DNA of 62,902 bases, the filler included, from Klebsormidium nitens (Eukaryota > Plantae > Klebsormidiophyceae), in NCBI GenBank assembly GCA_000708835.1. It is 10 parts of 10 records of this genome, joined end to end, with 100 filler letters (N's around TTAATTAATTAA, not from the genome) between each part and the next. Parts side by side here need not be neighbours in the genome. Positions count along the whole stretch, not along the records: positions 27,965 to 38,683 come from DF238146.1; 9 more parts are not named here. One strand, given 5' to 3'. The translations under genes and the position numbers were made by a program. This document shows, one piece after another, positions 1 through 62,902 of the stretch. Numbering within the stretch: position 1 is the first letter of the stretch; the number at the start of each line of letters is the position of its first letter. The notes beneath the pieces were generated by a model, which saw nothing but the letters and a program-made list of their open reading frames with translations, ran no database searches and had not been told where the DNA came from.

Positions 1-40
1 ACTGTTCACTATACATCGATCGGAATGGAATTCATACCTA

Positions 41-246
41 CCGGACCAATTGTCCGGCTGAGCATCAATTAAATATTCTTTGACTTGCTCAAAAATCTGA
101 CATTAAAATAAATTCTGATCAAACATTTGCAGATCATTTTGCCCCGTAAAAAAGCAAAATAAATGGATAAATGAAGCTGCCCAAAATCCCTGAGATACAA
201 AATTAATTATTGGGCAAAATTCTGCCCAACCGGACAATTGGTACGG
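41..246. mobile_element. MITE (Tc1/mariner-pogo/Tc2-like), ~206 bp
   Basis: TIRs CCGGACCAATTGTCCGG (41-57) and CCGGACAATTGGTACGG (230-246), one mismatch; flanked by TA on both sides; AT-rich interior. Confidence 0.7.
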
Positions 247-361
247 TATGGTGACTTTGGGCTGAGACTTGAGAGTGATTGGTTTGAGGCTGAGCTTTGA
301 GCTGTTAATATAAAAGCTCTAACTCTTCCTAAAGTGTCGCTACAAAAGGTCAACCAAGGGC

Positions 362-370
362 AAACCCTAA
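362..370 (+). promoter_or_regulatory. Telo-box-like motif AAACCCTAA upstream of the helicase
   Basis: Exact AAACCCTAA ~940 bp upstream of the ATG; a 9-mer can occur by chance. Confidence 0.25.
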
Positions 371-1244
371 AGTTTAAACCGTCAGATGATCCGTACCTTG
401 TTGACCAGGGCTGAGGGATTACTCGATTATGATTTGTCTGACAGGTCGAACCTACCGTAGATCGCCACGTACAAATGTCAACGCTATGCTACTGCCGGCT
501 TGTCACAGCAGCCTTGACTCACAGGGTACAGCATGGATAGCGCCTGGCCCGGCGTGAAAAAAGTTAGGCCGGCTGCATGCGGCTAGTTACATCGCTCGAG
601 TTACCTTTGATTCGCACCTAGCGCGTATGTAGCAGTTCTGCGGTAACCCCCGGGGGTTGCGTAAGTCAGGATGTTGCTTGAATTACAGGCTACAGCCTTT
701 CACGGCCTTTTCACAAGGGTTGACCGGAGTCCTACTAGGACACCGTCACTCATATACCGTAGTACTGGGGATTGCGTACCTAATTTGAAACTCGAAGTCT
801 CGGTTTCCGGTGTCGAAGTAAGTTCTCGTTCCGCCGCGCCACGGCCGATTTGTGGAGGGCGGACACTGCTAGAATTTCAGGGGCACTTTACACCGTCCGA
901 TGAAAGTATATATCGGTGTATATCGTGCTGCAATATGTACCGTCCGATCGCTCTTGACCTTGGCCAAGGCTTGGGTGTGAGTCCATGCATGGCCTACGCC
1001 CTCCCCCTTGGAAGTGTTACGATGTAGGATTGGGTTCAGTAAAAGGGGTTAAGTCATACTCTGTTTGCGAAGTAGGGAATCTGCTGGGGTCAGTAGGGGG
1101 TTAGTCGTTCAAGTATCGATTTCGATCAACGCGGTCAACCCGGTAAGGGTTTCGGCCAATAGGATCACGAATAAAATAGCCTTACCGCGAGATCGTCATG
1201 CCTGGCAAATTGCAGTACTGGGAGGCAACAATTCAAGAAAACCA

Positions 1245-1302
1245 ATAGTAAAAGTTAGAAGTGCTGTGCTTTGAATAGTAAAAGTTAAAAGTGCTGTGCG
1301 CT
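1245..1302 (+). repeat. ~30-bp tandem duplication just upstream of the helicase ATG
   Basis: AATAGTAAAAGTTAGAAGTGCTGTGC then AATAGTAAAAGTTAAAAGTGCTGTGC. Confidence 0.85.
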
Positions 1303-1308
1303 TCAAGA

Positions 1309-4300
1309 ATGGACAAAGCGCGCCCGAACAAGCATGCTGCCAAAGCCAAGCGGCATATCTACAGTTCGGGGGCTGCTGGAACAGGAGGCAAAGCGGAGCC
1401 CACGAATGCCAAGAATGGTGGACAACCAATTGAGTGTCCTCTCTGCGATCGCATCTTCAAGCAGGACGGTCGCTTAAAGGTGCGCTTATTAGCAACGCAG
1501 CACTCTTGTCGATGATCTATGCTGGTGAAGCATGGGTTGGGCAGATGCGTAAGGGCGGTGGTGAAAGGAGTGATTGACATAAACCATTCTCAATCTTGTT
1601 GATCGCATCCCCAATTGTTCCACTCAACAGTGATTGGGCAAGTAGGTGGTGCAGAAAAGGACCACCATCATCGAGTCAGTAACGTCTTTTGTCAAGCCGT
1701 CTCGGATCAAAGGGTGCGATAGGGGTGATCTGACTGGGGCATTGATTAAAGAGTGGCAATGAAGAGAGTGTACTTTGGGAAGTTCGTAAGTTCGGCATTC
1801 TGCAATGAGCTTTATTTTTTTTCAACATTCAGGCATGCTAGTGCATCGCAGTCGCAAACCTAATATTACCGTTGCGCTTTCATGCCTGTAGTCATCAACA
1901 TACTGCCAGTGTATACTGATGCCTTTATGTATCGTGAGTTGAGTATACCAGACTTGAGAAGAGCACAACGCTCCGCCAGATCTTCTTATGTGTTTTCTAG
2001 AAGAGTTGCAGCCAACGACTTTGCAATACTTCATACCACCACCACAATCTTCACAGGAACTTTTAAGCACATAACAGCGGTTCATTTAAGCAGGCGGTCT
2101 TCAAAACCACAGTACTGGGCCCCGGCCCTGAAATTCACCAGTTATGAAAGGTGCAAAAGTCCACCTTTATAATTCTGTAAGAGACTCTCAACTGACAAGT
2201 GACAGAACGAATGGATGGAGTACAGGGACTCCCGGTGGACTCTTTCTGGACCCCTTCCACTATTACTCTTTTGATCGATGGTCGAAATCAGTGAATCGTT
2301 CATGCCAGACCTTCAATCCTGACGGCTTCTAGCTTGGAAGGGTCTCCAAAGTCGCCTCCGGAGTGCACAATCTCTGTCCTTCCATTTTGACAGCAGACGG
2401 CTGCTGCAACTCGAGACTTCTTGATGCTCTAGATAGGTCCACTTCTTGGCAAGTATTCCTAAGTTCTCCGGCTTTTCATGCTCTGCCGTTTCTTACCAGG
2501 AGCACATAAAGAACAAGCACGCAGATGGTGTCAACCACAAGACCGGCGCCGATGCGCTGTCCGCCTCTGGAACTGAGGGTCCCGAAGCTGCCGTCGGGTC
2601 GGCAGAGGTGGCGGAGGCTGCGATCCCCAAGTACCTTGTCAAGTCTCCCAAGCAGATGCTGTCAGAATGGTGTCAAAAGCAGAAAAGACCTGCGCCCAAG
2701 TTCAAGCTGGTAAGCGGGGCGGTGTCCCAAGTGTTTGGCTTTGTGATAGTGTGGTGTCTGGCTCGGCCGTGTGTACCTTATCTGTTTAGTAACGTACTGA
2801 GTGGCTCAACTTATAATGCGTGTGGGCGCGTTCTGCTCTGCTTTTATTGTCTTCCACAACACGAGCTTTTGGAGAGTTTTCAAACTCAGGAAAAGGACGT
2901 GGTAGGCTAGTCAAAGTATGTGGTTTTTCAGCATTTGCCTGCTACGATCTGGGCCTCGTGCAAAGCTCTGACAAAGCCGGCAAGGTCTGAACAGGCAGCT
3001 TTCTTTGCATAGGTGGAGGCGGAAGGAGGCATGTTTCGTTGCAGGGTGGTCATCCCAGATCCGAAGGACTCAGAGAAGGACATTCTGCTTTGGTGGAACG
3101 AAGGTGAGTTGAAGCCTTATTATTGATGATATTTACATGAGCGCTCTGAACTACAGACTTCATGCATTTAGGAAAACTTTATGGGTCTTGATGACCTGAA
3201 TCGAGTGAGAAGCACTCCAACACTATTTCATCGCGAAGGGCCCGAAGCGCTGCCAACTCAACATGTATCTTACCCTTCTTCACACTTTCACTTCCACACC
3301 TCAGATATCTTACTTCGGCTGCTTAGCAGGCCTGGACGGCGCAGCCCGGCTGACCCGGATTGCATACCTCCCTCGCTTCGGCCCCCTTAATCTACTTGGG
3401 TACCCTCTGCTAATCCAGTGTCTCTTAAATCCAGGTGCGCCCAACTCAGAAGCAGCCCAGCAGGCTGCAGCGGTCGCCGGTCTGCACGCGGTGGCGGGAG
3501 AGCGGCGGATGGATCGGATCCTCCCGGATGAGTTCCGTGAGCAGTGGCGCGGCCTCGACGAGCAAGCGGCGCAGCGCAAGGAGAGGGAGCAGAAGCAGGC
3601 CGAGAGGAGAGCGGCCGCGGCAAAGCGGCCTTTGCCGCCGCGGGTAAGCGGCTCGGGCTTCTTTTCATTCGTGCTCTCGACTTCTTCTGGGACGATATGC
3701 CCTTGCGAACCCAATGGCCTGTTAATCAAGTCGTACTGCTTATCTTTTGTTGCTTGCCGAAGAGTCCCGTATGCCAGCTGGGTCGGTTGTAACGAGCAAC
3801 CAGGGTGATCATTGCTCGATTTACTGAGGTCTCTTGTGAGAAGGTTCTGATTGACAGGGGCTGAAGTCTCGGCAAGCAGGCTTTTGCCCCTTTCACTCAA
3901 TGGATTTGGCCCTCCAAATGCTTGGCAGCATTCTACGGCTTCTCAGCTCAGGCCCACGTTAACTTGCTCTTGTTCTCACCTCAGGTACGAATGCTGGGTT
4001 TAACTTGCTCATTTCCATTTTGTTTCCTTTTCTTCCAACTTTGACGGAGTGTCAGAAATCTCTCGCTGGTCCTGGCAAGCGAAGTAAGCTCACCGGCAAT
4101 ACCGTCTTACCGCCTCTCAAAGCTTGGAAAAGTGAACCGTCGGATCGGTCTGGCAGCGTGTAGCCTCAGCACTTCACGTAGCTCAACGAAGAAACGAACA
4201 ACTCTCTTACAGCGCACGGTCCAGTCCGTCTTTATGAGCGAGGACAACCGTCAGCTCGTCGAAGGGCTCATCCGTGACAGCCAAGGCCCCGCTGACACCT

Positions 4301-7300
4301 GGCAAGGCGTCGATGACGTCAGCATCCGCAACGCCTCCCCCGGACCTCCCCCAGACACCTTCGCTACTGACTTCGCCGCCATGCGGGAAACGGTTGATGC
4401 TGACGTTAGCACCGCCGGAACGACCGGCGCTCAGGTCAGCGGAGCGGGATCCTCTGAAGCGGCCCGGCGGCTGCTCGCCATGGGCTTCGCCGAGGATGAC
4501 GTCACGGGGGCGGTGCGCGCATGCGGGAGAGGCGCGAGCTTGAATCGGCTCGTGGATTGGCTGGTGCTGAACGTTCCGGAGTTCCGGCTGCCCAAGCAAT
4601 TCCGGCCGGAAGCGTCTGGGGCGCACGTCGAGGTTCTGAGAAGGGGGGCGAGGAAAACGGGGTCAGCGGGCTTTGAGTTTGAGATCAGCGCCAGCTGTAG
4701 GGAAGTGATGGAGAGAGGGTTTGGAAGAGAAGAAGCGGAGGCAGCGTTGGAATTCACTCGCGGGAATGTAGATGCAGCTCTTTGTAATCTCTCGAGGGGA
4801 TTGCACGAAAAGCTGTTTCGTTCCGCGGCAGAGGGCTTGGAAGAAAGCAATGGGGCGCCGGGGGGCTCGTCAGAGGATCTGCAAGAAGAGCGCGTGGCTT
4901 TGGCCGCTATTTACGGGGACGACTTCTCGGAACTCCCGGATCGGGGGGGTGCTCTGGCGGGGGGGCTCTCTGTGCGGCTGCCCCCCCAGGAGGAGGGCGA
5001 GGAACGTACAAAGGTGGAATTCCGGTTTCCGGTCGATTCGAGATATCCGGCGGAAGCCCCGTCTGTGTCGTTTAGGAACGGAAGTGCCCCCCCGGGGTGG
5101 CTGAAACGGCTGACAGTTTCGGCGCATAAGAGGGCCGGGGGGCTGCTCGGAGAGCCAATGCTGTGGGCGTTGGTAGAGGGGGCGATCGAAGATATGGCTT
5201 CACTCGAAACCGGGGGTAGCGAGACGGGATGGCTGGAGGACGGAGTTGGGGCGCTGTCGATGAAAGATGGGTCCGTCGAGACGGCGAATGGAACGACGGC
5301 GGAAATGATGGGTGGCAACGATACGGCGCAAGGCAAAAGCAGCCGACTGGAAGCGGGCAGGGGGCATCAAAAACAAGGGACAGCGCCCCCCCAAAGGCAG
5401 AGACGGGAACCGAACCCGTGTGACGTGCGAAAAGAAAGCGAGAGGCTGAAACAGCACTGGCAGAGATGGCTGCGTGAGGGACGCTCTTCCAAGATGAGGC
5501 AGTCTAGAGAGTCGCTGCCCGCAGCTAAACAGGGAGCCCAGCTGCTGGAGGCTATAGAGGGCCCTGCCGGGCCGCGGACCCGCCCCAGAGTGACCATCGT
5601 ATGCGGTCAGACCGGTTGCGGAAAGTCGACGCAAGTTCCACAGTATATTCTGGAAAAGTGGACAGAGAAGAACTGCGGGGGCGAGTGCAACGTCGTCGTG
5701 ACGCAGCCGCGGCGCGTCGCCGCGATCGGGTTAGCGGAGCGGGTCGCCGCGGAGCGCGGGGAAAAGGTGGGCGAAACCGTGGGTTACTCCGTGCGGTTAG
5801 AGAGCAAACGGTCGGCGCGCACGCGGCTGCTCTTCTGCACGACTGGGGTGCTCCTGCGGCGGTTACAAAGCGAGCCGGGATTGGACGGCTTAACCCACGT
5901 GATCGTGGACGAGGTTCACGAGCGGACGGTCGAGGGCGACCTCATGCTGCTCCTGCTCCGGACGCTCATTTCGGACGTCCGGAAAGATCTGACGGTCGTG
6001 CTCATGTCCGCGACGGCGGACGCGGAGGAGCTCGCGGCCTACTTCGGATTGAACGGTGTTGCTCGTTTGGACGGTCAATCGGACGGCTGGAATGGATCGA
6101 GCGGTTCGAATAGGCGTTCGGACGGTCCGGATGGTCGAACTAACGTTTCGCGCAGTAGTGTGGACGGACAAAGGAGTCGATCGGACGGTCCAAACGGTTG
6201 GAGTGGTCGATCGGACGAGTCAAGCGGTCGGTCGGACGGTCCGAGACGAGCCGGGGCTGACGTCAGCGTGGTTTCCATCCCCGGTTTCACGCACCCAGTG
6301 CGCGAGCTGTACCTGGAAGACGTGCTGGAGATGACCGGGGAAGTGATCGGGGCGCGCTCGCGGTATGCCAAGAAGAAAGCGGCGGGGCGGGACGGGGGGG
6401 CAAGAAGCGCGGCTGGCCAAGAGAGCCGTGCTGGCGCTGCGGACAAGCGGGCGGAATCCGCTGGGGGGCCGGCGGAACCGGAGAGGAAGAAGGACGATGC
6501 GCGGCCGGGGTCGTCGCGGGGAGCTAAGGAAGTGGCGGAGAGCTGGGAACTAGACGAAGGTGAAAACGAGGACGCGACGAACGAAGCACGGGACACGGAG
6601 GGGGCGCCGGTATCAGAGGAGGATTGGGAAGAGACACAGACATCGGATCGGGCGTCTTCAGCCGGAGATCCACCTTCGGGGTCGTGGGCACTTGGGAGAA
6701 AAAGAGGAGAGGGCGAGGTAACAAGAGCGGGAAAAAAAGGGGAGAAAGAGGGGGAAGAAAGGGCGCCCGAGCGGCGGTACCGGGAAGCGACGCTGAAGTC
6801 GCTAGAAGTGGTTGACGAGACGGTGCTAAATTACGAGCTGGTGGAGAAGGCGGTGTGCAAGATACTGGAGGAGGAGCAGCGGCCCTCTACAAGGTGAGGG
6901 TTTTGACTTTCTTGCGTTTTTTCACTCATCAATGTCCGACTTCCTTGACTGAAGCAAAGAGGTCTTGTTTACGAGGTGGCTTTCGGTTGAGGAGGTCAGG
7001 GCCCCGCGTGGGGTTCAGTTGTAAGAAGTTCTGAAGCTCGTAGACGACGGAAGAATCCGGCGCAAGGACGTTTGGGCAGCTGTGTGGTTGTCTTTCGTTT
7101 CACGGGCTTATGGCGACTGACGACATGAGAGCGGAAAAAAGGCGCATGGGTTTTGCATGTTCGTGACTTTGTCTATGCCGAGCAGGCCTTCAGCCGGCCT
7201 TCATAGCTCAAGTGATCACGTCGTAGGATATTGCCATTCTCGCAGGCAGGTGACAAGTCGTTCAAACATAAGCATGTCTCTTCATACGCCTGTCAGACTT

Positions 7301-10300
7301 TGAAGTACCTAGAAAACGTAAGCGTAACATGCGAACAAGTTCTTCTGCTTGTGTCGCAGTTACGCCCCTCCGGCCCTCTCTCCTCTTCTGTAGGGAACTC
7401 CTACCCGAACACGGTTCCCGTCGTTCTTTATTAGTCGGGCATGGCTCTGTTCTTATGAGTTGGACAACCTCTGAACCCGGCAGTCAAAAGTCAAAGTTGA
7501 AACGCCAGCCCTTTCTGTCGCGCAGTTACGCCCCCCTCCTCCCCCCTCTCCCACCGGGCACCCCCGACCCCATCGGGGCAGCGGGCGCCATCCTAGTGTT
7601 CCTCCCGGGCATGGCCGAGATCCGACGGCTGGAGCGCCAGCTGTTGGGATCTCAACGGCTGGCCGCGATTTGCGGAGGAAGGCCGTGGGTGCTGCCTTTG
7701 CACGGCTCCCTGGCGGGAGAACAGCAGCGGAAGGTGTTCGACCGACCGCCCCCGGGGCAGAGAAAGGTGAGGGCGGGGGTTAGAGGGTTTTGGCAGAAGA
7801 CGGGGAGAAGAAGGAGGATAGATGAAAAGTAATGAGGGTAAAGATACCCGAAGAAGCCGGTTCAGGGTTGCATGGGGTCTTGTCTTGCTAGACAAACTTT
7901 GCGAAGCTGCCACGCAGCTGCTGTGCTAGGAGGACAAAACACGAGCCTTAACCAGGAAAAAGGGTTTTTGCGCCGTCTTTCAGGAGGTATGTCTCTATTC
8001 TTTCGGATTGCGCGGCTAGAAAGCAGTGCACCAGGGCGTTCATGGGGCCATCTTCGGAAGATGTCCTTTCCTTGATGAAGTGGTGAGCATACATCGGCTC
8101 TTCATAAAATGGCTGACCTGGCAAAGTTGCTTCTCTGCAGATTGTGCTGTCAACCAACGTGGCCGAAACGAGTCTGACGATCGATGACGTCACCTACGTG
8201 ATCGACATCGGGCGCCAGCGCGAGATGGCGTTCGACCCCAACAGAGCGCTCGCGTGCCTCGAGGTGCGCGAGTTCGTTGCCGGGCGCGGCCTTAGTCCTT
8301 CAGAACATAGCAATGCCGAAAAGTCGTTCTTGAACTTTTCCGCATGTGTTCTGTTGTACTCGGACCGTTCGGAACCCGTCTCTGCACAATGATCAGGATG
8401 CTTAGAAGGTCCTCTATCACCCACTGCCTCTAGCTTTTTGACTTGCGAAGTGGAAACGGAGGATCGTCCACATAGGATGCGAACGAGGCATTGTCGTTTT
8501 CCAGAGTCCTGAAAACTCCTGAAAAGTCCCCGGCCGAGACTAAGGCCCTTCTCATCGCCTCCTCTGCAGGACGTCTGGGTGAGTCAGGCGAGTGCGCGCC
8601 AGCGGCGCGGCCGCGCGGGCCGCGCGCGCCCCGGCTGCTGCGTCCGCATGTTTTCCCGGCGGACGTTCGAGGGCATGGCGCCCCAGCAAGCGCCGGAGGT
8701 GCTGCGGACGGCGCTGGACCAGCTCTGCCTGCAGGTCAGCGTCCGAATGCATCCGAAAGTGTGTGAAGTTAGTGGACAAAGTTTTGCATGTTTCTCGGGA
8801 GCGATCGGGAAGCTGTGAGCAGGGTACAAGTTGCGGTACAAGTTATTGAAGAGAAAGAGGGTAAGCGAGACAAAAGCTGCGAACCGACTGTGACAGAGGG
8901 ATCTTTGAGAGAAGGTTTTCGGAAAGGTCGAGGACGTTCGAAGAACCTATACGCAGAGATTTCGAATGCAGGACTCATATTGATGTTTAAGCGGCGCCAA
9001 AAGTGCGCCGGCTCTTTAGGTGGTTGAATGCGACTTCTCCTGCAATCTGTTGCCTAGAAGTTCCGCTCAGTAGGCTTCTCCGTATCGGAGACGGCTGCGC
9101 AAATTGGAACCCGCATCTTCCTCTGTTTTTCCCTCTCCTCACTCCAGCAACTCTCCCTTGCAGGTCAAGTCTCTCCTCCCCGCGCGTTCCATCGCCTCCG
9201 TCCTCGGCGACCTTCTCACGCCCCCCTCCCCCTCCGCGGTCGCCTCCGCGCTCTCCACCCTCACCTCCCTCCGCGCGCTCGCCCAAAACCCCGAAACCTT
9301 GACGCCGCTCGGGCGCCACCTGGCGCGCATTCCCGTCGACGTGCGCGCGGGAAAGATGCTCGTCTTCGGCGCGGTTTTGGGATGCCCCGGCCCGGCGGCC
9401 ACGATCGCCGCGGCGCTTGCCGGGAAGTCGCCGTTCGCGGCGGTTCCGCCGGAGATTAGGGACGAGGCGGACCGGGTTAAGCGCCAGTTAGCGGGGACCT
9501 GGAAGAGCGACCATTTGGCGGCTGTGGCAGCGTTTGAGGGCTGGCGGGCCGCCGGGAGAGACGGGGGGTGGAGAGCACAGCAGGAGTTTTGCCAGGTTAG
9601 TAATTGGGTTTGAACTGTTTGCTGTTGCGCATGTTCCAAAGCTGCCACGGGAAGAAATGCTTTGTCGTTTCTGACCGCTTTTGCAGCTGTTGTCTCGTCG
9701 ACCTCGCCAATGCAGCGAATGCTTCCCGTGACTCTGCGAATAACCTCAGATTGCTACAAAGTTCGATACAACCTCGATGATGGAAGTAGCCACTCGCTGT
9801 GTAGAAATGTCACGTTGGTGGAAACTGAAATCACCAACAGCAACACAAAAACGTGAGAAAGCGGGAATGATGCTCTAATTTCCAGTTCCCATTTTCCTCT
9901 CTTCGCAGGCCAACTTCTTGTCCCGTGTGTCGCTTCAGTCCACTATTGCCGCAAAACTTTCACAATGTCCCGGAAGGCAACGGATTTCCAAATGACTGTG
10001 CATTATGTCAACTTTAGGAGAACAAAGCTCTCCAGGCAACACAAAGTGTTAAGATAACCACTGGTTTTGAATCTTCCGGTTGCTCCATGACAGGCCAACT
10101 TCTTGTCCCGCGAGTCGCTCCAATCCATCGAGGCCAGCCGCGCGGACTACCTGGAAAACCTGGCCGATCTGGGCTTTATCCCCCGGGGCTTTGCCCGGGA
10201 CTTTGTGCAACCGGGGCAGCCGGACCCCGATGTGAATGCGCTCAACTTCCGGGTGGTGAAGGCGGTGCTGTGCGCGGGGTTCTATCCAAACGTTGTTCGA

Positions 10301-12376
10301 GTGCAGGTAGGAACTCGTTCAGGTTTTATTGGAATTACATCTATAATAAGATATAATAAGTTTTGACATTTAAGGGTTGGTCCTTGCTGATGCGGTTTTT
10401 CCCCCAGAGGTTGGGCATGTGGAGGTCTTCGACTGGCTTCAAGTCTCGAGGGTTCTGACAGACGCAGGAACCTGTGGAAAGCTTGGCAGTTGCAGGTGGT
10501 AAAAATGCGCGTACTGAGGTTGAAGTTTGTTTGTCAAATCCAGGTCTTCTAACGGCTGTCCATCAGCAGTGGGCGCGAAACGCTTCAGCTTTAAAATCTG
10601 GCGGGTGTGCAGATTGGTGACCTGTGTAGAGTAACGCTGAAGTCGTCTTGCTAGGCGTCCGTCGAACGCTTAGCTTTCAAGCATCTACTTTCTGTCGTCA
10701 CACATCCGTGTCGGCTTCGGCGACTCCGGAAACCCGGTAGTGCTTCTAAGAAGCAAATGTCTCGAAACCTCCGTGCTAATAGCTCGAAACGCGCGTTCGA
10801 CAGGCGTCTCCACCGTGCGCACTTGCCGGAGCAGACGTACAGGACACCGAGCGCTCCTGTTTTTCGCTCCTGTCTCACGCTTGTACTCTCTGTTTCGTCA
10901 TGAGTCCGTAATAGAAGATTAATACATTTGAGAAGCCCGGTAACCGGTTTTAGTATGAGTCCATCCGGATTCTCTGTGCAAACGCCTGGAAAGACACGTT
11001 CTGAAACGACTTTCCTCTCGCGCCGGAGCAGACGCTCAAGGAGCAGACGTTCAAGGAGACGAGCGCTCTTCTTTCTCGTTCTGTTCCACGTTTGTATCCT
11101 TTGTCTCATAAGTCCATCGAAAACCCTTGACAGCGTTTAGAAACCCGGTAGCTGTCGTGACAATCAGTTCATTCGGTTCCGCTTTTTCTGACAGCCGAAA
11201 GCACACATTCTAAAAGGGCGTCTCCCCCGTTTTGCAGTTGCCGGAGCAGACGTACAAGGAGACGAGCGGCGGCGCGATGGCCAAGGACGCGCATGCGCGC
11301 GAGGTGCGCTTCTACACGCAGCACGATGGGCGCGTGTTTCTGCATCCCGCTAGCACCAACTTCGCGGTCGGCCGCTTCGAGAGCCCCTGGCTCGTTTACA
11401 GCGAAAAAGTCAAGACGTCCAAGGTGCGCGGGCTGAAACAAAAACGTAGAGACATTCCTTACACGCACCGCCTTGGTGCAGATATTGACTTTTGATTGTT
11501 TTTTCCAATTAGCACCAGCATCGACGTCAATATCAATTTTCTGCAGTTGTATTGTTTTCCGGCGATTTCTGCCGGTTTTTGCCACTTTCATGTCTGCCAC
11601 AAAGATTGTTTCGTTTTCACGGTTCCCCACCTGCATTGAGACGTCACGCTTTTCTTTTAGCGTGTCTAATCCTCCAAGTGTCTGATGAAGCTGGAAACCG
11701 TGTGCGACGCAAAGTGAGCAACGTCGAAGGTGGAAGTGAGCAGCAACGGAGTAGGTTTTTGGACGGCAAGACGAGACTCGCTAACAATCTGAAGCTGAAG
11801 GAGACGAAGCTGTTTTGAGCAGTGGATGCCTGGTTCCTTGGATGGTTCTTCGTTATAAGGACCCAGAGAACGCGCATCTCTTCAGCCTCTGGTTTGTGCA
11901 CAGCGAGAGGCGAAAGCATTACAGTCCGTCTCCTCAAGCTGCACGTCCGTATCTGACCCTACCCGGCCTGAATACTGTTTAGAAGTCGCATTTTTAACGA
12001 TATCGGTGTGGGCAATCAAGGCGGGGCCCTCAAGTGCGCCGATGACTGGTTCGGTGCGGATGGCAACTAGACGTGGACTTAAAAGACGCGGCGCTCTCGT
12101 CGTCTGCAGATCTTCATCCGTGAGAGCAGCATGGTCCCCGCATACGCGCTCCTCCTTTTCGGCGGCGACATTTCCGTCGCCCACGAGAAGCAGAGCATTG
12201 CCATCGATAATTGGATGCGCTTTGAGGCGCCGGCCAAGATCGCCGTTCTCATCCGAGAACTGCGGAATCAGCTAGACAGACTGCTCGCAGATAAGCTAGA
12301 AAACCCTGAGATGGATGTGACGAGCCGGGGCGTGGTTGCGGCGGTGGTTAAGCTGTTGACAAATGATGGGTTCTAG
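1309..12376 (+). CDS. DEAH/RHA-family ATP-dependent RNA helicase (DHX57/DHX29/plant DExH-like), 12 exons, ~1662 aa
   Basis: Manually spliced GT-AG exons with consistent phases: 1309-1479, 2500-2709, 3013-3103, 3435-3643, 4213-6893, 7526-7766, 8141-8263, 8570-8734, 9164-9595, 10094-10306, 11238-11423, 12110-12376 (4989 nt). Motifs: GQTGCGKSTQ (I), TQPRRVAA (Ia), DEVHER (II), MSAT (III), ILVFLPG (IV), LSTNVAETSLTIDDV (V), QRRGRAGR (VI), HA2 region (LTPLGRHLARIPVD), OB-fold (FLHPAS). N-terminus has C2H2-like finger, dsRBD-like, UBA-like (LLAMGF, MERGF) and RWD-like (FPVDSRYP) segments. Confidence 0.93.
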
Positions 12377-13356
12377 AAGGATTACGACAGGGTTTGACTG
12401 GGTTTGAAGACAGCTGTATGTCAGGCGGCTTAAGGTACATGGCATGTGCACTCTGACAGTGATCGGTTGCACATGCAGCTTGGGAAAGCGCTCAGTACAT
12501 GACCAATGTGCGTGCAGCCTGGCATTCGTTTACAGGAACCCAGATTCTGGCACAGGGCTCATGTATACATCCCGCTGCATGGGCCGTTGATGTGATTCGC
12601 AATGATTTAATATGCGCGGCATATAAGGCGGCTGGATGCCTTGATGCGGCCGCGCTGGCGGATCATTCGACAGAGCACTATGGTGACGCAAGCTAGCTTA
12701 AGCGCGCAGCAATATTGCATCGGCCATGCATACATGAGTGGCCGGAACAGATCACGCTCCGGTTTGCTTAAGCCCATTGCATATGCATGTGATCTAGTTA
12801 ATGAATGGTGCCGTTCTTGTACGTTGGCACGCGTCACGCCGTGTGACGCGGCCGTACGTACTGCATTGTTATTGCAGTGCCAGCATAGCCAATTCGGGTG
12901 GCCGCGGTCGCTGGGTGCCAGTATGGCTGCCGCGCCAGTAAAAGAATGATGCGCCGCGCACGGCCCGGCGGGCGGCCACAGTTTCGCGTACTTTGATTAC
13001 ATAGCGAGTATGGACAAGGATTATTTCCGGATACTGACATGATCAAACAAAGAGATACTGAATGGACATCACTATTTTAATGGTATATGCGTTCAGATTG
13101 ATTACCGCCCAGCGCGCCGACCCGCATAATTGTAGCAAGGCATTGCCTAGGTCATCCGTACGCCACAAGTGAACCACAAAGGACCACATGTACACCTCTC
13201 TTCCAAGTTGAAGGCAAGGACGAACCAATGATTGGAACCTCTGACCGACTCCCTTCTTCCAAGTCTTTGCTTGTCCACACTCTAGCTGGCTAGCCAAGCA
13301 TGCCGCCAGCGAGTTAAAAAGGTCTACAGCAAACGCTCATAAAACTGTAGGGACGT

Positions 13357-16300
13357 TTATTTCTTAGAAAAGTGGTCTGGAGCCCGCGCCCTGAGGCACG
13401 CGGCTATCTTACTACCCAGATCCGACACGAACAGCTGCGCCTCCACAAGACCCACAACATCCAAAGCATCCCACTCTGGATCCATCAGCAGCTGTTGCAC
13501 CTTATCTGCCAGCGCTACCGGCTCCCTCTCGCTGACCCTATTTCCCAAAGCTGTTCCCGCAACGCTGCGGCTGACAATGCCGAGTTGCGCGTCTCGCTGG
13601 CGCTCCGGTGAGCCGTCGGCATTTGCAACGATTGCCACCTCTCGGCTGTCGGTCCCCGGAGCCCCCTGACTCCTGGAACACTCCCCCTGCACAGGGGCCC
13701 CGGCCGCATTCCCCGGGTCCAACGGAGCAGCTACTTCGCCAATTCCTCCCAGCCCTAGTTTCCTCGGCTCGCTCCCGAGCCCGTTCGTTACCTCCTTTCC
13801 CCCGATCGTAGCATTCTCAGTCGGCTCCTCTTCCCCGCGCGCGATCCCCGCCAACCGAAGGGCGGAACGGGCGCAAGGACGGACCGGTGCCTGTTCCGGT
13901 AGAATCGCCCCGGAGTCTCCTTCCGCCGGAACCTTCGTTCCTGCGCCGTCCAATCTACTCCCAGTCACAATGTTCCCACCACCAATGTCCAAATTCCGCT
14001 CTCTTCCGCCCCCCCCTGGAATTCCGTCCTGCTGCCTGGCTTTGCTGGCCGCTTCCCGACCAGTCTCGTCCTGCGTTACCATCGGTTTTCCGCCACTCGC
14101 GGCTGCTTCAGGAATGGGCTCGACTTTCGGCCCAAGGCACCGCTTCTTCCGCTCACCGTCTCCAGACTCCCCGTTCTCTACCCCTGTGGGCGGATCGCTT
14201 CCGCGTGCAAGATCCACCCCCCTAGACTCAACCTTCATTTCCATCCCTTCCAACGGCGTGCCTTCTCTCTGCCCTTCTCCCCTCTCCTCGCCAGTCGCTT
14301 CCTCAGGGGCGGAATCAAACCCATCCCGTACACTTCTCTTCCGCGACGCTCTCAGCGAAGAGCGCACTGACTCCTGAGTCTCCGCGACCCTCACTTCCGG
14401 TTCCGCCGGACCCTCATCTTTTACCGGAAGGGAACTCTTCTGCCCGTCAGGATCGTCCTGACCGTCGATCTTGTGCGAGCGGCCACCTAGGCCGTCGATC
14501 CGGGCGTCCGAATCGGACGGCTGCGGAGCGTCATCGGCGTCCGTGGGCGTCTGCGAGACGACCGGGCTTTCCTGGCTGTTGGCGCGCCGGCGCTCCTCGC
14601 GGTCGCGGAACGCACGCAGGGCGTTGCGCACGGTCTGGACTGCGGCTGTGGGGAATGCGATAGGAAAGAGTGAGCACGAATCATTGTTGATCTGTCTTTC
14701 GCGATCTTTGGTTGATTGCTAGCCAATACATGTCGGTCTAAGAAACAATGCTTGTTGAAGACATCTGCTCAGGTAGAACGGGTGAGCAGAAAGAAGGGAG
14801 ATTGGAACGGAAGCGGCAATGGAAAAAGAAACGGAAACGGCCCCGGAAAGTCTACGAGCTTGATTCGTGAGGAGTAGAGTTCGCCAGATGTTCTTTTTAG
14901 ATGATCCGAGAGTTTCTGGGCTAATTCTGGTTGTTAAAACCAAGATCGGGATCTGATCAAAGCTTCACCCTAAGCGCAATCCAAGTTAGGGTGCTCAGAC
15001 ACTTGAAGTCCCTAACAACGAAACAGTTGAGAAGCCTGAAGGAAAACGAACGAGACAGGGAGCGACCAGGTCAAAAGCGGAACGGGACACGCGGCCGGAA
15101 CGGCCTCTTTCCTGCAGAACCCTGGGCGAAATATCGGAATTGACGTGCCCAGTAAAGCGGCCTTGGAACATGGATGAACTACTGCATGCACGAACCCTCC
15201 AATCGCAGTGCATCTCCTCTTTTGCGTCATTCTTCGGTTGCAGGTCTATGTTCAAGAAAGTGGGCAGTCAATAACGCTAGGAGGGCTGCCACGTGGCGCA
15301 ACCTGAATGCAAGCTTTGCGTACCTCTGATTGGCATTCTCTTGCGGAGCTCCCCGCAGTCCATCCCTGCCAAGTCGCCCACCGTGCGCACCGCCCCCGCC
15401 AGCAGCACCTGCCTCGCCGACCGGGGCAGGTTACTCAGCACGTTCTTCACCGGTGCGTCGCTCGTCACCAGCTCCGGGAAAACCGGGCCGCTAACCGGGG
15501 GTTCCGTGGCCGGGTTAAGGGTCTGCTTAACTGCCGGGTTTATGGCGCGAATGGAGTCCTCGTTAGGGCCCGCTTCTTGGGCTTTGTTGGCGCTCGGGTT
15601 GGCGCTCGGGTTAGGGGCTGGTCCGGGAAGCGGGTCGGGGAGCGCTTCTGAAACCGGGTTGAGTGTTGCTTGGGGGGTCGGGCCAGCGCTCGGAAGGGCG
15701 CTCGGTAATCCGGTAGAGCTTACTCGGTAACCCGGGGTTTGGGCGTCAGGAGGGGAAGCGGTCGCTGTTGGCACCGGCGCTGGCTGTTCCCCCGGTGCTG
15801 AAATGGCCGGGTTAATGAGCGGGGTTTGCGGAGCCCCGGGCTGTGTCTTGGGCACCGTCTCAATTGCGGGTGTATCTATAATGACCCCCTTTTTAGAACT
15901 AGTCATGTTTGCCCCCGTTTCAAGCGCCTTCCCTGCAGCCGAATCCTGAATCACCCCGGCGCATGCCACCGGGCCCTCTTCGCCCGGTGGCAAGGCTGAG
16001 GGTTTCAGGGCTTTCTCAGCACCAGCGTCGCCGGCTCGCTCTAGTTGCCGCACCTCGTCCGGGGTTTCCTCCTGGGTCTCCGGCAGGGGCAGCGTTTCGG
16101 ACCGTTCCGCTTCGGACGCCGGAACGTTTCCGTCCTCCCTTTCAAGCGGTGCGTTTTCAGCCGGAAGCGCCCCGGTAGCAACCCCCTCCTTAACCGAGCC
16201 GTTCCCGAGCCCCCTGTCAGTAGTCCCTGCCACAGTCGGAGCGGCCCCTTTTCTCGTTTCAACTGGAGCAGAAAGAACCGCTGTGCTCTCGAAAGGCCGG

Positions 16301-19300
16301 ATCTGCGGGACCTCGCCTTCGCTTCCGCGAACTGATATTTGCGGAGCCTCAGCATTGGCGGCTTCGGCCACAGCAAGAGACCTGTCCTCGACATTCCGTT
16401 CCGCTCTGTTCTGATCGGTTCCTCCGTTTCCTGAGCCCCGGACCGGACCCTCGTTCGAGAGTCTGAAGAGCTTTTCCGGACTCGGGGGCCTCTGCTCAAC
16501 CGTCTGCACCCCAACCGCTACCGCACAGCCCCCGTCGTCCTGCTCGCCCGCTTTCTTCTCGACACGTGTCGGGTCGTCACTGGCCGGCACTCCTGGCTGC
16601 ACACCGCTCGCTTCGTCCACTTTGGGCGACCCTCCGCGCCTACCTGACGGCCCAGCGGTCGCTTTGACGTCAGCTTTCGGCGTCCCGGTGTGTTCCGCTC
16701 CGTCCGTTTCCACTTGAAAACCTACTGCCGGCTCACGATCGAGCTCCTTTTTCGTCTCCCCACTTTTGTCGCTCCCCAAATGCTCACCCCGTTGATCGGT
16801 GGAGCCCCCCCTAACGGGAACCCCACCCGCGCCAAAAAAAGGGACCTTCTCCTCCCTAGGCATGTCCTCACTGCTGCTCGCCTCTTTTGCTTCCTCCCCA
16901 TCTATCTCCATCTCGTCGTCCCCCCCCTTCTCCCCACCAATGACTACCCCCCGGAGCGCAGTCGGGCCGTCACCATTCTCATTTCCAGCCCCTCTCCCCC
17001 CGGCATCTTCTGGATCCATATCCACCCCCCCCCTGATCAACGCCGCCCCAGACACCCCTGCCCCAGTCGGAAGGCTCTCGAACCCCGTCCGCGCTTCCTC
17101 ACCCCCGAAGACCGACGACGCCTTTTCCGCCACCCCTAGTTGCACGGGCGGCTCCTCCTCGTCCTGCGTTTCGGACGCCCAGGGCGCCTGGCTGGCGTCC
17201 AGATTGGTGTACGTACTGACGCCCCGCCGCTGCTGCTGCTGCTCCGCGCGGGCCTCCCTCTGGCGCTCCGTCAAGGGGCCCTTGTGACGCTTCTGCGGAG
17301 ACAACGAGCACAGTGAGAGCTTCTCTTACTCAGACGCTGAAAGGGGCGCACTGAGAGCTTTCCGGCTGTTGCTTTCTTCCTAAACTCTTTCTTTGAGCCC
17401 GGCCATTGATTTTGGCGGTAGGAAAGTCCCGTAAGAATGGTTTGTCCCCTTGAATAGGACGGGAAAATGAGCGTCTCTTTTCTGTTCATAAGAAGTTTCT
17501 CTCCGCTCTTACGTTCAACATGAACACCAGCAAAAAAGCAAACCGTGATTGCAACACCTTCAAAGGAAGCGCAAAACACATTCAGCAAACCTTCAAGGGA
17601 GACTTCCGTGTTTGCTTTCACGGCACATTCAGCAGAACCTTCAAATACTATACTTGCTTCCAGCGTTAAGGACACGGAATCAATTGGCCGCCGAGAATGC
17701 ACTCACTGGAGAAAACGGAATCGCCACAAAGTCTCCATCCTGTGTGTCCTCCAAAAACCCCAGCTTCCGGCGCTTCTTCCCAGCCGCTTCCGCACTGCCC
17801 GGTCGCCCCGCTACCGCCAGTCTTGTGCGTTCCCTTTCCGGCGTCCGTTCCGCTCCTTCGGACTTCCGCCGCTTGTCCCCTGCTCCGCCAACCTCAAGCT
17901 TTGTAGCGGATTCCGACCCGCCCTCCGTGGGCCGTGTCACAGTTCCGGAGCTCCGGTTTCCGGCTTCCGGCGCCGGATCTCGCGCTTCTCCCGTTCTCTT
18001 TCCGGATTCACTCGACTGGTCTTCCCTTTTGGGCGTCCGCTTGTCGTTTGCGGACTTTCCGCCGGCATCCGCAGTGTCGCACTCCCGCTCAACTGGCGGA
18101 ACTATAGCAACGTTCAAATCGCGCCTCGGTTCTCGAGAAGGGCTCAGGACCTTTCCTGCCTCGCTCTCTCCCTGCGGGATCGGGATACCGCTTCCGATCG
18201 CCGCAGGGGCGACCACCTCGCCTTCCGGGGCCGCAATGAGGTCGCCTGATTGGCGTGCAACCTGCTCCGAAGCTGCCGTGGCCACAGAACCGTCACCGGC
18301 CGTCGAAGTGACGCCAGCAGCCCCCGCATTCGTGTTGTACGTCCGAAGCTCGTTCGGATCCTTGGCAGGCTCTAGGGCCGCGCCTTGCCCCAAGCCAGGT
18401 ACACCCTCCGAACACTTGGCCCCTCCGGTTCCCAAACCCTCCGCTCTAGTTTCCGCGGCCTTCGACCCGTCTCCGGCGGCTGCCGCACGGCAGCCCTTGA
18501 GCTCCGCGCCTAAAGGGCGTACGGTGCTCGGCAGCAACCCCCCCTGGTAACCGACGCCACTGCTCCTAACCGCTCCTCCGTTTCTGTTCAACCCCATCGC
18601 TGATCTGTCTCCTTGGTAAGGATGTGACCACTTTCCGCTGCCCTGTTCTGATTGCTCAAGGGCGGATCTCCCTTCCTGGGGCCTTTTCACATCGTCCTGC
18701 AGGGCCGCCAGGTCGGGGGCGTTCCAGCCCGGCAAAGTGATATCCACCTTGCTCCGGAGGCGGGTGAGAATGGGCACCAGTTCCGCAGGGTAAATAAGCT
18801 CCCCCGCGACGCCCTGGGTTTGGCTCCGACCCTGGCTAACCTTAGCGTGACTACCCCTGATCGATTCCTCAGTTCGCGGCGTTCCACTGCCGCCCGGCTT
18901 TGCAAACGTGCTCTCCCAGAAGGAAAGCGCGCGGTTAGCGATGGGCTGGTGTGAATGGGCCATGGAGTGCTCGAGAAGGGGGCTCAGGGTTAGGAGGGTT
19001 TGGGAGTCAAACTCCAGCCGCGGGTGGCACTTCTCGAGCGCGGTTAGCAGGTGGTTCCAGAGGGCGGTTAAGGACATTAGAACCGGGTGAACGTCTTGCG
19101 TTGGTTGGGAGTCCGGGGCCTGCGACCCAGACACGGGCGGGGGTTTCCACGAGTGGGTCAGCGCTAACCAGTCCGCGACGGGCGACAGCTGCGGCTGCAG
19201 CACCAAAAGGACGTCGGCCTGGGCCGACAGCTTCCCGAGAAGTGACGTCAGCACCGACATCAGCCCGCTGACGTCACTCTCATGCACCGCCCAATGTGCG

Positions 19301-22300
19301 GCTGCCACCTGGAGGGCGTGTCCGAGGATTGCGGCGAGGTCTTGGACTCCGTTTTGGTCGTCTAGGGTTTTTCCGAGGAAGAAAAGGGCGTCTTTTGGGG
19401 GGGTGCCGTTGAGAGGAGCGCTGCTGACGCGGCGGCGTTTTTTTGACATGGCGAGGGAGGAGGGGGACGCGATTTCCAGGTGGGAAACTAGGGTGGAGAG
19501 GCAGGCTGACAGCGCCTGACTGAAGAGCGCTGCGGACAAAGTGCAAAAAGTATGGTGAGTACGGGCGGTCTGCAAGACCCTGGACTAAGAACCATTTGCT
19601 AGGTCGAAGCTTCGGGGGAAAGATAATACAAGGCACCTTAGCCTCGCACCCGAGATGTTCCGAAGGCCCGTCTGCGTTGCATTAGGTGCAAACTTTGCGG
19701 ACTTCGACGGTATACTTGGCTTCTCATCTTTGCCGGAACTATCAAACACTTCGTCAAAAACATCATCTTGGATGAGGGTTGAAGGAGCCCGAGACAAGAA
19801 GGATGAAAGCAGGTACAGAAGACGCGCAGCCCGCAGCACCTACAGAGACTACTATCCGGGAAGTCTTGCATGCCTCCTCTTAAAATTGTAGAGACTGCGT
19901 GCCAAACAGTTCTACGAGCACGCCCGGGGGGGGTCGGCCACGGTGAGCTTCACAATGTCGCTTGGCCAAATCTTGCTGCATGCGTCATTTGACGAGCGAC
20001 AAGGGCACACAAGCTTATGATTCTCAAATCCAGCATCCTTGAAAACGACTGTGATACAGGGCAGGAACAGTTTTCAAAATTTCAATGCAAAAGCACACTC
20101 AACACCACCCTACCCTTTTCTGGGCGATCTGGAGAACAACATGGCCTTTAGCGAAGATGAAATTGGTTGGAAACCAACCAAAACAAAAAGAAGAAAAGAA
20201 AGAGAACTCAGGAACAACTTTCAAGAAATAAAGGGCTTGCCTGGGAGCGAAGCTTCGGTTCGGAGGTCGGACCGGACGACGCGCAGCAGTCGGCTGCAGA
20301 AACCGTGGAACAGCAGGTTGGACTGCAGCGAAAGAACAATGGTGAGGAAACAGATTTCAAGTATAGGGGTTACGAAGCGAAAGACCCGCGTCGGAGTAGC
20401 CCTTCGCTTGGAAACACGTTTCAAGGGCGAAAGAAGAATGGTAGGGAAACAGGTTCTGATCAAGGGATTACCAAGCGAAGGCCCCTATGGGGACTGAAGT
20501 AGCTCTTCACTTAAGAAAGATTTGGAAGGGCAAAAGATTAATGGTGGACCGAGACGAAAAAGCTTAAGGGGCGCGCTGAAAACAGAGGAACCTATCGGTC
20601 GGCCCTTCGCATGCAGAAAGAAGCGGACTGAGTTCCTGGCAAGAAGGGCAGCTGCGAACTCCGAGGGTTAGAACAGGATTAAAAAGAGCAAATGAAGAGC
20701 AGGCCACATGGGATCAAAGCTGAGATACAGATGGGAAGACACAGCCGTTTGGTTTGGAGAGGCTGCAATCTTTGGACTTGCGAGTGACGACTGTCCTTGA
20801 GATTCAACTGCAAGCAAAACCTGGGCTTCCGGGTTCGTGACTGGTCCCAAACGAACACGGGCTGCGTGTGGCCTCTGCCAATGTGTGTAGCGATTGAAGT
20901 GCTGGCAAAACGTCGCCTACGCACCGAGCGGAATCGAGCACGCTCAAGCCAACTTCGCGCGGAGCGGGAGAGTTTGGAGGACGCGAGCGATTTAAAAACA
21001 ACGGAGTCTCTAACAGCTAAATACGCACCTGCAGATTCTTCAGCTGGGTAACCCGGTAAGCCGCCTCCCACAGTAGCGCCCATTCACGCAGCGCCGCATC
21101 CAAACCCTCCGTCGTGAGGAACCCCCCTCCTAACCCGCGCGTTAACCCTCCAACTCCCAAAACCCTCAGCGGCAGTAGCAGCACGCCAAAGACGGCCTGG
21201 CCGGCCGCGCCCTTCTGTGCGATCGGGACGTCGTTCGAACGGACCACGAAGCGCGTCACCTGCTTCGCGACTTCCTGCCACGTCAGCATCAGCATGACGT
21301 CAGCGGTCCTGGGCGGGGGCGCGGAAGCCGGACTTTGGGACCCCGGAAGGCCCGCCAGAATCTCCAAGACGCGGACGAGCCGCAGCGCGCCGCCCAGGAT
21401 GTCCAAGCGTCCGCAGCTGAGCTCGACCAGCTCGCTAACCGGCCCCTTAACCCGCTCCACAAACGTCTGAACACGCTCGTAAGCAGGCTTAAGCTCTTCG
21501 TGACCCGGCTGAACTGGTTCCTGAATCGCTTCCTGGGGCGGACTTCCGTTTGCAAGTGTTACGGCCAGAAGGAACGCCGCCGGTGTGAATAGCTCCGCCG
21601 CCCCGACCTTGCTCGCCCCGGGGGTAGAAACGTCCGGACTCTGTGCCTTCTGGCCCCCCCCTGAAACGAATCCGTCGGGCAATGGGAGGCCGTACGACAC
21701 TGACGCGAGCACAATCGACGTCAGCTCGTTCATTAGAACCCTCACGAGCTGCCACGTTGCAGGAACGGGTTGGCCACCAGCCCTCCCGACGCGCGACATT
21801 GTCTCCGCTGCGAAAGTGATGAGACCGCGAACCGCCGCAACGTGCTCCTCAGACGGCCGCATTTGTTTGCGGCCCGCCCGCGCGACGCCCTTCACAAGCG
21901 CGACCCACCCGCTCAACAGGGCCTCTCCTGCTGACACGTGTCCCTCGTCCGTGGCTGACACGTGTCCCTTGTTCGTGACCGGCCCTGGGGCGCCGACGCG
22001 CTTTCCGGCCAGGCCCTTAGGCCCTGATGCATCGACCGCCGCACCCGAGATGGCTGGCGGCAGCAGTGGCGAGGCCGGGGAGCGAACGCCGGAACTTTCT
22101 AGCCTTCCTTCCTGGGCCTTCGCAGCCTGGGGAACCTCTAGAGCGGTGATCGACCCGTCGAGGACGGCTTGCTCCCGCACCAGCCCCAGAATGTCTAGGA
22201 GGGCGCCAACCTGCTTCAAGTCCCACGGAACCTCTAGAGCTTCCTCGCCGCCGCGAGCGTCTCCCGTCTGCTCAGCAGCTCTTCCTGGACTGTTCGTACT

Positions 22301-25300
22301 TAATGGCTTTGTTTCCGAGTGAGGAACCCCCAGAAACGCGAGAAACTGTCCGAGAACATTGCGGTACAGAGCTGGATCTTTCTCCTGCGCCGCTTTGGGG
22401 GTGCCGGGTTGGGCAAGGATTACACTGTACACTGGTTGAGCGATGAGCTGGAAGACGGAGGACGATTTGAGCCAATGTGCGAGACGTCTGAGGAGGTACT
22501 CCCAGGTGCGGATGCACACAAGCCGGACCTGCGAAAGGGTGTCCGTCATGTGAGTATTGGAACAAGCCTTCGACCAGAGAAAAACGCCGAATGTTTACAT
22601 ACTCAAAGAAACTCTCTTGATTGTGATTTATTGTCCACTATCACGGAAAGCCTAGGGAAGTGAGCAATATCCTACACCAACGATCAGAGGCCAGATGGGT
22701 GTCATAGCCTGCAGAGTCGTTTGATAAGAAAATGAATGGGCAGCCTTGAACCCATAGCGGGATTGACCATCTGACCAGAAGTCTTGCCACGTAACCCAAA
22801 ACCCCAAGAACCCGAGCTCCCTGAAAGACTGATTCGCAAAGCTGGGGCTGATGGACGAATGCGACTGGGCCGAGAACAGGCGGAGCGCACAATTCTCAGA
22901 TAGCCGAAACGTTGCCACAGCCGTCCGATCTTCACCTCATGAACCCGTCTGAAAGTGCATTCGGGCGTCAGCTATCGGCGACCACACCAGAGTCTTACCC
23001 TTAAGCCCCCCTTCCAAGGCTGGAAACAGCTAATCGGTTGAGTTGACAATCTGTTAAGGTTGACAAGATGGACGATGGCGACAGCCTCGTCAAAGGTCCG
23101 TCGGCCAATTCGAAATTGTGCGTTCCGCCTGAGAAGCGGTACCTACCTGTGCCTCGGACTCCTGCCCCAGGTTGGCCAGCAGCGGGGTCATCAGCAGCTT
23201 CAGGCGCCGCACAGAGGGTGCCACGTGGCCTCCTGAGAGAAGACCAAGGGAAAGGTAGTAAAACGATTCCAAGCATGCATCTAATCAGGAGGCAAAGTCG
23301 TACAAGCATGAGGCGCCTAGGTATGGGAAGGGCGGTTTGTTTTAGTCTCGTCGGAATTGCTGGATCGCTGAGATGGACACATCAAGGTTTGACCCCTGCT
23401 GGAGTTCTTCCTGTGGAAACCACCAGATTGCAAATGCTTTATATAACGGGAGGCTTTATAAACTTCAATTACAGCTTTTTGCATCAAACTTGCCATCGCA
23501 CTGTCATTTGAAACTCGTCGATATCCGGATTTGAACTCCAAGTCCAGTTCCTGATGGAAGCCTGTGGCAAATTTGACGTCAGCTTGACGAATGTTACGAA
23601 AACCGTTGACACTACCCGTTTGCGCTGTTCGCCTTGATGATGTCATCCTACTGCAGGCTTCCAAGATCAGGAACCGGACTAGCTCGTAGGTTCAGGATCG
23701 TGAACCAACAAGTGTCATTCGACGCTGCAACGGCAAGTTTGACGCAGAGAATTGTACAGCGCTCACCTTCTCTCGCTTTCGGTGTGACTGGGCTCTTGAC
23801 CCCGGCGCCGGCCTTGCTAGGGGGGCTGTTCTGGGCGTCCCTGCTGGTGCTGACGTAAGGCTGCGTCAGCACGTCGATGAGCGCGCGCCACGCGGTAAAC
23901 GAGGCCTCACGCACTGCGGGGAGGGCGCTGCCGAAGGTGCACTCCAGGACTGGGAGCAACTTGTTGATGAGCATGTCCTGCGGATTGGGAGACAAGCTGA
24001 TTTTCTGAGTTGGTTCTAGATGAACAAAGACTTATCCTGCAAACCACTAGCAGCAGTAGCTAGTCGTGTGAAAGCTTAATTCCCGCCAAGTTAGTGACTT
24101 TCTGAAGATCTTGAAGCAGAGGAAACGGGTTGCACTTTTCCTGATGACGGGGAGGTAACAATCGGGACGGTTTGGAAAATGGCGCTTTCCAAGAGCACAG
24201 ACCGGAAGGTCGTGTTGAAAAGATCTCGCTTCGGGAGCGTTGACCTGTAGAATAAAAACTTCGGAAAAAATGGAACACTTTCGAGTATTGACCACAATTC
24301 GCCGCTCCATAAAGAGCAGAGGTTAAGATAAAAATGGTTCAACATACAAGTTATGCATGGCAAGCAAGTGAAGATGGGTCTGGATCTACCTTTAACGATC
24401 GTACTTCGAGGTGAACAATTTACGTTGATAGACAGCATACGATAAAACATTGTGAGTACTAAATCAAGCCCCAATCGAGTGCAGATTGTAAATCTTCAGA
24501 ATCTTCAGAGACACCACCTGCGAAACCACCCAAGCAGGGATGTATCTGAGCGGTTTCGATGGGATGTCGCATGAACGCAATTACTGAATACTGATACTAT
24601 GGTCAATCTGGATGGAAGGGTAGGAAAGGTACTTCAGTTGGACTCAAGATCGCCCCAGTTGAATGGGACTCATATCGCTATGAATGAAAGCGAGATGAGA
24701 CAGCGAGTTTGTGACCTGCCTTCGATGTGGGAAATGCGACCCACTTGGGTCCCTCTGATGCACAACAGATCGTAATGTCTTCTAAGATCCTTTTCACAGA
24801 ACCCTACCCCACTTTTGGTCTGGAAAGCTGGACCTTTGAGGGCGCTTTAGTACCACATCTGAGGTTAAGTTCAAGACCACCTTGATCTGGACAAACCGGG
24901 CTTTATTGAATGACTCGATCTTGAAAAGCAGTGTTACTCCAGCTCCTGATTCACAGTGATGAAAGGACTGAACGCAAGGACTGAACTGCGAAATGTTCTT
25001 GGGCGGCGCATATGAAAGGCTGACAAGCTCGAAGTCTTCTTACCTTGGTGATCAAGAGCTCCCCGCTGAGGCGCACTTGCCAAGACCACGCCGTCAAGGC
25101 TGCCTGCTCCGTCCCCGCGGCTCTCGCCAGCGCCAAGATTCTGGCGAGATACTGGGGATTGACGTTCGCTGTGATCGCCTGTCCAGAAGAACACAAAGCT
25201 TTGTTTGTTTTAGCTTGTGAATTTGCTCCCCAACTGTGGAATCCATATAACTGACCGTTTCAAGTTGGCCGTTGCCCAATGGCATCTGACAGAGTCAAGT

Positions 25301-26728
25301 TTGTGCTACAAAGAAACATTCCACGACCTCAGACAAATTTTTGAAGCGAGGGGCTTTCAAATGTGAGGTGGACATGTTGGATGCAAGAGAGCCCATGGGA
25401 ACCTGCAACTTTGGGACTTACTTCGGACAAGCTCTGTTCTGATTGCAACAGGATCGCCTGCGCCTCCCGCAAAACTTCATCTCCCGTTTCTCTGACCCGC
25501 TTGACCTCGCTCAAAAGCGTCCCAGCAAGTTTAGGGCCCCAGACACTGGCATACGCCTCCATTTCGGCGGGCACCTGTCGCACCAGTTTCGCAGTCAAAA
25601 GCTGGGCCTTGTAAACGCAGGTCACGGAGCCCCAGGGGTTGTCGATGGCGCGTACCAGAGCCATGACAAGGCCTGACATGTGCGGGGCAACTAGGCATGG
25701 GGGTAAGGAGTTGCCTTGCAGGCACCAGAGGCCAAGGGAGCAGATGACCTGGTAAGTGGAAGGAGACAAAATCTGTCAAACAACTAGCTATGCCTGCACA
25801 TCTTGTCAACCTGGCAGCTTCATGTTTGACTTTTGATTCGGGACCTGGTTGATGAAGCTCACATGGTGCAATCAGCAAGTGGCTGGAGCCCGACAGGCCG
25901 CCACGTTGTGGCAGAACACGCAGTGCTGTGCGTTTACTTTGTAACAGTTCAATTTGTGCTTGAAAAGAAGACAGATCTCTGTGCTTGCAGGAAACTTCCA
26001 CCGATTGCAATCCACTCTCCTGTTCATTCCTGTTCAATCACTTCTATGTGGGACAGGGGAAGCCACATGCTGACCCCAACAAGCAGATAAAGCTCGTTTT
26101 CCTGATTCTTGAAGTCCTTGCGTTAGAAGTTCTTTCCGCAAAGAGACGTCACCACATCATTGTGCAGAAGCTGTCAAGCTTATGGAATCAGGACACTATT
26201 TTGCAATCGGGCCCTTCTGCACAACCACCGAGCAACAAGTTCTGTCAGTCAAGCAACAAACTGACACTCTGAGATTGTTGTTCCACCAGATCCTCCAACT
26301 CCTACGTCTGTTTGAGAAAGAACCCGGGCTTTAAAGCAAAGTAGATGTCTACAACCACACAGGATCAAAAGCAAGTGGGGCTGCTCCATGCTTAAATAGC
26401 TTACCTTGCTGCCTGTTTTGGTTACAAGAGCCACCAAAGCTTCTACCACCCCCTTCACCTTTGCCTCTCCCACCATCGACACAAAGTTGCTCTGGTGTAG
26501 GTTGAAGCCCAGGCACTTGACGGCAGAAGATGCGAGCGCTTCATCTGCATGAGCGATGTCAGCAACCAGGCTGGGCAAGATCTGTCGCAGATGGTCCTTG
26601 GTCATGGGTTCGCTGGCCATGGTGACATCAGCAGCTTGCTGGTGGCTCAACAGGGCTTCGTACACTTGGGCCCTTGCGTCAGTGTCAGCAGCTAGTGGCA
26701 GGCGCAAAGAATCTATAAAGGAGTTCAT
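13357..26728 (-). CDS. RIF1: Telomere-associated / replication-timing protein RIF1, 10 exons, ~2618 aa
   Basis: Spliced exons (minus): 26728-26405, 25748-25422, 25178-25044, 23977-23767, 23232-23147, 22528-21029, 19839-19637, 19519-17707, 17292-15324, 14645-13357 (7857 nt, in frame). HEAT-like Rif1_N motifs (AWRALID, RRLKLLMTPL), FDSQTLLTLSPLL...FWESTF...YPAELVPIL, DFVAIP...LTERQRE...YTNLDASQ, and C-terminal VFPELV..APV..VL / RTVGDLAGM...PIR / VRNALR, all resembling what I recall of metazoan RIF1. An extra small exon in 19840-21028 cannot be excluded. Confidence 0.88.
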
Positions 26729-27281
26729 CTTCTATTGCAGCTCAGCTTGGTTTGTCAAACGGTTCATGGAACAACTCTTAGGGCTCACGAGCTGAGCCAA
26801 TGTACATCTAGCCCTGTTTCTGCTTGAACTTAGGACTGGCAGATTGTCCGCAATCAGCTGGTCAGCCTGGAATCATCTGATTCATGAATAACCTTATGGA
26901 ACTTCAGATAGTGCTGCTTTCACAAGAGTCTGCTTGGTCACGCTAAATGCTTGGGATAGGTTGAAGCGTCTGCTTTTCATGCAAGAAGACCTTCGATGCC
27001 AGCGTGCTGACTCGTGACGGGCTCGTACCACAATAAAGAATTAGAAACTCGCAATGCCGACCTCAATCAGTCTCCATCCAGAAACTTAGCAGAAGACCCA
27101 ACACACAGCTGCAAGAGATACCAACGAGTGGACCTTCCAACTTTGGACTGCATCTGAGGTGCCCAACAGCTCAACTTTTCCCCTGTCCTCGCGCCTCTGC
27201 TCGTGCAGGGCAGGTACTAGTAGCTAAGGCAGCAGAAAAGAGTCGACATTGAACAATCTTTTTGAGGACTGTTCAATTTCC

Positions 27282-27293
27282 TTCCCGCCAAAA
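27282..27293. promoter_or_regulatory. E2F-binding site upstream of RIF1
   Basis: TTCCCGCCAAAA (= TTTTGGCGGGAA on minus), matching TTTSSCGS, ~550 bp upstream of the RIF1 ATG. Confidence 0.5.
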
Positions 27294-27687
27294 AAGAGTT
27301 GTACCGCACGGACGGGATACATGTACCGGGCACTTTTGAGCGACCTTAACACGCTCGGTCAGTGACGATTCCAGCGGTTCTCCGGACTAATCAAACAAGC
27401 GGTGAACCGATCAGTCCCCCTGCGGGGGACTGTGGCTTGCCATTGTTGATAGTCCGGTACATACTTTTCAACCCTACCCGGAACTCGGAAAGAACCCGGT
27501 TACTTCCGGTCACATGCAAATGCTCAAATGCAATCCTGAACTTTTTGGGTTTGCCTTACGTTAACCCAGGGTCACGAGGTCAATCACAGGCTGCAAACAA
27601 ACCCGAAATATAACCGCTTCTGAAAACTCGACGAAGCCCGTCATCGCCGGTCGAAGCACGTCAGTACCGACCGGCGTTCCTTATATT

Positions 27688-27747
27688 GCCGAAAAACGCG
27701 GAGCCCGGCCGAAAAACGCGGAGCCCGGCCGAAAACTGCGGAGCCCC
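27688..27747 (+). repeat. 20-bp tandem repeat x3
   Basis: GCCGAAAAACGCGGAGCCCG twice exact, third copy GCCGAAAACTGCGGAGCCCC. Confidence 0.9.
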
Positions 27748-27864
27748 GAGTGTTGCACCTTATCGAACGTTCGACAGTATAAGCCAGTGTCGTAAGAATA
27801 GGTTTCCTCGAGTTCAAAATACTTTGACACATCGGCTATCGAACCAAAAATATTCGACATATCC

Positions 27865-27964
27865 NNNNNNNNNNNNNNNNNNNNNNNNNNNNNNNNNNNN
27901 NNNNNNNNTTAATTAATTAANNNNNNNNNNNNNNNNNNNNNNNNNNNNNNNNNNNNNNNNNNNN
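27865..27964. other. Artificial contig linker (44 N + TTAATTAATTAA + 44 N); same linker at 38684-38783, 41187-41286, 45220-45319, 47935-48034, 50749-50848, 53021-53120, 55049-55148, 61598-61697
   Basis: Identical 100-nt spacer with stop codons in all six frames, repeated nine times. Confidence 0.97.
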
Positions 27965-28313
27965 CAAGGGTACCGTCTGTCGACGGTGACGGCTTGCCTC
28001 ATGAATGAACGTCACGCAATTGCAGAGCTGATGTGCGTGTTGTTCTATTTACTTGGAAGGAAGCGTTTGATGCACGCTCTTGTATGCATTAGGCATGCCA
28101 GAATAACCATTTCGCATCAGTGATCTTTACTTCATGGAGCGGAGAGTAACATTGTAGCGGTTCGATTGATGCTCTTCGAAAGTGAGATTGCATTGTATCA
28201 TTCATTGAAAATGTACAATCGTATGGAACCGTTCTGAGCTGCTCGTGTCACTTTATCTAGAGTCCTGGGGGACTTACGATTCTACCACAAACCTATGTAC
28301 ACTTCCTTTTAGC

Positions 28314-30927
28314 TCACTCGATCTTACATCTCTTATTGAAGAAGCCTATCTGCGGCGGCAGCTCGAGACTGATTATGTTTGCTTGGAACTGACTGAACCG
28401 CGTGTTGGGGTTCTCGCGGATGCGCATATGTATCGCGAAGCTGCGGTTCTTGAGGCGCGTGTTGAGGTTTTCCAGTTGGTCGCTCGGTGGTTTCACACAG
28501 AAGCTCTCGATGTGCGTACCGGTGACGAGGGCGAAATCGCTGGGCCATATTTTTACGGACAGACTGTCCGCTGCAAGCGAAGTCGGTGTAAGCAGAACTT
28601 CTCTTCTGTGTCAGCGAAAAGGCAAGCAGAAGTCTGTGCAGTTATATGTAAAGTGGATGCAGCAGCTGAAGTCGATTGAAGCAATGCTTGACTCAGCGAC
28701 AATCAGGTGCTTGATCAGATTTGTGTCAACCAAGCTTTTCTATTTGACGTGAACGGTAACCTGGTCGATTCAGAAGGGATCGAACGACATACAGGAAACT
28801 AGCGTACAGTTACTTACGTCCGGCGTCGATGCGGATGTCAACCGTAACGGTGACTTCCACGCACGCGTCGTCGAGCGGCCCCGCTTTGCAGCCCTGGTCG
28901 CAGAAGAGTTCCTGCGTGACAGGGTTGCGGCTGGCTGTCCCGTTGCAGTCGTAGCATCCGTACGCGATGGAGTCCACTTTCGTGAAGTTGATGAAGCTCG
29001 CCAGCACGGTCGCCGCCGTCCACCTGCTACCTGCAAGTGTCTGCACCACACGCGACCACGGCAGGATCTTGTCTTCGCTTGAGGTCTTGTACGTAAGCCC
29101 AATTCCGGCTATGCTCGCTGCCGAAGCGCCGCTGGTTGTGATGGTGGTGCTGCAGATTAGAGAGTTGGTCAGAATGAAGAATGGATGATGCTTTTCTCGA
29201 GGATCATGTTTCGAAACAAAGGTTTGTTGTTCCGACGCATATACAGCAGAGAATAAATACGTGTATGGTCACGTGATTATGGCCACGTGGCAGTGTTGAG
29301 TTTGGCTGCGTGCGCAGAAATTGCTCGCTTGTGTTTGTCTTCTTATGAATTTCGATTCGAAATGTCTTTCAAAGAGCAGATCGAACGCCGCGTACACGAC
29401 TTTAACATACTGCTCAGGTCTAATAATCGAATCCCGGCCAAAGTTCGCTGACCGCTCTTGCGTCTCCTGATTTGTTGTTCTTATTTCAGCATTGCGACTG
29501 TCAATTCTGAGAATTCAAGACGCACAAGATTTGAGTCTACAGAATGAAGCGGCACAATTGTTGACTTCACGTAAGTCGGAGCATATATTGCTTACGTTCT
29601 GGTGCTGCTGCAGCCCTGATCCGCGTCGTACTGGACGCCGGTGATGTTGATGACGTCAGCGCGGACTTTCAGCTTCTTGAGCGTCGGGAGGTGGGCCATG
29701 GTCCCCCAAATTGCGATGCTGCCCATGATACCTTGCTTGTCTTTGATGATGATTTTGCGGACGTCGCGGTCACCCTTGGAAGTAGCGGGCGTTGACACGC
29801 GACTCTTGTAGATTAAAAGGCCTTCCAGCTTATGTACCTGCGCAATATGTTTAAACATAAGACTTTGTTTTCTGTTCGACATTTTGCTGACGTCAGCAAA
29901 TCAGCAATTCTTCGGAGAAGTGTATGTGATGCTTTCGGAAAATAGCATTCCAAACTTACTCGAAGCAGATGAACGACGGAAGTCAGTTCTCTTGTTAATG
30001 CATGTAGTTCGTGAAAGTTGTAACGGAGTCACAGCATCGTATACGCAAGTTACAGACTATCTGAAGATTGCAAAGCAACCTGTAGAAGACGCTGGATGTG
30101 GATGTAGTACATGCTCGTTGCTCTTCGAGAAGAACGTGAACTCTGCCGAATTCTTCATTGCTGCCGAATTCTGCGCCGACGTACGGATGCGGAATGACAG
30201 TTAGAACTCACCCCTCCGGGCTGCAGAGAGCCGAAGCTGGCAGGGAGTTCGGCCACTGTGTCGATGTATTCAGCGGACTCGCTGATGAGAGTGCGCCCTT
30301 CTTCGATTTTGAGGGAAGTCGGGTGCTCTGTGAGGGAGAATCTGCAACAGACGAAAGGATTCTGGTAGGATGAGTGACTCAATTTCGGGCATGCAGTCGT
30401 GCATGAGTTAGCAGTAGCAACAGAACGTGTGTTACAGCAGTAGCAACAGAATGTAAAACTTCGTTGCTTTTTGATTCTTCAAACGAATTACAAACAGCCT
30501 TATGGCACTATAAAAAGCGTAGTCCGTTGAAACGGATTCAAAACTGATTCCCTGCAATATGAAACGCTATTTTCTACCGAAGAAAGTGAAATTGGAATAT
30601 CAAAGAAGCCCACCTGCATGAAGTCACGACCGGCCTGTACAAGAGAATGACGCTGCCCTTTGAGCATTGGCTGCTGACGGTTTCCACAAAGCTTCTGTCT
30701 TTGCTAGTGGCTTCCACAGTGATTCTAGCTCCCGACTTGTCTTGCAAAACCGCTTGCGTCGTGCAGAAGTGGCCGTATGGAAGCTCACGCACAGAAGGCT
30801 TGTTGCTCTCGGTGGGGCTGTCTAGCTCCACTACTTTGCCATGCACTTGAAAGAAGCTTGAGTCCACTGGAAATTCTTCTACCTGCTTGATTGAGACCGT
30901 TGGGACATCTGCCTTTTTGGGAGCCAT
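28314..30927 (-). CDS. RPA70-like ssDNA-binding protein (three OB folds, C4 zinc ribbon), Helentron-carried, 5 exons, ~424 aa
   Basis: Exons 30927-30614, 30341-30212, 29837-29596, 29149-28818, 28570-28314 join with GT-AG and consistent phases, no internal stop (1275 nt). OB-like motifs QAVLQDKSG, RKIIIKDKQG..GSIAIWG, and DBD-C-like AATV...YGCYDC...FCDQGC...VDIRIDAG...FAIHMRIRE. RPA70-like cargo is established for some Helitrons. Confidence 0.75.
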
Positions 30928-31653
30928 TGTTCCTACGAGGTGAGAGTCTCGGCATTCGTCCGTTAGAAGCGCTTTGTGTAGCGGAATCAGAGTAAGTCGG
31001 ACAAGGTAACACTGAAGTCAGGGAAAGTGTTCTTCCTGTTTGTTTGAGAACGGCGAATTGTCACATAGAAGTCTTTTAGAGTGCGCTGAAACAGACTGAA
31101 TGCGAAACATCAGATAAACAGGAAGAAGAAGTACCAGAACAGGTGTCGTGTCAAGAAGTCGATTGGAAACCGCGTTTGCTGAGCTGTTCACGTCACGCGC
31201 AAAAGTCAGACGAAGTCCTTAGAAGTCAAAGAAGACTGATAAATGCACGAACGGACCTGACGTGGCGAGTGTGTGGAAGGTGGTAGAAGATAAGACTAAG
31301 TAGAAGCGGTGGGAAGTCACATGTAGAAACAGTCGAATTTCGATGTCGCTTATGAATGCATGCGAAATCATAGAAGCCGATAATTTGCGTGGTTTGCGGA
31401 GATGCTCGCGAAGATGCATATGCAGACCCAGATCAGTCGCGCTTAAGACACCGCTGTAAAAGTACAGAAGCAAAGCGAAGTTGGAATTTCCGGCGATGTG
31501 ACGAACTATGCGTGCCCTCTCGAACGCGCGCGCGCACCGTTCTTCGCGCGCGCACTTTCAACCCAGTGCATCCATCAGGCGCGCGCGCGTCCCCGCGAAC
31601 GTATCTGAATCTGCTTGTCACCCCGAACAAATAGAAGATAAAATACTGACCGT

Positions 31654-34600
31654 TCATTGAGACTCGGACTGCCAATGGAACGCACAGTGCAGTGGACTGT
31701 GGTCGCTCCAGTAGGCTTCTAAATTTCTAGTCGTCCCTGCATTGGCTAAACCGCGCGATGCCCACACGTGATCGATGAGAGAGCCTTGATTTGTGGTCGG
31801 CAATGAGTTCAATAGTTGAATATCGAAAGAGTGCATGATCTGGACGAGCTGGTCAGCTGCTCCGGAAGGTTTAAGCAGGTCTATGTTGAAATCACCTACA
31901 CACACGAAAGGAGGCGAAGCGGTCGGCGCCCTGTGAATCAGGTTAGTAATGAATGTGCGCAAGGTCTCCAAAAAGCGATCGATTAAGAAATCGGATGGCG
32001 ACCTGTACACCGCCATCAAGTAGAAGTCGGGATTCGGGCGACCTCGTACGTGCAGACACAGTACCTGCGAATAGTAATCGGAGAAGGCCGAATGAACAGT
32101 AGCGCTTAGAGCTTGTCCGGACTTTGATATGTATACTACAACATTGTCAAAACCGTCTCGCCTAGACGGGTTGGCTTCTGCACGAAAAACGTCATAGTCA
32201 AGCTGTTCAAGTAATCGAAGATCCCACATCGGTGATGCTCGTGTTTCCGTGCAAACAATAATGTGACTACGTTTGAAGTTTAGATCGGAGAACACGTCTG
32301 ATGCGTGAAGACGCAACGAACGTACATTGTGAACGACGAGGTGTAAGTCTCGATCACTTCCGGAACTGACGGGTACCTGTGGAATGCATGGGATCACACA
32401 TGCGCGTTGCCAAAGACGGGCCATTTCTGTCAGTACTTTAGAGCTGACTGTAATTTCCTCGAAGGCGGGATCTAAGATAAACAGATGATTCAGATCAGGG
32501 AACCGACTTAATCCAACATAATGTCGACCTGCATCGACATGATGTTTCGAGGCACCCCTGAAATCAAGAGAGCCATTTCGAAGCGTCATCCCTTGTGTGT
32601 GATAAAAAGTTCCAGCTGTAGCCGGACGCAACGGAAATTGAGTTCTCAGAATTGTGCTCTCAATTCTCCGCGTAGCTTGAAACGTACGAGAAATCCGAAA
32701 TACTGGAGTCCATGCAGGGTTAATAGCAGGACACAGCTGATACAGATTAGCCCATTGTTCGCGAGTTTGGCGTCCAATTCTGTCTTCTAAGAATTCCACC
32801 CATATTACGTGAGGATCAGAAGCTCCAAGGTCATGAAAGTGCCGAACGTATCCAGTCGCTCCGTTGTACAATCCATCTGGAATATTAGTGTTGCACGTGA
32901 TTTCTATTAAAAGACCTTCTTTCAGCTGAAGAATTGCAAACAACGTTGCTGTTTCCGCATCTGGCATACGCTCAGCCTTATACAGAAAATGTTCGCGATC
33001 TCTTGTCGAAGCGCTGTAAGACAGCGCTTCATCTCTAGCACGAATCGAACATTCAGGTCCACCAGTGAGATGCAGGACCAAGCTGTTGTGTGTGTCTCTC
33101 TTCTTGCGAGTAGCAAATATGTGTTTATCGAAAGGGGAATACGCCGTAGGCAGGTGTAACGGGTCCACAACTCTCGTCTGGAACAACGCTAGATCCATTG
33201 GAGTGTGGCTGCCCGTCCGCAATCGGTTGAGTGCTTCGGCGAATTCAAGGCATTCTTTTTGCCGCATAATTTCAACAAGCTCAAACATTGAAACGTTTTC
33301 TTCCCACAGGTTACTAATTACGACGCCGTTTTTACGAATTCCTTCAAAAACGTAGCCATCCCAAAGTGGTTGAAGTTGAAAAAGGTCGCCACCGAAGATA
33401 ATCGGCAGTCCGCCAAACGGTTCAACGGATTCAAAAATCTCTTGTAAGCGATAGTTGATTATTTGTAGCAACTTGGCACCCGTCATGGACACTTCGTCAA
33501 TGACGCATCCTTTCAAATCTGCATAAGCGTCTCTCAAAGTTGCTTTCTTTTCACCTGTAATCGGAATGTACGATTCTAGCTTCGCATACAACGGAATCTT
33601 AAAGGCAGAGTGAATAGTAACGCCGTCTATGTTGAAGCCTGCACTGCCCGTAAATGCTGCCAACAGCATCTTAAGAGAGGTCGGCTGTAAGCCAACAGCT
33701 CCGCTGAATGTTCGAATTACCAATTGCGTGATGCATCGTATGACTAGACTTTTGCCAGTACCGGCCCCTCCCGTAAGAAATTCCACGAACTTTCGCGTTC
33801 CCGGAAACTTAAGAGAATGCAAAACGTGATCAACGTACGTTCTTTGCGTTGCTGTAAGCGATCGCATTTGTCCACGGAAATCTTCATCAGGTAATACGAG
33901 CTGTGAATGAGGTAATTTTTCTTCTGCAGACGACGTCGCAGAAGGCGCGAAGTCAGGCGACACTGTAAATTCGGCCGGAACGCTTGATCCCGATTCCACA
34001 TTCTGATTTTCAGCTAAATTGGCGTCTAAGGAGTCGCCGAAGATTTCGGCGTCTTCAGCTGCCCTGGCGTCTGCATATCATTCGACCTCTTCCCAAATAA
34101 TATCAGAGTGGTAGTCGTACGCCGCTGCAGCGGCTTCGATAGCTTCTTTTTCGGCTTCGTATCGCGTTTCAAAACTATCATATCCAGAAAGTAGTATGTC
34201 GTCTTCAGCAGCACTCAGAGCCATTAGACTGTTTCCAGCAAAAGACCACGGAAGGAATAGCATAATGCATTCGCGGCAGTATAATTCCGGATCTTCAGCT
34301 CTTTTGAAACTCGCATATCGTATAATTTTAGCTTTCTTACGTTGATGATACACAATAGAACCAGGAACATCGCGCTCGTCGTCTGTATCGACGGTCGCTG
34401 CTTGCATTTCGGGATCCGCTTCAGTCGCGGTATCATCGTTCACTTCTTCTTCGCTGGCTGCACTTTTCTTCGAGGGCTCAAACTAGGCAGCAAAGTCCGC
34501 TAGAGTTAGCTTTTCCGAACCCTGCATGCTTCGATTTTGTAGGCGCATAGCGTACTTGTCGACAACGTTCGAATAGACGCAGTCAGTTGAGTCTTCAGGC

Positions 34601-37600
34601 AGAAGGCGTAAAGCGCTATCAGTTTTGACCAACAGAGTTCGATTCTCGGGAATATTTGTCGGAATGAATACATGTTCCCGAGAGCTATGCCTGTACGGAA
34701 GACCCAAGCATCCGTACACTGCTTCCTGAGCTGATATTTCTTGCCCTTTTAAAAGCGCCATACCAACATACCTTATACTTCGACGGAGTTCCATGTTTCC
34801 CCGTCGAGCGTCCGCATATGCTTGATCCAAAAGTTTACTAAGACGGTAGTCTGTTTTCATCATATACGAACTGATATAGTTTGCCGCGGCGTACGCTTCC
34901 AGGACTCAAATTGTATATCCATGTTGAAACCGCCCAGCAACTTGAAGAGTTTTGGATTATAGTTGTTTATGTAAATCTCCGAAGGAGACCTCTTCAGAAA
35001 TACCGACGGTTTCACAAGTTTGTACCGTAGTCCAAGTACATATTCAGCAGGTGTCAAAGATAAGCGAGCGTAGAAGTCAGAACAAGACAGAAGCTCCAGA
35101 TCCGACTCGTTCAATTCCAATTCCCTCAAACCGTCCGATATTTTTCTTGAATACTGCGCGCATTCCTGCTTTCTGAAGTTCGAAATGCTTTCTGGTAGTG
35201 GGTGAAGTATCATCGTCTCGTGCAAAGGCGGCCGCGGGAATTCGAAACGACAAACAGGGTTACTGCCAGGAGTGCGGCGTTTCAAGCAGTAATTGCGGCT
35301 ATGTTTGTGGTACTGGCCAGTTAGATCTGACGGTGATGCTCGAGAAGACGAGCACGTGACGTGCTCATTTATGAAAGCTACGACTGTAGCATCATCGTCA
35401 ATACCGAATTTAGGAGCGTCTGCCACGTAAAAAGCGGCATGTGTGTGCGGCGTACCCCGTTGCTGGAATTCATCACGCCAAAAGAAGTCCGTAATTTGTC
35501 CTATCAAAGACGAGTATTTCTGAATAATTTGAATCAAGTGATCTCTGCGGTTACTGCAGCAACGGGCTACCGTAACCGGATCGTTTCTGATCAACAGCGC
35601 TTTCTCTAACCAAGGTAGTTGCAGAGCAGCAGCCACAGATATCGAATTCCCAGATGCCAATGTATGTAGGGTACGTAGCAAACCTCCCCATCGAGTTTCA
35701 GATACAGAAAACGTTGCAAATATCTGGAACGGGCCCAATTGTCTAATCATTGCAAACGCTTCTTTCTTTCCTTGCCGATTGTACTCAGGACTTCCGCGTA
35801 AAGTCTTAAAATCACGATATCCTATATTCTGGGACATCATAAAAGACTGAGCAGCTGGATTCCGCAGCTCACCAGCAGTAGGATATATGTTATTTGGTAA
35901 TTTCTTCTTCCGCAGTCGCACCCAAGATGCTCCTGATACAAAACGTGCCTGCAATTTGCGTAGTTTGAAGAATATATTGCTGGAATGACGTGCAAATCGT
36001 CTGTCTTCGTTCGTGAGCTCAAACTTGCATATTTTACTGTAACTTTGGCTGCTCGTAGGTCTGGCATAACCATTGAAAAGGCAGGGAAAGGCTTTTTCCT
36101 CAGCATACGGATCTTGTAGCATACCTACAGGTGTTTGACCTTCGCTTGGTGCCACACTGACGCCGAGTGAATTAGCACCGACGTAAGAAGGCACATCTTG
36201 TAACATAGTATCCTCTGGTGGCAGTTGACCGTTTTCTTCGTCCTCTGACTCTGAATCAGACGACGAAGAAACAGCTGGTTGTTCACTTTCAAAAAGATCA
36301 CTTTCAAGACCAAGTGGGTTCGCAACCAACGGAGAATCAGAGAAGTCTGTTCGAACAGACGCGTCAATACTCGCGAGCCAGTCAGAACGAATTTCCACAT
36401 TCGCCTCACTCCATAGAGTCGGCTGTTTCACCAAGAAAAATAACGCATCACGAATTTTTGACGGGCGAACATTCTCTGCTGCCCGGTAACAAGCTTTAGT
36501 TTTCTGCTTATATTTTATTGCCACAGGTATTGTGCCTTCCGAATCTACAAGTCTCGGAAGAGCGAGCTGAATTCTGTTCAGATCAACAACAACATTGACG
36601 ACCATTCCTTTCAAAGCTAATTGGCCAAATTTACAAGGACCACCTGCCGCCAACGGCGGCAGACCGCGCAATTTCATAAATGCTAAACGCATAGCAATCA
36701 GATCGTTCTCCATACTTGTCAAGCCCTGCAGCGCAGGGTCGAGAACCGCAAAATCCGGCTGCTTAGGTGGCGCACCAGGCGGACACCTTCGTTTTGCAGC
36801 ATACTTGTAGCACGTTGAGCAAATCCACTCTTCATTATCAACAGACTTACGTCCAGTAAACCAAGCAGACACTTCAGCAGAAGTAAGCCGCTCTCTCAGT
36901 TTATCACTCACCACTCGCATGCTCCGTGAAAACCAAGTACGACGACAGCACGTGCAAACATACACAGGTCCCTCATCACTCGCTTGACGAAATTCACGAA
37001 CAATGTCGTCGAAAGGTTCTGAGATGCTGTCATCTACCGAACAACTATTGTCCGGCATCATTTCCGAGATAATGCGTTGTAAGCGTTTCTCCACCTCAAA
37101 ACGCAACTCTAAGCGTTCAGATACAGGGAAATTAAGATTGTGATGCCCAGGTGCTCGTCTTGCAACAAAATCGTACACTGAAGCAGCTTCTGTTTCAGTT
37201 TCATATTGGCCAAGCTGGTGAATGCAATTTCCTATTGATATCCGAGCACGATATTTCGTGTAACCAAAACATTGGTTTTCAATAACTCCAGAAGGGAGCT
37301 TACGGTTTGAAAGGACAGCAGGCTCATCAACCTGAGGTCTTCTCTGACGTCGTATCATCTTACCTCTAATCGACGTCAAACATTGTTCAGCGTACGCCCG
37401 CTCCGCTACATCCATGCCCACCCCGTCAGGAAAGTTGAGCGGTCTCGGAGTCGCGCCTTCCGCCACAAGAGCCCCGACCACGTAGTCATAAGCCTTCGCA
37501 GCCCGCTCTTCAGAGTCGAATTCGCCGTAATGGTACTGCTTGCTGCCAAAAGCGCACCTGATCTCAAACGGATGCTGCAAGCGCTTTGTTCTAGCGATAC

Positions 37601-38090
37601 CCCGATACCGTCCTGAATGCTCAGAGAATTTGTGCTTGCAATTCCCACAGACTTGTGCTTGATTGAACGATCTCTGCGTGCAAGATGGGCACTCCTTCAA
37701 ACGCTTCTTTCCGCTACCTCCGCAAGCTCGACAACTAACAGCATCTACAAGAACCTTATTTGTACAGTGCATTTTCCAGGGGCACAGAATCATAGCCAGC
37801 TTTCCCGACATCTGGTCCCCAGAGAATGCATTTCCGTAAGCTTCTTCATCTGTACAACTTTCTACAATCACCACGTATGTCATCTCACACGCCTGTACAC
37901 CACGTATTACAGTTCGCTCTAGAGAAGGCGGCGTCGTTACTTCAAGAGAGAACCCGGCTTCTTCCCCTTCCCAACTAACGATTCTGCCTGCACAAGCTGG
38001 AAAGCGCCCATCAAGCGAAGCTGCGCAAACACTATCGTCTAACAAGACTTGCGGCCCATACCTATCAACATCATCAGCAGGCGAAGCCAT
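31654..38090 (-). pseudogene. Helentron Rep-helicase-endonuclease polyprotein (Zn ribbon, 2x AP2, Zn finger/DUF6570-like, HUH Rep, PIF1 helicase, APE-type endonuclease), disrupted
   Basis: ORFs 38168-34860, 34863-34483, 34443-34078 and 33999-31654 are one reading frame broken by a frameshift near 34905 (NMDIQF then VLEAYAAANYISSYMMK in the shifted frame), TAG at 34483-34485 and TGA at 34078-34080. Motifs: WRDEFQQRGTPHTHA (HUH), YINNYNP...NMDIQF, Y..Y...Y..K, GGAGTGKS (Walker A), IDEVSM, GGDLFQLQP, QFPLRPATAGTFYHTQG, HNVRSL...TETR...GDFNID...IDH...SDH (EEP/APE). Probable start ATG at 38090. Confidence 0.9.
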
Positions 38091-40060
38091 TGTCCAAAAT
38101 ACGCTCAGGCAATCGGAAACTAAGCAGGTCGCATCGCAGCAAGAAAGAAGACAGCGAACCGGCTGCAACCAGTCAACGCAGCTTGCACAAAGCTCGTGAA
38201 CGAAGCACCACCAGATGGCACAGCACTTGACAGAGGATAGAAATAAGCGCTTCGCTCAAGGCCAAGAAAGAGATTAAGCCGCATACCAAGCCATGCATCG
38301 TCACGACGAACGAATCGTCGAAGTACGTACCATCAATAATAAGAAGAAACCTCGTATACTCGCGAGGTACGCACCGTCGCAAAGTGGCATGCACAACATG
38401 CATGCAACAGAGCACCATCGCTGACTAGTACGGTACCAAATCACGCTGACTTCTGAACTCGAAGTCAGATCACTCGGATTGTTCGATTCGAAAACCAGAA
38501 TCCGCGCCGCAATGCACAACCCAGTCGAAGGGGGGGTAGCGCCATTATAAAGACAGGATCCTATGTCGTACTGTACGTTTTATCGTCGAACCCGGCCAAC
38601 GCGAGCAGGTCGAAACCCCGAGCGCGCGCTGCCCCGCATACAGCGCCGATTGAACCCATATCGATGGTTGCCCACTTCCCGAANNNNNNNNNNNNNNNNN
38701 NNNNNNNNNNNNNNNNNNNNNNNNNNNTTAATTAATTAANNNNNNNNNNNNNNNNNNNNNNNNNNNNNNNNNNNNNNNNNNNNGCGATGATGTCATGTTA
38801 AGACCATGCTGTGTCTGTGAAGAAAAGGCCGGATGCGTGTGCATGATTGCTAAAAAACCTCTGATTCGGGCTCTAGGACCGACCATACTTGACGAAGTAA
38901 AAGGACGACCAGGCTTGAGGCAGCAAGGCTGTCAGAAAGCCAACCGCATCGATCTGGTTACTCAGAGAGATTCGGCCCAAAAGAATCAAATTACAAGTTT
39001 CCGCGCACCTATCCATTCTCAAGGGTCACTTCGTTACTGCCCAGAATAGATGATGTCCGGCAAAAGCTCGTCGACATGCCCGACCTTCCCCGTTATCCGG
39101 TCGCACCGAATGAAATTTTTAGAGAGTGATCCGGCATCCGACCGTGCGCATCCTCAGACTTGTGGCGTGCTTGGGGGTCGCCACGCTTCATTCACGCTTC
39201 ACTGCCGGATCCCCTATTCCTCTCCGCTGACTCTGCTGATACGAATCGACTTTAAGAAAATTAATCATGGCGTATCATAACACCTGCCAATTGCTATCAA
39301 ATCCAGTCGCAAAGTCTTTTAAAATGAAATAGCCGCTACAGAGATTGGCATCAAGAGATTCAGATCTTACTAACGGACGGGGCCCGTATGGACCTTCGCT
39401 CGGAACAGGTAGGAGCTAGGAAACGAAAGTCTTTGATCACACGGGATGCAATCGAAAAACTTTTGGGATGGAAGCTGGTGTAGTTGAATGTCAAGGCTCC
39501 TCAGTAAGGCCGCTCTAGTTGCGAGGTTGTAGCACAATGACGTCGTCGTCATGATGCACGTAAATCTACAAGTATCCGACTTCGAGGGCCCATTTAAAAC
39601 TACACGTACTAGCGCAAACTGCAGCCAATTCAGGGAAATGGGTGGCATTGGAGAGACGGTAAGGGCCTGAGCAAGCGGGCTTCAAAAATGTGGCATAATA
39701 TAAGAGCGTGAGAGTCGCAAGGGCCAAGTAAGCAGCTGCCCACCAAGCTGATCGTCACGGCCACGGCGGAAAAAATCTTCGGGGAAGGAACTCAAATACG
39801 GATTTGGGTTTTGGAGGCGGCTCGCAACAGAGAGACAGCCCACGGACACTTTTGCCCGTCGAGTATTCTATCCATTCTCGTACGTGTTCAAACCGCGCTT
39901 CTAAACGTTGGGGCCAAAACGAAGAATGCCTGCACCGTTTCATCATTGATGTTCGCGGTTCATTGATTGAGGTAGTCAGAATCGCGACCAGCAGAAGGCT
40001 CCGCCAACTGAGGTTTGAAAGCTTTGCAAAACGTATCGCCGACTTTACCAAGGCAAGATT

Positions 40061-41000
40061 TCACCGCAGCCACGATATCAACACAGCATCGAAAGCGCAA
40101 GCATCGACTCCATGGTTTGCGCCACAGATTTTCAATGAGCCACCAAGCGGCAGTCGCTGATTTATCCGGCTGCTATCATTGATCATCAAGTTCGGCGGCG
40201 TTGTAGCGAGTTGCGGTGTGAGCGCGTTGTAAAGATAAACGCACGTAACGATGAGCGCAACCACGTCTTCTTGTCTTTCAAAATTCTGATTCATACTCAA
40301 ACCGGGCAATAAGAGCACCAGAACTCAAGACACTTCCGATTGCTGGCGCTAACTGGACATGATGGTTATTGACTCAGACGAGGAACTACAATTCACACCA
40401 GTTTAAAGGCATCAGGGGACATTGCCACTGATGGGACGTCAAAATCCCTCTAGCTGGATCCTTCATCGCCTCTTGGCGAAAGCGCCACGTCATGCTAGTT
40501 ACACGTACGAGTCTTCCGAGTCGGCGAGTTGGCACGGCGACACAAGTAAGGAAAGTGAATGTGACAAGCATGGCCTTGATTGCAAAATTGCGAAGCTCTC
40601 AGCCAATAAAGGGCGCAAGTGGATCGCGGCGACGGCAGTGGACGGCATCTTTCAAAAGCCAGACATGTGGCAGGTTTGAGCAGCAAGTGTTGAGATCTGA
40701 AAAGGTTCTATGAAGCACCCCAAACCCAAGTGTATAAATCATCCAACGGAGAACGCGAAAGCCGGTCCCCAAGTACTCCTAGCATATTCGAACCGAGATT
40801 CTCAGATTCTTAGTTAGTGACACGGCATCAGGAGACAGTAATCTGGGTAGCAGCTTGAGGCGGAAGGTCCCAGAACCCGCCAGTACGCACCTCACAACCG
40901 TTGCTGAAGCATTAAATATGCTGTTATTTCTCGTAACGCCGACAAACGCTGAATACGTCGGGGTGGTAAAATGAGATCAAGGCAGCTCAGCGGCTGTCCA
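40061..41000 (-). pseudogene. Possible highly decayed PIF/Harbinger transposase remnant
   Basis: Scattered minus-strand peptides in correct order: EYLGTGFRVLRWMIY (cf. YLGDxGYPL.PWLMTP), GAFAKRR*RI, VALIVTCVYLYNAL (cf. IV.ACCVLHN); many stops and frameshifts. Confidence 0.3.
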
Positions 41001-42745
41001 GATTGAGGGCACGTTAAGAGAGAGCGGAAAAGAGTGAGAAGAGCAGAGCGTACGATCAGATGGGTAGCATACCGCGGCCAAAGATGAACACGCACTAGTG
41101 AAATCGCATAGAGAGATCCTTTCCGTCTTTGATGTGTCATAAAGCGTATGAGAAGTTGCGGACCACTAGGAGTCGAAATGTAGGCANNNNNNNNNNNNNN
41201 NNNNNNNNNNNNNNNNNNNNNNNNNNNNNNTTAATTAATTAANNNNNNNNNNNNNNNNNNNNNNNNNNNNNNNNNNNNNNNNNNNNAGACACGTGTCGTG
41301 TAGTGATTCGATATATCAAATAAGTCGATAGCGTATAATAACGGACGATGCGCGGCCGCGAGTTTGGCGCGCAGCCAGAAGTCGGTGCGCAGTCGTGCCG
41401 TTACAACGGTCATCCTCGAATATGACTGTTGGAACTTGGATTAGCTAGCGAGCGCCGCCGCCTGTCCAGTGTCGCGGCCTACCTTAGCAACCGGGTACTA
41501 TAACAGGCCTAAGTCCTGCATGAATGGTGCCCGGGGTAGACTTGCGACGTACCGCTACCGGTAATCCGTGTACGGTCTATGTGTGGTACCGGTACAGTCG
41601 TTATTACCGGCAGACTTCCCAGGATACCACCGGGATAATCTGTCAGACAGGTAGGTACCAGCCTGGTACCGGCCGGCCACGGTGCGAGCCAAATGAGAAC
41701 CGTCAGGTAGGGTAGACTCTAGAGTCGGTAGATGTGATCTGAGGTAAATACGCAAGAACCGGCAGGCTCCTGTGAAGACCACCTGCCGTATCTTCCCAGC
41801 TACATAGAATACTGAACGTTACATGCTACCAAGCCCGGTGATTGAATTTCCGGGCAATTTTGGAATGCTTGAATGTGGGGCCGAATTGCCGCAGATTCAC
41901 GGCAATTCACCGCCCCGGTGATTTCCGGCTGCGGCGACGAGTGCCCAAAAATGGCGCAAATACAAAATTCAACTCGTCCGGAACTCCGGCGAAATGACCC
42001 GGCCCGACGGTACGAATCTGCCTGGGCCTACTTTGCACCGTAGCTATCCCGTGCAGGAACTGGGGAAGAAGGTCAGCTAGTCAGCTAGCTCAGCAGATCA
42101 GCAAAGCTGGCCATGGCTTCCCTCTCAGGGCGAGGCCATTGTGGACTAGCACCGTTAGGCTCGAAAAGCCTTGGAAAACCGTCTCCTGTTGGCTAGGAGA
42201 CTGAGTCAGTTTCAACTTTGCTTCTCACGTGTCAAGCTGAATGGCTTCAAGAAAATTAACGAAATTAACGAAATTTCGGCCTCGTGCCGCTAAACGACAA
42301 GCTTCTTCATCCATGATCAGCGTCGGATCAGAATTTGTGTCCATCGACTGCTATTATAATAGTAAGGGTCTGAACCTGCACCGTGCGATGAAAAGGTGGT
42401 TTGGAAAGGCCCCGGCGTCACGATGAGTCCACCAATCATTGGCATTGATGATAAGCGGACAGATTACCGGGATTTATCGAATAAAAAATGACTACACAAA
42501 TCCTAATTCACTCAGAAATCAGGATTGCACAGTCGTCGATGCTGCTCGGGCAAGCAGTATCAACGGTTCCGGTCGTCCGCTTGTATGGCACTGGTTCTAG
42601 GTACCGGGTACCTAGAAATCACACGCCACCCCGGCCTTTGACACTTCACTGAGCATTGCAACCGGGCATCGTATAATCTTCCAGAAGCCTGAATCTATAC
42701 CCAGTTTCCTCAGCCCACAGACCCGGTGTCATGAGTCCCGTTAGT

Positions 42746-42791
42746 AGGAGGGGACCGCCCGAAGGGCGGTCTTCCTCCTAGCCCATTCTAG
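42746..42791 (+). mobile_element. Helitron-type 3' terminus (GC hairpin + CTAG)
   Basis: GACCGCCC-gaa-GGGCGGTC stem (42753-42771, extendable with AGGAGG/CCTCCT), then CTAG at 42788-42791 followed by T. Confidence 0.55.
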
Positions 42792-45741
42792 TTTCCTTGC
42801 TAACTCTCCATTGACCTTTATGTCTAGACAAAGACCAGACTTGCCTACAGGCACCATGCACAAGCCTGTTTTTAAGCAGCTTGGCAGCTTAGCGGACGAG
42901 CTTTTCCAAGCTCCTTGCCAAGCTGGTGACCAGCCCTACAATCAGCCTTTGGCACCCATGCAGCTTAGATTTAGCAAGCACCATGTCTATGATTCATGTT
43001 CAGAAAGATTTTCAGGCCTCGGGTGAGGTGTTTCTGCTGAGGCACATGCTGCTGAGAGAGAGAGAAAGTGACCTGGCTGGCAGCCATGGCAGCACCTTCC
43101 GAGCTTCTCCTTCCCCGTTAGAGGGTCGTTTGACACTCTGAGTTGCTCAAAAGCTTGGACATGTTGAGAGTGAGACTTGCTGGCATTCACGTGTGTCAAA
43201 ACCAAGTGGGCGACCAGGCCCACGGATCCATCTTCGTGAAGAGACACGATGACCAGCATCTGAGCCAGTCTGGTCACTGTTTCAATCTCTACACAGAGTT
43301 ACTTTCGACGCTTCTCCATATGCCGAGGAATGCAGATAATGACAATAGAAGACATTCTCTCCAAGGCGTTACATTGAAAAAATGTAAGATGTGGAAGCAG
43401 AAGCTCTGAGGGATTCTGCTTGGTTAGGACGCCATTGAGAGATAAGGAGAACAGGCTAGCACTCTCAACCCTTGTCTCAACCAGCAGCCTGACCACCTTC
43501 TTTCTTCCATCTTGCTCAACCATTGTAACGCCCCGGACACTTCCCGTCACAGTCGCATTAAATTCAAGTTTTGCCCCTGGATTTCGAAAAGAATTGAATT
43601 GGCCGGCAGAATCGAAATAAAATTTGCCTGGTAAAACAGCGGTCGGACTTTCTCGCCGGGGTGTCCCGCTTGACTGCGAAATGTATCACTTATATACAAG
43701 TGCACAACTCTCAAATTTGATCAATGACATCAAAGCCACGCTGCTCGTGGGCCTCGATAAATACAAGGCTGATTGCAAACTGTAGGCCTTGCATTGGATG
43801 TAAACATTTGCATAATCGTGTGTGCTCAGGATAATGCCCAGATGTCGGATGTGAACATGTAGCCTTTGCATAACTTGTCAGCACCTATCATAACCAGCAT
43901 AAGTTGTAGGAATGGTAAATTGAACTTGAACGCTATTATGATGGTTTATATGCTATGCACCTGGGTGTGCACGCGTTCATTAATACGAAGTGACCATCGA
44001 TCCGGCGAAAACTCACTCTACCTATTTAAACCACCACCCAACCTCGGTCTCAAATTTATTATACAAGTGTCACGCGTCGCGACAACTTTCGTATCCGGTT
44101 CCGACGAACGGTACACGGTTATTTGTAGAATCGGGTCCGAGTTCACAAATTGGAAATAAGCTGACAAGCCGGGCAACGGGCAAAACCGTACTTTCCGGCG
44201 GAACCGTTTCGTCCAGATCTGCGCAATTGATAAAATTTTATGGTCTTCATTGGAACCTCCGACTCGAATCAAGCAGGAGTACTACGGTACCAAGACTGAA
44301 AGAACTCGTGCTGAAAGTTGATAGACTAGTGTAAGAGAAAGCGCTTTACAAGCACCAGCAATTGCGGCCAACTTCAGGCTTTGCGTCTCCTAAGCTACTT
44401 CTTGGGATATTGTTTTCAACATCACACGAATCTGGAGCTTCAATGGACCCCTATTATGACGCCCTCTCAACATTTTGTTTTGCTTGTCAAAGCCTCCTAT
44501 GTGCTGCCGCATGAGCCTCCTCCTTGAGCCCTAACTTGATGCTTATTGCAAAGTGTAAAATGTAACATGCATTGCTTTCAAGTCTATAACACGGAGTCAC
44601 GGCCGAGCAAAAATTGTCCGACTATTTGTATCGTACGAAGAAATCTGAGTCGGCGCAATCGACTCGGCCGGTATCCACCAGCTAGCTTGTGAAGCCGCAT
44701 ATGACGTCGGACATTGTATTGTGACTTGGAAATTCGCACTAAAAGATGCATGGTGAGGATTCAGGCGCTTCTTCTCTGAAGGCGCTTGTGTGTGAGGGTG
44801 GTGGATTCCGTCGTAGGAACGTATGATTTTAATAGATGTATTTTTGGAACTTGACGAGGCCAATGATCGCGTCCAGAAGTGGGCACTCAGAGCAGTCTTT
44901 GATACATGTTCTCTGCGGATGGCAAATCATGCCGCGGATACCGCAGCCAAGATTGCGTTGCTTGGCATCTGTGGAAACTGGTGGTTGCGCCAAGGGTGCC
45001 GGCTGCTTGTTTGCCAAGGCTCACAAGCCTTGCTCTTACGGCAACACACGTAAGCACGCGGGCCCAAGCTCTTGCCCCATTCGAGCGGCCGCCTCCATGG
45101 ACTCTGCAACGGCCCCCAACCATACAGGATATCGCTAAACATTCCGGTCGCTGTCCGGGCCCTTCCCGCTCGGCCAGTTAGCTTGGATAGGATGTTATAT
45201 TTTGCTTCGTCCTGTTGAGNNNNNNNNNNNNNNNNNNNNNNNNNNNNNNNNNNNNNNNNNNNNTTAATTAATTAANNNNNNNNNNNNNNNNNNNNNNNNN
45301 NNNNNNNNNNNNNNNNNNNCTAACAACCCACAATCGGGTGCCCCTGAGTAGCTTCTAAGGTTCGACCCTTGCGGTCTTTCAAGGGAATAAAAGGTTTCAA
45401 AGGGTCCTGTATGCTCACCACTTGCGCCTCTACACCAGGCTTGAGCTCTGTAGCGCACGTCGAAGCTTGGGTGGCAGCGCCGTGCACGACAAAGCCAGTA
45501 ATGATCACTTGGCTAAATGGGCCGCCCTCACTGCTCCGGGCATGGTAGATCCCAGCATGTATTAGATTGCATACAATGAATGCGAAGCAATTGCAAAAAG
45601 CACTAGATGTAGCGGGGTTACAGAAGGTAGATTCCACCGTAAGATAGGCCACTGGGCAACCCTATTGCTCTGTGACGGTTGGCCAGCTTAAGCGAAGTGC
45701 TGGCGGGATAACTAGACACACATACAGCACACGAGATATCT

Positions 45742-46815
45742 ACGGTGCTTTATTTGATCCTCGTGAATCGCCGCAATTCCCGAGGGCCGGTGCCGGGTCC
45801 GTCCCGGGACCGTCCCCTTGGGATCCCGGACGGTAAAATTCTCGCTAGGGGAATATCGCGGCACCGTCGTGGGACGGCAATAGACAGTCATGGGGTGCCC
45901 GAGTTTTTCCGCAAGTCTCCGGATTCGATTTCGATAGACACAATTCGACCCCGGGTCCCAAGGCCATACTAGAGTCTACCTAGTACTTTCATTCGGTAAC
46001 AGGTAGATCGGATCTGTTTGAAGGTACCTAGTCGTACCTACCCTAGGTACTAGGTAGCCTAGCCCCAGCTTGCGGCACGCCGGCAGCCTACCTATTCGGT
46101 ACCGTATTAGGTACCCGTGGATCAACCGGCAGCCATCCAGTACCTACCTAGTACCGGTAGGTATGTACTTGCATTGAATGGTAGGCAGTACCGGTAGGTA
46201 CCTGTTAGTTTTGTACCGGTAGAAACAAGATTTTACCGGTACTGCAATCCGGTGGTATGTACCGCTTGCAATCAAACTGAGTATAGAGGGGGACCGACGG
46301 TACTAACATGCTAGTCGCACTGCATGTCAACCGTACGATTTGCCAATGGGGGTATACGAATACTGATTCCCTCCGGACCCCTTTTCAAGGCTAGGTAGCT
46401 ATGAAGGAGGAGCTTTGTGTAATTTTCATGGGGCGCCTTCAAAATGGAGGAGCCTTCATAAAAGCCCCATGAACCACCATCTTTGGGGATCAACTTTTGA
46501 TGGCACCTTGTGACCATACACAAGACACCCCATGCAGCATGCCTACAAATTTCCACAGGTATATAGTTCTTTAAAATCTCTGTTGCTCTACGTGAAGTTA
46601 ATGTATTTATCTAGTAAATCCCCATATTGTCCCGGGAACATATGGGGATCCTCTGAATATTGCCCGTTCCGACCCCGGTCGATCCCCGGACGAACCTCCA
46701 GAAAACCCCGTGAAAATTTCGAATTACTCACGGGGTGTACGGGATAATCCCGGGACGGCCGTGCGACCGATCGACGGTAATTGCCCCAATTCACGAGGCT
46801 CCAATTAAGCACCGT
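45742..46815. mobile_element. Non-autonomous element bounded by long imperfect inverted repeats (~110 bp)
   Basis: 45742-45850 (ACGGTGCTTTATTTGATCCTCGTGAATCG...CCGTCCCGGGA) aligns to the reverse complement of ~46705-46815. Confidence 0.55.
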
Positions 46816-47618
46816 CGCTACCTCGTGCAGCCATGTGCGGAAACCATGTTTGCAGGCATTCTCGGATGGAGGCGCTTGCTCTGTAAAAATGTTGTCTTTC
46901 TGCTCAAGACAGTTCTGCTTGCTGGTTGGGAATTCGCACTTCGAATGATCCCCGCAAGGTTTCGTGTCTTGCTCCACTTTGTGTTCAGCCAAGTCTTGAA
47001 TCGTGGAGAGGCTGCTTCGAGGGGTGCCCGCGGGCATCTCGTAGCCGCGTCCAGTCATGTCCAGAACAGCTTACTTACTGGAACTGCAAACTACGACCAC
47101 ACAATAGAGCGCCATGCACCATGCCAAGCAATCCTCGTCAGGCCATAGTCTTGCAAGATCATGCAGTCACATCATTGACTCAGCATATTTATCTTGCACT
47201 CTACGAACTATATTCGGTGGCGTAATTAATCAACTTGCATTAACTACGTCACATCAATACTGTGCTCATACGCCTCAACCCGGCGTACGCGCGCACCCGA
47301 AGGTTAACTAACTGGTGACGATGTGCGGTTAGACTTAACCATAGCCCATCGGTCACATGCTCCTCCCCTGATCGAGCAGATTCGCAGACTCGCTCGCTCC
47401 TGAGCTCCCGTGCCCTGAACTCTTATGGATTGTCAGAAAAGAAAGGCCCCGGACGCTCTTAATTAGCAGAAGTGTGCGTTGAAGCACGAGCGCCACAATG
47501 GCACCTCTGTCCATATTCCTTGGAAAGGTGACAAAAATAGTAGTGAGTTGTGCTACGGTGGCAGCGCAAGTGAGGTTAGGGGCTGTTGTGGAGAACGTTG
47601 CTAAGCCCGCATCTCTCT

Positions 47619-47934
47619 TGTTAGAATCCGGTGATTATGGTCAGCCGGATTACTCCGTGATTAGGGTTCGGACCGAGTTAGGGTTTGAACTAGTGAACGC
47701 CGGCGTGCGTGCACAGCGGTTAGGCGGTTAACCTTGGAGGTTAGGCGGTTGAGAGGGCCGCCGATATGGAGCCGTAGATGAGGATATCGATGGATATGAT
47801 TGAGTGTGAGTGTGATCTAGGCTAGTGAGCCTAGTAGTGTGTGACTTAGGCTGTGAGCCTAGTAGGCTAGTGAGCCAAGTGGAACGGAAGAGACCCGTAG
47901 ACTTATAGTGGTGGAAACCACTATTCTGATACAT
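47619..47934 (+). repeat. Copia-family LTR, 5' part (truncated by gap)
   Basis: Starts TGTTAGAATCCGGTGATTAT; homologous to 48498-49090 (reverse) and nearly identical to 54869-55048. Confidence 0.85.
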
Positions 47935-48497
47935 NNNNNNNNNNNNNNNNNNNNNNNNNNNNNNNNNNNNNNNNNNNNTTAATTAATTAANNNNNNNNNN
48001 NNNNNNNNNNNNNNNNNNNNNNNNNNNNNNNNNNAGGCTTAACCAGTCGTAATCGTTACAGTTTGCATCGTTAGGGCCCCTCTGAAGCAATATAAATCAA
48101 TCAGTTACCTGCACAACGAGCTTGTTTGTGAGGAAAGGCCGAGATGCAGTGCCGGGGAGCTTAAGAGGAGAAGTCTTAACTCGTCATATCTAGTGAACAT
48201 CTCTGTGCATCCAATGCAAAAGGATTGTGACACTAGAATTTTGATCGTCAGGACTTTGCTAAACATGCAGAGGGTTGGCAATACAGAAGTGGCAAGAGAC
48301 TCTCGCTTTGTTGGAGCTCAGCTTCTCGAGGTCTTCACGCTCTCTTGGTTCAAATGGGAGTCCAATGGCGTACGGATTGATGACCAATCCCTGACTGAGT
48401 TGTGCTGATGACTTTCAGGGATGGTATTTGGTGGGTCGGTTTGAGTAAAGGAGACGCTTAAATGACAGATTTTTGAAGCGGTCAGATCCAATGTTCC

Positions 48498-50748
48498 TGT
48501 TGAAACTCATGGTAGGGAATCGTAGTGTAGCTGAGGTACTCGTATCGGGTCTTATCGTGTTGCCCGGCACCCATGCTTTTCACTCATTGATGGCAGCCAT
48601 GCATCCTAAGAGGATCACACGAAGCGTTTCACAAGCGACTTCCTTGTCTCTACGAACTTCTTAGAATGATGTATCACAAGAGCGTTTCTCACCACTATTG
48701 TCTCACGGGTCTCTCCCGTTCCACTAGGCTCACTAGCCTACTAGGCTTACTAGCCTAAGTCACACACTACTAGGCTCACTAGCCTATATCACAATCACAC
48801 TCAATCTTAGCCTTCGATATCCTCATCTACGGCTAACATTGACGGCCGCTCTAAGTCACACACTACTAGGCTCACTAGCCTAGCTCACAATCACACTCAA
48901 TCTTAGCCTTCGATATCCTCATCTACGGCTAACATTGACGGCCGCTCTCAACCGCCTAACCCCAAATCGCCTGACGGTTTAACCGTCCAACCGCCGTACA
49001 CGCACGCCGGCGCTCACTCGTTCAAACCCTAACTCGGGGCGAACCCTAAAACACAATAATGCGGCTGAGCATAATCACCGAATTCTAACACTCCCACTCA
49101 GACGAATTACGCAAAGCCTCTAACTCGTCACGCTCCTCTTGAGGGCTGTCTTCTTCGCCTTTGGCGTCACCCACACGCCTCCACTGTCGTCACTCTCGCT
49201 CTCCTGGTAGTGCACTGCGTCGCTCGTCTCCGACGACGTCTTCTCCACTCCGTGCTCCGGCTCTTCGGCTCCCACGGCTTCCGTTGCTGCTTCCACATTT
49301 GCCCTATATCACTCGGCGGGCTCCCGTCGCACCCTCGCGGGATATCTTCCAACTCATGGGACTCCACTACAGGCTTCTCCGTTGGTTGTTCCACAGCGAC
49401 GGGCTCACTCTCTCCCGCCGTCACGGGGCTCTCCTTGTCCTTTCCGATCTCCTCGGACACCTACCTGTGTACAACTTCGCGCATCAATTCCACAATCGGC
49501 CCACTTCGACCTTTCTTTGAAATCGTGCGCGCGGCGCGGCCGCGATCCGTCGCGGGCGCGTGCGCGTCCCCCTCGCGCGCTGTTTCGAACTTCACCCCTT
49601 TCTCGACCATTTTGGAACCTGTGCGCGGCCCTTCGTCCGCCCCCACAAAAGTTCCCCTCTCTCGTTCGACGCCCCCATTCTCGTCGTCCGACTCGTCTAG
49701 ATCGACCTCCACGACCTTCACCGTCTTTTTCACCACGCTTTCTGCTCTTACCGGCCTCTTTGCCGTGGCGCACACCCCGTTCCCCACGACCGGACCCCTC
49801 GCAAAAAATGCTCTCTGCTTCCCTCACGGTCTCTATCTCCCATAGTCCTCCACGCTTGACTGCCTCCATACGGACCACATTTTCCGTCTCGATCTGCGCG
49901 GTTCTCCCCTCGAGCACCACTCGTGCTCCCGCGTTAGCGCTCTAGTTAGCAAGAACAAACTCGCCTTTGCCCTCGGAGCGTTGCCGGACCTCCCTCAAGA
50001 TTACCGTACTCACACCGCTGGGGTCTTAAACTTAAGCTCCACTTCTCCAATGCCCACTGCAATCAGAGATTCACCACAAATTCCCACGATCTTCTCGACA
50101 CGCACAAGCTCTCTTTAGCTCGTGAACTGGCTCCGATCGGCCGTGACATGCTGGGTGCTGCCCGAGTCTACAATCCACACCCCGTTGCGCACATCCCCGT
50201 CGTCGCCCCACGCCGTAAAGGCTACCCCGTTTGCATTCTCCGCAAACTCTCTCTCCTCTGCGGGGCCACTTTTGCGCGCACTCTGCCCACACACCACCTT
50301 TGTTGGCCCCTCTTGCCGCACTTGCGACACTCCACATCGCGCAATCTGCACTTTGCCTTAATGTGGCCCACATTGCCACAACAGTAGCACGTTGGCGGGT
50401 TTGAGCTCCCGCCTCTGACCTCCGAGCTTTTTCCCAGCGCGTTTGAGCTTCCCGGCCCTTCTCTAAGCTCGAGTAGCCCCTATGCTGGGCGGCATACGCG
50501 ACAGCCTCATCCCCACCCGAAGTCCCCTTCAAGGATCCCGCTTCAGCCCTCAACTTTAGCTTCTGCTCTCTCTGCATTAGCTTTGGCTAAAACTCATCTA
50601 GGATTAGCTCTTCCTCTCCGAGCTCTAAGAACTCACAACGGTGGCATACTCTTCGGGCAAACCCTCCAAAACGTGCACGGCCAGCTCACCCTCTGAAACG
50701 GTTTGTCCCGCCGCCTCTACATGTATCTTGAAGTCCCGGAATTCCCCT
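48498..50748 (-). mobile_element. Ty1/Copia-derived LTR element, gag-protease only, with 3' LTR (5' part lost in gap)
   Basis: Minus-strand degenerate gag (ELAVHVLEGLPEEYATVV), CCHC knuckle (CYCCGNVGHIKAKC), Copia protease WIVDSGSTQHVTADRSQF; polypurine tract GAGTGGGAG abutting an LTR that reads TGTTAGAAT (49090) to TTTCAACA (48498). Stops and frameshifts present. Confidence 0.85.
48757..48948. repeat. 96-bp tandem duplication inside the LTR
   Basis: AAGTCACACACTACTAGGCTCACTAGCC...GACGGCCGCTCT twice, nearly identical. Confidence 0.9.
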
Positions 50749-52453
50749 NNNNNNNNNNNNNNNNNNNNNNNNNNNNNNNNNNNNNNNNNNNNTTAATTAA
50801 TTAANNNNNNNNNNNNNNNNNNNNNNNNNNNNNNNNNNNNNNNNNNNNCGATCATCATCTGACGGTCTGTGCTTGTTGGATATGAACAGCTGTCAGGATC
50901 TCGGGCTCTGGAAGTTGGCCAGTCGCCTGCAAGATTTGAATTCAAACTGGCTGTTCCTTCAACTTCCTTCGTCTTGACTCTTCCCTGAATCGAATCCGCA
51001 GCACTGCGCCGTGCAGTTGTTGGCGGGCAGCGGCACCGGTAGCCATTGGCGGACTCTGGAGGACCTTACCCTAAGCCTGCGTAGTAACGTTGGTTCTTTA
51101 GACAATTCGCAGTGGTGTGCACGCGGAAGGGCAGCTCATGGCTCATGGCGCCTCTCATGGCTGCTTCACAGTCAGAGCGATTAAGCTGCCGGTTCACACC
51201 GCTTGACCCAGGAAGAGGAGACAGACGCTGCGGCCGCAGGCAGAGTACAACGAAAGAGCCCTCATAAGCAATAGCACAAGCGACTACTTGCGGCTGCAGG
51301 ATCTAGATGCGAGGATAATTGCTCAGCACAAAGCAAGCGAATGCGTTCCATTGCAGCAGCGGACTTAGTGCTTCTCGAATGAAAGATAATAACGAGATAG
51401 TAAAGGTCTGTTCAAGCGGCTTGCTTTGGACAGAAATCTTGCACAGCAGGCGGAAATGCATGGGAGCCGATACAGAGTCTTGTCCATAATTTGGAGAGCT
51501 TTTTGAGGTGAGTCAACAATTTCGTCATGATTGACTCCATAGCGGGGGTGAATTGTCTAGCGTACGCATCCGCGGGGAATGTGAGAAGGTGGGCGGCTGG
51601 CTCAAAAAGTCACAAAAGAAAAAGTTACCCGGTCAACTTTCCACCTCTGCTGTCCGCCTAAGGTACAGCACTACGTGCCTTGAGTTTGCCCTTGTCGTTG
51701 CTCACAGCGTCCGATCACAGCTAGATTTCCTTGTTGACTCTCTGCAAATTCAGGAACTTGGATCAATGATAAAAGACAGCTGTAAAGAAAGTCCGTCTTC
51801 GTCATAGTACCCTTTTGCAAACCATCCACAGACCTGCATGCTGTTGTCAGTTACACACAGAAAGGAAGAATTTGAAGTGTGCAAAACACTGGATCTTTTG
51901 CACACAGCATGCAAGTCAGCTCATTTAGCTAGCTGTCAGCACAGCTCTTCCCAGTGTTCTTGGTTTACTTGTTGATCTCATGCGGATCATGCTTTGCCTT
52001 TCACAAAGCTTTCCATGAGGTCGCCGTCTTCCTATGTGTTGCTTTTGAGTTCTTTTGAGCTGCAATTCCAATTGTCTGCCATTGAGAGCTCACTCAGGAA
52101 GTGTGTTAACAAAGCTTCGATCCTGACTCCTGAGATCTATGATTATAAGCTCTTTGGATGTCAGCAGGCCGATAACCAGATAAACTTTCAGCAAGTAATA
52201 ATGTCCCCTTCATGAGGTTCTGCAAATTCTGCCCAACAGCAACTTTATCTAGCGTTTTGCTGCTCACAATGCACCGCTTTTGCAGGGCTTCTAGGCATAG
52301 TCCTTCTCTGGGGTAAACTGTGTTTTAATGATCTTCAGGAGTACCATGGGCAGCATATCTTTCCCCATAACTCCAGTCTGTGTAAAGCTATTTATGCAAA
52401 GTCAGGTGCTGACCGCTGCTCTCCTTCCATCAACAGGTACTTAAGTCAATGAA

Positions 52454-52529
52454 ATGAAGATGGCGTCAAGCATAAGGCAGGTGGTCACGGTGGTGGCGCT
52501 ACTCGCGCTGCTCACAACTAGTGTATCAG
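52454..52529 (+). CDS. Possible first exon of a secreted protein (signal peptide); rest not recoverable before the gap
   Basis: MKMASSIRQVVTVVALLALLTTSVS followed by a G|GTGAG donor; candidate acceptor TTTTTGCCAG at ~52610. Confidence 0.35.
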
Positions 52530-53120
52530 GTGAGCGGATGCGGCCTACAATCACTCAAGCTTCCGTTTTGGAGGTCAACTGAAGCCTGAAGTAAAAATGC
52601 TTTTTGCCAGGTGAAAGAGGGTATACTGCTTTACCTTGCTTCCTGGACCTTTGTGTGTAGTGCCCCGGCACACAAACTGTGCCAGTTGCATTGCGTGAGC
52701 TGGTTCCAGTGAAGACAGAATCATTCACTTATCACGGCTTCTTGAAAGCATCTGTGGTATGCTTCTGTATGTGGGTACTGAAATTGAGGAAATTGAGCGC
52801 TTTTGAAACTCATCAAATCTGCTTTCAAAAGTAGGTTGATATATTATGGAATCCAAGATTTAGTACCCTAAGCAGCTGCCTTTTACCATCTGTGGCCAAC
52901 TCTAAGCACACATGTGCTCTTCTTCCAATCAATCCTTTCAATAAGTTACCCCCTTTTCTCCATGCTTCTTCATCTGCTCCTCCCCTCTCAGTTGCCCCTG
53001 GTTTTCCACTTTATTTCTGANNNNNNNNNNNNNNNNNNNNNNNNNNNNNNNNNNNNNNNNNNNNTTAATTAATTAANNNNNNNNNNNNNNNNNNNNNNNN
53101 NNNNNNNNNNNNNNNNNNNN

Positions 53121-53232
53121 ACATGCATGGCTGCCATCAATGAGTGATGAGGATGGGTGTCGGGCAATTCACAATAAGACCCGAAACGAATATCCAGTTC
53201 TACACTACGATCCCTCACCACGAGTTTCAACA
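53121..53232 (+). repeat. Copia-family LTR, 3' fragment
   Basis: GCATGGCTGCCATCAATGAGTGA...GAGTTTCAACA matches the 3' part of the LTR at 48498-48620 (reverse). Confidence 0.75.
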
Positions 53233-53408
53233 AATGAGCGTGTATCACAATGAGAAAAGGTACGTATAGCGACTTCTCGCTGATGCCTGGTACGACGTGA
53301 CCGCTTATGGATCTCAAAGTGCAAAGTTGCGTGGGTCGGAATGCCATTTGGGCTTCGATTCCGGCCAACGTTTCTCATTGCATCACATGTGTGCCAAGAC
53401 ATCAAGTT

Positions 53409-53896
53409 TGTTAGCTTTTGGTGATTGACCTCAGCCGAACTGCAGTCTGATTACGGTTCGGCCTAAGTTAGGTTTAAACTAGTGAGCGCCAGCGTTCGTC
53501 ACGGTACGGCGGTTGGTCGGTGAATCCGTTAGGCGGTTTGGGGGTTAGGCGGTTGAGAGAACCATCAATGTTAGCCGTAGATGAGTATATTGAAGGCTAA
53601 GATTGAGTGTGATTGTGTCCTAGGCCAGTGAGCCTAGTAGTGTGTGACTTAGGCTACTGAGCCTGGTGGAATGGGAGAGACCTGTATGGTGGTGGAAACC
53701 ACAAATGTGATACATGTGATACATTATTCGAAGAGAACTTTGTAAAGAAGGAAGCCGCTTTCCAGGCGCTTCGTGTGTTCGTCGTAGGATGCATGGCTGC
53801 CATCAATGAGTGATGTGTTTGGGTGCCGGGCAACACGACAAAACCCAATGACGATAAAACAACTACACTGCGAGTTCCCTACTATGAGTTTCGAAA
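53409..53896 (+). repeat. Diverged solo LTR of the same Copia family
   Basis: Colinear with the full LTR (TGTTAG... to GAGTTTCGAAA); flanked by AAGTT / AAGTG, a likely 5-bp TSD with one mismatch. Confidence 0.72.
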
Positions 53897-54868
53897 AAGT
53901 GACGCCAACTTGTACTTTTATTTGATATGAACCGAAGCTCAAAGATTCTTACTTAGTGTTTCAGTAGCACGCAATCAGACCAACACCGATTCGACTTTTC
54001 AAAATCTCCTTGCTCTTCAAGCGCACATTGGACCAGCCTTCTAACCCTCCTCCTTTATATCATCTGTTGGGGGTCTTCAAATCATGGATGTAAACAAGGT
54101 CATTGCACCTTGGGACTTATTCTCAAATCGGTGATTGAAATAATGACGCAGATAATCATGGGCTATTTTTGGATGCGACCATTTTGGGACTCACAGGAAG
54201 CGAAGTGGAGAAATGTGCCGGATTGTACACTGACTGAAAAGCGCAGACAATATTTGACACTGGAGGGAGTTTGAAAAATGCAACATGATCACGGTTTTCT
54301 ATCCCCCACCAGGAGCTGCAGAACATGAGATTACAGCTGATGTAGAAATGATGTAGGGAAATGCAAGCTTGCTCCAACAGATCGTTCAGATGCGCGAAAT
54401 AGTGAGTGACGCGTGCTGCATTGTACTATAGCTAACAGTCAGTCTGATCAAGTAAATGAATTCTACCCGTGACAATATGCAGGACGATGATCAACAGGAT
54501 TGAGTGACATGGGGAGACAACTAGCAACGCCGATCAAATCTGAGATGGTTTCGACGTTTGGCGTTGTCAATTGATCCACTGTGTAATCAAAACCTTGTCC
54601 TTATTCACTTGCCGTGGCTAGAAGCTGGAAGAGCACTGTGCAGTTTGCAATACAAATGATGTGGCACATGAGCTAAGTTGAAACACAACATTGTTGGAAG
54701 GGATGTTGAATCAATCACACAATGGTATATGGAGTTTCGAATGAGGGCCTACCTTTAAGTCCACACTACTAGCATAGTAGGCTCAATGGAGCGTCTTTAT
54801 GTAAGACCGAGAATTTCACTCGATACCGTACATCGACGGGTAATCTAGACCCGACTTCATATCGACGG

Positions 54869-55048
54869 TGTTAGAATCCGGTGATTATGGTCAGCCGGAT
54901 TACTCCGTGATTAGGGTTCGGACCGAGTTAGGGTTTGAACTAGTGAGCGCCGGCGTGCGTGCACAGCGGTTAGGCGGTTAACCTTGGAGGTTAGGCGGTT
55001 GAGAGGGCCGCCGATATGGAGCCGTAGATGAGGATATCGATGGCTATG
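54869..55048 (+). repeat. Copia-family LTR, 5' part (truncated by gap)
   Basis: Only a couple of differences visible versus 47619-47798. Confidence 0.85.
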
Positions 55049-55641
55049 NNNNNNNNNNNNNNNNNNNNNNNNNNNNNNNNNNNNNNNNNNNNTTAATTAA
55101 TTAANNNNNNNNNNNNNNNNNNNNNNNNNNNNNNNNNNNNNNNNNNNNAGCCGATCCTGTCCCATCGGACCTAGCTGGCCGCGAATTCTGACCCTCTTAT
55201 TACTGGATTGCAGTGCACAGGCAATGTGCTGACCAGTGCATGATGGATCCCTCTTTCCCTGCGGCCTGCTCCACAAATTCCACTGTGGCAGAGGAGGCCC
55301 CAGTAGGGTAACGTACGTGGGAGGGATTGAGCCTTTGCGCGCCTCCCCCGCGTACAGTGATTTCCAGGAGCCCGGCGCTGACCTGGCAGCTCGAACTGAC
55401 GTCGCTGTGCAAACGCGTCCGTGCATCGTCTATTTCGACGACGCACCGAACTCAGCACAGCGCAAAGCTGGGGTTTTGTGTATCGTCGAATGAAGCTTGC
55501 TGACGTGAGACAGGGGGAGGCTGCGCAGCTCAGCGCGGCTTGTTGCTGGCACACAGCTTGAAGTTGAACTTGAAGTTGAAGGAAGACTTCCTCAGTTTCT
55601 GGCGCACCAACGGGGAGCTGTGGTGCTGCTGCGGTGGCACA

Positions 55642-58600
55642 ATGGCCTTTTCAGCATCTTGCTCGAGCTTGGCGAGGTGTCCAGAGCGTTGCCTTTCTCT
55701 TCTACAACCACCAGCACGTCAGACGGGGGGGTTCACAATGCTCGCGCTGGAGCCGAGTTGCAGTGCGTTGCCACTTTGTTGCCGAGTTGGTGCGTTGTTG
55801 AGGAGGTCAGTCAATGGCCGAGCCATTTCGTTGAGAGGCCTATCCAACGAGTTCCGGAGCCGGCACCCCGTGTTGGGGTTTAGAAAGGCAGCGTTGCAGC
55901 GGCAATGCTCGAGTAGAAGGAGAGGGATTGTTTGCAGCATTCCTGAGACAAGTACCTCGGAGGCGGAAACGCACGAGGCTCCAGCTTCAACTAGTGCAGA
56001 GGGACACTCCGCACCCGAGCAGGAAAGCAGTTCGCCAGAGTCCAACAACGCTCCTGTCAAGGATGGCCACCCCTCTTCCAGTTCCTCTGCTCTTTCCTCC
56101 TTGGACTCGTACTTTCAGCAATTGGCGGGGACGGCAGCGGCTGAGGCCTCAAAGAGCGTGTCGATAGATGTGCGGCCAAGTGCGACGTCTTCGCAGGGGA
56201 CTGCGAGCAAGAGCGGGGTCAAGTTGACAGAGAAGAAGAAGACAAAGGACCAGGAGGGGTTGAGTGCTCTGGATGCGTACTTTGACATGCTGAACCCTCC
56301 CAAACAAACTGGTAAGCAGACCGTTTGGGCAATTCTGGAGTTTGAATTGTAAACTGCAGTATGGAAATTGTGTGTTGTTTTCAAATTTTGCGCACGGCAA
56401 CGTCTCGTCGTCTATGTGCAACCACCAGTACTTCCCATGATATGACCAGACTATACAGAAATTGCTTTGAATATGAGTGAGCCAAGGCGGTTGTGCAAGG
56501 TCTGGCGCTCTTTCAATAATTTTGACGAATGCCGTTGCTTTTATCCTTTATACCACCAGGTTATTACCTTTGTGCTGCAGCTGAACTGTTTACAATATTA
56601 AGGGGGTTGGCTACTGGCTCTTCCGTATCTACAAACACTTCCTCTTGAGGTCTTTGGACTCCACAGCTTTTTTCACAAGCCTGAAGAGATTACAAACTCT
56701 TCAGGCCAGGTCAATTCGAGCACTTGAAGTCTTAAGAAGGCATGAAGAACTCAGAGGGGAAAAAAGGGAAGAAAAAGGACTTACAGAAAAGAGAGAAAGG
56801 GAAGAGACTCTGCTTTCCGTCCGTCTGTGCTGTTCCTGATTGCAGCTTGTCGGTCAATGTTTTTGTGCAAGTGTTGTGGCGGTTTTGTTTTCATAAACTA
56901 CCTGGGTGAGGCATTCAAGACAGCTGACCGTTTGTAGCTACAACTCAGTTTATGCTTTCTGGCCCACAAAGCCCCCTTAAATGTGTATTTTTATCAAGGA
57001 TATCTTGGACATGACTCGCTGGGATTCCTGTAAAATCAATTTTTGATGATAATGTGGCTGTCTTCATTGAAAGAAAGGACAGTAAGGTTCTAGATTGGCA
57101 TCCTATTGGAGATGCTTGCATTGTGAGGCTTACAGGACCTTCTCAGTACCTGCGTTGAAATTGTCAGGGGGGGCGGTTCTTCTGAGCGTCACTCTCCAGT
57201 TGGGATTTCAATGCTAGAGTCAGCATCTTTCATTTGAGAATGCTAATCAGCAGTTCTGCTCAGAATTGCTCCTAAGCACCCTGTTGTGCCAAAGCATTCC
57301 ACTCTGTCAGGGGGTCATTGGAGAGAAACTCATTACTCAAGGCGTCTTCCAAGTAGGCTCTGTTGGCCCCCTATCTGACGATCCCCTTTGGGAGTTCGTT
57401 TCTTTGGGCCTTAAGCAATCCTGTTCCTTGTTCCCTTTCTCATCCAACCCTCCTGTCTCCTTAGAGCCAAAGGTGGAGAAACCAGTGCCTGTGGCTACGG
57501 CCAGCACAAGCGAGAAGAAAGACGAGACCACCGCAGACGACGTGGATTTCCGCAAGGAGGTGATGGACGCATGGAAGAAGACGTTTGAGGAGGAGGAGAA
57601 CCAGCAGGAAGCGCTAGACATGGCGCAGAAGGCGCTGGATATCGTCATCCAGGAGGAGCTCAGCCCGTGGAACCGCTTCCTTTTGCAGCACACCCCCAAC
57701 GGAGTGTAAGGAAGCTTCTAACTCAATTCTCTGCTTCATTGTCTTTTGTGTACTGTGTCGGGGTTTCTTTCCTAGCACCAGCATCCTTTGGCAGCGCAAG
57801 GGTGAGAAGGCAGCTTTACCTGAAGCCAGCCTGTGTTAAATCGGACCCTTCTTCACATTCTGCGTTAGCTGTCTGTACCTTTGTAGAACTGCAGAGAATC
57901 TCGCTTGAAAGGACAAAGCCCCAGGATTGGTCCCGCTTTACTGGGTTGACCAGGCCATGCATGTGGTTTGGTTTCCTTTCTTGCCATATTGCCCATATTA
58001 GCACGACCTTTTCAAGACGAAGGTGGACTTGGCCTGGATATCTCGTGGTGTTCCATTTTTCCAACCCTGACGTGATCTGAATATGTGGACGTACACCAAG
58101 TGTGCTTTCCTCTCTCGCCTGCGGTATCGTACGACCAAGGTATGAATCCGAACAAATAAACAATTATTTGCATTCGGAAAGTTGGAAACTCCAAATAAGC
58201 AGTCGGAATCTGCTTTTTCGGAAACAGAAAATAATCGTTAAGTCTGGGTCGGAAAGTGGTTTGGAAGCCCATATGAGCCCAAGGTACGTACCGGTACCCA
58301 TGAAAACCCAGAATATTAGGTTACCTAGGTACCTTGCAAGTCATTCAAGGTCGGATTCTGGAAGATAATACAAGATTGGGCTCGCGTTCGGTAAAATAAC
58401 TGCATATTTTGAGCATTCGGAATCATACCTTGGCCGTACGGTAGTTGCCATCAGCCCTTCTCCTATGTCGGATAAGACTAGAAAGGTAAAGTAGGACAGA
58501 GTCCCTCAAGATGTTTCCTTTTTGAGATTGCATTAGTCTGTGACTACATCAGTCTGTGACTACAGACAATCTCGCGAGGCAAGGAAGGAATCTTCTCTCA

Positions 58601-61095
58601 TTGCCTTCTTCACACCAGCTTATCCCGCTTATTTCTTTCTTTACAGGAACACCCTGGCGGCCATCAGCGTGGCAGTCTACCTGTTCGAGCTGGCAAGCCC
58701 GCAGACGGACCCAGGCAACTTCGCCACGTCACTTCCAAACCTCTTTGGCGCCAAGGTCAACGAGCTGATAGCGTTGGGGGAGTGGTGGCGGCTGTTCACA
58801 CCAAGCCTCCTGGTGCGTGTTTTGTCCTTTTTGGTGATGTTAAGGCGCTCTTGCGTCCCGTATCTTACCTTGTTCTTTGACCACTGCTACTCTCCCGTTC
58901 CTTTTAACGAAGCTTCAACAGTCGCATGCTTCTGACTGATTTCTACTGCTCCTCGATTGGAGATGTTTGAGGCAGTCTTCAGAGATAACGCAAATTCTGG
59001 TGACGGGATCCAAAAGCCCTAACATCAGATCGTGGGGACTGCAAGAAAGGGGCAATCAATGTCCTAACTGCAAGACCAACGAAAAGGTCCATTCACTGTT
59101 TCAAAGCGGAGTTGCTTACGTTAGGACCACTCAAACTAAGGTTTGTTGTTTTCCAGCTCGCCTAGTCTATAAGCAACTTATCTCGACCCAAGCTCACCCC
59201 GATCTTCTCGGCTCCCCTCATCCAATTTTGTCGCCCCATCTCGACAACTGCCAAAAATCTGTCTCTGCTTGCAACCCGTCTCAGAAAAGTCCGAAAGCGA
59301 CATCTCGTCCTGTCAGAACGGATCTCGGGAGAACACGGACTCTTAGCCGATCTTCGAGATTCACTTGAATTATAGTCCCTCTAACAAGCGACGGTTGTGC
59401 TCAAGAGCTTGACTTCACCTTGACTGTCCATAAGAGGACTCACAGCCAAGGAGGTTGTCTAAGAGTCCGCCCGGCATTCGTGTTTCATCATCGATTTGGT
59501 TCGTTACCGTTCCCCTGTCTTCCTGACCAAATCCGCGCTATTGTTTGGAACTTCGTGTGCACCACGCGGGCTTCTTCCAGCGTAGTCGTCGAGAACCTCC
59601 TTGCAGTTCGTCTTCTTTATCTTTCTACTCTCTCACCGTGTCCTTGTCTTCCTTGTCAATCTCGCGCTCAACCTGGTTTTTTGTATGCAGCATGCGGGCT
59701 TCTTCCATATCGGCATAAGCGTGTGGACGATGCTACTGTTCGGGCCGCAAGTGGAAGCGGCATACGGCACGACCTCCTTCGTCGTACTCTATTTCCTGAC
59801 TGGGGCGTTCGGCAACCTCATGAGCTTCTTCCAGACGCAGGATGCGACGATTGGCGGAACGGTGAGCTGAGCTTTCCGCACCTTGTGAGAAAATCAGCCT
59901 ACTTTAGAGCGTGGGGCGAAGGCGTTGGACCAAGAGGTGTTTTGCGACCTCAGACGCTTCTAGTTACGTCATTCTGGCCCCGAAGTATCTGTCGAGTCTT
60001 TTGAAAGGGGCTCAGCTTGGAGCTTACTGGACCTTTGTCGATCTTCCAACGGGAGCGGCGGTTTCTGTCTGTTCCTTCATCGTGCATCTCACGTCGGAAA
60101 CTCGAAGGAAGAGCTGTGCCGATTCAGAAATCTTGCTCTTTGGTAAGCCTTGCCGATTCTTTCTTGAACGTACAAAGATCATACAGCCTGACAGTACACA
60201 CGGCAGCCTGCACTGACCTTTGCTATTGTCAGCGTATGAAGCGGTGTCAGGCCTTGCCTGATTCTCCTCTGACGCGTGGCCCCCTCACAGGGTCCCCTAT
60301 ATGGCATGGTGGGAGCGTGGCTGATATTCCTCATCAAGAACCGGGAAGTCATTGGCAAGGAAAAGGCCGACAACATGACGCGGCAGGCGATCTTTTTGAG
60401 CGCGCTCAACGTGGCGCTCGGGAACCCGCTGCCGATCGACGACTGGTGAGCAGGACTTCTCTTCTCTGGTATGGCTGAAAACAAGAAAAACGTTCAAAAC
60501 TGTTATAGAGCGTTGGAGAACGTTTTATGTAGGAGCTGGAGTCTGCGTTTCCTCTACTTTCGGTCTGGAGGAGGTGGTACAAAGGTGGTGGTCGTAAGAT
60601 ACAATATTGGTTCAGGAAGGTCTTGAGGATCGGTCACGTTTCATTTTCGTCTCTTGTCTGGATTGCATTTGGCGAATCCTTGTTCCGGTTGCACTTCGGG
60701 GTTTTCGTGATTGGTCGGCACTTGAATCCGATGTTCCTAAGGGCCTTCACTCATACGCGTGCAGGACACATATCGGTGCTGCTCTTGGGGGCCTTCTCTT
60801 CGGAGCCCTGGCTGCCCCGAAGCTTGTCAAGAAACCTTCGGACAACTTTGTGAACGAGATCACTGATGCTTCTTTCCGTAATCTTAATGAGGTCTTTGGG
60901 GGTCAGTTAGACTACAAGTCAGCAAAGAAAATTGTAGAGTACACCATAGATCGAGAAGCGCTTGATTATAAGAAGCTAGCTTTGTCCGTAGGGGTTTCGT
61001 TGGGCTTGTTCGTGGCTTTGCTGCAAATAGGTGTAACGGGTGAAATGAACGTCCTACCATCGATTTTGAGCGCTGAGAATATCGACTTTCTTTGA
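55642..61095 (+). CDS. Rhomboid-like membrane protein, probably plastid-targeted and catalytically inactive (RBL9-like), 6 exons, ~577 aa
   Basis: Exons 55642-56311, 57465-57705, 58647-58812, 59691-59861, 60291-60445, 60765-61095 (1734 nt, in frame). GAKVNELIALGEWWRLFTPSLLHAGFFH (rhomboid WR loop), IGGTGP in place of GxSG, WTHIGAALGG; Ser/Arg/Ala-rich N-terminus like a transit peptide. Confidence 0.88.
58127..58441. mobile_element. MITE (Tc1/mariner-pogo/Tc2-like) in rhomboid intron 2, ~315 bp
   Basis: ~26-bp TIRs TCGTACGACCAAGGTATGAATCCGAA and TTCGGAATCATACCTTGGCCGTACGG, TA on both flanks. Confidence 0.75.
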
Positions 61096-61697
61096 GACGT
61101 TGCCGAGTTTTCAAAGAGTTGTGTACAGTATAGAGTTCCCTTTTCAAGCAGGACAGCTCGGCAGAACACCTTCTTATATGCTATGCGAGTGATAGGTTCG
61201 TTTAGACAACGACCCAATTTCCGCTTGCTCTTAACCCGCTCTTAAGCCCCGTTGTGGTGATTGAGTTTGTTGTGCAATTTGCATGAGCACGCTAGGTGCC
61301 AACAAACTCAATTGAGCACGCTAAGTGCCGACATCAAACAAAACTTTTGGCAGCCTTTGAAGCTATCATGTCGATGCACTGTGCTATGCAATCTGAGCGT
61401 GCATCACTGCCTTTTGTCATGGAAAATCTTGCGCATGTACTGAGTGACGAGAGTCATGCAAACTTGAAAGCATGCGAATGTAGGCGCCGGGCTGTAATAG
61501 GTCCTAGGGCCTAGGTACTCGTGACTACTACCGTTAAATGATGTTCTCTTTTACAACAGCCGTAGCCACCTGGGCCATAGGCTTCGATCTTATGATANNN
61601 NNNNNNNNNNNNNNNNNNNNNNNNNNNNNNNNNNNNNNNNNTTAATTAATTAANNNNNNNNNNNNNNNNNNNNNNNNNNNNNNNNNNNNNNNNNNNN

Positions 61698-62340
61698 AAT
61701 CCGCAGCAACCTAGCCACCACAACAAAGCAGCATTTTCAAAACGCTGCCAGAAGCAACCCTAGCACTTCTGCCTAGAGCAGCATTTTCAAAGTGCTGCGG
61801 CAACCCTAACACCCCCATCAAAGTGCTGCCAAAAGAAACCACAGCACCCTCCACCTGCCAGAAGCAACCCTAGGCCCACCAAAAAGCACCATTGAAGAAA
61901 GGCACCCCACCTGCCAGAAGCAACCCAGGCACTCCCACTAAAAAGCACAGTTTCCGAAGCGCTCTGTCAGGAGCAACCCTAGCACCCCTGCTAGAAAGCA
62001 CCATTTTTAAAGCGCTGTCAGAAGCAACCCGCGGCACCCCACCCAAAAGCACCATTTCCAAAGCGCTGCCAGAAGCAACCCTACCACCCCTGCCGAGAGC
62101 GGCATTTCTGCGACCAAAGAAACAGCATTTCCAGAGCGCTGTCAACTACAACCATAGTGTCAGCCCCAACCCTAGCACAGTAAGGCAGGATCTCCAAAGC
62201 TGCAGCAATTTTAGAACCCCACAGGGAAGCAGCATTTCCAAAGTGCTGCCAGAAGCAACCCTAGCACTTATTCTAAGAAGCACCATTTTGGTGCGGTAGG
62301 TGCTCACTTCCAAAGCGCTGCAGCACCGCTAGCAGTCCCA
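61698..62340 (+). repeat. Degenerate ~50-55 bp tandem repeat array
   Basis: Recurrent AAAG(C/T)GCTGCCAGAAGCAACCCTAGCAC-like core near 61751, 61800, 61861, 61917, 61970, 62021, 62072, 62165, 62252. Confidence 0.75.
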
Positions 62341-62902
62341 TAGCATCCCCAATTTCACAAGCAGAGAAGCGGTGTCAAGAACAACGCTGCAACCCCACCT
62401 GTGCTCTCCCCGCTGCTGTCTTCCGACAATGCCGCGCTCCTCTGCTTGCAGCGCCCGCGCTCCCTGCTTTGCAGCGCAACGCCCCCCTCCTGCACTGGTG
62501 CTATTCCCTGTGCAGCTTTGCCTTCTTCCTGCGCGCCTCGGGAGTTGCTGCTTCTGAAATGGCTGTTTGAAATGGCGCCTTGCCCCTAAGTCTATGCCTT
62601 ATGTACCCTTTCCAACAATGCCGCCATTTTCTGCCCCCTTGCAGCAACTGGCAGTCTGGAAAACGACGGCCATGCCCGGGCTGGCAGGGTCTCATGTCCC
62701 TAAGCCCGGTGGGAGCCATTGTTGGCAGCGCCATGTTCCTAAGTAGCTAAAGTGGGCGGTATGGTGCTTCGATCTTGTCCCTAAGTCTACCAACCCCCTG
62801 CCATACCATGAGACTTGGACCAGATCCCGGCCCTTTCGGAGCCTGGTACTTAAGGCCCAAGTCCCTAAGCCAGTTTGGAGTTCTCGACTCAATCGCCGGC
62901 CT

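Follow-up and report, generated by a model that had tools for sequence, protein, structure and literature searches.

A transposon gene of Klebsormidium nitens appears to carry, ahead of its rolling-circle Rep nuclease, two domains resembling the AP2 domain of plant transcription factors, which raises the question of whether these domains are genuine, whether they belong to the transposon and what they might do there. Helitron-like transposases are thought to locate their ends via a zinc-finger-like N-terminus that is poorly understood. The window, by which we mean the whole 62,902-nucleotide stretch of DNA that was analysed (ten joined parts of assembly GCA_000708835.1, filler included), contains the gene in the part taken from DF238146.1 (positions 27,965 to 38,683). 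The reading favoured here is that of a decayed Helentron with an inherited AP2 extension through which the element's ends would be recognised, a complete statement to which we assign a probability of roughly 0.55.

Helentrons were reportedly dealt with by Poulter in 2003. They correspond to HLE2, the endonuclease-encoding rolling-circle transposons (Thomas et al. 2014, PMC4067079; HELIANO, PMC11417382). The element in the window is a Helentron in this sense, because the ORF that carries the AP2 domains and Rep is followed by one that combines a PIF1 helicase with an AP endonuclease. The element spans 29250..38683, as delineated from its gene content, its end motifs and a downstream gene in common with a related element (L005), with its 5' part cut at the edge of the piece and its 3' boundary inferred somewhere near 29350-29250. 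The AP2-Helentron gene sits on the minus strand, which corrects the first account of the locus; all features given below lie on that strand.

The two peptides that the sequence-only reading had quoted do share one stop-free frame with the Helitron zinc finger and the HUH Rep. This frame, ORF A (34860..38168), comprises 1102 stop-free codons with a likely start codon, M27, at 38090. Downstream of the AP2 region it encodes the Helitron N-terminal zinc-finger-like motif CTCC...CSTC (36804..36965, aa 405-453), a DUF6570 domain (36375..36755, aa 472-598; Pfam E 6e-8) and the Rep nuclease, Helitron_like_N (35439..36026, aa 715-910; Pfam E 3e-17), in which the HUH motif H-T-H lies at 35447..35439 (aa 908-910). 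The tyrosine motif of Rep, YISSYMMK (34855..34878), lies just downstream of Rep and is put out of frame of ORF A in the copy at hand by a frameshift near 34900-34915. ORF B (31654..33999) encodes the PIF1 helicase (33858..33214; Pfam E 6e-26) and, fused at its C-terminal side in the same ORF, the AP endonuclease (32265..31690; Exo_endo_phos_2 E 5e-10, Exo_endo_phos E 2e-5), an arrangement also found in L004 and L005. In addition to the frameshift, two in-frame stops are present, a TAG at ~34483 and a TGA at ~34078. The copy is thus decayed and cannot yield an active protein, and of the earlier description as a Rep-helicase-endonuclease protein, the assignment of the AP2 domains to a Helentron gene stands while the intactness of that protein does not. 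In a contig from organism B, two 1-nt deletions (34907 and 34911) bring the frames back into register. Synonymous and non-synonymous differences between the copy at hand and the organism B contigs number 9 and 14, respectively, a ratio that is uninformative for decaying copies.

Further downstream lies an accessory gene (29592..30927) with GT-AG introns and a tblastx match to positions 7626-7787 of L005 (E 7e-12). Pfam and PDB sequence searches with the downstream ORFs were negative. Atlas features match POT1, OB_Ssb-like and RPA at 0.91-0.94 and, together with the conservation in L005, they indicate that the product is probably an OB-fold single-strand DNA-binding protein.

The identity of the two N-terminal segments, AP2-1 (37428..37616, aa 185-247) and AP2-2 (37125..37304, aa ~289-348, with the peptide YTKYRARIS beginning at 37262), is not evident from Pfam. 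The AP2 profile (PF00847) gave 16 bits and E 0.016 for AP2-1, against a cut-off of 33.3, and had no match to AP2-2 or to the whole ORF. Taken by itself, this lack of a significant match formally refutes the claim of two tandem AP2-like domains, but it was not accepted as a refutation, given the positive outcome of the stronger tests, namely exhaustive phmmer, profile searches and fold comparison. A phmmer search with aa 120-400 against 1.84 billion proteins returned 428 matches at E<=1e-3, among them a nine-AP2 Cymbomonas protein at E 1e-33 and another multi-AP2 protein at 9e-28. The best non-transposon matches are multi-AP2 proteins in which Pfam recognises 3-9 AP2 domains at E 1e-23 to 1e-76, and among the closest AP2 relatives are a prasinophyte and diatom-rich clusters. 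Against the PDB, phmmer retrieved WRI1 (E 1.5e-5) and ERF096, and a profile built from eight family members retrieved WRI1 over both repeats at E 6.4e-9, as well as ERF096, ERF1 and TEM1. Word-index protein searches with the AP2 region and the family alignment gave nothing, or already known members alone; few members of the AP2-Helentron family occur in the protein collection searched.

The predicted structure agrees with these matches. An AlphaFold model of the AP2 pair (pLDDT 86.9) contains the strand-strand-strand-helix unit twice; Foldseek ranks 1-8 against the PDB are all AP2 structures, with 7wq5 the best, and 1gcc superposes on the model with an rmsd of 2.2 A over 64 columns (TM 0.76, Foldseek). 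The AP2 signature consists of the motifs YRGV, WxAxI, LGxF..EAAxAYD and LNFP. Of these, YRGI, LNFP, G/AA/YD and NFP are retained in both repeats, with a degenerate first strand in repeat 2 (SGV), and in place of the strand-2 Trp, repeat 1 has Phe (PFEIRC) and repeat 2 has Tyr (YRARI). Both segments are therefore genuine AP2-fold domains despite their sub-threshold Pfam scores, as phmmer, the family profile and the AlphaFold and Foldseek results concur, and the original claim of a tandem pair is upheld.

Three further modules accompany the pair. An SH3-like beta-barrel domain (37866..38090, aa 27-101; AlphaFold pLDDT 80-92) is conserved across the AP2-Helentron family, with phmmer matches in five proteins (P0001, P0005, P0007, P0157 and P0170); it resembles KOW, Tudor and PWWP barrels at a VIA Z of ~7, which shows a generic fold and nothing finer. 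A zinc-ribbon insertion (37617..37811, aa 120-184; Pfam DZR E 0.004) is confined to the lineage of the copy at hand: it is 45% identical to the N-terminus of P0009, and the other family members are devoid of it. Between the two AP2 domains, the AlphaFold model (residues 80-102) and the alignments place a helix (37341..37409, aa 254-276) that bears the family motif E-E-R-A-Y-A-x-x-C-L.

The AP2 module is not restricted to this copy, since six more contigs, drawn from four other datasets, also bear it. At five loci (L001, L004, L005, L006 and L007) tblastn aligned AP2 and Rep colinearly in one frame at 37-48% identity, the alignments running from aa 27/201/207 through aa 905/1087. The fusion therefore recurs at other loci and, as the sequence-only reading had suspected, represents a family rather than a single accident. 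One member, P0157, is a continuous ORF of 1271 aa that includes the barrel, the two AP2 domains, DUF6570 and Rep. In a Rep tree, whose AP2-bearing members are limited to the three elements with full Rep cores, these three cluster (SH-aLRT 92) and are sister to an element devoid of AP2; together with that sister they are split, at a value of 100, from the Helentrons of animals, in which the AP2 module is lacking. The family shares derived traits, namely the change of the strand-2 Trp to Tyr/Phe and the linker motif EExAYAxxCL. Moreover, the AP2-Rep junction is covered unbroken by contigs of several public runs (Logan contigs). A joint (35947>37363) occurred in one 57-nt contig only and was disregarded. 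With regard to metagenomes, a scan with the family peptide patterns gave 71 matches, none of them related, and the conserved 19-mer GTTCGACGRTAAAACGTAC was found at six loci by chance, with 19-20 nt shared and no Helentron protein. Within a small Helentron lineage the extension is stably inherited, being neither a one-off capture nor an assembly artefact, and AP2 identity and family membership can together be regarded as highly probable.

The extension thus consists of the SH3-like barrel followed by the two AP2-fold domains linked by the conserved helix, and it precedes the part that Helitrons usually have, from the zinc-finger-like motif through DUF6570 to the HUH Rep. As for what the extension does, the AP2 pair could serve as a sequence-specific reader of duplex DNA and so guide the Rep nuclease to particular sites, and the likeliest such sites would be the element's own terminal regions, with their shared, ordered short motifs. 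In this manner, the binding of duplex DNA by AP2 would supplement the binding of single-stranded DNA by the standard Helitron N-terminal domain. Helraiser requires its N-terminus in order to bind and cleave DNA, and it cannot dispense with its left terminal sequence (LTS; PMC4778049). The suggestion that AP2 is used for end or target recognition is reasonable; it agrees with the N-terminus being the DNA-binding part of a Helitron transposase (PMC4778049) and with the repetition of motifs at both ends of the element. Since the Helitron Rep works on single-stranded DNA and AP2 on duplex DNA, an end-recognition role is not obligatory. Considered on its own, the end-recognition mechanism would fall slightly short of an even chance.

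The motifs in question lie in two blocks. The 5' non-coding block (38482..38643) contains CTGTATGCGG, TTCGACCTGCTC, GTTCGACGATAAAACGTAC and TTCGAATCGAA and is conserved among related elements; its identity to L002 is 71% over 144 nt, further matches are found in L003 and L004, and in the comparison of the window with these three it is better conserved than the coding sequence. The 3' block (29351..29397) repeats the motifs of the 5' block in the same order and orientation, as GTGTACGCGG, TTCGATCTGCTC and TTCGAATCGAA. TTCGAYCTGCTC occurs solely at 38614..38603 and 29385..29374 and TTCGAATCGAA solely at 38492..38482 and 29361..29351, with chance expectations of 0.17 and 0.27, respectively, values that are optimistic in that the motifs were chosen after inspection of the sequence. 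Both pairs are colinear and have an identical orientation at the two ends, which are putative ends, the 5' terminus being cut off and the 3' terminus inferred. The near-palindrome TTCGA-A-TCGAA is found close to either end, and the 3' block is followed by a 5-bp stem (29317..29306). Helentron termini typically have palindromic sub-terminal inverted repeats and a palindrome at the 3' end, and Helentrons insert at TT. A search of the piece for terminal or sub-terminal inverted repeats returned chance-level pairs only, and the palindromic Helentron type was not found. TTCGAC was rejected as an over-represented hexamer (11 found, 8.3 expected), end-specificity being confined to the longer motifs. 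The TTCGAYCTGCT motif is absent from the L004/L005 subclade, which could reflect co-variation of protein and site, or the irrelevance of the motif.

Instead of the element's own ends, the AP2 pair might recognise a host motif, for instance of the promoter type, and thereby select the target or tether the protein to chromatin, steering the site of integration; the SH3/Tudor-like barrel could possibly read chromatin in such a scheme. AP2 domains typically recognise short promoter motifs in duplex DNA, as in the PDB structures matched here (1gcc and 7wq5), and many transposases use additional DNA-binding or chromatin-binding domains for targeting. The position of a family-conserved barrel of the Tudor/PWWP/KOW type ahead of the AP2 pair fits the same picture. 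However, the matches of this barrel are generic, one copy only has been seen, with its ends cut or undefined, and selection of host sites does not account for the recurrence of the motif set at the two ends of the element. A role in targeting is accordingly rather unlikely, though to be taken seriously.

The AP2 pair could also be a captured fragment of a host transcription factor, carried as a passenger or acting solely as a regulator, whether of the element's own promoter or of genes of the host, with no part in transposition. Helitron-like elements often capture host pieces, among them transcription-factor domains such as B3 (PMC11417382), and host-type multi-AP2 proteins are the closest to this module in sequence. 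Such pieces decay fast and are seldom fused into the transposase frame, whereas this module is found in frame and at the same position in proteins that are only 26-48% identical, across five datasets, and preserves its fold-determining residues in both repeats; a capture devoid of function in transposition is thus improbable.

With regard to the origin of the module, the deep nodes of the tree of double-AP2 modules are unresolved, so that capture and donation cannot be distinguished from it. Each of the two Helentron subclades has good support, but the two are not joined; they may nevertheless have a single origin, with which the tree is compatible. The suggestion in the sequence-only reading that such elements dispersed double-AP2 modules in early green plants is unsupported. 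Transfer in the opposite direction, from transposon to host, would have this lineage or its ancestors ferrying the tandem AP2 domains and their helical linker among distant eukaryotes, with domestication seeding some double- or multi-AP2 factors of algae and protists and, conceivably, the plant AP2/ANT/WRI-type lineage, a scenario that we consider a long shot. Lastly, a chance similarity, or a neighbouring host gene joined by mis-assembly or read-through, would accord with the sub-threshold and silent Pfam profile and the empty word-index searches, but is already refuted by the exhaustive match to bona fide AP2 proteins, by the agreement in profile and fold with AP2 structures that have been solved, by the unbroken public-run contigs across the junction and by the identical architecture in independent assemblies.

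A decayed Helentron with an AP2 extension that may recognise its ends therefore remains the preferred reading. Two added, well-understood readers of duplex DNA provide a tractable handle on end or target recognition in rolling-circle transposition, because AP2 specificity is easily measured.

When compared with known systems, the element resembles other Helentrons in combining, in the same order, an HUH Rep that bears a two-tyrosine motif, DUF6570, a PIF1 helicase and a C-terminal AP endonuclease, and in possessing an accessory OB-fold gene, here predicted. By Rep, its closest named relatives are of the Helentron type and come from bivalves, corals, echinoderms and fish; unlike the element in the window, these relatives are devoid of the SH3-like barrel and two-AP2 extension. 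It also differs in that direct, colinear motif sets are present at its two ends, with no palindromic sub-terminal inverted repeats identified. The text of HELIANO, the largest domain survey, names ~20 extra domains without AP2 among them (PMC11417382), and the extra domains in the texts of the surveys consulted include RPA, OTU, EN, B3, STPR, Ssb-like_OB, 2OG-FeII oxygenase and UCH, among others (PMC11417382). The literature searched likewise holds no mention of AP2 in a Helitron transposase, and the fusion, which the sequence-only reading had proposed to be undescribed, has apparently not been described before. Since the AP2 domains score below the Pfam threshold, surveys of transposon domains that apply Pfam cut-offs will miss them. 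Helraiser shares the DNA-binding function of the N-terminus, required there for end binding and cleavage (PMC4778049), and the zinc-finger-like motif is found here too; by contrast, Helraiser has neither AP2 nor an endonuclease, and its N-terminus has been shown to bind single-stranded end oligonucleotides (PMC4778049).

The plant double-AP2 factors (AP2/ANT/WRI1) have in common with the Helentron module a tandem AP2 pair joined by a helical linker. The HMMER alignment of the family profile to WRI1 covers both repeats and the linker as a single alignment, in which '..CLaqlrG..' of the family is paired with '..YLASLRR..' of WRI1, with a longer, gapped linker, and 7wq5, the top fold match, belongs to these factors. 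The module of the Helentrons differs in its longer linker (~41 aa from LNFP to the first strand of repeat 2) with a motif of its own, in the replacement of the strand-2 Trp by Phe/Tyr and in its fusion to a transposase; furthermore, the relative orientation of the domains in the model fails to superpose on 7wq5 (rmsd 17 A).

AP2-fold domains are also known from other mobile elements. Magnani et al. reportedly treated the HNH-AP2 homing endonucleases in 2004, and Balaji et al. are said to have treated AP2-integrase domains and the arm-binding domain of lambda integrase in 2005. The AP2-fold domain of lambda integrase binds repeated arm-type sites within the element. In these systems, too, an AP2-fold domain lies on the N-terminal side of a mobile-element enzyme that cleaves or joins DNA. 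Here, two AP2 domains are present, in a eukaryotic host, and their catalytic partner is an HUH rolling-circle Rep with a helicase and an AP endonuclease, where the other systems have an HNH nuclease or a tyrosine recombinase; the sequence neighbours are eukaryotic multi-AP2 proteins and not phage or bacterial ones. A eukaryotic rolling-circle transposon thereby joins the short list of AP2-bearing mobile elements, which underlie the long-standing idea that AP2 transcription factors derived from mobile elements.

A single large gene system occupies the minus strand of the piece at 27965-38683. ORF A (38168..34860, 1102 codons without a stop, with a likely start at M27, position 38090) carries DUF6570 (aa 472-598, Pfam E 6e-8), Helitron_like_N (aa 715-910, E 3e-17) and the HUH motif, H-T-H, at aa 908-910. 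ORF B (33999..31654, minus strand, 781 aa) matches PIF1 (Pfam E 6e-26) and ends in an endonuclease (Exo_endo_phos_2, E 5e-10; Exo_endo_phos, E 2e-5). Rep followed by a PIF1 helicase and an AP endonuclease is the layout of a Helentron (HLE2). Directly after the endonuclease stop codon lies a stretch of alternating GC (gcgcgcgcgc three times, 31600..31525, minus strand). The copy in the window is decayed and inactivated, given three minus-strand lesions between ORF A and ORF B: in-frame stop codons at ~34483 (TAG) and ~34078 (TGA), and a frameshift near 34900-34915, between the HUH and tyrosine motifs, past which the Rep tyrosine motif YISSYMMK (from 34878) is no longer in frame. A contig of a second organism, B, lacks one base at 34907 and another at 34911, which brings the frames of ORF A and the tyrosine motif back into register.

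The sequence-only reading had placed two tandem AP2 domains in the Rep frame, and this was borne out, both of its quoted peptides lying inside ORF A: AP2-1 covers aa 185-247 (37616..37428, minus strand) and AP2-2 aa ~289-348 (37304..37125, minus strand). The Pfam check that it proposed held for Helitron_like_N, PIF1 and Exo_endo_phos, all of which matched, and failed for AP2, which stayed below threshold. AP2 was absent from the scan of the whole ORF A, the isolated AP2-1 reached 16 bits (E 0.016; cut-off 33.3) and the isolated AP2-2 had no match to Pfam AP2. Pfam by itself would have discarded these segments; three stronger tests concur on AP2. A phmmer search with aa 120-400 against 1.84 billion proteins returned 428 matches at E<=1e-3, 34 of them at E<=1e-10. 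The top non-transposon match is a protein of Cymbomonas tetramitiformis (E 1e-33, followed by 9e-28 and 4.5e-23), the best of these matches hold 3-9 Pfam AP2 domains each (E 1e-23 to 1e-76), and the alignments are mostly colinear across both repeats. Among PDB sequences, the segment matched WRI1 (E 1.5e-5) and ERF096 (E 1.6e-3), and an eight-member family profile matched WRI1 at E 6.4e-9, in a single alignment over both repeats and the linker, as well as ERF096, ERF1 and TEM1. For aa 175-360, AlphaFold, given an alignment of 68 sequences, produced a model with a mean pLDDT of 86.9 that shows strand-strand-strand-helix, a long helix, and strand-strand-strand-helix again. The best eight PDB structures found with it by Foldseek are all AP2 structures (7wq5, E 3e-6), and 1gcc fits with an rmsd of 2.2 A and a TM of 0.76. 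Chance likeness or artefact as the source of the AP2 segments is excluded.

Relatives sharing this N-terminus were gathered by the same phmmer query and by a Rep-based search. From Logan run SRR23617307 come P0157 (1271 aa, locus L005), P0090 with P0158 (371 and 1714 aa, L004) and P0001 (378 aa, L002); the others are P0007 (488 aa, Logan SRR23617210, L003), P0170 (710 aa, Logan), P0005 (827 aa, ENA ERZ26273096, L001) and P0181 (651 aa, JGI metagenomes 3300060284/5, L006 and L007). By tblastn of ORF A, the AP2 region runs to the end of Rep in one frame in L001, L004, L005, L006 and L007, with 37-48% identity across ~900 residues. The fusion extends beyond a single copy and marks a family rather than an accident. 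From the N-terminus on, its members share an SH3-like barrel, a variable linker, AP2-1, a conserved helix (EExAYAxxCL), AP2-2, a zinc-finger-like motif, DUF6570 and Rep. Both Helentron subclades share derived traits, namely the strand-2 tryptophan replaced by Tyr/Phe and the linker motif EExAYAxxCL. In a Rep-core tree, restricted to those AP2-bearing elements with complete cores, the window copy, P0157 and P0158 cluster (SH-aLRT 92), with P0159, a protein with a short N-terminus and no AP2, as their sister. Support of 100 separates this assemblage from the 41 proteins of animal Helentrons, none of which (0/41) has the AP2 module.

Over the AP2 region, contigs from public runs of both the source organism and organism B match the window at 95-100% identity. 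In two source-organism runs, contigs of ~1 kb match only the 50 nt at 37472..37423, the end of AP2-1, with 7 mismatches, and then diverge; in the letters flanking this match, a helix of AP2 type ('...YDYV...') is still encoded, which suggests that the genome has another, diverged family of AP2-bearing sequences. L004 (367-1482, 1729-6873) and L005 (178-3993, 4287-6692) are diverged sister elements from the one run SRR23617307. Each consists of two called genes, broken between AP2 and DUF6570 in L004 and between Rep and helicase in L005, and since the calls split at differing places, these relatives are probably either partly decayed too or short-introned.

The SH3-like beta-barrel (aa 27-101; 38090..37866, minus strand; five strands, AlphaFold pLDDT 80-92) precedes the AP2 pair in every family member with a complete N-terminus, and its fold matches are generic only (KOW, Tudor, PWWP; Z about 7). 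A zinc-ribbon insertion (aa 120-184; 37811..37617, minus strand) occurs only in the lineage of the window copy. It shares 45% identity with the N-terminal part of P0009, an unrelated 405-aa metagenomic protein with Pfam DZR, and looks like a second, later domain acquisition. Downstream, on the strand of ORF A and ORF B, lies an accessory gene with GT-AG introns (30927..~29592, minus strand), which show the host to be a eukaryote. The first exon has a counterpart of 48% identity in an ORF lying at the L005 end (tblastx E 7e-12). Neither Pfam nor the PDB yielded a sequence match for this gene, and its neighbours in the Atlas, a protein-language-model resource, are OB-fold ssDNA binders (POT1, OB_Ssb-like, RPA; 0.91-0.94). 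Accessory genes of such a kind are already known in Helentrons.

The region 5' of ORF A (38683..38480) is better conserved than the coding sequence, at 71% identity over 144 nt between the window and L002 as against 65-68%, and parts of it reappear in L003 and L004, notably GTTCGACGATAAAACGTAC. Three 5' motifs are repeated ~9.2 kb downstream, in the same order and orientation, just beyond the accessory gene. These minus-strand motifs are CTGTAYGCGG (5' 38643; 3' 29397, one mismatch), TTCGAYCTGCTC (38614..38603; 29385..29374) and TTCGAATCGAA (38492..38482; 29361..29351), with chance expectations of 1.04, 0.17 and 0.27, values that are optimistic as the motifs were picked after inspection. TTCGAYCTGCTC and TTCGAATCGAA have no further occurrences in the piece. 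L002 and L003 have TTYGAYCTGCT in the corresponding position too, and the L004/L005 subclade lacks it. The piece edge truncates the element at its 5' terminus, and the blocks lie near its two ends, of which the 3' one is putative. Classic Helentron sub-terminal inverted repeats were searched for in the piece and not found. Past the 3' block are a 5-bp stem, CTGCG-CA-CGCAG (29317..29306, minus strand), and two palindromes with a CACGTG core, CCACGTGG (29290..29283) and TCACGTGA (29276..29269, both minus strand); together they may form a 3'-end structure or be unrelated flanking sequence.

The evidence shows two AP2-fold domains in conserved fusion with a Helentron transposase. The AP2 pair would bind duplex DNA sequence-specifically and so place the enzyme. 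The favoured reading, with a probability of roughly 45%, is that the pair recognises the end regions of the element itself. The main rival, a tether to target sites or chromatin, is less likely. A captured passenger without function is unlikely, as AP2 is kept in frame despite 26-48% identity.

As to origin, a prasinophyte supplies the best AP2 relative, and the Atlas neighbours are mostly from diatoms. The tree of the double-AP2 module is without resolution and does not tell hosts as its source from hosts as its recipients, the latter being the vehicle for green-plant modules that had been proposed. The family-profile alignment through the WRI1 linker could serve as a lead on evolutionary origin, not as a test. 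Overall, the observation in the sequence-only reading is confirmed and its interpretation partly supported, namely for the conserved AP2-Helentron fusion.

AP2 domains are found in other mobile-element enzymes, such as HNH-AP2 homing endonucleases and the arm-binding domains of integrases. Among the papers searched, those containing both 'Helitron' and 'AP2 domain' do not, by their titles and abstracts, concern a transposase, and the main text of the HELIANO study does not name AP2 among the extra domains (PMC11417382). Good descriptions exist of Helentrons and of their accessory domains, among them RPA, OTU and EN (PMC4067079, PMC11417382), and the 20 extra domains reported by HELIANO as stably included count among them a plant transcription-factor domain, B3 (PMC11417382).
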